NCBI GenBank assembly: GCA_963840455.1 | Contig: CAWIYV010000011.1 | Span: forward strand, 800,001 to 864,000 | DNA from: Nitrospirota bacterium | GTDB taxonomy: Bacteria > Nitrospirota > UBA9217 | Reading direction: 5' to 3' | Length of the DNA: 64,000 nt | Part shown: positions 1-64,000 of the stretch, in pieces | Layout of the letters: each line of letters begins with the position of its first letter | Numbering within the stretch: the first letter of the stretch is position 1 | The notes under the pieces: model-generated | Told to the model about the DNA's origin: nothing | Database searches by the model: none | What the model saw: the letters and a program-made list of their open reading frames with translations, nothing else | Made by a program: the position numbers and the translations under genes

Positions 1-1
1 C

Positions 2-577
2 ATGGGGACCCACGACACGCTCGGGTTCCTCGCATGGTCCATCGGGGTCGTGTATCTTCTCTTCGGATGGGAGCGGAAGCGCGACGCCTTCTCCTACTGG
101 ACAATACCGCTCGTCCTTCTTCTGCTTGCAGGTTCAGCGGTCTCGCCGGTCATGCGCGGCCCGCTGCCGCCCGTGCTGCGCACGATCTGGTTCGAGCTCC
201 ACGTCATCCTGTCCTTCATATCCTACGCGCTCTTTGCCGTCGGAGCGGTGTTCGGTGCGCTGTACCTGCGCGACGGGGACCGAGAGAATGAGACAGGCCA
301 GTACCGGAACCTCCTGCTCGGCTATGCGCTGTTCTCCATCGCCATGATCTTCGGCGGCATCTGGGCGCACCTCGCCTGGGGGACCTACTGGCTCTGGACA
401 CCCAAGGAGCTCTGGACCACGATCGTGTGGTTCTTCTACAGCCTGTACCTCCACGCCCGCCTGGTCAAAGGCTGGACCGGCAGGCCCGTGGCATGGATGG
501 GGATCGTCGGGTTCTTCATCGTCATGTTCACCTATGTCGGCGTGGGCCTATTGATGAAGAGTTCCCATGAGTTTTGA
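2..577 (+). CDS. ccsA: cytochrome c biogenesis protein CcsA/ResC (probably 5'-truncated by the window edge)
   Basis: WWD-domain motif GGIWAHLAWGTYWLWTPKELW, conserved His residues, multiple TM helices. Confidence 0.9.
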   Translation: MGTHDTLGFLAWSIGVVYLLFGWERKRDAFSYWTIPLVLLLLAGSAVSPVMRGPLPPVLRTIWFELHVILSFISYALFAVGAVFGALYLRDGDRENETGQYRNLLLGYALFSIAMIFGGIWAHLAWGTYWLWTPKELWTTIVWFFYSLYLHARLVKGWTGRPVAWMGIVGFFIVMFTYVGVGLLMKSSHEF

Positions 578-623
578 TGTTCGCTTGCAGGCCAACAAGC
601 TTGCAGGATTCTACGCTGTTACC

Positions 624-1340
624 ATGAAAAACTTCTTCCTCTCGCTCAAGACAACGGTCTGGACCCTGCTGGGGCTCATCTGCGTCTTCTTCCTCGGCTC
701 GTATCTGATGCCGGCGTACAAGGACGTTCATGGCGGCATGAACGACCGGCTGCTGTTCCAGTGGGTCGAACAAAACGCCCTGGACCATCCCTGGGCAACA
801 AGCTGGTTCTTCGCGTCCCTCGCCGGTCTCGTCCTGCTGACCATCAACACGGTCGTCTGCAGCGTCCAGGCGATCAAGGGAAAATGGTCCCGCGAGGATT
901 TCCTGCTCCGCATCGCGCCGCAGGTCGTGCACATCGGGTTCCTCTGCATCCTGCTGGCCCATCTTCTGGGCGCGGGATGGGGCTACCGCATCTCGGGCAT
1001 GCTGCCGGTCGAGGCGTACGCGAAGCTCCCGGACAACCGCAGCCTGTATCTCAATGACCTCCGCCCGTTGGTCGATGACCGCGGCAATCTCAGGGACTGG
1101 TCGGCCGTGATCGCGATCTACGAGAACGACCGGCGCGTCGCGACCGGCATCCTGGGCCCGAACGAGCCGCTCTTCTACAAGGGCATGGGCGTCTACCTGA
1201 AGAGCTTCGACCTCCGGGAACGGCCCGTCGCGTTCCTGATGGTGAACAAGGACCCGGGTGCGCTCTGGGCGCTTGGAGGGTCGGTCCTGTTCATGATCGG
1301 AACGATGATCATTCTTATTCTCAAGTGGAAAAAGGCATGA
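624..1340 (+). CDS. cytochrome c biogenesis protein, ResB/Ccs1-like
   Basis: N-terminal FFLSLKTTVW, WF..L..L..INT.VCS, third TM with His (VVHIGF), C-terminal NEPL.YKG and KDPG; adjacent to ccsA; ATG at 624 preferred. Confidence 0.8.
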   Translation: MKNFFLSLKTTVWTLLGLICVFFLGSYLMPAYKDVHGGMNDRLLFQWVEQNALDHPWATSWFFASLAGLVLLTINTVVCSVQAIKGKWSREDFLLRIAPQVVHIGFLCILLAHLLGAGWGYRISGMLPVEAYAKLPDNRSLYLNDLRPLVDDRGNLRDWSAVIAIYENDRRVATGILGPNEPLFYKGMGVYLKSFDLRERPVAFLMVNKDPGALWALGGSVLFMIGTMIILILKWKKA

Positions 1341-1429
1341 TACTCGCTCGTGAGATGCCGGGCCCGTCACCCTGTGCGCTCTCCCGGTTTTCCTCCGTGT
1401 CCTCAGTGTCTCCGTGGTAGGATGATGTC

Positions 1430-2470
1430 ATGATGAGTCGCATACTTGTCGCCATGAGCGGGGGGGTGGACAGCTCCTTCGCCGCCGCTCTCCTTCTGCA
1501 GCAGGGACATAAGGTCGAAGGCGTCACCATGAAGCTTTCCGCCGGCGTCTGCTGCGACATTGCCTCGGCCCAGGCAGTCTGCGCCCATCTCGGCATCGCT
1601 CACCGCATCATCGAAATGCAGCGGGAATTCGAGCGCAGTGTCGTACACAACTTCATCAGCGAATACCGCGCAGGCCGCACGCCCAACCCCTGCATTCGCT
1701 GCAACGACATCATCAAGTTCCAGGCTCTCCTGTCCCACGCCCGGGATAATGGTTTCGACTTCCTTGCCACAGGCCACTACGCCCGCATCGAACAGAACCC
1801 CGCGACGGGTCGATACCTGCTGAAGAAAGGAGCAGACCCCGGCAAGGACCAGAGCTACTTCCTCTACCGCCTGACCCAGGACCAGCTTGCGGATGTCCTC
1901 TTCCCGCTGGGAGCGATGCACAAGAAGGAGGTACGTGAACAGTCCCGGCTGCAGAGGCTTCCGGCTGCGGAGCGTCCCGAGAGCCAGGAGATCTGCTTCG
2001 TGCCGGACAACAATTACCGTGCGTTCCTCAGGGAGCATGCTCCCGATGTGCTCAGGCGCGGCGAGATCACGATGATCGACGGCACGGTCGTGGGCAAACA
2101 CAATGGCATCGCGTTCTTTACCGTTGGCCAGCGCAGGAAGCTGGGCGTTGCCGCTGGAGAGCGGCTCTATGTGACGCGGATCGAGCCCGAGACCGGTCGT
2201 GTTGTGCTCGGCCAGCGTCGGGACCTCGAAACGAGTTCTCTGCAGGTATCCGACACGATCTTCCTCCCCTTCGACCGCCTGGAGAAGCTTTTGGCGGTCG
2301 AGGTAAAGGTCCGCTCCCGCTCGACGCTCCAGGCTGCGACGATCCAGCCAGCGGACAGCGGCCGTATCGCTGTCGCCTTCGATCATCCCGTCACCGGCGT
2401 CACGCCCGGCCAAGCAGCGGTATTCTATGAAGGCGATATTGTCGTCGGCGGCGGCACGATTGAGCGTTAG
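1430..2470 (+). CDS. mnmA: tRNA 2-thiouridine(34) synthase
   Basis: AMSGGVDSS, GRTPNPCIRCN, ATGHYA, KDQSYFL, ESQEICF, TPGQAAVFY. Confidence 0.97.
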   Translation: MMSRILVAMSGGVDSSFAAALLLQQGHKVEGVTMKLSAGVCCDIASAQAVCAHLGIAHRIIEMQREFERSVVHNFISEYRAGRTPNPCIRCNDIIKFQALLSHARDNGFDFLATGHYARIEQNPATGRYLLKKGADPGKDQSYFLYRLTQDQLADVLFPLGAMHKKEVREQSRLQRLPAAERPESQEICFVPDNNYRAFLREHAPDVLRRGEITMIDGTVVGKHNGIAFFTVGQRRKLGVAAGERLYVTRIEPETGRVVLGQRRDLETSSLQVSDTIFLPFDRLEKLLAVEVKVRSRSTLQAATIQPADSGRIAVAFDHPVTGVTPGQAAVFYEGDIVVGGGTIER

Positions 2471-2526
2471 CCCCTGTCTCCTGTCCCCTATCCCCTGTTC
2501 CAACATCGCTCTTTTCCCTTGCCCGT

Positions 2527-2550
2527 CGTTATTCCCTATGATATATTACG
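2527..2550 (+). promoter_or_regulatory. putative ModE operator
   Basis: CGTTATTCC-CTATGA-TATATTACG fits the CGTTATATA-N6-TATATAACG-type ModE palindrome (right half 8/9, left half 6/9), 4 bp before the modE ATG. Confidence 0.5.
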
Positions 2551-2554
2551 CTCA

Positions 2555-2929
2555 ATGCCGAAAGCGCCCCATAGTCATCGCACGAACAAGAACCCCGAGC
2601 CCGGCTTTCGCGGCCGCGTCTGGATCGACGGTCCGGAAGGCACGTTCATCGGCTACGGCCGTGTCGTATTGCTTGAACGTATCATCGAGCATGGTTCCAT
2701 CACGAAGGCAGCGAAGTCGATGGAGATGGCCTACCGCCACGCCTGGGACCTCGTCGATTCCATGAACCGCCAGGCGAAGCGGCCGTTCGTCGAACTTGCC
2801 ACGGGCGGCAGAGGCGGCGGCGGCGCGCAGGTCACTGCGGCCGGCAGGAAAGCGATCAAGATCTTCCGGCAATTTCACAAGGACCTCGAGGCATTTTTAA
2901 AACGGGAAGAGAAAAAGCTCAAATGGTGA
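2555..2929 (+). CDS. modE: ModE-family molybdate/tungstate regulator (HTH-only form)
   Basis: G.GR..LL..I..HGSITKAAKSM.M.YR.AW......MN and GG.GGGGA motifs; upstream of tup genes. Confidence 0.88.
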   Translation: MPKAPHSHRTNKNPEPGFRGRVWIDGPEGTFIGYGRVVLLERIIEHGSITKAAKSMEMAYRHAWDLVDSMNRQAKRPFVELATGGRGGGGAQVTAAGRKAIKIFRQFHKDLEAFLKREEKKLKW

Positions 2930-2995
2930 ACGTACCCGATGCCGTCCCGGTTGCCGCCGCGAAGCCGGAACGGACCAAGCAATAGGAGGCCTTTC

Positions 2996-3856
2996 ATGGT
3001 GAAGCGTCACGGAATCACAATGTTGTTCTGTCTTGCGATATCGATGCTCATGCCCGCACTGCTCATTGCCGAACCTGTCCCCGCACAGCCGAAGAAGATC
3101 ATGCTCGCCAGCACCATCGGCCCCATCGACGCGGGCATCGTTGGAGCGCTCGAAGATGCGTTCCTGAAGAAGACCGGCATCGTGGTCGAGCACACTGGAG
3201 CTGGAACAGGCAAAGCAATCCAGATGGCCGAAACCGGGAAGTATGACCTCGTCCTCGTCCACGCTAAGGCCCTCGAGGAGAAATTCGTGGCCGACGGGTT
3301 CGGCACGAAGCGTTATGACCTCATGTACAACGATTTCGTGGTTCTCGGACCTGCAGCGGACCCGGCAAAGATTAAGGGCATGAAGGACGCGGCAGCTGCG
3401 CTCAAGGCGATCGCCCAGGCACAGGTGACCTTCGTCACGCGCGGCGACAAGTCAGGCACCCACGTGAAAGAGCTTGAGGTCTGGAAAAAAGCCGGCATCG
3501 AACCCCAGGGCGCATGGTACCAGGTCTTCGCCGAGGGAGCGAAGGGCAACGCTCCGACCCTTGCCTTCACCAATGAGAAGCAAGCATATACGGTCATGGA
3601 CCGCGCAACGTACATCACGATGAAGTCTAAGATCACTTTGCTGATTCTGGTCGAGCGGGACGATATCCTGCTCAACTACATCACGCTCATTCCAGTCAAC
3701 CCTGTGAAGTTCCCGCAGGTTCACTACGCTGAGGCAATGCAGTTCGTAGACTGGCTGCAGGGCAAGGACGCACAGACCATCATCCGCGACTTCGGGAAGG
3801 AAAAATATGGCGAGCCGCTGTTCTTCCCGAACTCGCCGGAAGGGAGGAAACTTTAG
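2996..3856 (+). CDS. tupA: tungstate ABC transporter substrate-binding protein, paralog 1 (divergent binding motif)
   Basis: Signal peptide; LASTIGPIDAG, GTGKA, MYNDFV, RGDKSGTH; RBS AGGAGG before ATG 2996. Confidence 0.85.
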   Translation: MVKRHGITMLFCLAISMLMPALLIAEPVPAQPKKIMLASTIGPIDAGIVGALEDAFLKKTGIVVEHTGAGTGKAIQMAETGKYDLVLVHAKALEEKFVADGFGTKRYDLMYNDFVVLGPAADPAKIKGMKDAAAALKAIAQAQVTFVTRGDKSGTHVKELEVWKKAGIEPQGAWYQVFAEGAKGNAPTLAFTNEKQAYTVMDRATYITMKSKITLLILVERDDILLNYITLIPVNPVKFPQVHYAEAMQFVDWLQGKDAQTIIRDFGKEKYGEPLFFPNSPEGRKL

Positions 3857-4441
3857 AGCGTATAGCAGGTTTTTTTTGGGCAGCCCGGGACTGGGGTGAA
3901 GTAGGTTCAAGAGCTTAGATTCTTGCAGTTCTAAGAGCCCCTGCGGTCCGCGAGCACTGACGGTGCATAGGCATGCGTCACGGAAGCTTGGCAGATCACC
4001 GTGTCGTTTCCAGCAAATGCGCCAGCGGAGGTGCTGAGGATAGGATGGAGCAGAACAAGAAACCACTGACAAACTGCATGCCTGCAGCGCAGTGCGAGCC
4101 GGGCCGCAGAAAAAACGATTCTTTTTTTAGGCATGGGGTGAAGCAGGGCTTAAGTCTTTACCCCGACCCCGCACGTCCCTGGAGCGGCCCTACGAAATTT
4201 CTGGGCACCCGTCTTGGCCTGAGGAAGCGTCCCGCAGGGCGAGCGCGCATGTCCGAGGCCGCAGGCCGAGCTTGCTCGGGCGAGCAGACGTGGCCTTAGA
4301 CGGGTCAGAAATACGTTCAGGCCGCGAAAGGGATGTGCAGCAAAGCTTGTTTGGGCTACCCGGGGTATTCGTAAAAGCTTCAGTCGTGCCTCTGCACCTA
4401 AAATGCCTAGACACTATATTTGTTCGAAGGAGGTTCTTCTT

Positions 4442-5251
4442 ATGAAACGGATCATGATCTTTGCTTTGGCGCTCACTCTGATAGGCACGGCCGCACTTGC
4501 CGAGACGCGGATCCGCATGGCATCAACGACAAGCACCCAGAATTCAGGATTATTCGACTATCTTCTGCCCCTTTTCGAAAAGAAAACAGGTATCAAGATC
4601 GACGTGGTTGCCGTCGGCACCGGCGCATCCATCGAGATCGGCAAGCGAGGCGATGCGGACGTGGTCTTCGTTCACGCGAAGGAGCAGGAGCTGCAAGCCG
4701 TGCAGGAAGGCTTCTTCGTGAACCGCCACGATGTGATGTATAACGATTTCGTGATCATCGGCCCGCCGAGCGATCCGGCGAAGATCAAGTGGCTTAGGAG
4801 CGCAACCGAGGCTTTCAAAGCCATCGCCGCAGCGGAGTCTACTTTCGTTTCCCGCGGAGACAAGTCGGGTACGAACACCAAGGAACTGTCGCTCTGGAAA
4901 AAAATAGGCATCGAACCTGCCGGTCAGAAATGGTACCTTGAGGTCGGCCAGGGCATGGAGAAGACCCAGCGCGTCGCCGATGAAAAGAAGGCTTACACAC
5001 TCACCGACCGTGGCACGTGGCTTGCCACGAAAGATAAAGACAAACTTGACCTGATCATCGTTCTCGAGGGCGACCCGGTCCTTTTCAACCAATATGGCGT
5101 CATGGCCGTCAATCCTGAAAAGCATAAACACGTAAAGTTCAAGGAAGCCATGCAATTCGTGGACTGGATCATTTCGAAGGACGGCCAGGCCGCTGTTGCG
5201 GCCTTCAAGGATAAGAACGGGAACCCATTGTTCATTCCGAACGCCAAGTAG
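4442..5251 (+). CDS. tupA: tungstate ABC transporter substrate-binding protein, paralog 2
   Basis: Canonical ASTTSTQNSGL motif, VGTG, MYNDFV, SRGDKSGT, YTLTDRGTW. Confidence 0.92.
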   Translation: MKRIMIFALALTLIGTAALAETRIRMASTTSTQNSGLFDYLLPLFEKKTGIKIDVVAVGTGASIEIGKRGDADVVFVHAKEQELQAVQEGFFVNRHDVMYNDFVIIGPPSDPAKIKWLRSATEAFKAIAAAESTFVSRGDKSGTNTKELSLWKKIGIEPAGQKWYLEVGQGMEKTQRVADEKKAYTLTDRGTWLATKDKDKLDLIIVLEGDPVLFNQYGVMAVNPEKHKHVKFKEAMQFVDWIISKDGQAAVAAFKDKNGNPLFIPNAK

Positions 5252-5334
5252 CATCATAAGGCTGGCACGGTCCGGATCAGACCAAGGCTCGATACCCCCA
5301 GTATCCCTCCATGATCCGTTCCGTGCCTTTTTCT

Positions 5335-6039
5335 ATGGAATCACTTCTGCAGGGATTCATCGAAGCCCTTAAGCTGATCTTCCATCTTGATCAGACGCTT
5401 TTCGGGATCATTGTTCTTTCCCTCAAGGTGTCTGGTTCTGCGCTGGTGATCTCGACCGCCATCGGACTGCCCGCCGGCGCCGTACTCGGCCTGAAACGCT
5501 TTCCCGGCCGCGACCTGGCCATCAGCGGCGTCAACACGCTCATGGGCCTTCCACCGGTCGTCGTCGGGCTCTTCGTCTATCTCCTCCTGTCGCGCAAGGG
5601 GCCGCTGGGATTCATGGGGCTGCTCTACTCGCCGACGGCCATGGTCGTCGCTCAGGCCATCCTTGCCTTGCCCATTGTGACCGCGCTCTGCCACTCGGCG
5701 ATCGTGCATGTCGACCCCATTATCCGGCAGGCCGCGCGGACACTGGGCGCGACACCCGGCCAGGAAACGCTCGCAGTCATCCACGAAGCACGGTACGGCA
5801 TTCTCTCGGCGGTCATCGCCGCCTTCGGCAGGGTCATGGCCGAGGTCGGGGCGATCCTGATCGTCGGCGGCAACATCGCCGGCTATACGCGGGTCATGAC
5901 CACAACGATCGCGCTCGAGACGGACAAGGGCAATTTCGAACTGGCACTCGCGCTCGGCATAATTCTGCTGACAATATCATTCATCATTAATGCTGCACTG
6001 CATGGAGTCCAGAAGAGAGGATCGGTCAAAACCTCGTGA
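5335..6039 (+). CDS. tupB: tungstate ABC transporter permease
   Basis: MGLPPVVVGL, GPLG, FGRVMAEVGA, GGNIAGYTRVMTTTIALET. Confidence 0.92.
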   Translation: MESLLQGFIEALKLIFHLDQTLFGIIVLSLKVSGSALVISTAIGLPAGAVLGLKRFPGRDLAISGVNTLMGLPPVVVGLFVYLLLSRKGPLGFMGLLYSPTAMVVAQAILALPIVTALCHSAIVHVDPIIRQAARTLGATPGQETLAVIHEARYGILSAVIAAFGRVMAEVGAILIVGGNIAGYTRVMTTTIALETDKGNFELALALGIILLTISFIINAALHGVQKRGSVKTS

Positions 6040-6689
6040 AGATGCTCATCACCCATATCCGGAAGGACTATGACGGCAGGGCCGTTCTGAAGGACTGCTC
6101 CTATGCCTTTGGCAGCAGCGGCGCCTACGTTCTCATGGGACCCAACGGATGCGGAAAGTCGACGCTCCTTCGGATCTGCTCCCTGCTCGAGCGGCCCGAT
6201 GGCGGAGACCTTCTGTTCCAGGACAATGGCGCGCCGCTGGTCCAGAACATCGCCCTCCGGCGGCGCATGACCCTGGTCCTGCCGCGGACCGGCGTGTTCA
6301 ATACAACGGTATTCAACAATGTGGCCTATGGTCTGACGATACGGAACATGCAGAAACATGCGATCGAAGACAATGTACAAAAGGCCCTTGCTTTCGTTGG
6401 CCTGGAACATAAGAAAAAGCAGAACGCCAGGACGCTTTCGAGCGGCGAGACCCAGCGGCTCGGCCTGGCACGCGCACTTGCCATAGGACCGGAGATCCTG
6501 TTCCTCGACGAGCCGACCGCCTCGGTGGACGAGGAGAACACCGCGATCATCGAGACCATCATCGCAAACCTGAAAAAGGACGGCCGTACCCTGGTCATCA
6601 TGACGACCCACGACCGGGATCAGGCTGAACGCTTGGCTGACCGCGTGCTGATCATCGAGCGCGGTTCCCTTCGCGAGACGGCGCGGTGA
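6036..6689 (+). CDS. tupC: tungstate ABC transporter ATPase
   Basis: Walker A GPNGCGKS, LSSGE signature, FLDEPT, H-loop; GTGA overlap with tupB. Confidence 0.9.
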   Translation: MKMLITHIRKDYDGRAVLKDCSYAFGSSGAYVLMGPNGCGKSTLLRICSLLERPDGGDLLFQDNGAPLVQNIALRRRMTLVLPRTGVFNTTVFNNVAYGLTIRNMQKHAIEDNVQKALAFVGLEHKKKQNARTLSSGETQRLGLARALAIGPEILFLDEPTASVDEENTAIIETIIANLKKDGRTLVIMTTHDRDQAERLADRVLIIERGSLRETAR

Positions 6690-6787
6690 TCTCCGGACCG
6701 GGTTGATCATCAGCATCGCGCCAATGCATTGGCGGGACAACCTGCAAAAAAGCACTCCTCTCCCCACAGTTATCCCACTCGGAAACA

Positions 6788-6873
6788 ATGACCGGAACCA
6801 GGCGGACCGCCTGGCTGACCGCGTGCAGATCATGAAGGAGGGAAGGATTGAGGAGACCGGCGAGGGGATTTAA
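6788..6873 (+). pseudogene. relic of an ABC ATPase C-terminus resembling the tupC tail
   Basis: Reads DRNQADRLADRVQIMKEGRIEETGEGI*, versus the tupC end DRDQAERLADRVLIIERGSLRETAR*. Confidence 0.6.
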
Positions 6874-7124
6874 AACAAGGTAGGTTTTAACAACTCATTT
6901 AACTCAAACCTGACCCGCAACCGCCCAAATATGAAGCAGCTTCGGGAGGGAATGTGGCGGGTGACAAGACCATTTGACGGTCAAAAACATGCAATATCAG
7001 GACGAAAGACCCGGCCGCAGCGCCGGAGGCAGAAGTCCCCGGCAGGGTTGGACACCGGGGACTTGCGTAATTGAAGAGCTCTGCTGTACGTTGAGTCAGG
7101 TTCTCGATCCGATCGCCTCTGATT

Positions 7125-7283
7125 TGCCCTGGGTTTTAAGACGAGAGGTACCATAAGCAGACAGAATGCCTTCATGCGTCATGCCGTGTACAAGCCCTCA
7201 CAGCATCAAAGAGGGTAGCCTGAAGCATCTGCTGGGGCATCGTACTGAGGAACCAACCTCGCATATACTCAAAACTCAAGGCA
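7125..7283. repeat. ~159-bp structured repeat with 16-bp terminal inverted repeats, copy 1
   Basis: TGCCCTGGGTTTTAAG...CTCAAAACTCAAGGCA; colinear with 11087-11244. Confidence 0.85.
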
Positions 7284-7402
7284 TAACTTTTCCCATCCTT
7301 TGCTAGTCCGTCACCGCGGTCCCCTTGTGTATTTATTCCGCGATCCGCAATACGAAATCCGCAATGATGTTATCTCTTGTCCCCTTGTCGGTTTTACCGT
7401 CC

Positions 7403-8260
7403 TCATTTCTGTCCCACTACCGCCCTGACTGCCGCTGCCAATGATGTCGTCGTCCTGCCGATGAGTTTGCTTAGTTGATGACCGTCGTCGAACAGCGCGC
7501 CCTTGGAAATGCCCGTGTCGGAATCGGCGAGTAATGCAGCGACCGGTTCCGGCAATCCGGCCTTCACAAGAGCGTTCTTATATTCGGCTTCCGACAGGTT
7601 CACGTATCCGATCTTTTTGCCCGACTGGCGCGAGATCTCAGCCGCCAGTTCTGCCCGTGTATAGGCGGTATCGCCGGCCAGTTCATAGACCCGTCCTGCC
7701 TGGTTTTCCGCGGCCATCACCACAGCCGCTGCTTCCGCGTAGTCGGCGCGTGCGGCCGAGGCAATGCGCCCCTCGCCCGCGCAACCATACACGGCGCCCT
7801 GCGCCAGTGCACCGGCTATGCCGGCCGTATAGTTCTCAGTGTACCAGCTGTTGCGCAACAGCGTAAAAGGAATGCCCGATGCGCGGATCATTGCCTCGGT
7901 CTCTTTATGTTCGGCTGCAAGACCGAGCGGCGAGGTATCGGCACGCAGGACGCTGGTATACGCCAGGAGTTTTACGCCTGCCCGTTTGGCTGCGTCGATG
8001 ACGGCACGATGCTGCTTCGCGCGCTGTCCGACCTCGCTGGAAGAGATCAGCAATACTTTCTCCGCGCCTTTCAAAACGGCGTTCCACGTCAAAGGCTGGT
8101 TGTAATCAGCGTAGCGCACTTGCACGCCCAGGGCCGCAATGTCCTTCGCCTTTTCTACATTTCGCACCGCAGCGACGATGCTTGATGCAGGCACTTTTTT
8201 AAGAAGGCCTGCGATGACCAAACGCCCCAAATGCCCGGTTGCTCCAGTAACAACGATCAT
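7403..8260 (-). CDS. qorB: NAD(P)H:quinone oxidoreductase, QorB/YtfG-like atypical SDR
   Basis: VTGATGHLG, LLISSSEVGQR..QH, LAYTS.L.AD.SPL.LA.EH, YELAGD. Confidence 0.88.
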   Translation of the reverse strand: MIVVTGATGHLGRLVIAGLLKKVPASSIVAAVRNVEKAKDIAALGVQVRYADYNQPLTWNAVLKGAEKVLLISSSEVGQRAKQHRAVIDAAKRAGVKLLAYTSVLRADTSPLGLAAEHKETEAMIRASGIPFTLLRNSWYTENYTAGIAGALAQGAVYGCAGEGRIASAARADYAEAAAVVMAAENQAGRVYELAGDTAYTRAELAAEISRQSGKKIGYVNLSEAEYKNALVKAGLPEPVAALLADSDTGISKGALFDDGHQLSKLIGRTTTSLAAAVRAVVGQK

Positions 8261-8301
8261 AGGAACTCCTTTCGAAAGAGAGAGTAATTATCCTCCCGTG
8301 C

Positions 8302-8490
8302 TTATTTCCCGGTGATAAAGAATCTCACTATTCTTCCTACAATGGTTATCCCCAGGACAATGCCTGTGACGATTGCGAGGATGACGGCAAAGAGAAGGGT
8401 CAGCTTGAAGACCAGAAAAAAGAGAGGCACGAATAGTACGCAGAGCAGTATCGTGAGGCAGCCGGTGGCAAAATCCATTGATTCCAGCAT
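8302..8490 (-). CDS. small membrane protein
   Basis: 62 aa, two hydrophobic helices, purine-rich RBS. Confidence 0.6.
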   Translation of the reverse strand: MLESMDFATGCLTILLCVLFVPLFFLVFKLTLLFAVILAIVTGIVLGITIVGRIVRFFITGK

Positions 8491-8765
8491 GATGGTGGTC
8501 CTTCCCGTCCCCCTTCCGGGAGTCTGTTATGAAGTATAACGGCAGTATGCTGGGGGAGGATATCTCAGCAAGCCCATCCCGGACAAACGTCCCCTTTATT
8601 GCATTGATGATCAGCAGAAAATAGAAAAGCCGGCACGATGTCCTGCCGGACTATTTTTGTCCAACCCCGAATGGCCGTCAGGGTTGAGAATGTCTCCCCG
8701 GAGCTTCTCCTCGCGAATCAGGATCCGAAGACCTTCGCTGTCGTCCCTGCGCAATTTCAGTCGGG

Positions 8766-8894
8766 CTATCTGCTTTTAATGTCAAACGGGCTCTTCTGCT
8801 GCTTGTCCTTCTGCTGCTGCACGTCATGCACATGCTTTATTTCTTTCTGCTTCTGGCTCTTTTCCTTGCCTTTCCTTCCGCCCTTGTCTCCCAT
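8766..8894 (-). CDS. 42-aa Lys/Gln-rich small protein (not in the ORF track)
   Basis: MGDKGGRKGKEKSQKQKEIKHVHDVQQQKDKQQKSPFDIKSR*, preceded by AAGGAGAGG. Confidence 0.6.
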   Translation of the reverse strand: MGDKGGRKGKEKSQKQKEIKHVHDVQQQKDKQQKSPFDIKSR

Positions 8895-9065
8895 TGTGCC
8901 TCTCCTTGTTCACCTGGATAGTGTGGATGTAATCATTATACCATGTTATTTTTCCCCGGTCGTTACCCAGGAAAGATTGGGAAGGAATGCTCGTGTGATA
9001 AAAGGGAGGGGTAACTGGGGGATTCTCATTCGCGGTAATTCTGGGTCACTAATCGCTCCGGGACA

Positions 9066-9101
9066 TTGAAGCTCCCTGCACCAAGCTGCAGAGAGCTTCA
9101 A
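9066..9101. repeat. IS200/IS605-end-like palindrome (family also at 14936-15059, 25932-25981, 32613-32662, 35866-35987)
   Basis: TTGAAGCTCCCTGCACCAAGCTGCAGAGAGCTTCAA; the other copies share a CCCTGCAGCAAGCTGCAGGG-like hairpin and TCGCTCCTGGATTCA. Confidence 0.7.
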
Positions 9102-9143
9102 AGGAGGCCTGACCCTACTAAGTCCTCTACCAACCTTGGAGTT

Positions 9144-10538
9144 CTACAGCTCGAACTGCTGGCCCAGCTCGGGCACGTGGGTCAAGAACCCGTACCGTTC
9201 CCTTGCCAAGCCCGCAAAGAAGAGCGCTGCCTTTTCTTCGCCATGGGTCACGAAGACCGTCGGGCTGCTCCTGAACGCCGAAAGCCATGCAAGCAGCTCC
9301 TTCTGGTCGGCGTGGGCCGAGAACCCGCCGATGGTCCATACCCGGGCCCGGACCGCGATCTCCTCGCCCCAGATCAAGACCGACCGCGCACCGTCCACGA
9401 TCCGCCGGCCCAGCGTTCCCTGCGCCTGGAACCCGACGAAGATGATGCTGCACTCCGGCCGCCAGAGGTTGTGCTTCAGGTGATGTCCGATGCGCCCCCC
9501 TTCGCACATGCCGCTGCCCGCGACGATGATGGCCCGGGACGTGATCTTGTTGATGGCCATGGATTCCTCGATCGAGTGCGTGAACCGGACCGTGATCGCA
9601 TCGCCGATCCTGCCGCCCCTGAGCAGCCGCACGGCCTCCTCATCGAAGAGCTCGGGGTGGCTGAGGTAGATCCGTGTCGCCTTTTCCGCGAGCGGGCTGT
9701 CGATCGTGACGGTCAGCTTCGGCAGCGTCCCCTCGCGTACCAGCCGGTTGAGAAGATACAGAACATCCTGCGTGCGGCCGATGGCAAAGGCCGGGATGAG
9801 CACGTTCCCGCCCTTTGCGAAGGTGGTCGAGATCGCCTCGGCGAGCTCTGTGGCTGTATCCGCGCTGTTCTTGTGCAGCCGGTCGCCGTAGGTCGATTCC
9901 ATGACAACATAGTCGGCCTCTGTGGCGAGCGTAGGGTCGTTGATGATGGGGGTCCCCTTCTTGCCGATGTCGCCCGAGAAGATGATCTTCTTCTCGTTGT
10001 CCGGTGCGGCGAGCCAGAGCGCCAGGCTGCCGGAGCCGAGGATGTGGCCCGCGTCGAAAAAGCTGTACCGGACGCCCATGCCCGTGTCGAGGATCTGGCC
10101 GTACTTCACACGATCGATGAGCGGCAACACCTTCTCCACGTCTTCAGTCGTGTAAAGCGGCTCAACGGTTTCGCCGCCCTTCCGCAGCGACCGCCGGGAC
10201 ATCCGCTCGGCGTCGTTCTCCTGGATCTTCGCCGAGTCGAGCAGCATGGGGCCGATCAGGTCCGCCGTCGCCGTGGTCGTGATGATCCTGCCCCGGAAGC
10301 CCTCCTTCACCAGGCGGGGGATCAGGCCGGAGTGGTCGAGGTGCGCGTGGGTCAGGAAGAGGAGGTCGACCCCTTTTGGATCAAAGGCGAAGGGCTCGCG
10401 GTTCCGGTCGTGGGAATCGCTCGCGCCCTGCACGATCCCGCAGTCAACGAGGAACTTTCCCTTCGTCAGGGTCAGCAGGTAGCAGGAGCCGGTCACCGCG
10501 CGCGCAGCGCCGAGAAAACGGATGGTACCGATGCTCAT
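9144..10538 (-). CDS. MBL-fold beta-CASP RNA-metabolising hydrolase (COG1236)
   Basis: FLGAARAVTGS, THAHLDHSG, AGHILGS, FSGDIG, MESTYG, GMCEGGRI, FSAHAD. Confidence 0.93.
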   Translation of the reverse strand: MSIGTIRFLGAARAVTGSCYLLTLTKGKFLVDCGIVQGASDSHDRNREPFAFDPKGVDLLFLTHAHLDHSGLIPRLVKEGFRGRIITTTATADLIGPMLLDSAKIQENDAERMSRRSLRKGGETVEPLYTTEDVEKVLPLIDRVKYGQILDTGMGVRYSFFDAGHILGSGSLALWLAAPDNEKKIIFSGDIGKKGTPIINDPTLATEADYVVMESTYGDRLHKNSADTATELAEAISTTFAKGGNVLIPAFAIGRTQDVLYLLNRLVREGTLPKLTVTIDSPLAEKATRIYLSHPELFDEEAVRLLRGGRIGDAITVRFTHSIEESMAINKITSRAIIVAGSGMCEGGRIGHHLKHNLWRPECSIIFVGFQAQGTLGRRIVDGARSVLIWGEEIAVRARVWTIGGFSAHADQKELLAWLSAFRSSPTVFVTHGEEKAALFFAGLARERYGFLTHVPELGQQFEL

Positions 10539-11086
10539 GATGACCTCCTCGGGCGGACCACTGCAATACAAGAACGCAAGCCAGACCCGGAGCAGTCACA
10601 GCAAATTGCACCGCAAAGGTCGCTGAGACCGCTGAGGTCTGAAGCGTTCATTCAATCAAATTACTGCTCTGCGCGCTTTGCGTTTTCTGCGGCTGCAGTA
10701 AGACACTTTTTCGCTTTGCCTCTGTTATTATTCCTGTTAAGACCTGTCCATCCGTGGCGAAGTTATTTTCTCGCCGCCGCAATGGACATGTCTTTGGTCA
10801 AGATCTTTGCTATTCGAGGCAATCATAACAATCAAGCGTCATATGTTACCCACTTGTTCTGGAGATGACCCATCATAGAAAGGGTACCTCCTACGATGTT
10901 CCCGCTCTTGGCAAATTATACCCCACTTATCGCCGAGGGAGTACAGGGTTTTGATAACTGATCGTTACGTGGCGGGAATCCTGGGTAGTGATATATCCGA
11001 AGAGAATAGACAGCGGGAGCTTCCGAGATCGAAAATCTATGCTATACTATTATTTAGATGCAGAGCATCATTCGAGTTTAGCCGTT

Positions 11087-11244
11087 TGCCTTGGGTTTTG
11101 AGGGGAGAGGTACCGTAGTATACAGAACGCCTCTATGCATCATGCGGTGTGCAAGCCCTCACAAGCTGTAAAGAGGGAAGCCTAAAGCATCTGCTGAGGC
11201 AAATACTTTGGAACCAGCCTCGCAAATACTCAAAACTCAAGGCA
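11087..11244. repeat. ~158-bp structured repeat with terminal inverted repeats, copy 2
   Basis: TGCCTTGGGTTTTGAG...CTCAAAACTCAAGGCA; colinear with 7125-7283. Confidence 0.85.
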
Positions 11245-11646
11245 TGCTTTTTCTCTCCTTCATCGGTTCTTTCCTGGTATAAGACCTCATGCCCCATTCC
11301 GCACTCCGTATTTGATCACATCCCTGTCACCGCGTCTCCGTGCCGGTTGTCTTGCGGGAGATGACGTCGGGATCGGGTAGGTTGTCGGAGGCTTCGAGGG
11401 ATTCTTCTGTCAATGAAAAAGCTGATTGTCAAACCGCAAGACCTGGCCCTAAAGGTTCCTGACACTCTTACGGCGTCTATGCGGCCCGCTTTCCCTGCAA
11501 CGGCTTAATCCCGTCGATCGTCTTTTGGATGCGGTTGTAAGGCGGGTCCGGCTGTCGGTTTGGATGAGGGAGGAAGGGAACAAGAATCGGCAGACGTCAA
11601 ACATTATAGACCTGGCCCTAAGATGATCCTGATGTCAATTTCTCCA

Positions 11647-11913
11647 TTAAATTTTATGCTTTTTCAGTGCAGCGATTAACGCCACGTATGCTATGTTGGT
11701 TGCCGACAGAAGCGGGACCGCAATAAAGGCCCCGATAGGTCCCGTTTTTTCTAACGCCTCGCAAACGGTAAAAGACAGAATGAGAAAAGGTACAGCAAAA
11801 GGAATCATGATCATCCATAGGCGGGGGATGAAAGCATACACGTCTATTGCGGAAAAATCTTGCGATTGATCCTTATGCGATCGATTGATCTCCATTGTTT
11901 CTCTATCATCCAT
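11647..11913 (-). CDS. small two-TM hypothetical protein
   Basis: MDDRETMEIN... followed by two hydrophobic segments; GAGGAG upstream. Confidence 0.5.
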   Translation of the reverse strand: MDDRETMEINRSHKDQSQDFSAIDVYAFIPRLWMIMIPFAVPFLILSFTVCEALEKTGPIGAFIAVPLLSATNIAYVALIAALKKHKI

Positions 11914-12053
11914 GTCCTGTCTCCTCTCGGCGTATTTTCTGAATGAGCGTGCTGCGGGGGAGGGAGGGAAGGGAGGAGCGCGTTTCGCCTCCCTAGTCAA
12001 TCCTCTGTCGCAGCATGATCGCACCATGACCTTCGAAGCGCTGGGATGGGTAA

Positions 12054-12231
12054 CTACTCTCCGCAGGCCTTCGCAAGATAATCGGCAAGAACCTCGAGCA
12101 CATCATCAGAGATGGCACAGGTGTCCTCGCTGTCTCTTTCTGAGCGCCAGCGCCCAGCCCATGCGGTCGCTTGCCAAGTCCTTGAAGTTCGTCGACTTGT
12201 GGCCTTCGTGCCTCATTAGGTTGATCTGGAT
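12054..12231 (-). pseudogene. deleted paralog of the cytochrome c at 12920-13204
   Basis: Matches 12920-13070 and then jumps to the RBS region (13205-13231 equivalent); signal peptide and CxxC are missing. Confidence 0.75.
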
Positions 12232-12264
12232 CTTTTATTCCATCAGATACTCATCCAGTTCAGC

Positions 12265-12693
12265 TCAGGCCAGCATTTCCCCGCCATCGAGCAGCATTGC
12301 AACGTTGAGCGGCACAAAGGGCTTGACGATGAAGTCGTTCGCCCCTGCCTTCAGGAACGGCCCTCCCATGTCCAGGCTGCTCATCCCGATGATCACGACA
12401 AGGGCCGGCTGGACGGCCCTGAGCCGCCGTACGAGCTCGATGCCGTGCATTCCCGGCATCTTGAAATCGGTGATGATGTAGTCATAGTACCCGTTCATCG
12501 CAGCCTGAAGCGCGTCGTTGCCGTTCTCGCAGAGGGTCACCTCCATATTATAGGAGCTCAAGGCGTAGTTCAGCCCGTCTCGCACATCTTTGTCGTCATC
12601 TACGATCAGCACACTGGGCCTGTCATGCATGCTGATCTCCCAAGGCGATAGATCCATAACTTCCTGTATTTCTTGCATATATTCTCCTTTCAT
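12265..12693 (-). CDS. single-domain response regulator (receiver); start uncertain
   Basis: VLIVDDD, IITDFKMPGMHG, GANDFIVKP. Confidence 0.88.
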   Translation of the reverse strand: MKGEYMQEIQEVMDLSPWEISMHDRPSVLIVDDDKDVRDGLNYALSSYNMEVTLCENGNDALQAAMNGYYDYIITDFKMPGMHGIELVRRLRAVQPALVVIIGMSSLDMGGPFLKAGANDFIVKPFVPLNVAMLLDGGEMLA

Positions 12694-12849
12694 CTACGAG
12701 ATACAAATAAAATCTGTTTATACAATATTAATTAGTTGAAATATACCAAAAAATGCATTCCTTTGCAAGCTAATAATCGTGTTATTTTTAGGGTAGAGCC
12801 GGGTGGGAATCAAGGTCCGGGGACCGGATGAGCCTTTGACAAAAACCTT

Positions 12850-12898
12850 AGGGTCAAATCTTTACTGTCATGAATATCGATAATAAAGATTTGACCCT
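12850..12898. repeat. perfect 15-bp inverted repeat of the GGGTCA motif family
   Basis: AGGGTCAAATCTTTA-N19-TAAAGATTTGACCCT. Confidence 0.85.
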
Positions 12899-12919
12899 CG
12901 TGTGGTCGGGGACGCGTTT

Positions 12920-13204
12920 CTACTCCCCGTAGTTCTCCGCAAGATAATCGGCAAGGACCTCGAGGTCAGCATCCGAGATGGCACAGGTGTCGCGCTGCAT
13001 CCTGCTCAGCGTGAGTACCCAGCCCTTGCGGTCGCTCGTCTGGTCCTTGAACTTCGGCTTCTTGTGGCATTTCAGGCACTTCTGCTCGAACAGGGACTTA
13101 CCGTCCAGTTGCCTCGCTTTTTCCCCGCCAAAAGCGTTCGGCAGCATCAGCATCGCAGCAGCTGCCAGTATTGCAACTACGATGAAACTGATCGTTCTTT
13201 TCAT
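12920..13204 (-). CDS. small monoheme cytochrome c
   Basis: Signal peptide, CLKCH, W...L.RM, RBS AGGAGG. Confidence 0.85.
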   Translation of the reverse strand: MKRTISFIVVAILAAAAMLMLPNAFGGEKARQLDGKSLFEQKCLKCHKKPKFKDQTSDRKGWVLTLSRMQRDTCAISDADLEVLADYLAENYGE

Positions 13205-13560
13205 TTCGTGCCTCCTTTGGCTGATCTGGATTATTTAAATCCTCTGATGCTTGTCCCGCTGCCGCCCATTGACCGTCATTATTTACAGATAATATCTGTG
13301 CATGCAATTATTATTTGTTTAACTATAGCAAAGAATGGCCCATTTGGCAAGGTAAGACTCGGATTAGTTTGGGGTAGAGCCGGTTCGGAACCAAGGGACG
13401 ACTGCCAGAGGGGCCTTTAACAGGGATGATCGGGACCATCTGGCGAAGAGGCCTGAGGGGCCCTTTTCCTGTTCATGCTCTTTCAGGGCGTACTCAGGGT
13501 CCTCAGGTTCAGGAATGTGGTCTCACGACGGAGGAGAGGGCAATGTCAACAGTAAAGACC

Positions 13561-13940
13561 TGATAATATAAGGGGACGCTACCCGAGCATGCCTGAGTAA
13601 TCTCCTTGGAGGTGCAAATCGTCCCACCCTTTTATAGCGTTCTCAGCATCTTAACCGCCCATGTCGCGAGCCACCTTGGGGCTGGTTAACAACCACGAGG
13701 CCTGAACAAACATTTGGACACGGCCTGGAACCGAAGATTTTCCGGTCCGCCATGAGGCGGAAAGGGTCACAGGATCAATGTTTCACCATCGTGACATTAA
13801 TCTCGATGGGTGACTGGTGCAGGAGAGACTGACATCGAAACCGAATGAAACTACAGCAGCGGGAGAGATCCGGAGAACGAAAGGTTGGACGCTCGCCCCT
13901 AGGATAGCTTTTTCTCCTTGGCGGTGCCTTTTAATGGGTG
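13561..13940 (+). mobile_element. non-autonomous IS110/IS1111 derivative (left end fused to the right-end ncRNA region, no transposase)
   Basis: 13620-13940 aligns with 38350-38685; flanks AAAGACC|TG ... TG|ACCCC. Confidence 0.85.
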
Positions 13941-13998
13941 ACCCCTTACGCCCTTCTTGCCTTTGGCACATGCTTGTATCCCAAAGGTAAGGCTGTTT

Positions 13999-14874
13999 TC
14001 ATTTACACGGTGAAGTGCTTTGATCAATCGCAAGGACCGCTCCGCTCGTCATCTCTAGCAGACTTGCCGCCACAGTATCCTCGCAACTTTCCCTTCCCGG
14101 GAGTCCCCTCCTATTGCGCTCGGATGTGACCGCAAACAGATGGGTGGCGCCGGTCCTGCTGTAAATTTTCTTCCGGCCTTCTTCCGAAGCCAGCCCGGCC
14201 ATTTTCAACCGGTACTCATCGACAATCCCCTCCAGGAGCGCTCCGTCTACAAATGATACATTATCCTGAAGGGGCATGTTATTGAGCGTATTGTTTTCGA
14301 TGTCCCTTCGGATTTGCCTGCTCCTATCCTCCTGCCAGAGAAAAGACCTCTCGCCCGTATTGTTCCTGACATTCGTGACAACGACAGCCAGATTGATCCG
14401 CTGTTCGCCGATGACCGAAAGTTCATAGATCTTGTGCGCCGAAGGGGGCGACATAAAATATAATTTCGGCTTGATGGTGAACGAGAGCCTTTTGCCATCG
14501 CGCCTTACCAGAAAGCGGACATCTTCATCATTGTTCATGCGCATGAATTTGAGAAATTCCCCGTAGGGAAGTATCTTGTCGTTGACGGCTGTAATCACAT
14601 CTCCCGTCCGCATGCCAGCGGCCATTGCCGGAGAATCTGGATCGATAGCATCAATGAGCAATCGGCCCTCGACCGCTTTCACAACGATGCCCGCGCCGTA
14701 AACCGGCATATCATTGTTCGACGCCGTACGCCGCGGATATTGCTCCCCTGGGCGATGCTCGGCGCAAGCAATAAGACAAAGCAGGCAAACCGCGGCAACA
14801 AGCAGTCTATGGTTATACAAGCGGACCCTCCCTGGAGTGTATTGCTGGGGATTGTAGAGAAAATGCAAGGCCAA
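13999..14874 (-). CDS. PDZ-domain lipoprotein
   Basis: Lipobox LIAC; PDZ motif GAGI...DSPA..AGMRTGDVITAVN. Confidence 0.75.
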   Translation of the reverse strand: MALHFLYNPQQYTPGRVRLYNHRLLVAAVCLLCLIACAEHRPGEQYPRRTASNNDMPVYGAGIVVKAVEGRLLIDAIDPDSPAMAAGMRTGDVITAVNDKILPYGEFLKFMRMNNDEDVRFLVRRDGKRLSFTIKPKLYFMSPPSAHKIYELSVIGEQRINLAVVVTNVRNNTGERSFLWQEDRSRQIRRDIENNTLNNMPLQDNVSFVDGALLEGIVDEYRLKMAGLASEEGRKKIYSRTGATHLFAVTSERNRRGLPGRESCEDTVAASLLEMTSGAVLAIDQSTSPCK

Positions 14875-15168
14875 GTCAACGGGGAATGAGTGGACAGCAA
14901 TGTGATAGGAGCCGGTCTTCTTTCCTCACCCTGGTTTCAGTTCCCTACGGATAACTGCATGGAGCTTCAATCCTCAGGGTAGTTTTTATTCTAATCGCTC
15001 ACGAACCCCCGCAACTTCTACGGAAGGTGCGCTCGCTCCTGGATTCACGGGATGCAGGGGCCTCTTTATATCGTCTTCATTCCTGTCGTGATCTTTTAAG
15101 GTTACCATCCGGCTTGACATCGGGGGCGGGCTTCCCTACACTTGAGGAGAACAGGACAGGAGAGAGCC

Positions 15169-15870
15169 ATGGAACAACGGACATTCCTTATCGTGGACAG
15201 CAAGGCAACGTCGATCTTCTACACGGCGTCGCTGCTCAGGAAGCTCCGCTATATCGTCCGGACCGCGCCGTCGGGCGAGGAAGCCCTCGAGCTGATCACC
15301 CGGTCCGCGCCGACCTGCGTCATCACGGAGACCGCCCTCCCGAAGATGAGCGGCCTCGATCTGCTCGAACGGATCAAGGGCAATGCGGGCCTGCGGTTCA
15401 TCCCCGTCATCGTCAGCACTGCCGACGGAAGCGAGACGCTGCGTGATGCCTGCATGAAGGCCGGCTGCGCCGCCTACTTCGTCAAGCCCCTGGATCCGGA
15501 AGCGCTCTACCAGGCCATCCAGGCGGCCTCCGAGGCGACGCCGCGAAAGAACATCCGCATCATTGCGTCCCTCAAGTGCCGGGTCGGGGCCAGGACCGAG
15601 GACGTGACGAGCATTTCCGTCGGAGGGCTCTACATCCGTTGCGTGTCGCCCGAGCCGGTGCATGCCCCGCTCGCGGTCACCCTGCTGCTCGGCGGCCGCG
15701 AGATCGCGGCGAAGGCCGTGGTCCTCTACAGCTCTAACAAGGCGGGCGGGATCCACCCCTTCCCCGGCATGGGCGTCAAATTCACCGAGATCGGTACAGC
15801 GGACGTGCAGAACATTAGCGAGTTCATCAGGGCGGAACTGATGAAGGACCTTGGGGATCGGAAGGCTTAG
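15169..15870 (+). CDS. atypical receiver domain + PilZ domain protein
   Basis: LIVDS, ITET.LPKMSG, YFVKP; PilZ motifs RKNIR, SISVGG, GMGVKF. Confidence 0.82.
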   Translation: MEQRTFLIVDSKATSIFYTASLLRKLRYIVRTAPSGEEALELITRSAPTCVITETALPKMSGLDLLERIKGNAGLRFIPVIVSTADGSETLRDACMKAGCAAYFVKPLDPEALYQAIQAASEATPRKNIRIIASLKCRVGARTEDVTSISVGGLYIRCVSPEPVHAPLAVTLLLGGREIAAKAVVLYSSNKAGGIHPFPGMGVKFTEIGTADVQNISEFIRAELMKDLGDRKA

Positions 15871-15984
15871 CTTGCTGCACGGAAGCGGTCACCGCAGGCA
15901 GCAAACCCGGGAAGTTCTCCTCCACAGACCGCATTCCGAATTCCGCATAGCTGTTTCCTAGAGGAGTTTGAAGCGGCAGGCCCA

Positions 15985-16080
15985 TACGAAAATTTAGGTG
16001 GGTGACCGAGGACGAGGGTTAAACATTTCGGATGTCCGAAGCCCGAAGGGCAAGTTTCCGAAATACGCCGAGAACGACCC
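15985..16080. repeat. MITE-like hairpin repeat family A (other copies 26026-26198, 35368-35470, 35500-35674; related pair 4169-4295 and 35199-35329)
   Basis: Shared core CATTTCGGATGTCCGAAGCCCGAAGGGCAAGTTTCCGAAAT; two copies also carry AAGAAAGTGACCCAAAGAA. Confidence 0.8.
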
Positions 16081-16225
16081 CGCTCGCCTCTTCTTTCCGC
16101 GGGACGTTTTGTGTGAGTCCGCGCAGGGTACTCTCGGTGAAGAGAACAGGCCATAATGGCCGGACCGCAACAGGTTGAGTTCAGTTCGACAATCGGCGCT
16201 GAGAGCAATCGCGACAGGTTTGGCA

Positions 16226-16594
16226 ATGATCATCTATAGGATACTGGAGGAAGAGGGCATCGTCATCATTGAACCTTCAGGTCCGATCACGCGATCGGAC
16301 CTTGAAGCGCTCACGAGGGACGTAGACAACTATGTCAGGCAAAAGGGAATGATCAGGGGCATGATCATACATACACGATCATTCCCGCGGTGGCATGATC
16401 CCGGCGCCTTTCTCAAAGACATGAAGTTCGTCTTTGCTCATCAGCGCAAGATACAACGGGTTGCATCAGTTACGGACTCAAAACTGTTATTCATCGTTCA
16501 CAGCATAGCACGCCATGTGTTCTCGCCTCAAATAAGACATTTCTCGTATGGAGAAATGGAAGCAGCACTAACGTGGATACGGGAAAAGCGGTGA
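16226..16594 (+). CDS. STAS/SEC14 (SpoIIAA-like) protein
   Basis: G.IT..D, FP.W....AF, H..KI.RVA.VTD, IRHF......A..W. Confidence 0.8.
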   Translation: MIIYRILEEEGIVIIEPSGPITRSDLEALTRDVDNYVRQKGMIRGMIIHTRSFPRWHDPGAFLKDMKFVFAHQRKIQRVASVTDSKLLFIVHSIARHVFSPQIRHFSYGEMEAALTWIREKR

Positions 16595-16777
16595 CGAGAA
16601 GGTCAGGTAAGGGACATTGGAGTATCTTAGGGACGTTGTTTATAAGCTTGCTTTCTCATCCGCCGTTGCTTAGTTCCTGATAAAGTACAGAGAGAAACAA
16701 CATCCCTAAAAGCTCCCAGCACCGGATCTGCCCTATGAAATACTTGTCATCGGAGGTTGCAACGATTCGAAATAATT

Positions 16778-18229
16778 TCAGGGTTGACGCACCGCACCGC
16801 TGTAAAAGACCTCGCATTTGCCGCCTTGAAGAAAGCGTTTTGTCTTCCTGAAAAGGTGAGAGATCTGGCCGCCAAGGGACACGAATGCGCTCACCCCGCT
16901 GATCCGGGGACTGTCGAAGGGACCGCTGACGCTTTGTTTGAATGTTGCGCATCCCTTGTCATCGAGAATCGCCACGGTTACATTATCATATCGTTCACTG
17001 ACAAGATCGAGCTTGCCTTTCAGAGCGACACGATGATGGTGCGTCGCAAGGGCGCAGTCCGTGGCGTCTGCAACACCGTCCTTGATTTTCCAGTGGGAGA
17101 TGAACTGCGTGATGGCACCCGACCCTTCCTGGGCCAGGTGATACACGTCCCAATAACGGTACCCCTTGAGCGAAGCGGTACTGAGCGTCAGCGCAGCGGT
17201 ACCGAGGGGGCCGGCGACGAAGAAAGCGCCGAGGTCGACGAGATCGAACTGCTGGCTCGTCTCATACGATGAGAGGACCTTGTCGAGGTCCATCATAAAC
17301 ATGACAAGATTATCACCCCGGAGAGAGAACGTCCCGTCTACGCTGCTCATCAGGGTGCGGCTTCTTTTCTCTTTCATCGTCAGGGAAGCATACAGCTCGC
17401 CTTTGCCGCCGATCACCTTATGGGTGCCGAGGGACTCCTCAAGTTTTTCGAAGTCCAGATTCGATGCCTTCAAATTGATCTTATACACAGCATCGGCTCC
17501 CGACTCATCTGCCGTGGCATCTCCCTCGCCCTTCGCGCCGAAGATATCCATGGTAAGGGGTTTGAGATAGATTACCCCCTTCGCTGCTTGCATAGGACTC
17601 TTGACATTGTCGATCTTAAGGTCCTTTATCCGCACCTCCTTGCAGTCCATGTTTCCCGTGAATGAGGCGTTCTTTATACCGTCCCCTGCGGTGTTCTCGA
17701 GCGAGAGGTCATTGATTGCCAGATGGAGACCCCTCAACTCGGTCTTTTCTCCCGTCTTCTGGTCAAGATAGACCAGCGCCCCCTGCGACAGCCTGATTAC
17801 TTTCAAACGGGAAACTGCTCCCATCGCCGCTTCGGTCGATTTCTTTTCAGCATATTCAAAATTATATTTCCCCTTATCGTCCTTCACGATGGTGACCGTC
17901 GGCTTGACAAGCTCGCATCGGGTAACCTTGATCTGCTTCTTCAGCAGGGGGATCACCTCCACGCCCAGCTTGAGTTTATTGAGGGAAAGGATCTCGCCTC
18001 TCTTGCCGGCGACATGGATATCATGAGCTGATACGCCAAAGGGGAATAACGAGAGCCTTATCTTCCCATTGATCCTGACCTCCAGGCCGGTCGCCTCTGA
18101 TGCCGCGGTTTCGATGCGGGACTTGTACGAATTGATATCGAATAGGAGGACAACGACAATTGCGGCGATCACGATCAGAGCGGCGGCGATGCCCGCGATC
18201 AACAGAACTTTTTTCCTTTGCGCTTTCAT
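16778..18229 (-). CDS. AsmA family protein
   Basis: N-terminal TM, D.NSYK..IE......TG....I.G.I.LSLFP, beta-rich body, C-terminal G.FD.P. Confidence 0.85.
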   Translation of the reverse strand: MKAQRKKVLLIAGIAAALIVIAAIVVVLLFDINSYKSRIETAASEATGLEVRINGKIRLSLFPFGVSAHDIHVAGKRGEILSLNKLKLGVEVIPLLKKQIKVTRCELVKPTVTIVKDDKGKYNFEYAEKKSTEAAMGAVSRLKVIRLSQGALVYLDQKTGEKTELRGLHLAINDLSLENTAGDGIKNASFTGNMDCKEVRIKDLKIDNVKSPMQAAKGVIYLKPLTMDIFGAKGEGDATADESGADAVYKINLKASNLDFEKLEESLGTHKVIGGKGELYASLTMKEKRSRTLMSSVDGTFSLRGDNLVMFMMDLDKVLSSYETSQQFDLVDLGAFFVAGPLGTAALTLSTASLKGYRYWDVYHLAQEGSGAITQFISHWKIKDGVADATDCALATHHHRVALKGKLDLVSERYDNVTVAILDDKGCATFKQSVSGPFDSPRISGVSAFVSLGGQISHLFRKTKRFLQGGKCEVFYSGAVRQP

Positions 18230-18444
18230 GGCCCTCACTCCGTGCAAAACATCTCATTTTCTTGATTATATACAGACTTGCTCGTCCTGTATAGTCCCGT
18301 GCAAGGTATGAGCTTCAGGCGGTGTGACGCGGCAATAGATCAGGAGGAAGGCTGTATCAGGCGTGATTCCGCAGGATAGCCATCCCCGCCCTGTCGGCAG
18401 AACACCATGAATACGTTTTCATCATTTTTGGGGTTGTCCAAAAT

Positions 18445-19329
18445 TTAGTGCATCGTCTTATGGGTTCCCGGCTTCATATCAGTGAGTTCGAACACGAAGG
18501 ACCCGACCTTGAGCTTGCTCTTCATAAGCACCGGGATCTTCCGGTCGTCGTCGGTGAGCCAGAGAAAGACCTCGCCCTTGCCCGTGAAGACCCCCTTGTA
18601 CTTTGGATGGGTCTTGATCTTGATCGTATCGAACTTCCCGGCAGCAGTGGTAACCTTCTCCCTGGCCAGAACAGAGACCTCGATGGCCCAGTTCTTGCCG
18701 CTGTCCACGACATCGATTTCCATGTGCCTGCCGATCGCAAGGTCTTCCTTTGTCCGGAGAAAGTAGAGCATCGACAGGCCGTCCTGGACCGGGTCAGGTA
18801 TGGTCAAGGTCTCGGTCGGGTCCTCGTTCAGCCTGCAGACCGCTGTTCTTTTTGCGTGGTCGAATTCCGTTACGCGGAGCCTCTTTTTCTTGCCATAGCT
18901 CTCCCTGAGGCTGTAGGAGAGGCTTTGCATGAGCAGCGGGTCGAAGACGCTCTGGACCGCATCATAAACCGGAAAGACCTTGTCCACCAGACCCTGAGAC
19001 CGGCCCCATACCACGAACCTGAGAACCTCCCTCTCATCCGGCAGTTTTTCCGTTTCGACCGTCATGGTCACTGTCCCTGCCGAGAACATGCTCGACCAGC
19101 TGACATCGTACGTCAGGGTCTCCCCCGGATGGAACGCCTGGATCCCTACCGGCGGGGGGGCAATCGTCTGTTCTGCTGCGCCGGACGCAGAGGCGGCAAG
19201 CAAAAGTCCGGGGACGAGAAAGCAGAACACCACGGACGTCCGCAAAACCCGGCTGGATCCTATTTTCACAGGGCGTATCATATGACTCGAGAGCGTATTA
19301 TCTTCAGGCCTGCAGGCGGCAAGGACCAA
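18445..19329 (-). CDS. DUF3108 family exported protein
   Basis: F.PGETLTYDVSW, D.LS.LY.LR, AGKFDT, LWLTDD.RKIPV; start uncertain. Confidence 0.82.
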   Translation of the reverse strand: MVLAACRPEDNTLSSHMIRPVKIGSSRVLRTSVVFCFLVPGLLLAASASGAAEQTIAPPPVGIQAFHPGETLTYDVSWSSMFSAGTVTMTVETEKLPDEREVLRFVVWGRSQGLVDKVFPVYDAVQSVFDPLLMQSLSYSLRESYGKKKRLRVTEFDHAKRTAVCRLNEDPTETLTIPDPVQDGLSMLYFLRTKEDLAIGRHMEIDVVDSGKNWAIEVSVLAREKVTTAAGKFDTIKIKTHPKYKGVFTGKGEVFLWLTDDDRKIPVLMKSKLKVGSFVFELTDMKPGTHKTMH

Positions 19330-19475
19330 ACCCGAAGACCATCGAAGACCATCGTTCTTACGTATATTATAGAGTATTTTTCCATCAAAGGTGATTTTCA
19401 GGCGGAAGGGTTTGAGCGGATGGGCGCCGCCGCAGCTGAAACGGGAGGAGTCGTCGGAAGAGAGGAAGCGTCTTT

Positions 19476-20324
19476 TCAGGCCTGACCCCGGACAGCGCCC
19501 TCCTCGACTGAAGGCACGACAAGAACGATGTCAGCCAGGTCTTTGCATTCATCGTCAAACCCGGGCGTGTCCCTGCTGACCGAGGAGATGGTCAGGACCG
19601 CGATGCCTGGATCATACCGTTTCAGATACCAGTAGATCCCGCCGCGGTTCTTCGAATGATAATCGCCATTATAGTGGACGAACAGGTCCTTCGGTCCGCG
19701 GTTCTTCAGGATAAAGTACGCCATGGTCGCGTCCTTGACCGCCTGCGCGGCAACAAAGTTCTGCGCGTCCCTATGCGCTCCATGGGCCATGCCGATCTCC
19801 ATGACCTGCCCGTATCCCGGCGTTGAAAGGTCAAGGGTGATGGGAAGCGGGGCAATGCACCGTTTCGCTTCATCGGACAGGCGTTCGAGCGCCGCCATTC
19901 CCTGCCGGGCGACAAGGTTGGCATAGCGCCTTGGGATATTGGTCGCGATGAAGCGCAGCCCGTGCTCCCTGGCGACATCAACGAGCGGGCGGTAATCGGT
20001 GCCGTAATTCTCCCAGACCTTGGCCTCATTCACCACGTGCTCGTGCTCGATGAGACCGGCCAGATATTCGTCCACGATCAGCTGGTTGTCAGCTTCCAGC
20101 ATTTCCGCGCCGAGCATCAGGTCGCCCTTCTTTATCTCAACGAGGTCCCGCGCCAGTTCCAGCTCTAACCGATGAACAACAGGATGTTCATGGATCTCGC
20201 CGAAGAGAACAACATCGGCCCGGACGCAGCGGTCCAGCATTTCCCGGTACCCGATCTCTCTCCCTTTCCCCTCATAGAGACCGTATACCGGCTTGTCGCG
20301 GGGAACACGTCCACGATCTTCCAT
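19476..20324 (-). CDS. ChaN-family (heme/iron uptake) protein
   Basis: DVVLFGE.H..P..H, EM, W.NY..DY.PL, A.N.PR, AQ..KDA.MA, G.YH. Confidence 0.85.
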   Translation of the reverse strand: MEDRGRVPRDKPVYGLYEGKGREIGYREMLDRCVRADVVLFGEIHEHPVVHRLELELARDLVEIKKGDLMLGAEMLEADNQLIVDEYLAGLIEHEHVVNEAKVWENYGTDYRPLVDVAREHGLRFIATNIPRRYANLVARQGMAALERLSDEAKRCIAPLPITLDLSTPGYGQVMEIGMAHGAHRDAQNFVAAQAVKDATMAYFILKNRGPKDLFVHYNGDYHSKNRGGIYWYLKRYDPGIAVLTISSVSRDTPGFDDECKDLADIVLVVPSVEEGAVRGQA

Positions 20325-20434
20325 GACCACTCCTTTCTCTCCCTTCCCTTCGCTGCCGATCCCAGCCTGCAAAATATGATCTGTCCCGGCAATCGCAGGT
20401 TTGTCCAGTATTCAGAATCGCCTTTGTGTCTCCT

Positions 20435-20767
20435 TTAGCGGACGCGCACCTCGATTGCGACGATCAGGTCGACACGCATGATGGCATCGTAGAATTCCTT
20501 CTGGCTGAGCTTTTCAAGATGCAGAAGGTTGTTCTGCACCTCCTTCACGACACCCGTCACGATCTGTCCCGATGTGAGGGAGACCGCCACTGTCCTTCCT
20601 TTCATGGCAATGAGGTTATCGGCCATTGGTATGGCCGCATTCAACTGGACATACTCTTTTGGACCTGCCGCGGCTTCAGCGGTCTGGAGTGCGGCCATAA
20701 GGTTCAGCAGGAGAACCGCTGTCAGTGCGAAACAGATCGCAGGACCTTTTTCATTTACTGTTCTCAT
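20435..20767 (-). CDS. exported hypothetical protein (Sm-like beta fold suspected)
   Basis: Signal peptide; GRTVAVSLTSGQIVTGVV; RBS AAGGAG. Confidence 0.7.
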   Translation of the reverse strand: MRTVNEKGPAICFALTAVLLLNLMAALQTAEAAAGPKEYVQLNAAIPMADNLIAMKGRTVAVSLTSGQIVTGVVKEVQNNLLHLEKLSQKEFYDAIMRVDLIVAIEVRVR

Positions 20768-20823
20768 CGTTCATCTCCTTTCGGATCTATCGAGTTTACT
20801 CCGCCCCCCTGGGCTTTCATTCA

Positions 20824-21123
20824 TCAATCAAGTGTATCATTGAAATACCTTCGGTGCGCGTCGCATCGGCATTTCTTGTCCCACGGCCGGGAGCACTGCC
20901 TGATGAGTGCGACCCGTTCATCGCCCTCCTGCTTTGCGGCAGGGCCTGACAGGCACTTTGATTCGACCCCGGTGAAGTTGTCCCACCAGCTCGCGACCGT
21001 GTACCGTCCGCACACCGGGCAGAGGAAATAGGAGTCGGTATGCTCATCGCCCATGATGCTGCCGGAGATCGAGGCGACCCGCTCTTCCTTCAGGAATGTT
21101 CTCTTGCACTGCATGCATTCCAT
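20824..21123 (-). CDS. Cys-rich putative Zn-binding protein
   Basis: CMQC, CPVC, C......C.C..H. Confidence 0.7.
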   Translation of the reverse strand: MECMQCKRTFLKEERVASISGSIMGDEHTDSYFLCPVCGRYTVASWWDNFTGVESKCLSGPAAKQEGDERVALIRQCSRPWDKKCRCDAHRRYFNDTLD

Positions 21124-21127
21124 CGGC

Positions 21128-21514
21128 TCACCGTAGACTTTTAAGAATATCATCCTTGGCCAGGAAATAGATAATGCAGATCCCTATGACCATCATGCCC
21201 CAGAAGCCGTAGACCACTGCCTGCTCGTGCGCCTGGAACCATTTTGTGAGAGCGAACTCGCCATTGCCGATCTTCACCTGCATGACGATGAAGAACCGCA
21301 CGGCGAGCGGGACGATCGCAAAGGCCATCGCGCAGAACAAGGCGAGATATGCTACTGTTACAGCAGCGGTTCCCCGGGGCCCGAGCTTTTCCTGGCTTAA
21401 CGTTCCGTTGGATTCGAGAATATTGCCGACGATGGCGCCGACGATCATCAGTGCAAATGACGAACCGAAGATGCTCAGGTACATTTTTGTATTCACCGGT
21501 CCCCCTCGAACCAT
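21128..21514 (-). CDS. three-TM hypothetical protein
   Basis: Three hydrophobic helices; tightly coupled to the downstream gene. Confidence 0.65.
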   Translation of the reverse strand: MVRGGPVNTKMYLSIFGSSFALMIVGAIVGNILESNGTLSQEKLGPRGTAAVTVAYLALFCAMAFAIVPLAVRFFIVMQVKIGNGEFALTKWFQAHEQAVVYGFWGMMVIGICIIYFLAKDDILKSLR

Positions 21515-21652
21515 TTGCCATGAGCAATTGACTTCGACTGAAGAATTCCTTATGGTTTCACTAACGGCCTGCTATGCATTAAAGAATATCACAAAATAGA
21601 TGAACTATTATCAGCAGAAGGCCCCCCAACGGGGACACCTCGGGATGATCGT

Positions 21653-22378
21653 ATGAATATATTGTTCAAGATATACCGCCGCCTTGCCTCATCGGCGATC
21701 CTCAGCGCAGGGATATTCCTCCTCATCTGCTCAGCCGTTGCAATCGCTCATGCAGGCCAGGACCTTTCCCCGCCGGACCCTGAGCACGACGTGACACCGG
21801 TGACCATTGAATACAGCGCTCTGGATAAGGCAACGAACTACACTGCTTCCAGCGGAGACTGCTCCATCACCTGGATCGCCTACAACGGCGGTCCGAATCA
21901 AGGCGTCATCAAGCACTCGCCTCGATGCGCTGCGCCAATGGCGCTGCAGGTTTCGCTCCTGACAAAGATCTGCACGGCGTTATTCAGCCATGAAAAGGAG
22001 GCCGGGGCATTTCGGACATTGTTCTGGGGCGGGCTTGAAGCTGAAAGAAAGCCGGCCTCGCAGGAACTGCCGCTCCGGCTCGCTCTGGCCGCATATCGAT
22101 CGCCCGGGTGGGACGTCAGGAAGGGGAAGCCGAAAAACCGGGATATCAACGGGTTTATCAAGGAGCTTGCCAATGGAGTGCCGATCTATCCGGAGCTGCA
22201 GGAGCTGTTCCGCCCATTCAACAGACAGATCACGCTCGCCACGGTGGAGAAGGTCAGGGTCCTTGAGGCGGAAAAACTTCCCTTTTACAGCCGGCTCGAA
22301 CAGCAGGGGGTCAAGGCGACAGACAGGCTGCCTTTTGACTGCATGGCATGGTTCTCCCTCTCTCCCCTTTCACCATGA
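21653..22378 (+). CDS. exported hypothetical protein
   Basis: Signal peptide ending AHA, 241 aa, host-like codon usage. Confidence 0.65.
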   Translation: MNILFKIYRRLASSAILSAGIFLLICSAVAIAHAGQDLSPPDPEHDVTPVTIEYSALDKATNYTASSGDCSITWIAYNGGPNQGVIKHSPRCAAPMALQVSLLTKICTALFSHEKEAGAFRTLFWGGLEAERKPASQELPLRLALAAYRSPGWDVRKGKPKNRDINGFIKELANGVPIYPELQELFRPFNRQITLATVEKVRVLEAEKLPFYSRLEQQGVKATDRLPFDCMAWFSLSPLSP

Positions 22379-22477
22379 TCAGGGGCCTCATGCTGACGGT
22401 ACGCCGGCAGCATGATCGGATACTGATAAACCTTCATAGCCTAACAGGTTAGCATGCCGGGAAGGAACGACGCGATC

Positions 22478-23134
22478 TTACAGGTCGATCTCGCGGCTCT
22501 TCCGAAAGAGTTCGGGCCAGAGCTTCGTCATATCGCGACGGAAGATCAGAGCTGCATCTGCAGGAAGAAGATACCAGTCCCCGCGCCCGATCTCCCGCTC
22601 GAGCTGTCTCGCGGCCCATCCTGCGTATCCCGCATAGACGCGGACCTCTTCAGCTGTTCGCGCTGTCATCAGGGCGTCCATCATCGCCATGCGGCTGTTC
22701 GTGACGAATACGCGGTCAACGACAGCGCCCCAGTCATCAGGCGCCCGGTCCGTCCGGCGCAGCATCAGCAGATCATGCCCGCCCACGGGCCCGCCATAGA
22801 AGAGAGGGTTGCCGCCCCGGCTCATGCTGCCGATGCCGCCGAAGAGGGAAGAGACCATTGTTGCCGTTGGCTTGTTGATGATCAGCCCCATGGCCCCGCC
22901 GGGACCGGCGCTCAGCAGCAGGATGACGGACTCCCTGAACCCGGGGGCCCGGACCTGGGTGCCGGCGACGAGCAGCACGCCCGGGGCCGGCTGCAATCCG
23001 TCCTTGGCCGGTGATCCGGCAGGAAGAAGCGCCTGCAGGAGCAGGAAAAGGACGAGCGCCGTTGTCCGGCCGGTGAATGCAAAGGGTCGCGGACGGGGGC
23101 GCAGGAGCGCCATTGGCAGGCTTCTGCAAGGCAT
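22478..23134 (-). CDS. YqgE/AlgH (DUF179) family protein with N-terminal signal
   Basis: F.ESVILL, GAMGLIINKP, GGPV, GYAGW...QLE.EI..G.W. Confidence 0.88.
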   Translation of the reverse strand: MPCRSLPMALLRPRPRPFAFTGRTTALVLFLLLQALLPAGSPAKDGLQPAPGVLLVAGTQVRAPGFRESVILLLSAGPGGAMGLIINKPTATMVSSLFGGIGSMSRGGNPLFYGGPVGGHDLLMLRRTDRAPDDWGAVVDRVFVTNSRMAMMDALMTARTAEEVRVYAGYAGWAARQLEREIGRGDWYLLPADAALIFRRDMTKLWPELFRKSREIDL

Positions 23135-23336
23135 ACGAAGAGATTACTACAGGCAACGGAAAAAAACAAGGCGGAGAAGGAGCGGGGCAGAGAGGGACGT
23201 TGTGTCATTTCGAATACAGCGGTAGAGGAAGGCTTGGCATGAAGGACGTCTGTACCTCTCGGTACTGGAGCCCCCGAGGGTCAGGGATACGTACCTATCA
23301 TCCGAAAAGGCACGGAAGTTATGGTGACAAAGAAGT

Positions 23337-24644
23337 TCAGATCCCCGTAGCGAGGGTCTTGAAATAGGTGACGACATCAATGGCAAACGGTTTGATGCAG
23401 TTGTCGTGCGTTGTTGTCAATGTTCCGGCATTGCAATTAACCACCGTCACCATGGTCGATCCGTTGCTGTCCATGGCGGCCTTGGCGGTCGTCGTGTTGG
23501 CATAGGGGACGACGTCGTCGTTTTGACCCTGGAACAGGCGCGTGGTGACGGCAGGCGCCCAGTTATAGATGTCGTTTTCGGCAATATGCGCCTTGAGCGC
23601 GGTCTCGCCCGTCCCCAGGTAGCTCGCAAGGAACACGGGGTTGAACAGTGCGCCCGTCATGACATTCGACCCCCCGAGATCAGCAGTGATCTGGCTTCTG
23701 CTGTAGTTCCCTCCGAAATGGGTAGCTACGACAGGCGCGTAAGTGAGGGAGAAGTAATACGCAAGCTGGCTCGACGGGTTGTAAAGGGAGTCGTAGGCTG
23801 CGAAAAAGAATCCGGCAAACGCGGGCTGCGGCTGCGACGCAAGCCCCAGGATGGTTTTGGTCGTGCTCGACAGGTCATAGGGGCCTGCGCCGGGCTCCGA
23901 AGCGGTGATGGGAAACTCGGCGCTCAGGCTTTGCTCCATCGATCGCTGCGTGGCAAGCGTTGCGTACCCTCCCTCGGAATAGCCCGCGAGAAACAGCTGG
24001 CCGTTCGTCACCGCGTTGATGCCCGGTTCCTTGAAAAATACGCGCGCGGCACGGTTCATGTCAATGCTTGCGGACGCGAGCATGGCGGCATGAACATAGG
24101 GGTGCAGCAGGGCTGACGAATCGCCGTAACCGATATAGTCGGGCATCACCGCGATGTATCCGATCGCCGCGAAGACCGCGCCCACCAGGCTCTCGGCGCT
24201 TGTGGGAAAACTGGAGGGCGCATCGGAATCCTGCAAAATCGTTCCGTGCTGGTAGCTCAACACCGGGCTACCTCCGCTCCGGGCGGCGGGCAGGCAGACG
24301 AGCCCTGAAGCATTGATGAGTGCGGCCGAGGCGTCCGGTGTTTTATAGGTAAGCTTGTAACAGGACACATCGGACAACGCGGTAAACCCGATCATCCCCG
24401 CGGACGCGATCAACGCATCCAGGGAAGCCGCATTGAGCGTTCCGGCCTTTGACCACGAAACGAGATCTCCCGCCGCAGCAGGCCCAGCAGGCGTCGAGCT
24501 GCCGGAGTTGCTGCCGCAGGAAAAAAATAGTCCAGTTGCAAGCAGGAGGGCAAGAAGTCGAAGGAACAGAGTGCGCATTGTCAGTTTATGTTCATGGTGT
24601 TGCATCAGGTCATTCATGGTTCCATCTCCCAGGATCATGATCAT
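23337..24644 (-). CDS. secreted lipase / alpha-beta hydrolase lipoprotein
   Basis: Lipobox FSC, YQHGT, PDYIGYG, nucleophile elbow GYSEGG, D..VP, C-terminal His. Confidence 0.85.
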   Translation of the reverse strand: MIMILGDGTMNDLMQHHEHKLTMRTLFLRLLALLLATGLFFSCGSNSGSSTPAGPAAAGDLVSWSKAGTLNAASLDALIASAGMIGFTALSDVSCYKLTYKTPDASAALINASGLVCLPAARSGGSPVLSYQHGTILQDSDAPSSFPTSAESLVGAVFAAIGYIAVMPDYIGYGDSSALLHPYVHAAMLASASIDMNRAARVFFKEPGINAVTNGQLFLAGYSEGGYATLATQRSMEQSLSAEFPITASEPGAGPYDLSSTTKTILGLASQPQPAFAGFFFAAYDSLYNPSSQLAYYFSLTYAPVVATHFGGNYSRSQITADLGGSNVMTGALFNPVFLASYLGTGETALKAHIAENDIYNWAPAVTTRLFQGQNDDVVPYANTTTAKAAMDSNGSTMVTVVNCNAGTLTTTHDNCIKPFAIDVVTYFKTLATGI

Positions 24645-24841
24645 CAGGCAGCCGTTTTTTCCTCGTTTCGCCTCTCTATCAAAGGGTAGCCCTGTCGGAT
24701 GCAGGTGTCAACAGCTGCTCAGCTGTTCTTTTTCAGCCCTGTATCAAGTATAGCAGGGCCGGGAGCACAGAGGTTTGTGTGTTTGTTGTTCGTGCGCTGC
24801 GCCGAAGCATGGGTTTGTGTCATCCGTGCTGCAATACAAGC

Positions 24842-25105
24842 ATGAACAGACCGACCTTGGTAAGCCTCCTCATGATCGCCGGGCTCTCTGTTCTGGCGCA
24901 GGATGCCCATGCTCATCAACCAAGGATCGTGACCGGAGAACACGTCACGCTTGTCGAAGCGCCCGAGATCTCGAAAGCGTATTACGGCGAACTGACCGGC
25001 AAGCCGGACCTGTTCGTGGTGGAGCGTGACAAGCAATGGGACCTCTTTGTCGAGATCCTGGTCCCGGACCTGCCGGGAGTGCAGGAAGACAAGTCCTCTC
25101 CATAG
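24842..25105 (+). pseudogene. truncated exported protein fragment
   Basis: Signal peptide (AHA-HQPR), EISKAYYGELTG, ILVPDLPG, then stops; an unrelated TM tail follows in another frame to 25266. Confidence 0.45.
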
Positions 25106-25412
25106 AGCTTGAGGAACAGGTGAAGAAACGCGTCATCGCTCAAGGGCTAAGCAGGAACATGACAGGACTGTTCCTGCTCGGGCTGATGCTGGTAATTCTG
25201 GCGATGATACTTGGTATCGTGTATGGAGGGAGAAGCATTAAGCAGAGGTTCAGGAAAGCTCAATAGGTAGGTAATGCCAACCGAAAAGTCCTGATAATCA
25301 TATAAAGGGCACCTCCCTTGTTCTTCCTACGTTGAGCGAACCGGCCAAATGACACTAAAGTATTAACGCGTCTGTCGGTTCTCGTTTCCTTCCCTCGCTT
25401 CAAGATCATCGG

Positions 25413-25437
25413 TTGACAAAATGTGGTATACTATAAT
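25413..25437 (+). promoter_or_regulatory. sigma70-like promoter elements upstream of the candidate ncRNA
   Basis: TTGACA (25413), extended -10 TGgTATACT (25424-25432), TATAAT (25432-25437); -35/-10 spacing is short (13 bp). Confidence 0.6.
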
Positions 25438-25438
25438 C

Positions 25439-25739
25439 AGGCGTTGCGGACTGGCACTGAGAAGTGTCAACCGTATCATCAACTGCCGTTGAGGGCACTA
25501 TAAGCGCCAACCGGGCGTGATTCGGGATCGGCATACAGCAGTCCGTGAGGGCTGTTAAACCGCCGGTTCGTAGATCACCAATGGCTGGAAAGCAGGTAGC
25601 CCCTGAGGTCAAAGGAGAATTCAGTAAAGGGAACGAACCGCTTCAGGATTTGCAGGAGCTAAGCACGGAAGTGATCGTTGATCTTACTGAATATCCCGAG
25701 GTTCAACGGAATGATCAGGATACGGTCAAAGCAACGCCT
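25439..25739 (+). ncRNA. candidate large structured non-coding RNA (~300 nt), family not recognised
   Basis: Closing helix AGGCGTTGC/GCAACGCCT, four more nested long-range helices, two GNRA hairpins, promoter-like and terminator signals. Confidence 0.7.
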
Positions 25740-25753
25740 TATTTGTCAAAAAC

Positions 25754-25790
25754 AAAAGCCGGCAGGGTTGATACCCCTGCCGGCTTTTTT
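25754..25790 (+). terminator. intrinsic terminator
   Basis: AAAAGCCGGCAGGG-ttgatac-CCCTGCCGGCTTTTTT. Confidence 0.9.
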
Positions 25791-26297
25791 CGTTCCCTCA
25801 TCAGAGCACGCTTCTCGACCGCATGCAGGATCATGAACCTTTGGCGGGAGAAGTTCTGGAATAGGAATCGCAACTGCGCAACGGCTGCAGCCGCCTCCCC
25901 CTCACGTGCGTTTCAAGAATCGGCAAGGTGATTGAAAACCCCTGCAGCAAGCTGCAGGGAATGCGCTCGCTCCTGGATTCAGGACACGAAGGGGAGGTGC
26001 AAAAAAGAGCTCTCGATACACGCTCTTTGTCACCTTTCTTGCATGCCCAAGAAAGTGACCCAAAGAAAGGCACCCGACGAAAATTCTTCACGGCATGTTC
26101 GGTCGTCCTCAGTACATTTCGGAAACTTGCCCTTCGGGCTTCGGACATCCGAAATGTTTAACCCTCGTCCTCTGTCGCCTGCCTAAATTTTCGTATGAGA
26201 CTGCTCTAGATCCTAGGTTTTCTCAAAGGTGAAGGGCTGATCGATCCCGGGGAAATGCTACAATATCAGAAAAGGCACCGTATCCTGGCAAAGGATA

Positions 26298-27545
26298 TTG
26301 CAGACCAAAGCAAAGGAGACCCTGACCGACTCATCCCAGATGTTTCTCAGGAAGAACGTCAGGGGAACGATGGAACAAAACGCCTCCGGGACCCTGGTCC
26401 GGAATGTCATGCTTGAATTTGCCGATCTCACCGGACTCGTATCTCCGCGGGAAGCGCCGCGGCGCTACTTATGGACGGACGCTTTTGCCGTCTGCAACTT
26501 CCTGGAACTCTATCGTCAAACGCATGATGAACACTTCAAGCAGCTCGCCCTGCACCTCGTCGATCAGGTCCATCACGTTCTCGGACGGCACCGTGACGAT
26601 GACCCGCGGACCGGCTGGCTCAGCGGTCTCGATGAACAGGGGGGCGCACTACACCCCACACGAGGCGGGCTACGGATCGGCAAGGAAATGAACGAACGCA
26701 GACCCGATGAATTTTATGACGAACAGGGGGAATGGGACCGGGACGGACAGTACTATCATTACCTCACGAAATGGATGCACGCGCTCGATCGGGCAAGCCG
26801 GGTCACCGGAGATCCGACGTACTGGAGATGGGCGATCGAGCTTGCGAAAACGGCTCATGCACGGTTTACCTACGCGACCTCACCAGGCCGCGCGAAACGC
26901 ATGTACTGGAAAATGAGCATCGACCTCTCCTATCCGCTCGTAGCATCGATGGGGCATCACGATCCTCTCGATGGATTCATCACCTATCTCCAGCTTCAGG
27001 CGACTGCGGCAAAAACTTCCGGGAACTCCGCAGGGCTCGACCTCAGCGCCGAGATTGCAGACATGGCTGTTCTGTGTGAAGGGAAAAGCTGGGAAACCGA
27101 TGACCCCCTTGGCGTCGGCGAGCTTCTGAGCAACGCATACAAACTGGCTCACTTGATCCTGATCGAAGGCCTTGAGCAGTCCGATCTTCTGGACGATCTC
27201 CTGGGTTCTTCCCTGGTCAGTCTGCAATCCGACGCGAGCAGGGACTTCCTGAAGTTTCCTGCTCAATACCGGCTTGCATTTCGGGAGCTGGGATTGTCCA
27301 TTGGATTACATGCACTGGAGAAGTTGGCGGGACTGATGCAACAAACTCCGCGCGATTTCAGTATGAAACGTCGTCTGCGTTCGCGAACCGAACGCCTGAT
27401 GCAGTATATACCTCTCCGGGAGAGCATCGAGACCTATTGGCTTGCCCCCGCAAACAGACAAGCGGACGAATGGATGGCGCATCGTGACATCAACATGGTC
27501 ATGCTGGCAACCAGCCTGGCCCCCGAGGGGTATCTCTCCCCGTGA
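26298..27545 (+). CDS. conserved hypothetical protein (start probably ATG ~26370)
   Basis: Long ORF with conserved-looking motifs RRYLWTDAFAVC, DGQYYHYLTKWM, RLAFRELGL, H.DIN.VMLATSL. Confidence 0.8.
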   Translation: MQTKAKETLTDSSQMFLRKNVRGTMEQNASGTLVRNVMLEFADLTGLVSPREAPRRYLWTDAFAVCNFLELYRQTHDEHFKQLALHLVDQVHHVLGRHRDDDPRTGWLSGLDEQGGALHPTRGGLRIGKEMNERRPDEFYDEQGEWDRDGQYYHYLTKWMHALDRASRVTGDPTYWRWAIELAKTAHARFTYATSPGRAKRMYWKMSIDLSYPLVASMGHHDPLDGFITYLQLQATAAKTSGNSAGLDLSAEIADMAVLCEGKSWETDDPLGVGELLSNAYKLAHLILIEGLEQSDLLDDLLGSSLVSLQSDASRDFLKFPAQYRLAFRELGLSIGLHALEKLAGLMQQTPRDFSMKRRLRSRTERLMQYIPLRESIETYWLAPANRQADEWMAHRDINMVMLATSLAPEGYLSP

Positions 27546-27696
27546 AGCGTCACCGGAGAGCTGCGTTCGCACGTGACGGCCTTTTTCATAGGTGACCCCG
27601 GACAGCCCCTAAAACACTGCCCCGCCGCGTCAAAGCGGCGGGGCAGTGTCACGCCTTCCAGAACTTGTCTTAACTTCGCGCGGCATCCGCGGCCTC

Positions 27697-28290
27697 TTAG
27701 TGCATGTGCTCGTGCATCGGCATGTCCTTCTTTTCTGCATCGCTGCACCTCATGCCGCAGCCAGCGCCGCCACCCGCTGCCATCATCTCCTTTAACCGTT
27801 TCCTCTGATCGGGCGTCAGTATGGACTTCATCTCTTCACGTGCCTTGAGGTGAGCAAGGAACATCCCCGTTTTGAGGGACTCCTTCTTTTTCACCGCAGC
27901 CTCCACTGCCTTCATGTCCACAGGGTCCTTGTCGAGGAGGTCTTTAAGCTCGATATCGGCGATCTGTTTATCCGCCCTCTTTCTGACCATGTCCTTCACG
28001 GTCTTGCTGCGAAGTGTCTGGAGCGCCTCTTTCTGCTTATCGTCGAGACCGAGACCCATAAGGTGTTTCCACAGGGGGTGGTCGTTATCCATCATCATTC
28101 CGCCGTCCTGCATGCCGCCCATTCCGTGCATCATGCCCATGCAATGATGTCCCATTCCGCCCATCATGGCGCCTTCATGCATGCCCCCGCCTTTTTCGCC
28201 CATGCAGCCGCACATCTGTGCCTGCGCGGTCGAGACCAACGTCGCTGCAAAAATCAATCCGAACAATATACTTGCCAAGCTTCTTCGCAT
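27697..28290 (-). CDS. Spy/CpxP-family periplasmic protein, Met/His/Cys-rich
   Basis: Signal peptide, LGLDDKQ and ILTPDQR (LTxxQ) motifs; RBS AGGAGG. Confidence 0.85.
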   Translation of the reverse strand: MRRSLASILFGLIFAATLVSTAQAQMCGCMGEKGGGMHEGAMMGGMGHHCMGMMHGMGGMQDGGMMMDNDHPLWKHLMGLGLDDKQKEALQTLRSKTVKDMVRKRADKQIADIELKDLLDKDPVDMKAVEAAVKKKESLKTGMFLAHLKAREEMKSILTPDQRKRLKEMMAAGGGAGCGMRCSDAEKKDMPMHEHMH

Positions 28291-28478
28291 ACTGACACCT
28301 CCTGTCGATTTAGTCGTACATGAAATCAATGATAGCAGAGAGAGGAGGCAAATACAACCCGCCTCGGTGACGGCACAAACGAGAGTTCAACGCAACCGTG
28401 CCAAGCGGTGCTGTCGGGATCTTGAGGCTGCCGGAGCCTTCAAGCCGCGATCTTCCCTTCGCGCCCGTATCCCGGCCG

Positions 28479-29795
28479 CTACAGGTCGGCAGCCTCCGGG
28501 TTCTCCCGCCCCATCGCCCGCTTCAGCGGCCCGCGGAAGGAAAAGAACGCCACCCCCGCGCCAAAGGAAAGACCGGACATGAGGAGGAAGAAGTGCTCCT
28601 TCGGCATCCTCTCCCAGAACGTCCCCAGATACCCCGACAGGTAATTGCCGAAGAAGCTCGACAGGAACCAGACGCCCATCATCAGGGAAACGATCCGTGC
28701 CGGCGCGATCTTGGTCACCAGCGAGAGGCCGACAGGAGAAAGATAGATCTCGCCCAGCGTGAGCACGAACGTGCAGGCCGCAAGCCACCAGATACTTGCC
28801 CGGGGACTGACCGCCAGCTCCCGGGCCGGAGGGATAAGGATCAGGAAGGCCGAGGCCAGCAGGAGGCAGCCGATCCCCATCTTGGCGATGCTCGTCGGTT
28901 CCCTGCTGCCCAGGCCCTGGCGTCGCCAGAACAGGTTCACGAGCGGAACGAGCAGGAAGATCATGAGCGGGTTGAACGACTGGAACCACGACGCGGGCAT
29001 CTCCCAGCCGAAGATCATCCGGTCCGTGTTGGCGTCGGCCCAGAGCGCCATGGTGTTCCCCTGCTGCTCGTACACGCTCCAGAACACGATGGAAAGCGCC
29101 ATCATCGCGAAGATCGCGCCGATCTTGAGCCAGTCACCTGGCGACAGCGGCTCTGTTGACCGCCGCTCCCTTCCCCCTGCCTGCATGATGAGGTCCGGAG
29201 CGAGGTGCTTCTGCCCCCGGAGGTACACGAGGAGTCCGATCACCATGCCCACACCCGCAGCGGCAAATCCCCAGTGGAAGCCGATCTTCTCGCCCAGGGT
29301 CCCGCAGATGAGCGGGGAAAAGAAGGCGCCGAGGTTGATCCCCATGTAGAACAGGCTGAAGGCCCGGTCGCGGCGGCGGTCGCCGGGAGGATAGAGAGCG
29401 CCGACCTGCGTCGAGATGTTCGGCTTGAAGGCGCCGTTCCCGAGGATGAGGAAGAGGAGCGCCGGGAAGAACAGGCTTTCGACGGCCATCAGGAAGTGGC
29501 CGGCGGCCATCAGCACGCCTCCCAGGACAACGGTCCTCCGCTGTCCAAGCACCCGGTCGGCCAGCAGGCCGCCGAAGAGCGGCGTAAAGTAGACGAACCC
29601 GGTGTAGAGGCCGTAGATCTCCGACGACCGCACCTGCGTGAACTGCAGGTGCTTGATCATGTAGTAGACGAGCAGCGACCGCATCCCGTAGTAGGAGAAT
29701 CGTTCCCACATCTCGGTGAAGAAGAGGACGTACAGCCCGGGAGGATGCTTCCGGTGCCTGTCTCCGTTCAGGGCCGAGGCAATGGCGTCTCGCAT
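28479..29795 (-). CDS. POT/PTR family peptide:H+ symporter
   Basis: EMWERFSYYGMR, GNG.FKPN, FYMGINLG, QS.NP, GE..LSPVG. Confidence 0.95.
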   Translation of the reverse strand: MRDAIASALNGDRHRKHPPGLYVLFFTEMWERFSYYGMRSLLVYYMIKHLQFTQVRSSEIYGLYTGFVYFTPLFGGLLADRVLGQRRTVVLGGVLMAAGHFLMAVESLFFPALLFLILGNGAFKPNISTQVGALYPPGDRRRDRAFSLFYMGINLGAFFSPLICGTLGEKIGFHWGFAAAGVGMVIGLLVYLRGQKHLAPDLIMQAGGRERRSTEPLSPGDWLKIGAIFAMMALSIVFWSVYEQQGNTMALWADANTDRMIFGWEMPASWFQSFNPLMIFLLVPLVNLFWRRQGLGSREPTSIAKMGIGCLLLASAFLILIPPARELAVSPRASIWWLAACTFVLTLGEIYLSPVGLSLVTKIAPARIVSLMMGVWFLSSFFGNYLSGYLGTFWERMPKEHFFLLMSGLSFGAGVAFFSFRGPLKRAMGRENPEAADL

Positions 29796-39483: not shown

Positions 39484-39993
39484 ATGACCACCGCCGCACC
39501 GTTGGAGTACCAGAACGACTTCTTCAGCATCAAGATCAGCCCGCTCAAGCACCGCTCCGGGGCCTACCATTACAGCATCGGCCTGAACCTTCCCAAGTTC
39601 AATCCCATCATCTGGGGAAGGACCGGCATCTGCTCCAACGCGGCGTTCAAGGGCCTGCAGCAGCTCCGCGCCGATGTATCGCACTACGCGCATCAAAAGG
39701 GGTGCTCGACCATGGACGCCGGCATTCCCTGCACGAACCTGTGCAGCCATGTGAATGGCTGGTACCAGGAGAGCGATCTCATCATTGAGAACGCGTCGCC
39801 TGAACTGGTCAGCGACATCCTCGCCTTCAGCGCCCGGACCCTGGTCCAGACCATCCTGACCGCGGCCCATCACGACGTCACGGTCGAGGACGGCCTCGCC
39901 CCCGCGGAGTCGCAGCGCCTGCTCGAGTCACTGGGCGTGCCAAATTACCAGGAGGCCGCTCCGCCGCCGATCGCCAAACCGCAGGCAGCCTGA
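39484..39993 (+). CDS. hypothetical protein
   Basis: RBS AAGGAGG, host-like codon bias, terminator at 40021-40052. Confidence 0.75.
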   Translation: MTTAAPLEYQNDFFSIKISPLKHRSGAYHYSIGLNLPKFNPIIWGRTGICSNAAFKGLQQLRADVSHYAHQKGCSTMDAGIPCTNLCSHVNGWYQESDLIIENASPELVSDILAFSARTLVQTILTAAHHDVTVEDGLAPAESQRLLESLGVPNYQEAAPPPIAKPQAA

Positions 39994-40020
39994 TACAGAC
40001 ACGGACCGATGCAAAAAAGC

Positions 40021-40052
40021 AGGCCCGGGACCTTCCCGGGCCTTTGTTGTTT
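40021..40052 (+). terminator. intrinsic terminator
   Basis: AGGCCCGGGA-cct-TCCCGGGCCT followed by TTGTTGTTT. Confidence 0.7.
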
Positions 40053-40281
40053 CATGGTGTTCCCGGGAAACCTGGGATCCGGCAGCGGGGGAAGATGGAG
40101 AGGCGGGCGTGTCGAGGGCGGCACATTACGATAACTCACGTACTCAAGCCTGGCGATGGACTGTCAAGTCAGACAGTATGGACCTGACCCCAAGGTGTTC
40201 CGGGTCTTTCAAGAAAGGTCTTCTTGCGCTTCAGAAGAATTACCTCTACAATAGCCATGCAGATGATTTCGGAGGCTGATC

Positions 40282-40725
40282 ATGAAAGCAAAGACCCTTT
40301 CTCCATCAAAGAAAAAGGCCGGCTCTGGCGCAAAGAAGAAGACCCTATCTGCGTCAAAGAAGAAACCGGCAGCTGCTGCGGCAAAAACAAGGCCTGGCGC
40401 CGCCTCAAAGGGAAAGCCTGTCTCTCTCGCAAGGCAGAAACTTGAATTGCACAAGCAGGTCATGGAGTTTGTCACGTCAGCGTTCAAAGGCAAGCGAATG
40501 GCATATTTTGTAAGCGGCGCCGAACGCAAAGGGCGCGCTTATATCATGTGTTTTGCTGTCGAGGGTGAAGCCGGATTCTATAAAGCGGACTGGGGCTGGC
40601 ATTGCAGCCTTGCCAGGGCAAAGGCGGAAACCGCTCTGATGAACAAAAAACTCGGCTTGAACGAAGAGGAAGTGAACAGGATCATCATTTCTACCATGGG
40701 ACCGGTGATCCGTCAGAAGAAATAG
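40282..40725 (+). CDS. hypothetical protein with Lys/Ala-rich N-terminus
   Basis: RBS GGAGG; repeated KTLS.SKKK. Confidence 0.65.
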   Translation: MKAKTLSPSKKKAGSGAKKKTLSASKKKPAAAAAKTRPGAASKGKPVSLARQKLELHKQVMEFVTSAFKGKRMAYFVSGAERKGRAYIMCFAVEGEAGFYKADWGWHCSLARAKAETALMNKKLGLNEEEVNRIIISTMGPVIRQKK

Positions 40726-40740
40726 CGGAGAGATAACAAC

Positions 40741-41100
40741 ATGACACCAGAGGAAGAGCGTGATAAGGCGTTAGCGGCACTTGGCCCGTTCTGGCCTGAA
40801 GTTTCCCTGGTGTTCAGAGAGTGTTATCTATCATCAGGAAAAGGCGCCGTTCTTGTCTATACCGATCCGGTGATCAACGGCACTATTCCCACTGACGATG
40901 ATTACCTGACCAGGCACGATGTTCTTGAAATAATCGACGGCAAAGAACCTAAAGCCCGCCTGGCTGCGCTTTTAGGCAGCTACGACCCCCATTCGGAAGG
41001 GATCCTGGTCCTGATCGCGAGCTCTACGAATGCATCGTTCTTTCATACCGTCAAGCTGATATCGCGGCACAATGAACACGAGGAGATGGGGCACCGTTAA
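40741..41100 (+). CDS. hypothetical protein
   Basis: RBS GGAG; coupled to the upstream gene. Confidence 0.6.
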   Translation: MTPEEERDKALAALGPFWPEVSLVFRECYLSSGKGAVLVYTDPVINGTIPTDDDYLTRHDVLEIIDGKEPKARLAALLGSYDPHSEGILVLIASSTNASFFHTVKLISRHNEHEEMGHR

Positions 41101-41106
41101 TGCCTC

Positions 41107-41448
41107 CTATCCGCCCAACCGTTTCGGTCTATACCCCATCTTGCCCAGCTCTGCCATGATCCCATCGCGATGGTCCCCCTGGATCTCGAGCGCGCCATTC
41201 TTAACAGCTCCGCCGGTGCCGAACTTTGTCTTTAATTGCTTCAGAAGCTTTTCGCTGTCCTCAGCCGGGAGCTGAAGCCCCTCTATCACCGTGACCGTTT
41301 TGCCGCCCCTGCCTTTCCGGTCGAGGCGCACGATGGTCCTGCATTTTGCAGGATCAGCAGGAGTCGGAGCGCTGCGAACAGCCGGCTTTCCCTTCCTTGG
41401 GATGACCTCTTCAGTCGAATAGACCAGTCTGGAATTGGAATCAGTCAT
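41107..41448 (-). CDS. yciH: translation initiation factor SUI1/YciH family
   Basis: LVYST, RKGRGGKTVTVIEG, LK.K.GTGG.VK...EIQGD. Confidence 0.92.
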   Translation of the reverse strand: MTDSNSRLVYSTEEVIPRKGKPAVRSAPTPADPAKCRTIVRLDRKGRGGKTVTVIEGLQLPAEDSEKLLKQLKTKFGTGGAVKNGALEIQGDHRDGIMAELGKMGYRPKRLGG

Positions 41449-41536
41449 GGAGAGAAAATATCAGAGGGAAAAGGGCTAAGTAGCCATAACTCCACGTACT
41501 CAAGCCTGGCACGGGACCGTCAGGTCAACCATTCCG

Positions 41537-43054
41537 CTAGGGACCTGAACCCAAGAGGTTGTTCTTGTCCGACGATCTGAACGATCTCCCGTCCCGTTCG
41601 CAGATCGCCTGTATCGCCTTCCTGCCGGACAAGGCATTCATGAACAGAGCAGTGGCCGAGCTCACCCATTGTCCGACCATGGAGAAACCGGACAAACGCG
41701 GGAGCGTCATCTCCTCCTTCCGGAACAGCGAACCCAGCAGCGACATCTTTTTATTCGGCAGGTTCGCGAAACCGTGGGTGCCGCCCATGTACCGCTCCCA
41801 GGTGATGATCGTGGGCACATCGATCACTTCGACCTGGCTCGCGAGCCCGCTGAAATACTGGTGCTCCAGGATCCCGATCACCTGTGAGGCTATCTTCTGC
41901 TTCTCTTCGGTATATCGTTCCCGGTCCGCGTACAGCTTCTTCCAGAAGGAATACCGTGAGAACAGCTCGACCTTGATCACCCCCTTGCCTGCAGGCGCCA
42001 TGGTCCTGTCGCACCCGTACATCTGCATGGCGATGCTGTGCTGTTCATGCCCGGCGATCACGACCGGTGCATCGAGCAGCATCACGAGGTTTGAAGGCTC
42101 CCGGGAAAGGTCCCTGTTCGCGCCGAGAAACACGTGGACGCCAAAGTTCATTTCATCCGGGGGCTCCCCGCAGTACTGCCTGATCCGTTCATTGGTATAG
42201 TTGTTCCCGAGCATCTCCATGATCGTCTTCCTGCCGTCCGCATTCGAGATGACCAGGTCGGCCCGATGCTCGGTTCCGTCAGCGAGCCGTATCCCCTTTG
42301 CCGCGTCATGCTCGACCAGTATCTTTTCAACGCGGCTTTTGTACAGTATCTCTCCTCCCAGGTCCCGGTATTTCCGTTCAAGGGACCGGGCAAACTCCCG
42401 GGAACCGCCGATGGGCCATTGGATCGCGTTGTTCAGGCCGTACCCGTGGCGGATGAGGTGGATCATGACGGAGATTTCCGGCGTGTTGTACAGAAGGAAG
42501 GGGAAGGCCCGCCTCAGAAAGGGGTCTGAAAATTTCTGCCCGAACTCCTGCATGGTCGGTTTCATCCAGGGAAGCATGGGCAGGATGTTCTTCGCTGTCC
42601 TCAAGACCCCGCCCTTGCTTTCCATGATCGAATCGCCCCAGGCGTCCCTGTCGCTGAATGCCTGTATCCCCCTGATATAGTCCCTGATCGCTTTCTGGTC
42701 CCCGCGGGAAAGGCTGTTCAGGTGCTGCTCCAGCCTGTCGAGGTCATAATAGTCGTAAAAGAGCTTGCCATCCGGCGACAGAACGCTCGTGCATTCATTG
42801 GTCCTGACCATCTCGCGGGGCATGGCCCCGAGTTCCTGCCAGAGGTCATAGATCTTCGAATAAGGGCTGCAGCCGAAGAGATCGTGAATGCAGCCGTCGA
42901 ATACATACTCCTTGCGCTTCCACCCGGCGCACTGCCCGCCCGGCTTTGAATGCATCTCGAAGATGCGCGTTTCATAGCCGTTCATCCTGGCGTAGATGCC
43001 CGCAGCAAGCCCGCCCATTCCCGCGCCGATGATGATTATGGATCTGTCTGCCAT
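41537..43054 (-). CDS. NAD(P)/FAD-dependent oxidoreductase, phytoene dehydrogenase-like
   Basis: IIIIGAGMGGL, E.H..PGG.C..W.R..Y.FD, TP.TW.RY, GQW. Confidence 0.88.
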   Translation of the reverse strand: MADRSIIIIGAGMGGLAAGIYARMNGYETRIFEMHSKPGGQCAGWKRKEYVFDGCIHDLFGCSPYSKIYDLWQELGAMPREMVRTNECTSVLSPDGKLFYDYYDLDRLEQHLNSLSRGDQKAIRDYIRGIQAFSDRDAWGDSIMESKGGVLRTAKNILPMLPWMKPTMQEFGQKFSDPFLRRAFPFLLYNTPEISVMIHLIRHGYGLNNAIQWPIGGSREFARSLERKYRDLGGEILYKSRVEKILVEHDAAKGIRLADGTEHRADLVISNADGRKTIMEMLGNNYTNERIRQYCGEPPDEMNFGVHVFLGANRDLSREPSNLVMLLDAPVVIAGHEQHSIAMQMYGCDRTMAPAGKGVIKVELFSRYSFWKKLYADRERYTEEKQKIASQVIGILEHQYFSGLASQVEVIDVPTIITWERYMGGTHGFANLPNKKMSLLGSLFRKEEMTLPRLSGFSMVGQWVSSATALFMNALSGRKAIQAICERDGRSFRSSDKNNLLGSGP

Positions 43055-43224
43055 GAAGTAATTATACGTCAAAGGAGGTGGGGAGGAGGTGAAATCTGGA
43101 AACGTCAAAAGGGAGGTGACATGATTCACCCCGTTAGAGATCGGGCGACATGCAGGGAATAAGACTTCACAGAAGAAAGTTACTGGCTATCATACAAGCT
43201 TGCGGATGTGCCGGCTTTCTCTAA

Positions 43225-43270
43225 TGGGGTAAACTTCGCCGGGGTATCAATGCGGAGCGGACGGGCCATG
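43225..43270 (-). pseudogene. second RAYT N-terminal relic
   Basis: MARPLRIDTP..., about 40 bp from an AGGGTCAGGTCTAC motif. Confidence 0.55.
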
Positions 43271-43385
43271 GACGGACTAGAGCAAAAAAAGGCAGGATGG
43301 CAAGAAAGTAGACCTGACCCTATAGGTTGTGCAATCTTTAACTCTGACCCTATGAGTGCCCCATACACCCCCCTCAGGGGTATGT

Positions 43386-43796
43386 CTATTCGTTGGTCGA
43401 AGCCATCAGCCGTTCCCTGTCCTTGAACAGCATATCGCATTTGTTGGCATAGAGCTTCATGACAATGCCCCTGCCGAATGTTTGGTGATTGACGATTTCG
43501 CCGATGCGGTATTTCGAATCCATGCTGTAATCGCGCTCTTTTCCTTTTGCCTCTGCAAGACCGGCCGCCCAGACGATCTCCGCTGTCTCTACTCCTCCGG
43601 CGCCCTTTCTCGCTCTCGGCTTCCGGACTTTTTGAGCGTCAAGGGAACTCGTAAATTTGTGCATACTGCCGCACGTCTTGCATCTCACTTTCGCGATCGT
43701 CTCTCCATCCATTGTCATAATGGTATGATCGCGGCTCAGCTTGCACTTCCCGCAGTAGGAATCAATGTCCCGACCTGCTGAGTTCTTTGCCAGCAT
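43386..43796 (-). CDS. hypothetical protein (Zn-ribbon + SH3/Tudor-like)
   Basis: CGKC...H, C.TC...H, Y..G....H..FG.G.V; RBS GAGGAGG. Confidence 0.8.
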   Translation of the reverse strand: MLAKNSAGRDIDSYCGKCKLSRDHTIMTMDGETIAKVRCKTCGSMHKFTSSLDAQKVRKPRARKGAGGVETAEIVWAAGLAEAKGKERDYSMDSKYRIGEIVNHQTFGRGIVMKLYANKCDMLFKDRERLMASTNE

Positions 43797-44022
43797 ACTA
43801 CCTCCTCGTGTACTATCTTTCTGTGTATGATGATGTGTCGGTAACGCGAAACTGGTCGAAGAGAGGGGTGAATTCGGAGAGATGCCGGAGTTTACGCTTC
43901 TCTAGGTAGAATCATTATACACTTTACTGGCGGGAAAGCTTTAACTCATTTTGCAGCAGTAGAAGGATGATCGTTTGCTATCCGCCGAAGCATATCGGGG
44001 TCAGGTCTACTTTCATGTCATT

Positions 44023-44271
44023 TTACTTCTTCGCGAGCTCCTTCAGCGCGGGGCGGTACTTCTCAATGAACTCGTTCACCTGACCGGCGAACGCCTTGTC
44101 GATCCCCGGCACCTTCCGCTTCTTTCTGACCGGGGCGATCACGATCCTTTCCTGTTCTTCATCCAGCTCGACATTCACGTCTGAGCCGGCGGCAAGATCG
44201 AGCTTGTTCAGGATCTCGACCGGGATCAACACCCCTTTGCTGTTCCCTATGGCAACGACCTTTCTGCGCAT
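44023..44271 (-). CDS. orphan AbrB antitoxin, near-identical to 36429-36677
   Basis: Three aa differences; no doc gene downstream. Confidence 0.88.
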   Translation of the reverse strand: MRRKVVAIGNSKGVLIPVEILNKLDLAAGSDVNVELDEEQERIVIAPVRKKRKVPGIDKAFAGQVNEFIEKYRPALKELAKK

Positions 44272-44537
44272 TGCCGCCTCCTTCGTGTTATAACGAAATC
44301 ATAACATTGCCCGGAGCGGTGCAAAGGGGATTGTCGCGGGCCGGAGATCAGGACCCCGATCAGCGGTGACTCTTCAACGATCGCGGCGGGGTCAGGTCTT
44401 GAAACGACAGTTTCTTCAAGACATGGCCCCCACCAGCCCTCACTTCCGCGTCGCCGTCCAGCCCTCGCCGCGTTTAGCGATTTGGGGCAAGGACTTGGCT
44501 GCCGAATTCGTCTTCCGGCCGCAACCAGTTCGCGGCC

Positions 44538-46295
44538 CTAAAGGAGTCCCGCGTCGTCGAGAAGCTTGCCGACCTGAGTGGCATCGAGCCTCTCGAGGAG
44601 CATCCTCTCGAGAAACTGAGGTGCGGGGATCTTCAGGGGTTGTCCTCCCCGCATGACCGCAGTCGCTTTGAGCAATGCACGGACATCGTACGTCGAACCG
44701 AACACTTCCGGGATACCCCGCTCCACGCCAAGCAGCGTGTAGGCCGCTTCCATGGCGGTGCGCACCGAGTACTCCGTCGTGAAAATGCAGTCACGGCCCG
44801 TCTCGGCGAACTGCCCGATGAAGGCAAAGTTCCTGGCGCCCTTCGGAACCACGTCCGGGCGATCGCCGGCCTTGCGTGGCAAAAAGAAGGACGTCACGTA
44901 GGGCATCATGCACGGGACGCAGTTCGCGCCCGTCGCGGCCATTTCCGGGATCTCCTCGACGGGCACGCCCAGGTGATACAGCCACTCCTTCACGATCTCC
45001 TCGCCCGTACAGTCCTGCATGGGTTTCTTGACATAGTCGCCCGGGGCTTCAACGAACAAGCCGTACATCCAGGCGACGATCTCGGTGGACTTCTGAGCCT
45101 TGAAGTGCGGCTGCCGGTTGACGGTCCAGCTCATCAGCCAGCGGGAGTCGCGCACCGTGACAATGCCCCCGGTAACCACCTTGCCGGAGAAAGGATCGCG
45201 CTTGCAGATCTTTTGGATGTACTGAGGGATGCGCTCGTCGAGCGTGGTCGCGGTGGCGGACTCCCACTTGCTCCGGGGGATGTTGCCGCAAAAGACCTCA
45301 GGCCGACCGAACGCAGGGTCTTTGGCCGCAATTCGCTTCCACAGTTCCCAGGCCGAGGCCGGGCCGGTGTTGAGCCTGGCAGGGGTCTGGTGGTCGCCCT
45401 CGTCGGCGTTGTCGACCAGCGAACCGATGGTCATGAGCACGAGGTCGTCCTCCGTCAGGTCGACCCCACCCGGCTTGCCACGCTGCAGCCAGTGAATGCG
45501 CGTGGCCTTCTTGTGCTCTGGAGCGATCGCAAAGTCGACATCCGTGACGTCGATCCCGTACTCGAACTTGACCCCTCGCTCTGTCAGCCAGCGGATCAAA
45601 GGCAGCACGAAGGATTCGTATTGGTTATATTTTGTGAATTTGATGGTCGATAGGTCAACCAGGCCGCCAAAGTGATGAACGAAGCGGTGGAGGTACAGCT
45701 TCATCTCCAGGGCGGAATGCCATTCCTCGAAAGCGAACATGGTGCGCCAGTACAGCCACATGTTGCTGTCCAAAAAGTCGCGCCCGAAAACCTCGTCGAT
45801 CCGCTTGCCCTCGAGCTCCTTGCGCGTACACAGGAAGATCTTCGACAGGTCCTTGCGCGCCTTCTTGTTCAGCTTCAGTGAGCGCCATTCCGGGACGTCC
45901 TGTCCGCGGTTCTGGGTCACTCGCTGCATCGAGAAGTTGGGGTCGTCCTTGTTCAGCCAGTAGAACTCGTCAAGAACCGACGCACCTTCGATCTCAAGAG
46001 AGGGAATCGAGCGAAAGCAATCCCAGAGGCACTCGAAGTGGCTCTCCATCTCCCGACCTCCCCGGATCACGAAACCTTTTTCGGGAACCTTGAATCCGTC
46101 CAGTGCTCCACCCGGCAATTCGCGCTTCTCGAGGATGGTGATGTTTGCTCCCGGAACGCCAGCGTCGCGAATGAAAAAGACCGCCGCTGACAAGGAGGCG
46201 AGTCCATTGCCGACCAACCACACCGTCTTGCGCTCCGCGTCCTTCACTGGGCGCGGCCGAGCGAACGCCTCGTAGTTGCCGCTGCTTTGGTACAT
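44538..46295 (-). CDS. ohyA: oleate hydratase (MCRA family)
   Basis: MYQSSGNYEAFARP, G.GLA.L, RGGREM, YNQYES, FIGQFAE, FTTEYSVRTA. Confidence 0.95.
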   Translation of the reverse strand: MYQSSGNYEAFARPRPVKDAERKTVWLVGNGLASLSAAVFFIRDAGVPGANITILEKRELPGGALDGFKVPEKGFVIRGGREMESHFECLWDCFRSIPSLEIEGASVLDEFYWLNKDDPNFSMQRVTQNRGQDVPEWRSLKLNKKARKDLSKIFLCTRKELEGKRIDEVFGRDFLDSNMWLYWRTMFAFEEWHSALEMKLYLHRFVHHFGGLVDLSTIKFTKYNQYESFVLPLIRWLTERGVKFEYGIDVTDVDFAIAPEHKKATRIHWLQRGKPGGVDLTEDDLVLMTIGSLVDNADEGDHQTPARLNTGPASAWELWKRIAAKDPAFGRPEVFCGNIPRSKWESATATTLDERIPQYIQKICKRDPFSGKVVTGGIVTVRDSRWLMSWTVNRQPHFKAQKSTEIVAWMYGLFVEAPGDYVKKPMQDCTGEEIVKEWLYHLGVPVEEIPEMAATGANCVPCMMPYVTSFFLPRKAGDRPDVVPKGARNFAFIGQFAETGRDCIFTTEYSVRTAMEAAYTLLGVERGIPEVFGSTYDVRALLKATAVMRGGQPLKIPAPQFLERMLLERLDATQVGKLLDDAGLL

Positions 46296-46372
46296 GATCA
46301 ATCCCCCCTTTCCTACGGCGACGTGGACGGGAGACTGCTTCGACGGGCGCGGAGAACACGCTCGTTGCTCAC

Positions 46373-46486
46373 CCCGGCGCACTGCCCGCCCATTCCCGCG
46401 CCGATGATGATTATGGATCTGTCTGCCATGAAGTAATTATACGTCAAAGGAGGAGGGGAGGAGGTGAAATCTGAAAACGTCAAAAG
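46373..46486 (-). repeat. duplicated upstream region and 5' end of the 41537-43054 gene
   Basis: Matches 42923-43111 with an internal deletion between two GCCCGCCC copies. Confidence 0.85.
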
Positions 46487-46576
46487 AATCAAGGGAGATG
46501 AGATACGGCAAAAGGTAAGACCCGTGCCCGGTAAAAGACCTTGATCCAGATGGGTGACCCTAAGGTGTTCCCAAGC

Positions 46577-47386
46577 CTATCTCAAGACAAGTGAAATAGC
46601 CCCGGTCGAGCATGCCGTACGACACAATCCGCACCCGAAGCATTGCTGCGGGTCGATATGCGCGTGAGATCCGTTGCCGTGTTTGTGGCTGTTGATCGCC
46701 TTGAAATTGCATGCAGCATCGCACATACCGCACCCGGTGCAGAGCGACTCGTCCACCCGGGCCACATGCTCTGCCCGCGCCATGATCTCGACCGTTGTGC
46801 GGGAGAGGGTCAGCATGGCAAGACAGTCCTCAGGCCGGCAGTTGCAGATCGCACCAATGAACGGGGTCATCATGGTCCAGATGGTATGGACCGAGCCCTG
46901 CTCTTCCATGGCCGTCATCTGGGAGATCGCAGCCTCCGGGGTGAGCGGCTCAAGCCCTTCGTCCGAGGCCTTGCCGAAGTACGACATGTCGATGCCCTGG
47001 TACCACGCCTCGGGTCCGTAGCTTATGGCGTAGCAGCAGCGCTCCTCTTTCTTCCCGATGTTCCACCGGCAGGCGCACGGCATGCGGACCACGGTCCTGG
47101 CCTTGCTGACCACGTGCCCGATCTCCTCGATAGGCAGGACCTGGCCGAAGTGCTCGGCCTTGGCCTTGGCGACCATGGCCTCGGCAACCGCGCGCGGCAG
47201 TTTTCCCTTTTTACGGTAAATGGTCTCGAGCCTGCCCAGGGTTTCGAAACCATCCGCGAACGCGGACGTGAGAAAGCCTTCGATATATCGCCGCCGGTTG
47301 AGATCGGACAGAAGGTCCTGTCCGTAATTCGCGGCGTTCTTATACCAGATCTTTCCTTCCCCGTGCTTGGTACAGAATTCACACAT
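46577..47386 (-). CDS. 4Fe-4S dicluster (ferredoxin-domain) protein
   Basis: MCEFC..H, CACR, ICNC, CTGCGMCDAAC, CFGCGLCRTAC. Confidence 0.88.
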   Translation of the reverse strand: MCEFCTKHGEGKIWYKNAANYGQDLLSDLNRRRYIEGFLTSAFADGFETLGRLETIYRKKGKLPRAVAEAMVAKAKAEHFGQVLPIEEIGHVVSKARTVVRMPCACRWNIGKKEERCCYAISYGPEAWYQGIDMSYFGKASDEGLEPLTPEAAISQMTAMEEQGSVHTIWTMMTPFIGAICNCRPEDCLAMLTLSRTTVEIMARAEHVARVDESLCTGCGMCDAACNFKAINSHKHGNGSHAHIDPQQCFGCGLCRTACSTGAISLVLR

Positions 47387-47613
47387 GGCGTATTGTAACT
47401 ACAGAAGGCGCAGATGTATACATTATTTTGGCAGGACGGCGACGTGGGTAAAAACTATCCTAAGGAGAATGGCGAAATACAAGACGTGACCCTATAAGGC
47501 TCTATTCAGTGCAACAAAAGAGACCTGATCCTAAGTGTTCGCAATTTGTGACTAGTACAAATAACTACAGATTCATGTCTGACCCCAAACACCTACCACA
47601 ATGCTCCTAGTTG

Positions 47614-48327
47614 CTAAGCCCACATCTCCATCCTGAGCCCATTCCGATCTTCCGTCTGAGGACCTAGTACGCGGGCGCTGCCTGATAAGACCCTCCTGGC
47701 TGTCCACAATGCGGCAAAAGCGTCGTTCAGATCGTCACGTTTGAAATCAGCGCCGGACATTTCTGCAAGTATCTTGGACCGACACGCAGGCCACTCACCG
47801 TCAATGAGACATTCGCGCTCAGCCCTGCCATCGGGCTTGGATTTTTTATACAGCATTGGTTTATAGTTATTCCATATGGCGAAACACACTTCCGGATGAA
47901 CTTCACGAACCCTCTGCTGAAGCGAAGGCTTCGCACTGAGAACTGCATCGACTTCATCTATTTTTGGAAGGATTGCAAAGGACTGCTTCGATAGAGCGCG
48001 GCCGTCAATCTTCCGATGTGTCTCACAAGCCGTATGGTAATCTTTTATGGAGATCACACTGCGAATGGGTGCCGAAAAGACACTGCTGGCACGAGGACGG
48101 CCAAGCAGGTCGCGGGCGGCCTTGTCGCATTGTCGTTGCCCACTTTCCGACAAACCAATCGGAACATCAATGGCGATTATTGCAGCCGTAGTGAGGCCAT
48201 CAAGCAATTCATTAAAAGTCTTGAAGACCCGTCCAGTAACCGTAGCGTCAATTTCTTCTATGCACAGCCAGCCTCCGTGACAGCCATCAATACCGGCTAT
48301 ATGTGCTTTTGGAGTATATGAATTCAT
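47614..48327 (-). CDS. DUF429 family protein (predicted RNase H-like nuclease)
   Basis: IAGIDGCHGGW, IAIDVPIGL, R.CD..AR, EVHPE, DDLNDA. Confidence 0.85.
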   Translation of the reverse strand: MNSYTPKAHIAGIDGCHGGWLCIEEIDATVTGRVFKTFNELLDGLTTAAIIAIDVPIGLSESGQRQCDKAARDLLGRPRASSVFSAPIRSVISIKDYHTACETHRKIDGRALSKQSFAILPKIDEVDAVLSAKPSLQQRVREVHPEVCFAIWNNYKPMLYKKSKPDGRAERECLIDGEWPACRSKILAEMSGADFKRDDLNDAFAALWTARRVLSGSARVLGPQTEDRNGLRMEMWA

Positions 48328-48338
48328 AGCACGAGAAC

Positions 48339-49007
48339 CTAATTCTGGATCTGCAACCACCTATCTATGTCAGCCCTTATCTGTTTCAATTGTCCGTGTA
48401 TCTGAGCAGATGAAAAATGATATATCTCTTTGACCATATTCCCGTTGATCGATCCGGCAAATCGCCGCCCCGATTGCTCCGTACCGCTTAGCCACGCGAA
48501 AAGAGGCTGGTTCTTCTGTATCCATCGCATATCACTTAGAACGCCGCTGGAGACAAAGAAGAGCTTGTGCCCGCCACCGCTGATCAGACGGTCAAGATAA
48601 GCCAAATGTAACGGCGAGAACAGGTCGAAATATTCCTGGCGCCCTTGCGTTTTGTTCCCTATGGTCGGGACATCGAGGAGCTCCAGGAATGATATGTGCT
48701 TAGCGTGATCCGGGCTAATGCCCAGCTTGCTGAAGTTCCTGTGGAACGGGACACCGTCCCCGTTTCGTTTGAATGGGTACTCCGGCAGGAGAAACGGATG
48801 ATGACACCGATGTCGCTGCCAGAAAGCTACGCCGTCAGCATGATATTCGAGAATGCGCTTGAAGAAAGGCTTGTTGGAGACTTCAGGCGAGTAATTCGCA
48901 TCGGAACTTAAGAAGATGATCGAAGCGCTTTCCGGCGCTTGCCCTTGAAAAGGCCTGTTATGAAAAAGATCGTCCAGGTCTAAAGATGGATGCTTTTGGA
49001 ATTTCAT
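48339..49007 (-). CDS. hypothetical protein
   Basis: 222 aa; P.QGQ.P..A..IFL..DAN, HHPFLL, YHFS. Confidence 0.7.
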   Translation of the reverse strand: MKFQKHPSLDLDDLFHNRPFQGQAPESASIIFLSSDANYSPEVSNKPFFKRILEYHADGVAFWQRHRCHHPFLLPEYPFKRNGDGVPFHRNFSKLGISPDHAKHISFLELLDVPTIGNKTQGRQEYFDLFSPLHLAYLDRLISGGGHKLFFVSSGVLSDMRWIQKNQPLFAWLSGTEQSGRRFAGSINGNMVKEIYHFSSAQIHGQLKQIRADIDRWLQIQN

Positions 49008-49062
49008 GTTGGAAGGTGTTCCATGATAGATTAAATCAGCAACTCGCCAATTTGTTTTAACA

Positions 49063-49563
49063 CTAATTTGTTTTTAATATCCGCCAATTATCACGAAATT
49101 TCACCAAATCAATCGGCGAAACGGCTGCGTGCGTTGACTCAGGATTCCTTGGTCGTCTCCCTCCATGTTCGCCGAGCCATTTACTCTGATTTTTGAAAAT
49201 AATATTTTGTAATTGTGCCTGCTTGAAGATATAAAACTCGTCGCCACCTCGTGAATCAGCCAGTTTAATATAAATACAAATCAATTTAGAATAAGGAAGT
49301 CGCTTTTTCCCGTTTATCTTCTGGATGCCACTTGGTGTTATCGTAATATCTAAGAACTTCGCGGCGTCAAACTGCCAGCTACCACCTCTAATCGTTTTCA
49401 CTTTTATTGGAGTGGTTTTGTATTTATCGTTTACCGCAAGGATATCAAAGTATGGCACATTACCTGTAAAAGAAGTTGCAATAAAACCACGTCTGGATAA
49501 CTCAGCACAGACTAGATATTCACCAATAGCTTTTGCAAGATGCATTTCTCTGCCTGTTGCCAT
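49063..49563 (-). CDS. PD-(D/E)xK-type nuclease
   Basis: GEYLVCAELSRRG, N.P.FDILA, IKVKT. Confidence 0.75.
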   Translation of the reverse strand: MATGREMHLAKAIGEYLVCAELSRRGFIATSFTGNVPYFDILAVNDKYKTTPIKVKTIRGGSWQFDAAKFLDITITPSGIQKINGKKRLPYSKLICIYIKLADSRGGDEFYIFKQAQLQNIIFKNQSKWLGEHGGRRPRNPESTHAAVSPIDLVKFRDNWRILKTN

Positions 49564-49622
49564 GTATCACCTCTCTGTGCGTTTTGTATTTTTTTCTCTT
49601 ATAACCTAGACAAACGTTTTAA

Positions 49623-50541
49623 TTAACACATTTCCCTAAACTGTTCATAACGAATCGTTAACAGTTTTGGATCAGGTCGTAGAGCAATCGCCTTAGGAAC
49701 AAAGATACTTTGACCATGAAGTGCCTGAATAGCATGAGCTAGTGTTGGGCCATCCTTTTCTCGCAGAATATCTGGACGCACCTCCAGTTTATAATCCGGT
49801 CGGATACCGATGAACCTGCGATCGAACGCGCTATGATGGAGCGTACAAAGAGCGATTCCATTACGAACAACAGGCCTCCCTTCTGGATGAGAATCAGGAA
49901 TAATATGCGCTGCTTCCAACATCTCTTCATGTCGAAACCGACAGAAAGCACATTGTCTTCTGTATGCTTCTAGCACCCGTTCGCGAAAGGATTGTTGATG
50001 TAATCGGACACGAACGGATGACGTTATATAACTTCGACGGGCATCTTCTTCTGAATCATGCACACCAGCTGCAACTGCACTATCACCACCAAACGATACG
50101 TGTCGTTCATCATCCACTGCAACAGTAACCGTCAAATTAGTTGCATCATCACCTACGACATAGACTGGCCACACCGCCATGTACTTGCCGGGTAATACCA
50201 AACAAGTATACGAGAGGAATGCGATGCTGCATTGCCATTCGCAAACCTCGGTTCTCTCGATGCTCAGGATCATTCCCACGATATCGATACATTAGCAGTT
50301 TATCGGCAACTTGTTTATCATTATAAGGGCTGTTTGGAGTAGTTGTGATAGATAGCGGAATATGCCCAAGAGCCTTAGGTATAAAGATTCCCTGCGGACC
50401 AAGCAAAGGCACGCGAATGCCATCAAAGGTAAAGCCGGAGGCAAGAAGCTCTCGTGGAAGAACATCACCATGGAGGGCAACTTGCTCTAATAGCCATGCA
50501 AATGCTGCCGCTCGTATTTGTCTATCGTGTTCGAGATCCAT
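49623..50541 (-). pseudogene. HNH restriction-endonuclease-like gene (COG3440-type), frameshifted near 50195
   Basis: N-part GPQGIF.P, YND; C-part FR..VL.AY...CAFC, AAHI, NGI.LC..HH..FD; one base missing at ...GI/PGKY. Confidence 0.8.
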
Positions 50542-50555
50542 ATATACCACCGACA

Positions 50556-50957
50556 TCAAGGTGAGCGCTGATATTGTCCTAAATACGCATCCAGCACGGG
50601 ACGATCAGCCTCAGCCCAATCGAGTTCGTGAAGCTTCTCTGGCTGAAGCCACGTAAAAGCCTTATGCTCGTGAAGCTTTATTTCACCGGCTGTGATTCTG
50701 CAAACAAAGGGGTAGAGAGTAATAATAAAGGTAGGATATTGGTGTGTTGTCGGGGCGAGAGACCGAGATATAGCTATGGCAATACCAAGTTCTTCATGTA
50801 ATTCACGCTTGAGGCATTCATCTGGCTGCTCCCCGTCGTTGATCTTTCCGCCTGGGAACTCCCACTTCAGGGGTAAGCTCATTGCCTCGCTACGTTGAGT
50901 TGAGAGCACCTTGCCGTCTTTTTCTATGATTGCACAGGTTACGTGAATGTGTTTCAT
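50556..50957 (-). CDS. MutT/NudG-like Nudix (d)NTP pyrophosphohydrolase
   Basis: WEFPGGK...GE....CLKREL.EELGI, W..AD. Confidence 0.92.
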   Translation of the reverse strand: MKHIHVTCAIIEKDGKVLSTQRSEAMSLPLKWEFPGGKINDGEQPDECLKRELHEELGIAIAISRSLAPTTHQYPTFIITLYPFVCRITAGEIKLHEHKAFTWLQPEKLHELDWAEADRPVLDAYLGQYQRSP

Positions 50958-51043
50958 TAAGCCGCTAGTTGTATAAATAGTCTGCTTTTAACTGCATTCA
51001 AACGCAATTCCTAACCCTAAAGACCCCATGGTTGAAAAACCCA

Positions 51044-52433
51044 CTAGAGCAAGTCCAGTTGGCCGCTCGCAATCTTCTTCTTTTTGTAGTGTTTCAATAA
51101 AGCATTTACCTTTTCGTATTTTGAGTGGACACTACCATCAAAATGATTTCCGTGTACGATCTTAATAAATTCCTCTTTTTGCGTTGGCGATAATGCTGAT
51201 ACTTGTTTCTTCCATGCAACAGCTCCGTTGGATTTGTGCTTATCTCTATAAATAATGTAATTGTCTGGCATGAGAATTAGCTTCTTAAACTTATCAACAT
51301 TTTTACCAAACGCAGCCTCAAAGAATTCTCTTCTCGGGCTGACGACACCATGAGTAGCATGGAGAATGCATTGAATGCCTCGCAAATAACGTGCATTCCA
51401 ATGCTCGCCTACATACTTACGATCTTTGTTTTTAATCGGGATATACTTCATTGGAAATGAGAATATTTTCGTACCGAGGCGCTCATTTAACATTACATTA
51501 ATGCGCAAGCGTTCATAGAAATCTTCTGGTTTATCATGAAAATTGTAGAGGATGTAATTCGACAGGTTAAGCATTCCAAACTCAGCAGCCCACTCTATTT
51601 TCTGTATATACTGCTCCTTCATACCAATATGATCAAAAGCAATTCTCAATGGTTTGATAGGAAGCTCCGAGAGTCTTTTCATCTTCTCCTTTGTCAGCTT
51701 CCTCATATCAACGCCTTGATTGAAATCAACATGCCGCTCCTTCTTATTTAATTTTGCCCCTTTATAAAAACCTGCCTTTTTAATTTCATCTACAATGTCG
51801 TCAAATCTATCTGACGCCAGCACATTATTATCCAACAATAGCAAATCCGTCATCTTTCCATACTTCTTATCGATTTGTTGAATTTGCTTCAACAACGGAA
51901 TGTACTCAACATATTTTGGTTCAAGTGTTGGCACTGCACAAAATTCACAATGCCTGATGCAACCTCTAGTCATGTATGAAAAATAAGCGTCATTGGCAGG
52001 ATATTTGTATTCTATTTCTTCGAGAATGCTATAGTCAGGTACTAAATTGTCTATTCTATAATCGTAAGGCAGCTTAATCTTTCCCTTTTCATTCAACAAA
52101 CCCACAACCGGTTTGAAACCTGTTTCTTCTTCAATTTCCTGTAACATGATAGTCGCCATAGGACCGCCAATATAGAGATTCTGTCGGATCTTTCACGCTA
52201 TATTCGTAATATTTTATCGTCTTTATTGTTTCGGCCCAATAGAAACTGAACAGAGTTGTGATATATATTCTGTCCCAGGCTTGTTCTCTTATTTCAGCGT
52301 TTAAGCCTTTAATAAAGCGGACGTGCTCTCCACGCTCCTTATGAAAGGCGGCTATTTTCATAAGACCAAGCGGTGGATACTTGTTTTTATATGCAGGTTC
52401 AACAAGTAATATATGACTCTTTCTTTTCTTCAT
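51044..52433 (-). pseudogene. radical SAM protein with B12-binding-like N-terminus, frameshifted near 52185
   Basis: ILLVEP..KNKYPPLGLMKI, IGGPMAT, RGCIRHCEFCAVP..E, LDNN, VDFNQG; ATGA overlap with the MBL gene. Confidence 0.85.
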
Positions 52434-54742
52434 AGAGGGTGACTTAACCGAGCCAAAATTTCTTCCCATTTATTCCTTTCTTCAATATCTTTTGGTTCAT
52501 TTCTAGCGATCAAGTTAAAGAGAGAACGAAATAAGTTACTCTCTGCATTTGAAGTTGTTTGAATCGCCAAACCAGTTGACAATAAATACGCAATGTAACC
52601 ATTACTTAATGTTTGTACAGATTCGAAAAGATCATCCAGCTCTGCCGACTTGCGGATGGCCTCTTCAAGATAGATTCTCTTATCCAAATCCGTTACATGT
52701 GGCAATTCCTCTCGCATCATTGCAGTACTTATTCCAGTCGCTGCTTGCCAGCATCTTTCCTCATCTGAACATTGCCTGATCAAACCGTCGACAACGGTTC
52801 TCATATCACTTATTGCCTTCTGATATTGTTTAATGTAGCTGCCTATTGTCGCTTCGTTTGTGCTTAGTACAACATCCTTGACCGCCCCACCATTCGCAAG
52901 AAGAACATCTATCCTTTCATCATGACTCAGCGAAGACCAAACACTAGCGACAGTCACGTTTCTTAATGAATCTAGAATCTGGGACGCTTTCTCAATGTCA
53001 TATGTCCTAAAAGCAACTGCGATGTCGTGTAATAGCCCCCCGCTTTTTTGATAAATGATCACGTCCTCAGCTGACTTAGACTCATCTGGCTCATCGAAAC
53101 CCCGCATCCCGCAAAAAGTTGCGAAACTTGTAAATATATCAACGTCCTTATATTGTGTATTCATCATATAATATTTTAGAAAGTCGGCAATGAGTCCCAG
53201 ATTGCGACCTGAGGCGACGACTTCCAGAATGTCATTTGGATTGTCAATAATACAAGATAACGCTATTAGGCGACCGTTAATGTATAGTTCTTTTTCTTCT
53301 TGATCCCAAGGATTTAAATCAAACGTAGCAGCGGCGACATCCCTAATCAAAGTGTTCCGCGTCGCAGGCCCCAGATGGAAACCGGACTTAACGCTTTCAT
53401 AAAATACCTTTTTATAAATGCCGAGGCCATCCCTTATGGGCAATGTCCTCAGAATTTCATCTTTCGGAGCATGAGGCGGCATTCGATCTTCGGAATAATA
53501 CTTTATGGTTCTTTGCGATTCGCCTTCTTCAACGTCACTGTAAGATATTTGATCCCATTCGACTGGCTCGCCCGAAAAATAGCACATGCATTTCCTGGAA
53601 TCTAACAGAACAAAAAGCCCGATATCGCCAGGCAAGCATTTTATAGAGGGATGTATTTTCTGTGCTGTAGATTGAATTGCAGCTACAAGAGGACCTCTAA
53701 TGTCATTAAGCTCTTCACCAAATTCAGATACGATGCAGAGATCTGGCTTCCAATTCTCGATAGTGCTGATAGTGCCTAATATGCCAAGGTGCTTTTTGTA
53801 ATATTCTTTCTTAGTTATTTCCTCATTCGCGAATTCACTTCTCTTAATTGTGCCTATGTGTGCAACTAACACGTCTACTGCGTCCGTTGCATTTTCCACC
53901 CTCGTATGAACACTATGCTCCCTTAAGAACGCTTCATTTAGGTCTGCGATGTCGAAATCCCAGCCAGTATCGCCCGTTAATAACAAATTTCTACCACTGA
54001 CGCGAAAACATGCCCCAAGTGAATAATCGGCTGTTATAATTTCGTGATGCTTCGTATATATTGTTAGAATCTCGAAATCAAGATCATCTCTACCAGGCAC
54101 TCTTATTGATTGACCGGGGCTCATAACCGTTACTTTGCCGATATAATTCTTAAAATCCGTATTTGCGAGGTCCAAGTAATTAGAAAACTTCTTAAAGGAA
54201 CCAACATTTAGAAACAGATCTACCTTCTTTGAGGTTCTATGGTTAAGATATTTATCGTTCCGTTGATAAAGCAGACTAAGTAAAGACTCAAAGTCATTGG
54301 TGTGATCGTTATGTGCGTGAGTAATAAAGATGCCGTCAATATCATCTAGGCAAAAGCCGGCCAAACCGAAATTATGAATAAAGTTATATCCGGGGTCAAT
54401 TACGAGCCCGTAGCCGGATTTCAGGCTATTCTCTTGCCCTTGCACATATAAGAAATAACCGCCACCAATACTATACTGGTTAATTCTCTTTATTTGATCA
54501 GATTCTATTGGCAAACTAGGCGTGTATGAATTCCACTTTCGCAGAACGACAAAGAAACTCTCACATCCTAAAGGTATTCGTCGATATTGCGAAATAAAAG
54601 CCGCTCTCTTTTCCTCAAGCTGTTCGACAGATTGTAAAAAATCGTAAGGTTCCCCCTGCGAAAGCCGTTCTCTGATACCCGGCATCTCGTTATTTAGGAA
54701 ATGCAATAAATCTTGCCTACGGTTTTCTCTAGTTTTATACAT
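52430..54742 (-). CDS. large metallo-beta-lactamase-fold hydrolase with C-terminal helical extension
   Basis: GGGYFL, VIDPG..F, THAHNDH, TGDT, H.G, HLG, SEFGEE. Confidence 0.85.
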   Translation of the reverse strand: MYKTRENRRQDLLHFLNNEMPGIRERLSQGEPYDFLQSVEQLEEKRAAFISQYRRIPLGCESFFVVLRKWNSYTPSLPIESDQIKRINQYSIGGGYFLYVQGQENSLKSGYGLVIDPGYNFIHNFGLAGFCLDDIDGIFITHAHNDHTNDFESLLSLLYQRNDKYLNHRTSKKVDLFLNVGSFKKFSNYLDLANTDFKNYIGKVTVMSPGQSIRVPGRDDLDFEILTIYTKHHEIITADYSLGACFRVSGRNLLLTGDTGWDFDIADLNEAFLREHSVHTRVENATDAVDVLVAHIGTIKRSEFANEEITKKEYYKKHLGILGTISTIENWKPDLCIVSEFGEELNDIRGPLVAAIQSTAQKIHPSIKCLPGDIGLFVLLDSRKCMCYFSGEPVEWDQISYSDVEEGESQRTIKYYSEDRMPPHAPKDEILRTLPIRDGLGIYKKVFYESVKSGFHLGPATRNTLIRDVAAATFDLNPWDQEEKELYINGRLIALSCIIDNPNDILEVVASGRNLGLIADFLKYYMMNTQYKDVDIFTSFATFCGMRGFDEPDESKSAEDVIIYQKSGGLLHDIAVAFRTYDIEKASQILDSLRNVTVASVWSSLSHDERIDVLLANGGAVKDVVLSTNEATIGSYIKQYQKAISDMRTVVDGLIRQCSDEERCWQAATGISTAMMREELPHVTDLDKRIYLEEAIRKSAELDDLFESVQTLSNGYIAYLLSTGLAIQTTSNAESNLFRSLFNLIARNEPKDIEERNKWEEILARLSHPL

Positions 54743-55785
54743 TACAGTAATCCCTTAGATGCGAGAGATGTGTTGAACTTTTCTGCCAAGATATTTACCC
54801 CTTTAAAACCGCCGGCAGACTTATCATAGTAATCTACATTTGCTTGCCTCATTGCTGACGCATAGGCGTGAAAATCAACTCTATCGGCTTTCTTCTTGTC
54901 TAGATTTGCAACTAATATGAAGCGTAGTGTTTTGACCAATGCATTAAATCCAACGCTCTTTAAAAGTATTGTTGAATTATTCCACTCCTGTGCAAAATTC
55001 TTTCGAACGGCAGCAAAATATCTTTCGAGCAAATGCACTTTCTCCTGCATAGAGTAACTACTGCCTAGTAATTCCAAAATATGATATTTTGTTGTTAATG
55101 CTTCAACCAAAGATGCTTGGCTTACATGGCCGGTTCCTATCCCCAACATTTTTATCATTCCATACAGCGGAGATTCGACATTGCTGTTTAAAGCAGATAC
55201 GATTTCATGAGCTTCCTTATACTTAACAAAATCCGGGTCTTTGTTAAAAGCAAGTAAGTCATATACCAACGATTTGCTCACGGGTTTTTGATAGTAATTA
55301 ATCCTAGTGAATATTTCGGCGATCGTTGGTAGCTCCAGGCCGAAGTAGGCAGCAACTACTAAGTCTAGCTGATTACCTTTACTATATTTTGATGCGAACG
55401 CTTTTAAGCGATGTTGTCCATCGATAACGTAAGCCGATTTTTCTTCAACGCTTATAGTCAACAAACTCTTTTTTGGGTCGTAAAACTCGTCCTTGTACGC
55501 GAGGGGAATATTAAGAATTATTGAATTGGGGAAGAACGGGTGCTCAGATGAAATAAATTGGCCAATCTCCTTATCCCTATCTTCTTTATGAGCTCTTTGA
55601 ACGCCAAGAGGAGAATCTGTTCTTGACAGGAATTTCGCAATGTCGAGCACAATATTCGATGGCAGTGAAAATATGAAGAAGTCATTTTCCTTCGAAAAGT
55701 CGTCTTCATCAAAGAGAGTTTCTTTAGAGCGCTGTTTAACTTTAATAGCAGCTGCCCGTATATTTATGAATCCACCTGCTGGCAT
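54742..55785 (-). CDS. DGQHR-domain protein (DndB/DpdB-like, ParB/Srx superfamily)
   Basis: QR, FPNSII, VIDGQHRL, F..IN..QKPV..SL. Confidence 0.9.
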   Translation of the reverse strand: MPAGGFINIRAAAIKVKQRSKETLFDEDDFSKENDFFIFSLPSNIVLDIAKFLSRTDSPLGVQRAHKEDRDKEIGQFISSEHPFFPNSIILNIPLAYKDEFYDPKKSLLTISVEEKSAYVIDGQHRLKAFASKYSKGNQLDLVVAAYFGLELPTIAEIFTRINYYQKPVSKSLVYDLLAFNKDPDFVKYKEAHEIVSALNSNVESPLYGMIKMLGIGTGHVSQASLVEALTTKYHILELLGSSYSMQEKVHLLERYFAAVRKNFAQEWNNSTILLKSVGFNALVKTLRFILVANLDKKKADRVDFHAYASAMRQANVDYYDKSAGGFKGVNILAEKFNTSLASKGLL

Positions 55786-55794
55786 GAAACCTCC

Positions 55795-56823
55795 TTAAGA
55801 ATCCAAGCCAATTTCGCGACAGAACCTTGCGAATTTTCTATAACATTGTTGTAATTCGGCCTTCTTGTTCTTGTTCTCTTCCATTTCTTCTCTTACTTTT
55901 TTAATCTCCGACTCTTCAAGCAATTCCCTGAACTCTCTCACCTTTTTATAGAATCGATCAACCTTCTCAGGCTTATGTTCATACAGGACATGCTTGCCCT
56001 CATCAAACGCAAACTTTGGATCTCCCTCCGTAAATGCTTTCATTGCTTTTTTATGACTCAAGATTTTAGGGAGGTCCCTAACATTCTGTGCCTTCTTTAA
56101 TCTATCTTCCCTGACCCACCCAACAAATTCATCAAGAAATTCCGGCGTGTCTTGCGTTCTTTTTACAAGCTCTTTTTGAAGATAAAAAGCCTCAAAATAG
56201 CTGTACTTCTTTAACTCGTCACGTGAGCCATTAACCAGTTCTTCATTTTTATCATTGGCAAGATATTTTTTAGACATTACTTCATATGCGTTCAACATGG
56301 CATCAATGGACTTCCTTTGCTTACCAAGCTGTTTCGCAATTACGTCAGGACTTTTTTTTAGGGTCTTGATCATTTTGTATATATAAGCTGCCTTTTCATA
56401 TGCGTCCCACTCCGTTTTCCCCTTAATATGAAACGTTCCTAAAATATAGAAAAGTTCATCTTCCGTTACATCTTCCTGTAGAATCCTCGCTTTGATAAAT
56501 TTCCATGTCTTTTCTTTTGGATATTTCTTATTCAACCTTCGAAATGCGCAAAGACGGGTATTCCCTTCAACTACCTTATTCCCAAGCACATATATTTCGT
56601 CTAAGAGACCTTTGTTTTCTTCCAGATCTTTAATTCTCTCTTTAGTAGAATCCAGTTTCAATAATTCTTGCTCGATGAATTCCTGTGTTACTCTCTTCGG
56701 TGGATTTCTACTCACGATGTAGTTGATGCGCGGGTTTTCTCGATAAAACTCGACGTTATAAATATCGACGTCTTTAATCTCATAAAATATTTCTCTGCCT
56801 AATACTGTAATCGATTCTTGCAC
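55795..56823 (-). CDS. ParB/Srx-like protein 2
   Basis: ENPRI, VVEGNTRL, WDAYEKA, KKYSYF; GTG start. Confidence 0.75.
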   Translation of the reverse strand: MQESITVLGREIFYEIKDVDIYNVEFYRENPRINYIVSRNPPKRVTQEFIEQELLKLDSTKERIKDLEENKGLLDEIYVLGNKVVEGNTRLCAFRRLNKKYPKEKTWKFIKARILQEDVTEDELFYILGTFHIKGKTEWDAYEKAAYIYKMIKTLKKSPDVIAKQLGKQRKSIDAMLNAYEVMSKKYLANDKNEELVNGSRDELKKYSYFEAFYLQKELVKRTQDTPEFLDEFVGWVREDRLKKAQNVRDLPKILSHKKAMKAFTEGDPKFAFDEGKHVLYEHKPEKVDRFYKKVREFRELLEESEIKKVREEMEENKNKKAELQQCYRKFARFCREIGLDS

Positions 56824-56827
56824 CGCG

Positions 56828-58257
56828 TTAGCCCCCCAAAATAGTCAATAGTTCTTTTTTGTTTAAAAGAAACTCAGAACTGTCGGGCCGCAATTCTTTT
56901 CGATCACTTTGCACAAAGGCAGCAATATCTGTTTTAACCTCAATAACCCTGTCAATGTATTCGTCTATTGTATGTTTTCCGATTATTTTATAGATATTAC
57001 ATGGTTTAGTTTGAGATATTCTATGTATTCTGTCCTGCGATTGCAAGTAATCAACAAGATTAAAATTTCTATCTAGATAGATTGCATTGTTAGCCCTTGT
57101 TAATGTCAATCCCTCTCTAGCTGCTGCAGGATTCGCTATCAGAACTTCATTCTTATCAGACTCTTGAAATGCTTTAACAGCTTCAGCTCGCTCTTTTATC
57201 GGCACATCGCCGTGTATAATTAGCGGATTATATTTCTTGTACCTTGATCTTAAAGTCGTTATATTTTCTACAAAGCTGGTCCAAACAATAGCCTTCTCTC
57301 CTCTAGAGGTTATCTCCTCCAAAAGGTCATCCAACGTGTTAAATTTGGCAGGCGTGCCATTGTAGCTTTTATCGACCATATGTGGATTACTTGCAATTTG
57401 AGTTAGCCTTAATAGCTTTTTGAGGATATTATCAGCTTCATCAATTACCCTATTCCCATCCATGTCTTGGACTTCGATACGCAATTCTTCACGTAGTTTG
57501 TTGTATTGTTCGAGTTGTTTGCCGGAAAGCTCGACGTATACATTTGTATATTTTTTCTCGGGAAGCTCAAGAACATCATCTTTACAGCGACGCAATGAGT
57601 GCTGCGAGATTATAATTTTCAACTCATCAAGCTGCTCTGTGTAATCATCATTCTTTTCATTGTATTTAGATTTAAATTCGCTAAAATCATCACCAAGAAG
57701 TTTGCCTCCATCTAGAAAATAATATTGCGACCACAAATCAATTGGCTTATTAGCGACCGGTGTTCCGGTAATAATAATTCGTTTTTCAGAAAAGGGCCGA
57801 AGAACAAATAATGCCTGAGCTGTTTTTGTTGCTGGATCCTTAATGCGTGCTGATTCATCAGGACTATTGCAACCTGGCGACTCTTACAAAATCGCTTAAT
57901 TCGTTCTAGCTCAGCGACGACACCTTCGTAGTTAGTTATATAGAAATTTGCCCCGGTTAGGAATTTATATCGTTTTTCTTTTTCTCCACCTCGCAACACT
58001 ATTGGAATGAGAAATGAGTGCTTTGCAACCTCCTGCTCCCAGTTATACAGCAAAGACATTGGCGCCACAACGAGGACGCCTTCTAACGCACTGTTCTTCA
58101 TTGAGAGACACAGTGAGTCTATTACTATCTTGGTTTTTCCTAACCCCTGCTCATCAAATAGGGCGACCTCTTGTTTATCGTATAGGTAGTTGATCGCCTC
58201 TATCTGGTGTGGCATTGCTTGCGTCTTGGGCTTAAATATTTGCTTTTTTCTAATCAT
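56828..58257 (-). pseudogene. compact SNF2-family helicase, frameshifted at motif II near 57860
   Basis: HQ, DEQGLGKT, NYE, (L)DESARIK, TGTP..N, GLTL..A, QSQDRIHRI.Q. Confidence 0.85.
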
Positions 58258-58657
58258 TTATTATTTCATCAGGTACATAAAGGATCGTGATATTTGTAGA
58301 CAAATGCAATCCAATTTTTTCCAAGCCTTTCAGAATTGTCTTTTCAACAGACTTAGGAACTCCTATATAGACATCGCATTTCATCCCATTCAGTTCGAGG
58401 TTAGCAAAATCTCTTAACTGCTCGAAAGTTCGCGTGTTCATGATATCATTTTCTGTTTTTGCCTCGCCAATGCAGATCTGACCGTTCTCCTTTACACCCA
58501 TTGCATCCGGCCTATGTCTTATAATCGTAGGTGGCATCGGACATGCTTCTCCAAATAATCCCGGATATGTTCCGTCTACGCATGATATTGTAGCTCCGTC
58601 TTCGCGCATCTTCTTTATGACAAGTCCGAGAATAAATTGATGTCTATTGCCCGCCAT
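58250..58657 (-). CDS. small PD-(D/E)xK nuclease-like protein (appears fused to the upstream gene in this assembly)
   Basis: H.PD...IGEAKT..D; ATG overlaps a TAA (TAATG). Confidence 0.65.
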   Translation of the reverse strand: MAGNRHQFILGLVIKKMREDGATISCVDGTYPGLFGEACPMPPTIIRHRPDAMGVKENGQICIGEAKTENDIMNTRTFEQLRDFANLELNGMKCDVYIGVPKSVEKTILKGLEKIGLHLSTNITILYVPDEIIND

Positions 58658-59674
58658 TACGAAATGGTTCCGATATTCTTTAAAAAGATTAGTAACAGTA
58701 TCATGTAGTTTTTTTAGAGATTCGATTTTTGCGGGCTGCAATCCCCGTTTTATCTCATCAAGCTCGCTAAACGGTATGCCTTCCAATCCCACGATAACGT
58801 CTTCTACTTTTTCAAATAGCTTTGATTTTGCCGCAGGATTCTTTTGTTCTAGTTGGTCAAGTGCCGCCTGAAAGTTATCGTCCATAAGAGCTTGTTTCGA
58901 TTGTTCATCATTTAGCACCATGGGAAGTTTTCGAATGTCTTCACCTCGTTTGAATTTACCATCACCAACCCATTCGCAAAAATCCATTAGTGATACTTTC
59001 CCATCTTTTACAAGTCTCTTTAACTCCCTGTTTTTTCGAAATTCCACGAAGTAGCTGAACTTTAGCCGTTCTGATGGCTTATTGTATTTAGGAAGATATT
59101 GCTCTTCCATGTCTGTATAAGCTTGTATGTTATTTCTTATTTCATTGGCTCTTAACTTCGTTAGCTGCTCAAGACGCTTTAGCGAGTAATCCTCGTCTGT
59201 ATGGAGGCGGTATAGTTCCCTTGCTTTTTCATACGCAGCCCACGGCGTTGCTCCAAATAGATGTTTTTCCAGCCTTATGAAGTTAATTACGTTTCGATCT
59301 ATCTTATACGGCAACTCGTACGCATCAATTGTTTTCCACTTGTCATCGTTTACGTACTTTTCTGATAGTTCTTCGTATATAAAAGACCTCGTATTACCCT
59401 CAATCACAACATAATAATTATCCTTCGGCACTACCCAAATCGGGTCATAGATACCGCCGTTCAGCTCTATATGCTCTTTCAGCTTTTCGTACTGATCATT
59501 ACCTTCAGCAAGAGCGAACTTTATCTTATCTTGAGTTACATTATCATTCAGACGGGTATCGAGAAAATATTGGATACGGGGATTTTCAATATCGAGAATG
59601 AGTTGCTTAATAGGAATCTTAGTTCGCTTAATTTCAGTTGATACTCCGTCTAGATTAACAGTTATATTATCCAT
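58657..59674 (-). CDS. ParB/Srx-like protein 1
   Basis: ENPRI, G...PI.V, VIEGNTR, WAAYEKA, KFSYF; RBS AAGGAG; probable extra T near 58684. Confidence 0.75.
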
Positions 59675-59719
59675 GTATGCTCCTTGACAAGGAAACCTTA
59701 TATTGGTCAGGACCGTTTG

Positions 59720-59744
59720 GGGTCAGGCCTGAAAAGATGAAATG
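59720..59744. repeat. GGGGTCAGG motif subfamily (reverse-complement copies at 32871-32895, 19471-19489, 30612-30634, 31951-31975)
   Basis: GGGGTCAGGCCTGAAAAGATGAAAT. Confidence 0.85.
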
Positions 59745-59784
59745 TTGCCCGCCCCCTCGTTTTACGCTTCGGCCCCCATAGGGT

Positions 59785-60191
59785 CACCCATTTAAAGGGC
59801 ACCGTCAAGCGAAAACAGCTATCTTGTGGCGAGAAACGAAACGTTTCTCGCCTAGCCTTGTCGTTATCTTCATCTTCACCATTGCCGCAGTTTCATTCGG
59901 TTTCGGCGTCAGTCTTCACTGCACCAGTCACCCATCGGGATTAAGGTCATTGGTGGAGCTCTTTTATCCATGACCCTTTCCGCCTTTTGGCGGACCAGAA
60001 AATCTTCGGTTCCATGCCGTGTCCAGGAGTTCGTACAAGTCTTATGGTTGTTAACCAGCCCCAAGATGGCTCGCGGTATGGGCAGTAAAGATGCTGATAA
60101 CGCTATAAAAGGGTGGGACGGATTACCAATCAGGTCTCGTGGTTTTACCAACCCTAAGGCAGGTTCACCGTCCCAGCCAGCTTGTGAACTT
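59785..60191 (-). ncRNA. putative bridge/seek RNA
   Basis: Same sequence as 38279-38685; target loop at 60114-60175. Confidence 0.8.
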
Positions 60192-61214
60192 TCATTGCGT
60201 AAAGAGCTTCTCCGGCATAAAGGACACTCCATCTCTCATGATGTAATACGCTGCTCGTGCCAGTTTGTGTGACAGGGCTTGATGCGCTATCATTGCGTTG
60301 GTCTTTTGCATCTTTCGCTGGTAAAATGCCCGGGCCTCCGGATAATGGCGCCGGGCAATCTCGGCAGCTTCGGAAAAGGCCCACGCCAGGTACTTGTTGC
60401 CGCTCTTCTTGTTTCCTTTGCCCTTTTTCTTATCGTTGCTGATCCATTTTGTTGAAACCTTTCGGCAGTAGGAGCAGTAGTTGCCGACTTGCGCAAAACG
60501 GCTGATGGGGCCGGTTTCTAGCATGATCGTAAGTCCCAACGTTTTCCCCACACCTTGCATGGTGAGGAGCTTCGTGTATTGTTCGCGCAGCTCCATTCTT
60601 TCTTCGACGACGTTTTCAACGGCTTTGATCTGGCGCGTCAGAAAATCTATGGACTCCTTGCTGATCTTGCCAGCCAATGCCAGGTCCTCGTTCTGTTCAA
60701 GAAACGGCGCAACGCGATCTGTATTCAATGCCTTGACGTCATTCGTCTTGATCCGAAACCCATTGTTGCGGCAAATAATGTTCTGCAAGCTGATGATGAG
60801 CGAAGTCCTGAGCTTTACGAGATGACTTCTTTTGCGTAACAAGTCGCGGATCGGTCTATCTTCTTTCGGGTAAATGTAGCCTTCGGGCAGGATTCCGAGC
60901 CGCAGCATCTCGGCCAGCCAGAAGGCATCATGCTGATCGTCTGAATACTTGAGTCCCTTATATTGTTTAATCTCCGTAGGGTTGGCGAGATGAACCTTGT
61001 ATCCTTCCGCCATGAGTGCATCCACCAACCAGTACCAGTTGTACGTGGACTCGATGACGATGCCGGTAATTGCATCAATGTAGGGTGCGAGGGCGGAAAG
61101 AATTTGTTCCGAATCATTGGGGAGCTTCCTCTTGAACACCCGTTTACCAGTTTCATCGATGATCGCCAGATAACTGTTGCTTGAATGCAGATCAATTCCT
61201 GTGTACAATCGCAT
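60192..61214 (-). CDS. IS110 family recombinase/transposase
   Basis: GIDLH, IES, K.SD..DA (DEDD); T..GVG, E.G...RF, S.....KG..K.GN..L. Confidence 0.96.
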   Translation of the reverse strand: MRLYTGIDLHSSNSYLAIIDETGKRVFKRKLPNDSEQILSALAPYIDAITGIVIESTYNWYWLVDALMAEGYKVHLANPTEIKQYKGLKYSDDQHDAFWLAEMLRLGILPEGYIYPKEDRPIRDLLRKRSHLVKLRTSLIISLQNIICRNNGFRIKTNDVKALNTDRVAPFLEQNEDLALAGKISKESIDFLTRQIKAVENVVEERMELREQYTKLLTMQGVGKTLGLTIMLETGPISRFAQVGNYCSYCRKVSTKWISNDKKKGKGNKKSGNKYLAWAFSEAAEIARRHYPEARAFYQRKMQKTNAMIAHQALSHKLARAAYYIMRDGVSFMPEKLFTQ

Positions 61215-61474
61215 ACAGCACCTCCTGGGATGAGATTGGTCTCTTCTCCCAAGAGCATATCAGAGCTTAAACGTTCTGGTATGCTCTGGAGGTGCCCTTT
61301 ATATGGTTATACAGGTCTCTTTTGTTGCATTTCCCTCTTCCCCGCACCTTCGGACGCGGTCCCCTTCCCCTGCGAACCTCTCGCGGTCGGGTCGATACTG
61401 TCTCCCTTTATTGATCCATCTACCCCGCACCCCGTTTCACTCCTTCAGTATGCCTCATCAACCAAAGCAGCCGC

Positions 61475-61747
61475 TCATTTGAATGCGACGGCCGGATGGA
61501 GCTGGGCTGTTTCGAAGGTGATCAGTCCCGCCTGGACGAGCGGGTCCTGGTTCACGACCTTGTCGGCTTCCTCCCTCGTCTCCGCCCTGACGACGATCAT
61601 ACCGCCATGGTCGCCCCACTTGCCGGCCTGCACGAGGACGCCCGCTGCGAGCTGCTGCCTGGCCCATTCCCGGTGCAAGGGGATCGCCTTGCTGATCTGC
61701 GCCCGGTCCGCGTTGGATTTGAACTTGTTGATCGACATGAAGTACAT
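61475..61747 (-). CDS. YciI-family protein
   Basis: H..W......G....AG.....GG, DP. Confidence 0.8.
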   Translation of the reverse strand: MYFMSINKFKSNADRAQISKAIPLHREWARQQLAAGVLVQAGKWGDHGGMIVVRAETREEADKVVNQDPLVQAGLITFETAQLHPAVAFK

Positions 61748-61992
61748 GCTTGTATCCCTCTTGGGACCCCTCAGGATCAGGTCTCTTTTGTTGCATTTCC
61801 TTCTTGCCGGGAGCCCGCGAGGGTCACGATACTTCCGACACGGTGACAGGGAGACGCGGAGACACGGGGATAAGCAGAAGTCGTCCGAATCTCAGAGAAC
61901 CCGTTACGCCGCCGCCTTGCGCGCTCTGTACTTCAGGGTCATGGGGCACGGGCCAGCGGTTCGATCCAGTTCTGCTGCGACCGGCAGCCTGG

Positions 61993-62382
61993 TCAACGGG
62001 CGCCGATCTTCTTTTCGACAAATGCCCGCAGCGCCCGCACCATGTCCAGAGCGGCCGTGCGGTCAAGTTTCGTCTCCACGGAAATGTCTTCATAGCGCAA
62101 CAGCGTGCCGTAGGGTGTCAGCAGGTCGAGGTCGGCGAGGGAGGACGGCAAGGGGTGTCCGGCATCCGTTAAAAGGTCCATCAACAGCCGTAGATTGTGC
62201 GTGCGGGGAAAGTGAACGCTGAATTCAGAGAGCAGCGCCTTGAGGAGCTTTTCCGAGGCCTGCTGGGCATGGAATCCGAATATCTCATTGCTGATCCGCT
62301 CCCGGTCGACCACTTCGGCGAGAAGCGCCTCGTCCTCGACGGCCTTGCGGACGAACAGGAGCGCCTGTTCATGCTGCCTCAT
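61993..62382 (-). CDS. HEPN-domain protein (MNT-HEPN toxin)
   Basis: FHAQQASEKLLKA, RTHNL..L, RY. Confidence 0.9.
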   Translation of the reverse strand: MRQHEQALLFVRKAVEDEALLAEVVDRERISNEIFGFHAQQASEKLLKALLSEFSVHFPRTHNLRLLMDLLTDAGHPLPSSLADLDLLTPYGTLLRYEDISVETKLDRTAALDMVRALRAFVEKKIGAR

Positions 62383-62686
62383 ACAGCACCTTGCCTTCGC
62401 GGAGAGCGTCAAAATACACGTTGCCGGGCGTGGTAGCCCAATACTCGAACGTAGCCTGGCTTACCACGAGGAGGTCGACGGAGATGCGGAGCGGGCTCAG
62501 AACGCGGTTCAGGCGTGCCATTTCAGCAACGCGGTCCTTGACATCGGCCTCCACGATCAGCAGATCGACGTCGCTGTCCTCGCGCGGCTCGCCCCTGCCG
62601 TAGGAACCGAACAGAATGATCTTGCGCGGACGGGCCGCGTCCGAGAGGATCCTCGCTGCCTCCGCGATCTTTTCCTGTGCGACCAT
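62369..62686 (-). CDS. minimal nucleotidyltransferase (MNT antitoxin)
   Basis: ILFGSYGRG....DSDVDLL, VDLLV, EG.VLY. Confidence 0.92.
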   Translation of the reverse strand: MVAQEKIAEAARILSDAARPRKIILFGSYGRGEPREDSDVDLLIVEADVKDRVAEMARLNRVLSPLRISVDLLVVSQATFEYWATTPGNVYFDALREGKVLYEAA

Positions 62687-62779
62687 GCTCTCACGGCCTC
62701 CTGACCGGTACACCTTTTTGTAGCATAACGGGACGCCAAATACAAGGCGAAACCGGCAGCCACTGCGATCTAAAATCAT

Positions 62780-62849
62780 GACACGGGGACGCGGTGACAC
62801 GGAGACGATACTTCCGACAGGGAGACGCGGTGACACGGGGACACGGTGA
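62780..62849 (+). repeat. 8-bp-period tandem repeat (related block at 61828-61870)
   Basis: GACACGGG/GACGCGGT/GACACGGA units with shared CGATACTTCCGACA. Confidence 0.75.
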
Positions 62850-62918
62850 TATGACCCCCTGAGGGTCAGTTCTTTCCTCTCGAAATTCCCCGTTTGCCCA
62901 CCTGCCTTTTTCTTGAGC

Positions 62919-63146
62919 TCAGCAGCAGGAACTGATCTCAGCGGTTATGTCTATGACCGGGATGTCTTGCAGAAATCGCTTGAGTTTCTGTTCTTCCTGC
63001 GGGGTTATGGACGGATAGGACAGGACTTCCAATTCGGTGATAAAAGAAACGGAGAATTCGCCCTCGGGCAGGGCATCGACGGGGATTTTCTTTCCAATCA
63101 GGTAGAGCAGGATATTGGTGTCGAGCAGGAACCTATTTCCACTCAC
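62919..63146 (-). pseudogene. vapC: VapC/PIN toxin, C-terminally truncated
   Basis: LLDTNIL, S.ITELE; ends at 75 aa, before the distal catalytic Asp residues. Confidence 0.8.
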
Positions 63147-63348
63147 TCCTTACTCTCCTTTGATAGCTCAACGGTTCTTCTTCGATATGCACGATCCCGG
63201 CATAGTCTCTCAATTTTTCCCTGACCATGCCGTGCTGTCCCGGCTCCAGGATCCGCTCGATCTTCGTCCATTCAGCGTAGTCGATGATGACTTCCACCGG
63301 TTTGTTGTGCTCGTCCAGCACGATCTTTTTATGGATTGTTCCGCTCAT
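63133..63348 (-). CDS. putative antitoxin upstream of vapC
   Basis: D....PVEVII.Y.EW, L.YQ...R.EW; overlaps the vapC start. Confidence 0.7.
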   Translation of the reverse strand: MSGTIHKKIVLDEHNKPVEVIIDYAEWTKIERILEPGQHGMVREKLRDYAGIVHIEEEPLSYQRRVRSEWK

Positions 63349-63708
63349 AGCAGCCGCCGAAAACCACGGTTTTTCCGCACCATTCGTTCTCAAAATGACT
63401 ATAGTACAACGAGAGGGAAAATGCAATGAGAAGTTACCGTTTTGCTCTTCGGCATTCTTCTGCGCCGCCAGACGCGGGGATGTGCAGAAGTCCCCCGAAT
63501 CTTAGACCACCTGCGGGTCAGGGCCATACGGAAGATCATTCCTTTGCTTTTTCCAGCCGATCCAGCAGTGACCTCATAGGGTCGGACTTAAAGATTGAAT
63601 TACTTCCCAGCGCCCAGTTGGGGGTCAACTCTTTACCGTTGACATTCCCCGCTGTTTCGCTTCTGCTGTGCCCATTCTTCCCCGCTCCCGCCTGCACGAC
63701 CCCGCGCT

Positions 63709-64000
63709 CTATTTAAGCACATCGACCTGAACATTCCCATAGGGATTTTCATCGGCATCGAGCCTATATCCCATGCAGGACGGCATGGGCGTTGCCCCGT
63801 CATTGGCAAATATGCCCCACCGCGCGAAAAAGGCGTCGACAACGGCTCCGGTGAAAACAGCCGGGGCCAGGAAAAGATCTGCATTGCTGGGCTTGACGTG
63901 GAAGTGGATATGGCTTCCGATCCCCGCGTTCGGAGGCAGGTACATGTACGCAATGATGTCGCCTTTCGTGACGCGCTGCCCCCGGGAGACAAGGATGAAC
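63709..64000 (-). CDS. 3' end of a possible M23-peptidase-like protein (partial)
   Basis: GQRVTKGDII and HIHF motifs. Confidence 0.5.
   Translation of the reverse strand, partial: FILVSRGQRVTKGDIIAYMYLPPNAGIGSHIHFHVKPSNADLFLAPAVFTGAVVDAFFARWGIFANDGATPMPSCMGYRLDADENPYGNVQVDVLK

What the first reader, a model, noticed from the sequence alone, without database searches (positions are those of the whole stretch)
25413..25790. Stand-alone ~300-nt highly structured RNA gene of unrecognised family
Seen, nested helices: AGGCGTTGC 25439-47 / GCAACGCCT 25731-39; ACCGTATC 25470-77 / GATACGGT 25719-26; CCGTTGA 25486-92 / TCAACGG 25703-09; TCGGGAT 25522-28 / ATCCCGA 25693-99; ATTCAGTAA 25619-27 / TTACTGAAT 25684-92. 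GNRA hairpins: TGGCACT-GAGA-AGTGTCA (25452-69) and AGCAGTCC-GTGA-GGGCTGTT (25537-56), whose G-U pairs work on the + strand. Crossing complementarities (CGGTTCGT 25564-71 / ACGAACCG 25633-40; CCTGAGG/CTTCAGG; GATCAC/GTGATC) suggest pseudoknots or an alternative fold. Promoter elements sit just upstream and a strong terminator 15 nt downstream, with no credible ORF between. Hallmarks of RNase P, SRP, tmRNA, 6S and group II intron domain V are absent. Inference: a large ncRNA, possibly a new class.
Basis: partly seen in the sequence, partly recalled or inferred. Interest (0 to 1): 0.85.

Follow-up and report, generated by a model that had tools for sequence, protein, structure and literature searches.

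The report
New structured RNA gene family in Nitrospira
This is a real, expressed, roughly 300-base folded RNA gene that matches no catalogued RNA family, and it is an extra copy of an RNA found in nearly every genome of the nitrite-oxidising Nitrospira lineage, so it looks like an unrecognised lineage-wide RNA of unknown job.

Summary
Window 25439-25741 (+) folds far better than shuffles (z -5.4). It has a conserved extended -10 promoter ending 7 nt before its first base and a strong terminator 15 nt after it.

It matches none of 4227 Rfam families. The genome has its normal 6S, RNase P, tmRNA and SRP RNAs elsewhere.

A covariance model finds full-length relatives in 63 of 64 genomes of the window's class (32 of 32 good-quality ones), 1-5 copies each. 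It finds none in 123 genomes of 21 other families of the phylum. All 11 confirmed hits in named records are Nitrospirota/Nitrospiria MAGs.

On unfitted MAFFT alignments the fold shows strong compensatory change: 80-87% of cells paired, against 32-43% with slid partners.

TCGGGAT/ATCCCGA is not supported.

Metatranscriptome contigs from four studies cover only 25451-25734, not the flanks.

The window copy is an accessory paralog. The conserved core copy sits beside a TrpE/PabB-like gene.

Function is unknown. The best guess is a stable trans-acting, protein-binding RNA clamped by a near-invariant terminal helix. I found no paper describing it.

The parts
25334..25412 (+). About 80-nt block conserved upstream of window-type ('type A') copies in otherwise unrelated contexts. 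Role unknown (regulatory DNA?).
   Evidence: Alignment of the flanks of 15 type-A loci. Similarity starts about 105 nt before the RNA and is lost further upstream. The small minus-strand ORF 25260-25409 is not conserved as an ORF.
25413..25418 (+). TTGACA hexamer. It looks like a -35 element but lies only 8 nt from the conserved -10.
   Evidence: Sequence. Present in many but not all copies. Not called as a promoter by the consensus scan.
25424..25432 (+). Extended -10 promoter element (TGnTATAnT), ending 7 nt before the RNA's first base.
   Evidence: Sequence. In the rows visible in the partly cut listing of the 102 copies, a TGTGGTATAnT/TGTGCTATAnT motif precedes the copy in most rows. The function is inferred and not tested.
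25439..25741 (+). Body of the ncRNA (303 nt). It is an accessory 'type A' member of the family.
   Evidence: Covariance-model match 274.5 bits, model positions 1-307. Fold z -5.37. RNA-library contigs lie within 25451-25734.
25439..25447 (+). P1 5' strand. It pairs with 25731-25739. The terminal clamp is nearly invariant in sequence across the family.
   Evidence: 95.4% paired in A7. 93.9% paired in the 46-sequence A5, where 3 of 10 pairs never vary.
25453..25468 (+). P2 hairpin (GGCACU / GAGA loop / AGUGUC).
   Evidence: 84.1% paired, 3 pairs changed on both sides. In A5 helix 4, 5 of 5 pairs changed on both sides.
25472..25492 (+). P3 5' strand.
   Evidence: 20 pairs, 88.6% paired, 10 pairs changed on both sides. 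Coordinates.
25493..25602 (+). Domain I: P4 (25493-96/25599-602), P5 (25504-05/25592-93 and 25508-12/25583-87), P6-P7 (25517-32/25562-78) and the P8 hairpin (25537-44/25549-56, GUGA loop).
   Evidence: Helices 5-9 are 75-87.5% paired, with 2-8 pairs each changed on both sides. Domain I is shortened in the 233-253-nt variants.
25608..25702 (+).
   Evidence: Helices 10-15 are 81-98% paired. Strong covariation in the P12/P13 equivalents in A5 (helices 18-19).
25703..25739 (+). 3' strands of P3 and P1. One RNA-library contig ends at 25734 and is followed by 24 letters unlike the window, which I recognise from memory as sequencing adapter.
   Evidence: tables 7 and 8 (X6 record 7).
25754..25790 (+). 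Intrinsic terminator: stem 25758-67/25775-84, 7-nt loop, T6. It is flanked by an A-run, so it could act in both directions.
   Evidence: Conserved after type-A copies in other genomes.
25791..25825 (+). Short block conserved after the terminator of type-A copies.
   Evidence: Alignment of downstream flanks. Similarity is lost after about 40 nt in most loci.

Best explanation
SHOWN.
- 25439-25741 (+) is an independently transcribed, highly structured, non-coding RNA gene of about 300 nt.
- It belongs to a previously uncatalogued RNA family found in essentially every genome of the window's class. Named relatives are all Nitrospirota/Nitrospiria.
- Each genome has a 'core' copy next to a divergently oriented TrpE/PabB-like gene. 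Many genomes add 1-4 accessory copies elsewhere or in tandem.
- The window copy is such an accessory paralog, about 42% identical to this genome's own core copy.
- The fold is a two-domain multi-helix structure. It is closed by a long P3 helix and by a terminal P1 helix made from the very 5' and 3' ends. P1's sequence is almost invariant while the rest diverges.

INFERRED.
- Transcription starts at the first P1 base from an extended -10 promoter.
- Transcription stops at the downstream terminator, and the tail is probably trimmed back to P1. This would give a stable RNA with both ends buried.

MOST LIKELY MECHANISM (inference, about 40-45%). The RNA acts in trans as a protein-binding or RNP-scaffold regulatory RNA. 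The conserved P1/P3 core and junction nucleotides would be recognised by a lineage-specific partner. The variable domain I and the paralogs would tune or diversify that interaction. This would work like 6S or Y RNAs without the RNA being a member of either family.
For: Structure.
- Fold z -5.37 on + against -3.47 on -.
- On unfitted MAFFT alignments the consensus fold is 79.8% paired against 32-43% for slid partners. 77 pairs change on both sides, against 48-59 slid and 55 shuffled. Covariation is 0.275 against <=0.103. 0 of 500 shuffles reach it (A5, 46 sequences under 80% identical).
- On 24 type-A sequences it is 87.1% paired against 33-41%.
- Many G-U pairs occur on the + strand.

Distribution.
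- 63 of 64 genomes of the class have a match. That is 32 of 32 of those at least 90% complete and at most 5% contaminated, and 19 of 19 genera. Copy number is 1-5 per genome (the same 64 genomes).
- 27 of 27 class genomes against 0 of 123 in 21 other families of the phylum.
- 11 of 80 pattern hits in named records pass the model, and all 11 are Nitrospirota/Nitrospiria/Nitrospiraceae.

Gene anatomy.
- In the visible rows (partly cut output), an extended -10 motif precedes most copies. It lies 7-9 nt before P1 in the accessory copies I read.
- A conserved terminator follows type-A copies.

Expression.
- 12 runs on record as RNA hold 31-45% of sampled words.
- Contigs of 4 of 4 laid metatranscriptome runs from 4 studies lie only within 25451-25734, with zero cover in 25200-25442 and 25740-26000.
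- Two contigs are identical to the window over 218 and 171 nt.
- One contig ends at 25734 and runs on into 24 non-window letters that I recognise from memory as sequencing adapter.

Not coding. The window's ORF frame is open in 4 of 24 homologs.

Not a known RNA. Rfam gives 0 hits. 6S, RNase P, tmRNA and SRP RNAs are elsewhere in the genome.

Core locus. 63 of 102 copies lie within 2 kb of the TrpE/PabB-like gene on the opposite strand.

Modularity. Short variants keep P1-P3 and domain II and shorten domain I.
Against: - No partner protein is identified and no conserved neighbouring gene suggests one. The trans-acting protein-binding mechanism rests on analogy only.
- The two obvious partner families are not found in this 100%-complete genome: TROVE/Ro and CsrA.
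- RNA evidence comes from assembled contigs. These cannot give strand, true ends or abundance, and DNA contamination of RNA libraries cannot be fully excluded. The uncovered flanks argue against contamination.
- Core copies have a co-directional gene 30-340 nt downstream and usually no separate terminator. This leaves room for a cis role for those copies.
- The structure was derived from the same sequences it was counted on, which favours it over slid controls (tool caveat).
- A full-structure covariance model could not be built, so no structure-aware realignment or R-scape-type statistic was obtained.
Confidence: 0.6

Rival explanations
1. Architectural or catalytic large RNA. The complex, multi-junction fold serves its own function, such as self-assembly into a multimer or a ribozyme activity. 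It would not be a protein-sequestering regulator.
For: There are about 13 helices in two domains. The window copy has three GNRA-type hairpin loops (GAGA at 25459-62, GUGA at 25545-48). Near-invariant junction nucleotides occur among copies only about 40% identical. The RNA is retained across the whole lineage. No partner gene was found. From recall: some large orphan bacterial RNAs were recently reported to form homo-oligomers.
Against: No test bears on assembly or catalysis. At about 300 nt it is smaller than most such RNAs. Domain I is dispensable in the short variants. The paralog expansion looks more like regulatory RNAs.
Confidence: 0.17
2. Cis-acting leader (riboswitch-like sensor). A P1-closed aptamer followed by a terminator controls read-through into the downstream gene.
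For: A multi-helix junction closed by P1 and followed 15 nt later by an intrinsic terminator is the classic layout of a transcriptional riboswitch. Core copies always have a co-directional downstream gene, glgC or a 4HBT thioesterase plus a methyltransferase. Core copies mostly lack a separate terminator.
Against: Downstream genes are unrelated between genera (glgC against thioesterase). Accessory copies share no downstream gene: 14 type-A loci and 39 accessory copies, where the best recurrence is 4-5 loci, mostly upstream. In the window the next + strand ORF starts about 500 nt after the terminator. By eye I saw no antiterminator complementarity between the P1 3' strand and the terminator 5' arm. 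RNA contigs stop within the element. Tandem arrays of up to three copies are atypical for leaders.
Confidence: 0.1
3. RNA part of a mobile or defence element, such as a guide RNA of a transposon nuclease or recombinase, or a retron-type template RNA. This would explain the multiple copies at variable loci.
For: There are 39 of 102 copies outside the core locus, without shared neighbours. Type-A copies carry about 105 nt of upstream and about 40 nt of downstream conserved flanks with fairly sharp borders. Tandem clusters occur.
Against: The core copy is syntenic across 19 genera. The window's flanking ORFs show no nuclease, recombinase or reverse-transcriptase domain; there is one weak Peptidase_S9 hit and otherwise none. 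blastn finds no match in 72,556 plasmid or 50,697 phage records. 0 of 11 pattern hits in viral contigs pass the model. I noticed no terminal inverted repeats and did not search for them systematically.
Confidence: 0.06
4. Not an RNA gene. It would be a small protein-coding gene or a DNA-level repeat that happens to be self-complementary.
For: ORFs overlap the element in the window: 25545-25931 (+, 128 aa) and 25406-25612 (-, 68 aa). Several homologs have long stop-free frames.
Against: The frame is open in only 4 of 24 homologs, and a GTG or ATG stands at the start position in 7 of 24. The best frames differ in strand and frame and give unrelated peptides. Compensatory base-pair changes and G-U pairs are specific to the + strand. 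The promoter and terminator bracket the structure.
Confidence: 0.02

Closest known systems
6S RNA (Rfam RF00013)
   Same: It is a stand-alone, abundant, stable bacterial RNA whose 5' and 3' ends pair. It is lineage-wide and sometimes has paralogs. Presumably it acts in trans on a protein.
   Different: There is no model match at E<=10. A canonical 6S is elsewhere in the genome at 86.5 bits. This RNA is about 300 nt with two branched domains. From recall, 6S is a roughly 185-nt rod with a central bubble.
Y RNA / YrlA with the Ro (Rsr) protein
   Same: A terminal helix formed by the two ends is conserved in sequence and not just in pairing. Internal modules are variable, and there are multiple paralogs. 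The Y RNA features are from recall.
   Different: No TROVE-domain protein is found in this 100%-complete genome. There is no Rfam match. I recognised no tRNA-like module.
Orphan large structured bacterial RNAs found by comparative genomics (OLE, ROOL, GOLLD, raiA motif, HEARO; all in Rfam)
   Same: It is a lineage-restricted, intricately folded stand-alone RNA with strong covariation and no known function.
   Different: It matches none of their models. It is restricted to one class of Nitrospirota in the genomes searched. It is smaller than OLE, ROOL and GOLLD (sizes from recall). It is not linked to phage or mobile DNA.
CsrB/RsmZ-type sponge RNAs
   Same: They are multi-copy, independently transcribed regulatory RNAs with their own terminators. 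One neighbour of the core copy is glgC, which from recall is a classic Csr target.
   Different: No CsrA gene is found. GGA is not enriched: mean 7.9 per RNA, shuffle z 0.17, n=91. The fold is one nested architecture, not a string of GGA hairpins.
Transcriptional riboswitches
   Same: The layout is a P1-closed multi-helix junction followed by an intrinsic terminator.
   Different: No gene class is conserved downstream. Tandem copies occur. RNA contigs are confined to the element.

Membership tests
6S RNA (RF00013) | Match to the family covariance model. | tested here: not met
   No match in the window at gathering or at E<=10 in 25300-25900. The genome's 6S is at contig 7, 28855-29031, 86.5 bits.
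RNase P RNA (RF00010) | Match to the family model. Normally one essential copy per genome. | tested here: not met
   No match here. A canonical copy is at contig 11, 742801-743169, 279.9 bits.
tmRNA (RF00023) | tRNA-like ends plus a tag reading frame, detected by Rfam and ARAGORN. | tested here: not met
   ARAGORN finds 0 genes in 24800-26300. Rfam finds none. A canonical tmRNA is at contig 11, 703275-703624, 200 bits.
SRP RNA (RF00169) | Match to the family model. | tested here: not met
   None here. A canonical copy is at contig 10, 448447-448545, 74.3 bits.
Y RNA / YrlA | Co-occurrence with a Ro/Rsr (TROVE domain) protein. | tested here: not met
   PF05731 gives 0 matches in G000 (100% complete). 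The control search hit Deinococcus and Bacteroides.
CsrB/RsmZ-type sponge | A CsrA/RsmA protein present in the genome. | tested here: not met
   PF02599 gives 0 matches in G000. The control search hit E. coli, B. subtilis and Thermotoga.
CsrB/RsmZ-type sponge | Many GGA motifs, enriched and exposed in hairpin loops. | tested here: not met
   Mean 7.9 GGA per RNA, shuffle z 0.17, over 91 full-length copies. In the window, 10 GGA, most with at least one base inside a helix of the model.
Riboswitch / cis-regulatory leader | Consistent position upstream of a functionally coherent gene set. | tested here: not met
   Core copies sit upstream of glgC in some genera and of a thioesterase plus methyltransferase in others. 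Accessory copies have no shared downstream gene.
Riboswitch / cis-regulatory leader | Ligand-dependent switch between terminator and antiterminator. | not testable with these tools
   Needs in-line probing or Term-seq. By eye I saw no antiterminator pairing.
Transposon or retron guide/template RNAs (omega RNA, bridge RNA, msr-msd) | Adjacent TnpB, IscB, IS110 recombinase or reverse-transcriptase gene. | tested here: not met
   The flanking ORFs 23337-24644 and 26298-27545 have no such Pfam or NCBIfam domain. The core copy's neighbours are TrpE/PabB-like and glgC.
OLE / ROOL / GOLLD / raiA / HEARO and all other Rfam 15 families | Match to the family covariance model. | tested here: not met
   0 matches at gathering in the window and in 7 paralog loci. 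0 matches at E<=1 in 3 loci holding core and short variants.

The most novel reading that the evidence does not exclude
This is a previously undescribed class of large structured RNA that all Nitrospiria carry alongside 6S, RNase P, tmRNA and SRP RNA. Nitrospiria are the main nitrite oxidisers and complete ammonia oxidisers of soils, waters and treatment plants. The RNA would be a lineage-defining housekeeping or regulatory RNP component, or an RNA with its own catalytic or architectural function. Its paralog families (types A and B and the short form) would give condition-specific variants.
Probability: 0.5. Interest if true: 0.85.

Novelty: categorically new. Interest (0 to 1): 0.8.

Why it matters
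Large, intricately folded bacterial RNAs conserved across a whole lineage are rare. Those understood so far proved to be ribozymes, RNP cores or global regulators.

This one is present in 63 of 64 species-level genomes of a class that, by its named relatives, is Nitrospira-like. That group drives a key step of the global nitrogen cycle and of wastewater treatment. It is hard to grow and almost untouched by RNA biology.

The RNA is assembled from very small environmental metatranscriptomes. That fits high abundance but does not measure it.

It offers a concrete new handle on Nitrospira physiology. It is also a clean, covariation-rich target for structure determination and partner discovery. It could serve as a sequence marker for Nitrospiria activity in metatranscriptomes.

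Caveat on the 'categorically new' rating. The general kind, an orphan structured ncRNA, is familiar. What is new is the family itself, which shows no relation to any catalogued one. Its function is unknown.

Tried and rejected
Known RNA families.
- Rfam gathering scan of the whole window: 0 hits.
- Permissive scan of 25300-25900: only terminator-like noise.
- 7 paralog loci at gathering: 0 hits.
- 3 loci at E<=1: 0 hits.

Partners and motifs.
- Y-RNA idea rejected: no TROVE protein.
- CsrB-like idea rejected: no CsrA and no GGA enrichment.

Coding. Rejected. The small minus-strand ORF 25260-25409 is not conserved as an ORF.

Mobile, phage or plasmid origin.
- blastn against plasmids and phages gave no match.
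- The pattern scan of viral contigs gave 11 stretches, none of which passes the model.

Wider distribution.
69 of the 80 were chance hits in GC-rich genomes. My chance estimate of about 8 was too low.
- In another class of the phylum (family f10), TrpE/PabB orthologs were found in 27 of 28 genomes. No model match at E<=10 lay beside 11 of the 20 fetched loci. The other 9 loci were not searched.

Leader/trailer helix beyond P1. Across 62 core copies it was not better than shuffles (mean z -0.23, 7 with z<-2). A clear, compensated extension exists in the window's own genus and close kin (L016, L043, L046, L058, L106, L194).

Structure transfer. Mapping the mixed-type consensus (A5) onto the window gave register errors. 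I therefore used a type-A-only alignment.

Literature. Seven full-text searches and passages of PMC11271001 (the only hit was a reference-list entry) gave nothing on this RNA. Papers were seen as search listings and abstracts only. Supplementary tables of Nitrospira transcriptome papers, which might list such an intergenic transcript, could not be seen.

Redundant searches. The 'order' and 'class' searches covered the same 64 genomes as 'family'.
Full report
1. WHAT IS IN THE SEQUENCE.

The + strand 25436-25745 folds to -118 kcal/mol against -92.7 +/- 4.7 for 100 dinucleotide shuffles (z -5.37, none as good). The reverse complement gives z -3.47.

The element begins with A25439. Seven bases upstream ends a TGnTATAnT extended -10 motif (25424-25432). 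The TTGACA at 25413-18 is only 8 nt from that -10, so it is not a canonical -35, and the consensus promoter scan did not call this site.

Fifteen to nineteen bases after the last paired base lies a 10-bp G+C-rich stem-loop followed by T6 (25758-25790).

2. NOT A KNOWN RNA.

- cmscan of the whole window against 4227 Rfam families: nothing at gathering thresholds.
- At E<=10 in 25300-25900: only hairpin-type noise starting at 25674 or later, mostly on the terminator.
- The genome holds standard 6S, RNase P, tmRNA and SRP RNAs elsewhere.
- ARAGORN finds no tRNA or tmRNA in 24800-26300.
- Loci with paralogs also give no Rfam hit.

3. RELATIVES.

BLAST in 61 related genomes found 12 with a match. 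The matches include full-length copies at 66-86% identity, partial copies, and some hits only to the terminator region.

An nhmmer profile then revealed a second, diverged full-length copy in the window's own genome (contig 11, 290826-291128) and three tandem copies in another genome.

A covariance model (R1; 307 positions, only 35 base pairs, so mostly a sequence model) gave these results:
- Matches in 63 of 64 genomes of the window's family. That is 32 of 32 of those at least 90% complete and at most 5% contaminated, and 19 of 19 genera, with 1-5 matches each. The one genome without a match is 68% complete.
- The order and class contain the same 64 genomes.
- In an even sample of the phylum, 27 of 27 genomes of this family matched, and 0 of 123 from 21 other families did.
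- An exact-pattern scan of 185,579 species genomes returned 118 stretches, 80 listed. 11 of the 80 pass R1, and all 11 are titled Nitrospirota, Nitrospiria or Nitrospiraceae. The other 69 are chance hits.

From this I infer that the window comes from a Nitrospira-like (class Nitrospiria) organism.

Beside TrpE/PabB orthologs of another class of the phylum (found in 27 of 28 genomes), no match appeared at E<=10 in 11 of the 20 fetched loci.

4. FAMILY ANATOMY.

Over 97 held sources the model finds 102 copies. Most are 292-320 nt. About ten are 233-253 nt.

Sixty-three of the 102 lie within 2 kb of a divergently oriented chorismate-binding enzyme gene (Pfam Chorismate_bind plus Anth_synt_I_N, closest to TrpE/PabB). 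This is the core locus. In it the RNA is followed, on the same strand, by glgC or by a 4HBT thioesterase plus a small methyltransferase.

The other 39 copies, including the window's, are accessory. They share no consistent neighbours.

Window-type ('type A') copies carry about 105 nt of conserved upstream and about 40 nt of conserved downstream flank. Beyond these the loci differ.

In the visible rows, whose output was partly cut, most copies are preceded by the TGTGsTATAnT motif.
- In accessory copies it ends 7-9 nt before P1.
- In core copies it lies about 60-70 nt upstream, followed by a conserved GATCTTTGAAA-like motif.
- Core copies end in P1 plus a U-run, usually without a separate hairpin.

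Short variants keep P1-P3 and domain II but have a reduced domain I.

The window copy is about 42% identical to its genome's core copy.

5. STRUCTURE AND COVARIATION.

On a plain MAFFT alignment of 46 representatives under 80% identical (A5), I used a structure derived from averaged base-pair probabilities (98 pairs, 19 helices):
- 79.8% of cells are paired, against 32-43% when partners are slid by 1-3 columns.
- 77 pairs change on both sides (48-59 slid; 55.3 in shuffles).
- 377 cells are doubly changed (112-174 slid).
- Covariation score 0.275 (<=0.103 slid).
- 0 of 500 shuffles reach any observed value.

On 24 type-A sequences (A7), the type-specific nested model (99 pairs) is 87.1% paired against 33-41% slid. 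50 pairs change on both sides, against 25-36 slid.

Caveat: the structure was derived from these same sequences, and the sequences are related.

The window model is:
- P1: 25439-47/25731-39.
- P2 hairpin: 25453-58/25463-68.
- P3, long and interrupted: 25472-92/25703-23.
- Domain I: P4 25493-96/25599-602, P5, P6-7 25517-32/25562-78, P8 hairpin 25537-44/25549-56.
- Domain II: P9, P10 25620-26/25685-91, P11 25633-40/25672-78, P12 25641-44/25668-71, P13 hairpin 25648-53/25658-63.

P1 is conserved in sequence, not only in pairing: 3 of its pairs never vary among 46 sequences. Frequent G-U pairs fit the + strand only.

- H1, H3, H5 and both hairpins are supported.
- H2 is half supported.
- H4 is not: 58.4% paired, with better partners for both strands.
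- The crossing pairings reach 67-80% but compete with nested helices at 81-87%.

7. EXPRESSION.

Twenty public runs hold part of the stretch, 12 of them on record as RNA, from 13 studies.

I laid contigs from four metatranscriptome runs of four studies on 25200-26000:
- They cover only 25451-25734. All bins from 25200 to 25442 and from 25740 to 26000 read zero in all four runs.
- Two contigs match the window exactly (218 and 171 nt). Others are relatives.
- One contig ends at 25734 and runs on into 24 non-window letters that I recognise from memory as sequencing adapter.

Contigs cannot show strand, true ends or level. The runs are small (45-136 million letters), which fits an abundant RNA but does not measure abundance.

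8. NOT CODING, NOT MOBILE.

- The window's 128-aa frame is open to the RNA end in 4 of 24 homologs. Longest frames vary in strand and frame.
- No match in plasmid or phage collections.
- 0 of 11 viral-contig pattern hits pass the model.
- The window's flanking ORFs have no transposase, nuclease or reverse-transcriptase domain.

9. HOW IT PROBABLY WORKS.

Shown: an independently promoted, terminated, structured and expressed RNA of a lineage-wide family.

Inferred: transcription starts at the first P1 base, and the 3' tail is trimmed to P1. This would give a molecule with both ends locked in a near-invariant helix.

Most likely (about 40-45%): it acts in trans by binding a lineage-specific protein or complex through the invariant P1/P3 core and junctions. 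Paralogs and the variable domain I would diversify that action.

The partner is unknown. TROVE/Ro and CsrA are not found in this genome, and GGA motifs are not enriched.

Rivals: an RNA-only architectural or catalytic role (about 17%), a cis-acting leader (about 10%), a mobile-element RNA (about 6%), coding or a DNA repeat (about 2%).

10. NOVELTY.

Seven full-text searches and one paper's passages gave no description of this RNA. Supplements could not be read, and subscription journals are mostly outside the library.

On this evidence the RNA is a new RNA family. Its kind, an orphan structured ncRNA, is familiar. Its identity is not.

Noticed in passing
G000 contig 11, 290826-291128 (+) = L016:2327-2629: This is the genome's own core copy of the family (183.9 bits). 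It lies about 125 nt from a divergent TrpE/PabB-like gene and about 120 nt upstream of glgC. Its leader and trailer form an extra helix of about 16 bp directly extending P1, with compensatory changes in related genomes.
   Followed up: partly
L013 (G006 contig 90), minus strand 1500-1805, 1895-2206, 2376-2692; also L182, L209, L218: Tandem arrays of two or three diverged copies sit at the core locus. They are spaced by about 90-170 nt, and each copy has its own extended -10 motif.
   Followed up: partly
L219, L222, L223, L225, L227, L228, L230, L233: These are short (233-253 nt) family members. P1-P3 and domain II are kept and domain I is replaced by a smaller hairpin. Each has its own promoter motif 7 nt upstream, and most are followed by a strong terminator.
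   Followed up: partly
window 25334-25412 and 25791-25825: Flank blocks are conserved around type-A copies in different genera and contexts. The upstream block overlaps a minus-strand reading frame (25260-25409) whose start and stop are not conserved. The purpose of the blocks is unknown.
   Followed up: partly
Core-type copies, e.g. L037, L083, L031 (alignment A5 columns about 124-132 and 352-360): The conserved 9-nt loop of the domain-I hairpin in core copies contains GUUGAG, complementary to the conserved CUCAAC just 5' of the P3 3' strand. In type-A copies the hairpin has a GNRA loop instead, and GUUGAG sits in the P3 5' strand. This may be a loop-helix swap or a pseudoknot. The variants seen are compatible through wobble pairs but do not prove it.
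   Followed up: partly
window 27697-28329 (-): A 210-aa protein has an LTXXQ/Spy-like domain (Pfam LTXXQ and Metal_resist). It follows a signal-like N-terminus and a Met/His/Gly-rich stretch, which suggests a periplasmic metal-stress chaperone.
   Followed up: no
window 25754-25790: The terminator is flanked by an A-run and a T-run, so it could also end the convergent minus-strand ORF 25831-26148. The scan tool called it on the minus strand only.
   Followed up: no
L018, L023, L026, L178, L224 (flanks of accessory copies): A phosphoribosyltransferase-like ORF recurs next to 5 of the 39 accessory copies. This label is my reading of the peptide and was not checked with a family search. It is the only neighbour shared by more than 4 loci.
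   Followed up: no

Follow-up and report, generated by a model that had tools for sequence, protein, structure and literature searches.

A radical SAM enzyme is the hub of interchangeable DNA-handling modules in what looks like a DNA-marking and policing system

Our main new result concerns the radical SAM (rSAM) enzyme that closes a seven-gene operon in the window, the 64,000-nucleotide stretch of DNA analysed here: it forms the hub of a larger, modular family. In 70 of 84 rSAM-anchored loci its gene ends an operon, of which there are several alternative kinds. Scoring the co-oriented gene at most 400 nt upstream as the partner gave PbeD-like in 23 loci, ParB in 16, DGQHR in 13, MBL in 7, c13 in 4 (standing behind a HerA-like gene wherever upstream sequence exists), GHKL in 3, c20 in 2, and c11 and PbeC-like in 1 each; nine of the remaining 14 loci have other genes in this position, and five have none or reach a contig edge. 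The alternative modules are PbeABCD-like (with strong matches to PbeA, 2e-222, and PbeC, 1.5e-133), ParB-nuclease-SNF2-ParB, DGQHR (in some cases weakly matching HEPN), DGQHR-MBL, HerA-like and GHKL. The constancy of the rSAM is partly by construction, since it served as the anchor for gathering these loci; MBL and ParB2 are the only independent anchors, and relatives of ParB2 in viral contigs have an rSAM gene in the same locus in eight of eight cases. We conclude that the invariant hub is the rSAM rather than the ParB proteins and that the upstream DNA-handling modules are interchangeable. In the window operon, a DGQHR-MBL pair stands inserted, ahead of the rSAM gene, in a five-gene core of ParB, nuclease, SNF2, ParB and rSAM. 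This five-gene unit occurs without DGQHR-MBL in approximately 12 loci, and L070, L082 and L090 have DGQHR-MBL-rSAM but not the ParB/SNF2 genes.

The seven genes are co-oriented and translationally coupled on the minus strand, from 59674 to 51044 of the window, in the order ParB1, nuclease, SNF2, ParB2, DGQHR, MBL, rSAM. A sequence-only reading had placed overlapping or near-abutting genes on an AT-rich island here, and coordinates, GC content and junctions all agree with it. The island has a GC fraction of 0.37-0.42 at 51-60 kb, against mostly 0.50-0.65 in the remaining window. Read from the sequence, ParB1 and the nuclease meet at TAATG; the nuclease and SNF2 genes overlap by 8 nt (ATGATTAG), SNF2 and ParB2 are separated by 4 nt, and ParB2 and DGQHR by 9 nt containing GGAGG, whilst the DGQHR/MBL and MBL/rSAM junctions are TAATG and ATGA, respectively. 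An IS110-family transposase (60192..61214, minus strand; Pfam DEDD_Tnp_IS110 and Transposase_20) lies at the upstream edge of the island. Downstream, 86 nt beyond the operon, is a MutT-type NUDIX hydrolase (50556..50957, minus strand) that matches the PADLOC single-gene candidate PDC-S07 (E 2.3e-51). This neighbour is probably outside the system; of the relatives examined, L003 alone was seen to have a NUDIX gene, at a distance of several kb from rSAM. With PDC-S07, HNH, PDC-S09 and IS110 genes, the surroundings form a defence island.

The same gene order is found in genomes of Nitrospiraceae, Nitrospirota and Ca. Brocadia and in metagenome contigs. All seven genes are present in order in L002, L005, L007 and L064, at 36-83% identity, and in L062 and L063 a different gene of 278 aa replaces MBL. 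The flanks of the cassette differ in each genome and carry unrelated housekeeping or toxin-antitoxin genes. Homologs that did not co-occur in other genomes would have spoken against the sequence-only reading, and the genes do co-occur in distantly related bacteria. The distribution is sporadic: none of five same-genus genomes has the cassette, and of 18 same-family genomes one has just a fragment of it. Horizontal mobility is the best explanation.

The rSAM gene (51044..52433, minus strand; approximately 460 aa in relatives) was correctly named as a radical SAM enzyme, with a Pfam Radical_SAM match and an invariant CX3CX2C motif. A Rossmann-type, B12-binding-like N-domain with a PPLGL motif precedes the CX3CX2C radical SAM barrel. 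The Pfam B12-binding model was unmatched except at E 0.03 in one long form, and there was no PDB match by sequence. The fold resembles MgmA, TsrM, MiaB, AprD4, OxsB, TokK and CysS. The closest folds in Foldseek are the class-B methylases MgmA (9ccb; 7.8e-12) and TsrM (6wte; 2.3e-10), which like TokK, CysS and OxsB share the order of Rossmann N-domain and barrel; identity to these cobalamin-dependent methylases is 10-15%, however, with TMq 0.26-0.35, solved class-B enzymes give low TM-scores (0.26-0.38), and the genomic partners here are DNA-handling proteins rather than antibiotic or cofactor pathways. Since MiaB and the diol dehydratase AprD4 (3.3e-9), which has a B12-like domain, score about equally, methylation is only one option for this enzyme. 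The clade is sharply bounded: among 1.84 billion representatives, relaxing the threshold from E<=1e-30 to E<=0.001 raised the number of 50%-identity clusters matched from 299 to only 1960. Phages carry short homologs (phrog_9298, 1.4e-48), which lie near DNA methylase, DUF5131, DnaB and terminase genes.

That the operon encodes two mutual ParB/Srx paralogs together with a DGQHR protein is borne out by hhalign, shared motifs, the ParB1 fold and TIGR03187. ParB1 (58657..59674, minus strand; 339 aa in relatives) has a ParB/Srx-type N-domain and a helical DNA-binding region, and ParB2 (55795..56823, minus strand; 342 aa) is its paralog over the full length (hhalign probability 100%, E 7.7e-55, 330 columns). 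Both carry the invariant motifs NPR(I/V), EGN(T/S)R, H..G...W..YEKA and FSYF, and neither is recognised by Pfam. The AlphaFold model of ParB1 (pLDDT 83.7) matches CTP-type ParB, Noc, KorB, Spo0J, PadC and sulfiredoxin, with 29 matches at E<=0.001. The CTP-dependent clamps ParB/Spo0J, Noc and KorB resemble the operon proteins in N-domain and middle-domain fold and in the conserved arginine motif. Unlike those clamps, they have no Pfam ParB_N match and are two paralogs that share an operon with a nuclease and SNF2, without ParA; Pfam scans of the whole window, operon included, and of the flanking genes in L002, L003, L005 and L007 detected neither ParA nor another partition ATPase. In PADLOC-DB v2 the ParB N-domains match PD-Lambda-5_A and PDC-M38A (E 3.4e-8 for ParB2).

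Between the ParB genes lie a candidate nuclease (58250..58657, minus strand) and an SNF2 ATPase (56828..58257, minus strand). The former is a separate 135-aa reading frame in relatives, starting in L005 and L007 within the TAATG overlap. Its assignment as a PD-(D/E)xK nuclease stands as regards the motif, D51, E65 and K67 being invariant in 19 of 19 sequences, as are H6, P50, G64, A66 and D71; Pfam, PADLOC and PHROG returned no matches and lend no support beyond the motif. The latter is indeed a minimal SNF2 ATPase (475-476 aa in relatives), with Pfam SNF2-rel_dom and Helicase_C. Its domain-level matches in PADLOC-DB v2 are ZorD, DpdE, DrmD and PbeA. The best PADLOC and NCBIfam matches are Zorya ZorD (141 bits, over the C-part) and DISARM DrmD, but the operon protein, at 475 aa, is no more than the ATPase and lacks both the Mrr nuclease and the N-terminal regions, it scores 60.6 against a ZorD cut-off of 1500, and no ZorABC or Drm partners were found.

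DGQHR proteins accompany DNA-modifying enzymes in the Dnd and Dpd systems, and in the modification sensors SspE and GmrSD a ParB-like DUF262 DGQxR NTPase is joined to a nuclease. The operon DGQHR protein (54742..55785, minus strand; 347 aa; DndB/DpdB-like, ParB superfamily) scores 134 bits with TIGR03187 (cut-off 58.85) and 43.9 bits with Pfam DndB, residues D122 to R126 are invariant, and it is the sole DGQHR protein found in a search of the genome (completeness 100%). The following gene (52430..54742, minus strand) encodes the anticipated 770-aa MBL-fold hydrolase, with Pfam Lactamase_B_2 and Lactamase_B both above cut-offs and H142, H144, D146, H147, H232 and D258 invariant. An N-terminal MBL domain of approximately 420 aa is followed by a helical region of approximately 350 aa that matches no known family; in L005 and L007 the protein is a short form of approximately 420 aa. 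All members of this MBL subfamily that we saw stand after a DGQHR gene, and in seven of eight loci, L003 being the exception, directly before the rSAM gene. In sister loci, long DGQHR partners (approximately 760 aa) have a weak C-terminal HEPN match (E 0.0035-0.011), which fits a sensor-effector design in which MBL is a separate effector. The coupling of a ParB-superfamily DGQHR protein to a hydrolase resembles SspE and GmrSD, but the effector fold here is MBL rather than HNH/DUF1524, the genes are separate and sensing is only proposed.

The operon looks like an undescribed system for DNA marking and policing. PADLOC gave domain-level matches only and no whole-system match, with MBL, nuclease and rSAM unmatched in PADLOC-DB v2; all NCBIfam equivalog cut-offs were missed by a wide margin, and a literature search found no description of the seven-gene cassette. 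DndC was not found anywhere in the genome (completeness 100%), and within the operon no Dpd protein was matched besides the DpdB-like DGQHR and the DpdE-like SNF2. The Dpd 7-deazaguanine system (DpdA/DpdB and DpdC-K) is likewise a multi-gene island that combines an SNF2-type helicase, DpdE, which the operon SNF2 matches in the C-part at 106 bits, with a DGQHR protein (PADLOC DpdB 95 bits; NF041060 82 bits); the operon DGQHR falls under the DpdB equivalog cut-off, however (82 vs 300). DndCDEA-PbeABCD similarly pairs in one locus a DNA-modifying module with a non-cleaving helicase/SMC-like restriction module, and in 23 of the 84 loci a member of the window's rSAM clade closes a PbeA/PbeC/PbeD-like operon at its 3' end. 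In contrast, PbeA, PbeC and PbeD are absent from the window operon, where the N-part of SNF2 gave only a 20.5-bit PbeA match, and its presumed writer is a radical SAM enzyme instead of DndACDE. According to Xiong et al. (2019; PMC6459918), adjacent genes make the DNA modification on which defence by DndCDEA-PbeABCD depends, dnd is missing for 320 of 553 pbeAC pairs, and pairing of pbe with other modifications is suggested; PMC10853773 re-annotates this system as a CxC-ABC ATPase/DndE system.

Our main reading, with a probability of roughly 0.5, is that the cassette is a mobile composite defence of the modification-and-restriction type, built around a distinct rSAM clade. We consider it about an even proposition that the rSAM adds to DNA a new covalent mark, which the other gene products read or use in restricting DNA. 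We infer the writer role through guilt by association, and the association of the rSAM with PbeABCD-like and DGQHR modules lends support to the writer, sensor and effector roles. The conserved gene order with its discrete borders, the viral ParB2 loci, the methylase-like fold and sharp bounds of the rSAM clade, its short phage homologs, the sporadic distribution and the defence-island surroundings also speak for the main reading. In such a scheme the rSAM would mark the cell's own DNA by radical chemistry, most simply by cobalamin-type C-methylation. The two ParB-type proteins may load on DNA as nucleotide-switch clamps and, with the SNF2 translocase and the PD-(D/E)xK nuclease, could scan for and attack DNA without the mark, while DGQHR and MBL might act as a second sensor-effector pair in the manner of SspE or GmrSD. 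Against the marking reading stand the ParB-nuclease-SNF2-ParB-rSAM and DGQHR-rSAM forms, which show no obvious split between reader and restriction parts, and three features that would suit nucleotide chemistry too: the NUDIX, the weak NT5C-like gene of five loci and the weak Apyc1-like matches of MBL.

Alternatively, the substrate of the rSAM could be a small molecule or free nucleotide and its product either a signal or a chain terminator like that of viperin, with the ParB/DGQHR NTPases, MBL and NUDIX/nucleotidase-like genes serving to bind, make or degrade nucleotides instead of reading a mark on DNA. AprD4 is among the best fold matches, the PDC-S07 gene lies close by, five loci share a 245-aa gene that weakly matches NT5C, and MBL has weak Apyc1-type matches (PDB 7u2s, E 0.13; PF23023, E 3.4e-4, short form); ParB-superfamily proteins of conflict systems may also degrade nucleotides, according to PMC10853773. 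However, the Apyc1 and NT5C matches are all below family cut-offs, NUDIX is seen in only one of the relatives examined, and the commonest partners are DNA translocases and clamps (PbeA/C/D-like, SNF2, HerA-like, ParB) rather than enzymes of nucleotide metabolism. We regard this explanation as unlikely. Somewhat less likely still is that the rSAM is the effector, brought by interchangeable DNA-tracking modules to damage or block invading DNA by radical chemistry, with no self-marking. Its last, constant position behind variable sensor or motor modules resembles that of effectors in other defence operons, the distant fold matches include an rSAM that acts on DNA, spore photoproduct lyase (1.4e-3), and Pfam scans of the flanks of L002, L003, L005 and L007 revealed no separate methyltransferase or self-marking gene. 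Yet the cassette already has dedicated nucleases (PD-(D/E)xK and MBL; HEPN in sister loci), the short phage homologs in replication and DNA-methylase modules suit a protective mark better than a weapon, and the studied PbeABCD needs a modification partner (PMC6459918).

The separate occurrence of the five-gene unit and of DGQHR-MBL-rSAM, the adjacent IS110 and the ParB folds, which are typical of partition systems, would suit two independent adjacent systems, or maintenance or partition of a mobile element instead of defence. The DGQHR-MBL pair is, however, inserted between ParB2 and rSAM with junctions of 9, 1 and 2 nt, MBL keeps its place after DGQHR, and no partition ATPase accompanies the ParB genes in the regions scanned, making this the least probable of the alternatives.

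Three frame-breaking indels had been suspected in the window copy, and all are real and located. One extra base within 58682-58690 fuses ParB1 and the nuclease into a 474-aa reading frame, one G is missing at 57859, within motif II (VLDES) of SNF2, and one extra base lies near 52184, at the boundary of the rSAM N-domain and core. Relatives of approximately 94% identity are without two of these, and coverage excludes the third site: the contig of one is one base shorter at 58688 than the window, and the extra G behind 57859 is present in contigs from both soil-metagenome runs. Because of these single-base indels in ParB1, SNF2 and rSAM, the window copy is probably inactive or decaying. Frameshifts occur in two of the four genome copies, the window and L002 (ParB1), which could mean decay, toxicity or poor assembly.

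The operon occupies 59674-51044 of the minus strand and comprises seven co-oriented genes, which encode, in order, a ParB-like protein (ParB1), a 135-aa protein, an SNF2 protein, a second ParB-like protein (ParB2), a DGQHR protein, a 770-aa metallo-beta-lactamase-fold (MBL) hydrolase and a radical SAM enzyme. It lies on an island of 37-42% GC, the rest of the window being mostly at 50-65%. The junctions are of the translationally coupled operon type: TAATG joins ParB1 to the 135-aa gene and DGQHR to MBL, ATGA joins MBL to the radical SAM gene, the 135-aa gene and SNF2 overlap by 8 nt, and gaps of 4 nt and of 9 nt (the latter with GGAGG inside) separate SNF2 from ParB2 and ParB2 from DGQHR. A promoter and terminator scan of 50400-60400 was uninformative, promoter-like sites numbering 22 (24.2 expected) and terminator-like sites 12 (7.9±2.9).

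The sequence-only reading had taken this operon for a candidate undescribed DNA-modification or defence system, and its genes do occur together in other genomes. In a survey anchored on the MBL, 60 genome loci were fetched and 53 had tblastn matches at E<=1e-5; other operon genes were present in five of these, the 48 others having a more distant MBL alone. Loci from a member of the Nitrospiraceae (L002), from Candidatus Brocadia (L005) and from a Nitrospirota bacterium (L007) retain the complete set of seven genes in unchanged order, a 3-kb contig (L004) carries DGQHR-MBL, and in a member of the Syntrophomonadaceae (L003) DGQHR-MBL stands behind PbeA/C/D-like genes, with a convergent pair of radical SAM and GHKL genes. 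The flanks of the cassette are wholly different between genomes, and a search for the radical SAM enzyme found it in none of five same-genus genomes and in one of 18 same-family genomes, there as a fragment only. The cassette is a discrete, horizontally moving unit.

The absence of a full match to a catalogued system was also borne out. In PADLOC-DB v2.0.0 no one system was matched by all components; there were scattered matches to ZorD, DpdE, DpdB, PD-Lambda-5_A and PDC-M38A, and the MBL, the nuclease and the radical SAM enzyme had no match. The claim that dnd genes are absent holds for DndC (TIGR03183), which is unmatched throughout the genome (completeness 100%). A search of the window proteins for PbeABCD, the restriction module of the DndCDEA-PbeABCD system, in which PbeA is a helicase, PbeC is an SMC-like ATPase and PbeB and PbeD are small proteins, returned only a 20.5-bit match to PbeA. 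DGQHR proteins act together with Dnd and Dpd. The nearest systems in overall design are DndCDEA-PbeABCD and Dpd, and the nearest by component are CTP-type ParB clamps, ZorD/DpdE-like SNF2 proteins and class-B radical SAM methylases. According to PMC6459918, defence by DndCDEA-PbeABCD depends on the modification itself. Full-text searches of the literature gave no description of a radical SAM enzyme with ParB, SNF2, DGQHR, MBL or Pbe partners; in the passages covered, PMC10853773 mentions radical SAM in connection with DndC only. The radical SAM defence system Ophion (bioRxiv 10.1101/2025.09.30.679545) has an unrelated architecture of radical SAM, PHP and PRTase. We conclude that the cassette is real and conserved, that it is apparently undescribed, and that it is of the multi-gene DNA modification/restriction kind.

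The gene assignments made from sequence alone (a minimal SNF2 ATPase, a DGQHR protein, an MBL hydrolase, two mutually paralogous ParB-like proteins with shared motifs and a radical SAM enzyme) were each upheld by profile, alignment or structure searches. The SNF2 protein matches PF00176 (SNF2-related N-lobe, 51.2 and 34.4 bits) and PF00271 (Helicase_C, 62.6 bits), and in relatives it is a bare 475-476-aa ATPase in one frame; it falls below the equivalog cut-offs for ZorD (NF041790, 60.6 against 1500) and DrmD (NF038317, 23.9 against 610). The DGQHR protein, the sole one in the genome, scores 134.2 bits with TIGR03187 (cut-off 58.85), and residues D122 to R126 are invariant in 13/13 sequences; it is likewise below the equivalog cut-offs for DpdB (NF041060, 82.4 against 300) and Dnd-associated DGQHR protein 1 (TIGR04172, 124.1 against 450). 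The MBL protein passes both PF12706 (34.7, cut-off 27) and PF00753 (31.3, cut-off 22.7), with the HxHxDH metal motif (H142, H144, D146, H147) invariant in all 17 sequences, and lies below the curated cut-offs for RNase Z (TIGR02651, 25.9 against 292.95) and Apyc1 (PF23023, where the short form scores 20.6 against 50). An Atlas search with its C-terminal 346 residues gave a best score of 0.77 and no family, and the last ~350 residues are missing from the 413-424-aa forms of L005 and L007.

ParB1 and ParB2 are paralogous over their full length (hhalign probability 100%, E 7.7e-55), and the motifs named in the sequence-only reading do not vary in the alignments. The GxxR-type arginine motif (box II) takes the form IEGNTR, invariant in 14/14 ParB1 sequences, and E-G-N-x-R, invariant in 16/16 ParB2 sequences. 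At E<=0.01 neither protein has a match in Pfam, ParB_N included, or in NCBIfam; the only matches were to the PHROG 'ParB-like partition protein' (1.2e-6) and to Atlas clusters with ParB_N in 17-19% of members. A structural model of ParB1 (pLDDT 83.7) gave 29 Foldseek matches at E<=0.001, and the 15 listed are to ParB, Noc, KorB and Spo0J, with PadC and sulfiredoxin at weaker E; among the matches listed the best TMt was 0.60, to 6t1f. Both proteins are thus assigned to the ParB/Srx superfamily, ParB1 from its model and ParB2 as its paralog; a ParB-type nucleotide-binding fold at the N-terminus and, behind it, a helical domain for DNA binding are predicted. The kinship of ParB and DGQHR proteins is drawn from fold and family names and not from hhalign, which aligned VIEGNTR to VIDGQHR at a non-significant probability of 0.14% for the ParB1 and DGQHR families. 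The 135-aa protein has no match in Pfam, PADLOC or PHROG; it carries a D...(D/E)xK motif whose residues D51, E65 and K67 are invariant in 19/19 sequences, and it is by this invariant D...ExK motif alone that we place it as a putative PD-(D/E)xK nuclease.

In the radical SAM enzyme the CX3CX2C cysteines (C155, C159 and C162) are invariant in 25/25 sequences, and the intact L002 protein passes PF04055 (30.1, cut-off 29.5), with the window fragment below it at 25.2. The N-terminal Rossmann domain has a PPLGL motif and, in the alignment, no conserved cysteine for a second cluster. The structural model (pLDDT 81.3) most resembles MgmA, TsrM, MiaB, AprD4, OxsB, TokK and CysS. The N-domain may or may not bind cobalamin: the Pfam B12-binding model is matched at E 0.03, in one long form only, and the nearest folds include AprD4 and MiaB, which are not known to use cobalamin. 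PADLOC, Pfam and NCBIfam hold no name for the enzyme beyond 'cobalamin-binding domain-containing protein'. Searching the PDB by sequence with the radical SAM, MBL, ParB1-nuclease and DGQHR proteins returned nothing significant beyond weak matches to the MBL motif.

Relatives of the radical SAM enzyme are far more numerous than those of the MBL. Among 1.84 billion cluster representatives, 299 (50%-identity clusters) matched at E<=1e-30 and only 1960 at E<=0.001, so the clade is well separated; scans of metagenome and viral contigs found 517 and 502 relatives, respectively, and the family is thus not rare. ORFs were called and clustered in 84 loci, made up of 80 metagenome loci kept from the 517 relatives and four genome loci, and each locus was scored for the gene that lies no more than 400 nt upstream of the radical SAM gene in the same orientation. 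This gene encodes a PbeD-like small protein in 23 of the 84 loci, ParB in 16, DGQHR in 13, MBL in seven, a 422-aa protein (cluster c13, preceded by a HerA-like ATPase where the sequence reaches) in four, a GHKL ATPase in three, a 278-aa protein (c20) that substitutes for the MBL in two, a 245-aa protein (c11) in one, a PbeC-like protein in one and other proteins in nine; in five there was no gene or a contig edge. The 278-aa protein, which has no family match, replaces the MBL between DGQHR and radical SAM in two cassettes from metagenomes, at L062:6198-7034 and in L063. The identity of the Pbe-like partners is unambiguous by sequence match (PbeA 2e-222, PbeC 1.5e-133; the PbeD-like match is weak, 0.0032), and full PbeA/C/D-like sets accompany the same radical SAM clade at other loci. 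An ORF of 60-70 aa lies between PbeA and PbeC at the expected place of PbeB, itself 66 aa in PMC6459918. Long DGQHR partners (~760 aa) have a weak C-terminal HEPN match. Viral contigs show recurrent ParB-nuclease-SNF2-ParB-radical SAM-GHKL and c24-c16-GHKL-radical SAM forms, and with ParB2 as an independent anchor the radical SAM gene was in the same locus for all eight viral-contig relatives. From these partner counts and recurring forms, the window operon is a five-gene core (ParB-nuclease-SNF2-ParB-radical SAM) with DGQHR-MBL inserted before the radical SAM gene.

Phages carry a short family of ~300 aa (phrog_9298, 1.4e-48; L184-L222), 28-30% identical to the first ~300 residues of the enzyme. 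These homologs, from viral contigs, lie near DUF5131, N6_N4 DNA methylase, DnaB and terminase-like genes, and HMM searches detected neither a ParB nor a DGQHR partner at their loci. Directly downstream of the radical SAM gene at L068:5793-8003 is a gene for a 736-aa protein in which a class-V aminotransferase (cysteine-desulfurase type) is fused to AIR-synthase-type (AIRS) domains, which we read as SelD-like; the fusion occurs again several genes downstream in L110, at the far end. It may be a hint of sulfur or selenium chemistry, or a coincidence.

From this architecture, the folds and the co-occurrence we infer a mechanism in which the radical SAM enzyme would write a covalent mark on DNA, the ParB pair, SNF2 and the putative PD-(D/E)xK protein would form a module that loads on, translocates along and cuts DNA, and DGQHR and MBL would act as a second sensor-effector pair. 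We assign this reading a probability of about 0.5. Writing of a DNA mark is favoured because the partner modules of the enzyme (PbeABCD, DGQHR) accompany DNA-modifying enzymes in known systems, and because DNA methylase, DUF5131, DnaB and terminase genes lie near the short phage homologs. It is unlikely that the enzyme performs nucleotide or small-molecule chemistry, and rather improbable that it is the direct effector; a predicted complex of DGQHR with the radical SAM enzyme scored 0.00 in two runs, which is evidence neither way. Little weight falls on the operon being two unrelated units or serving a maintenance function.

A wider form of the DNA-mark proposal, which we advance tentatively and at somewhat under even odds, is that a distinct clade of radical SAM enzymes with a B12-binding-like domain may write an undescribed mark by radical chemistry, for example by methylation of an unactivated carbon. 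The mark would be a self-label for interchangeable restriction modules (PbeABCD-like, ParB-nuclease-SNF2-ParB, DGQHR-HEPN, DGQHR-MBL, HerA-like and GHKL), would explain many 'solitary' PbeABCD sets without dnd genes, and would be used by the short phage homologs to escape restriction. In PMC6459918, 320 of 553 pbeAC pairs are dnd-free, and its authors suggested that other modifications serve as partners; if the proposal is true, the radical SAM enzyme would be a concrete candidate for the missing partner, a question that study had left open. Such a mark would also extend epigenetic DNA chemistry by a new class, next to methylation, phosphorothioation and 7-deazaguanine, and would arrive with a ready natural set of reader and restriction modules. 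A further proposed novelty is the two-paralog ParB clamp with an SNF2 motor and a nuclease, in which CTP-type ParB switches would be put to use beyond chromosome partition in a new way.

The copy in the window is likely damaged. The three indels suspected in the sequence-only reading were located by aligning intact relatives back onto the window. ParB1 has lost its stop to a surplus base within 58682-58690 and reads through into the 135-aa gene, hence a 474-aa ORF; a G is missing at 57859, inside the SNF2 motif VLDES; and an extra base lies near 52184, between the N-domain and core of the radical SAM enzyme. Two soil-metagenome DNA runs from one study were the only runs with 5-6% of the sequence words, with none from RNA among the runs listed. 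Their short contigs covered 17 of 30 bins, the radical SAM indel site lying outside this coverage, and most pieces were 90-99% alike to the operon. Contigs from both runs insert a G behind 57859, and contigs from one of the two leave out a base at 58688; close relatives therefore have an intact SNF2 gene and separate ParB1 and nuclease genes. In the same assembly rpoB, rpoC and dnaE are open frames of 1387, 1390 and 1201 aa, so the assembly is not generally full of indels, and three in 8.6 kb look local to this stretch. Only one of the three is in or beside a homopolymer run. We lean towards real inactivating mutations, an assembly error specific to the island being also conceivable. L002 has its own ParB1 frameshift at L002:5916-5938 (residues 1-293 and 286-336 lie in different frames), so that interruptions affect two of the four genome copies; in L005 and L007 all seven ORFs are full length.

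Upstream, the island is bounded by an IS110 transposase (60192-61214, minus strand); of a second IS110-family transposase gene, at 37721-38561 (plus strand), only an N-terminal piece of 185 aa is present, with a 107-aa ORF behind it, and this gene may be broken. A MutT-type NUDIX gene (50556-50957, minus strand) lies 86 nt downstream of the radical SAM gene, with a full-length match to the PADLOC single-gene candidate PDC-S07 (E 2.3e-51). It was rejected as an eighth operon gene, since among the relatives examined it was present only in L003, several kb from the radical SAM gene; the L003 NUDIX is 34% identical and ~6 kb upstream of the DGQHR gene. Downstream of the NUDIX gene is an apparently split HNH endonuclease gene (49623-50559, minus strand), whose two frames overlap and encode 136 aa and 218 aa; the latter part matches PADLOC HNH PDLC04132 (6.7e-23); it may be a further frameshifted defence gene on the same island, and more small genes follow. 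A nucleotidyltransferase (NTP_transf_2/Polbeta) at 62369-62836 (minus strand), matching PADLOC PDC-S09, and two MazE-type antitoxin genes at 36429-36785 and 44023-44271 are additional small defence or toxin-antitoxin genes of the window.
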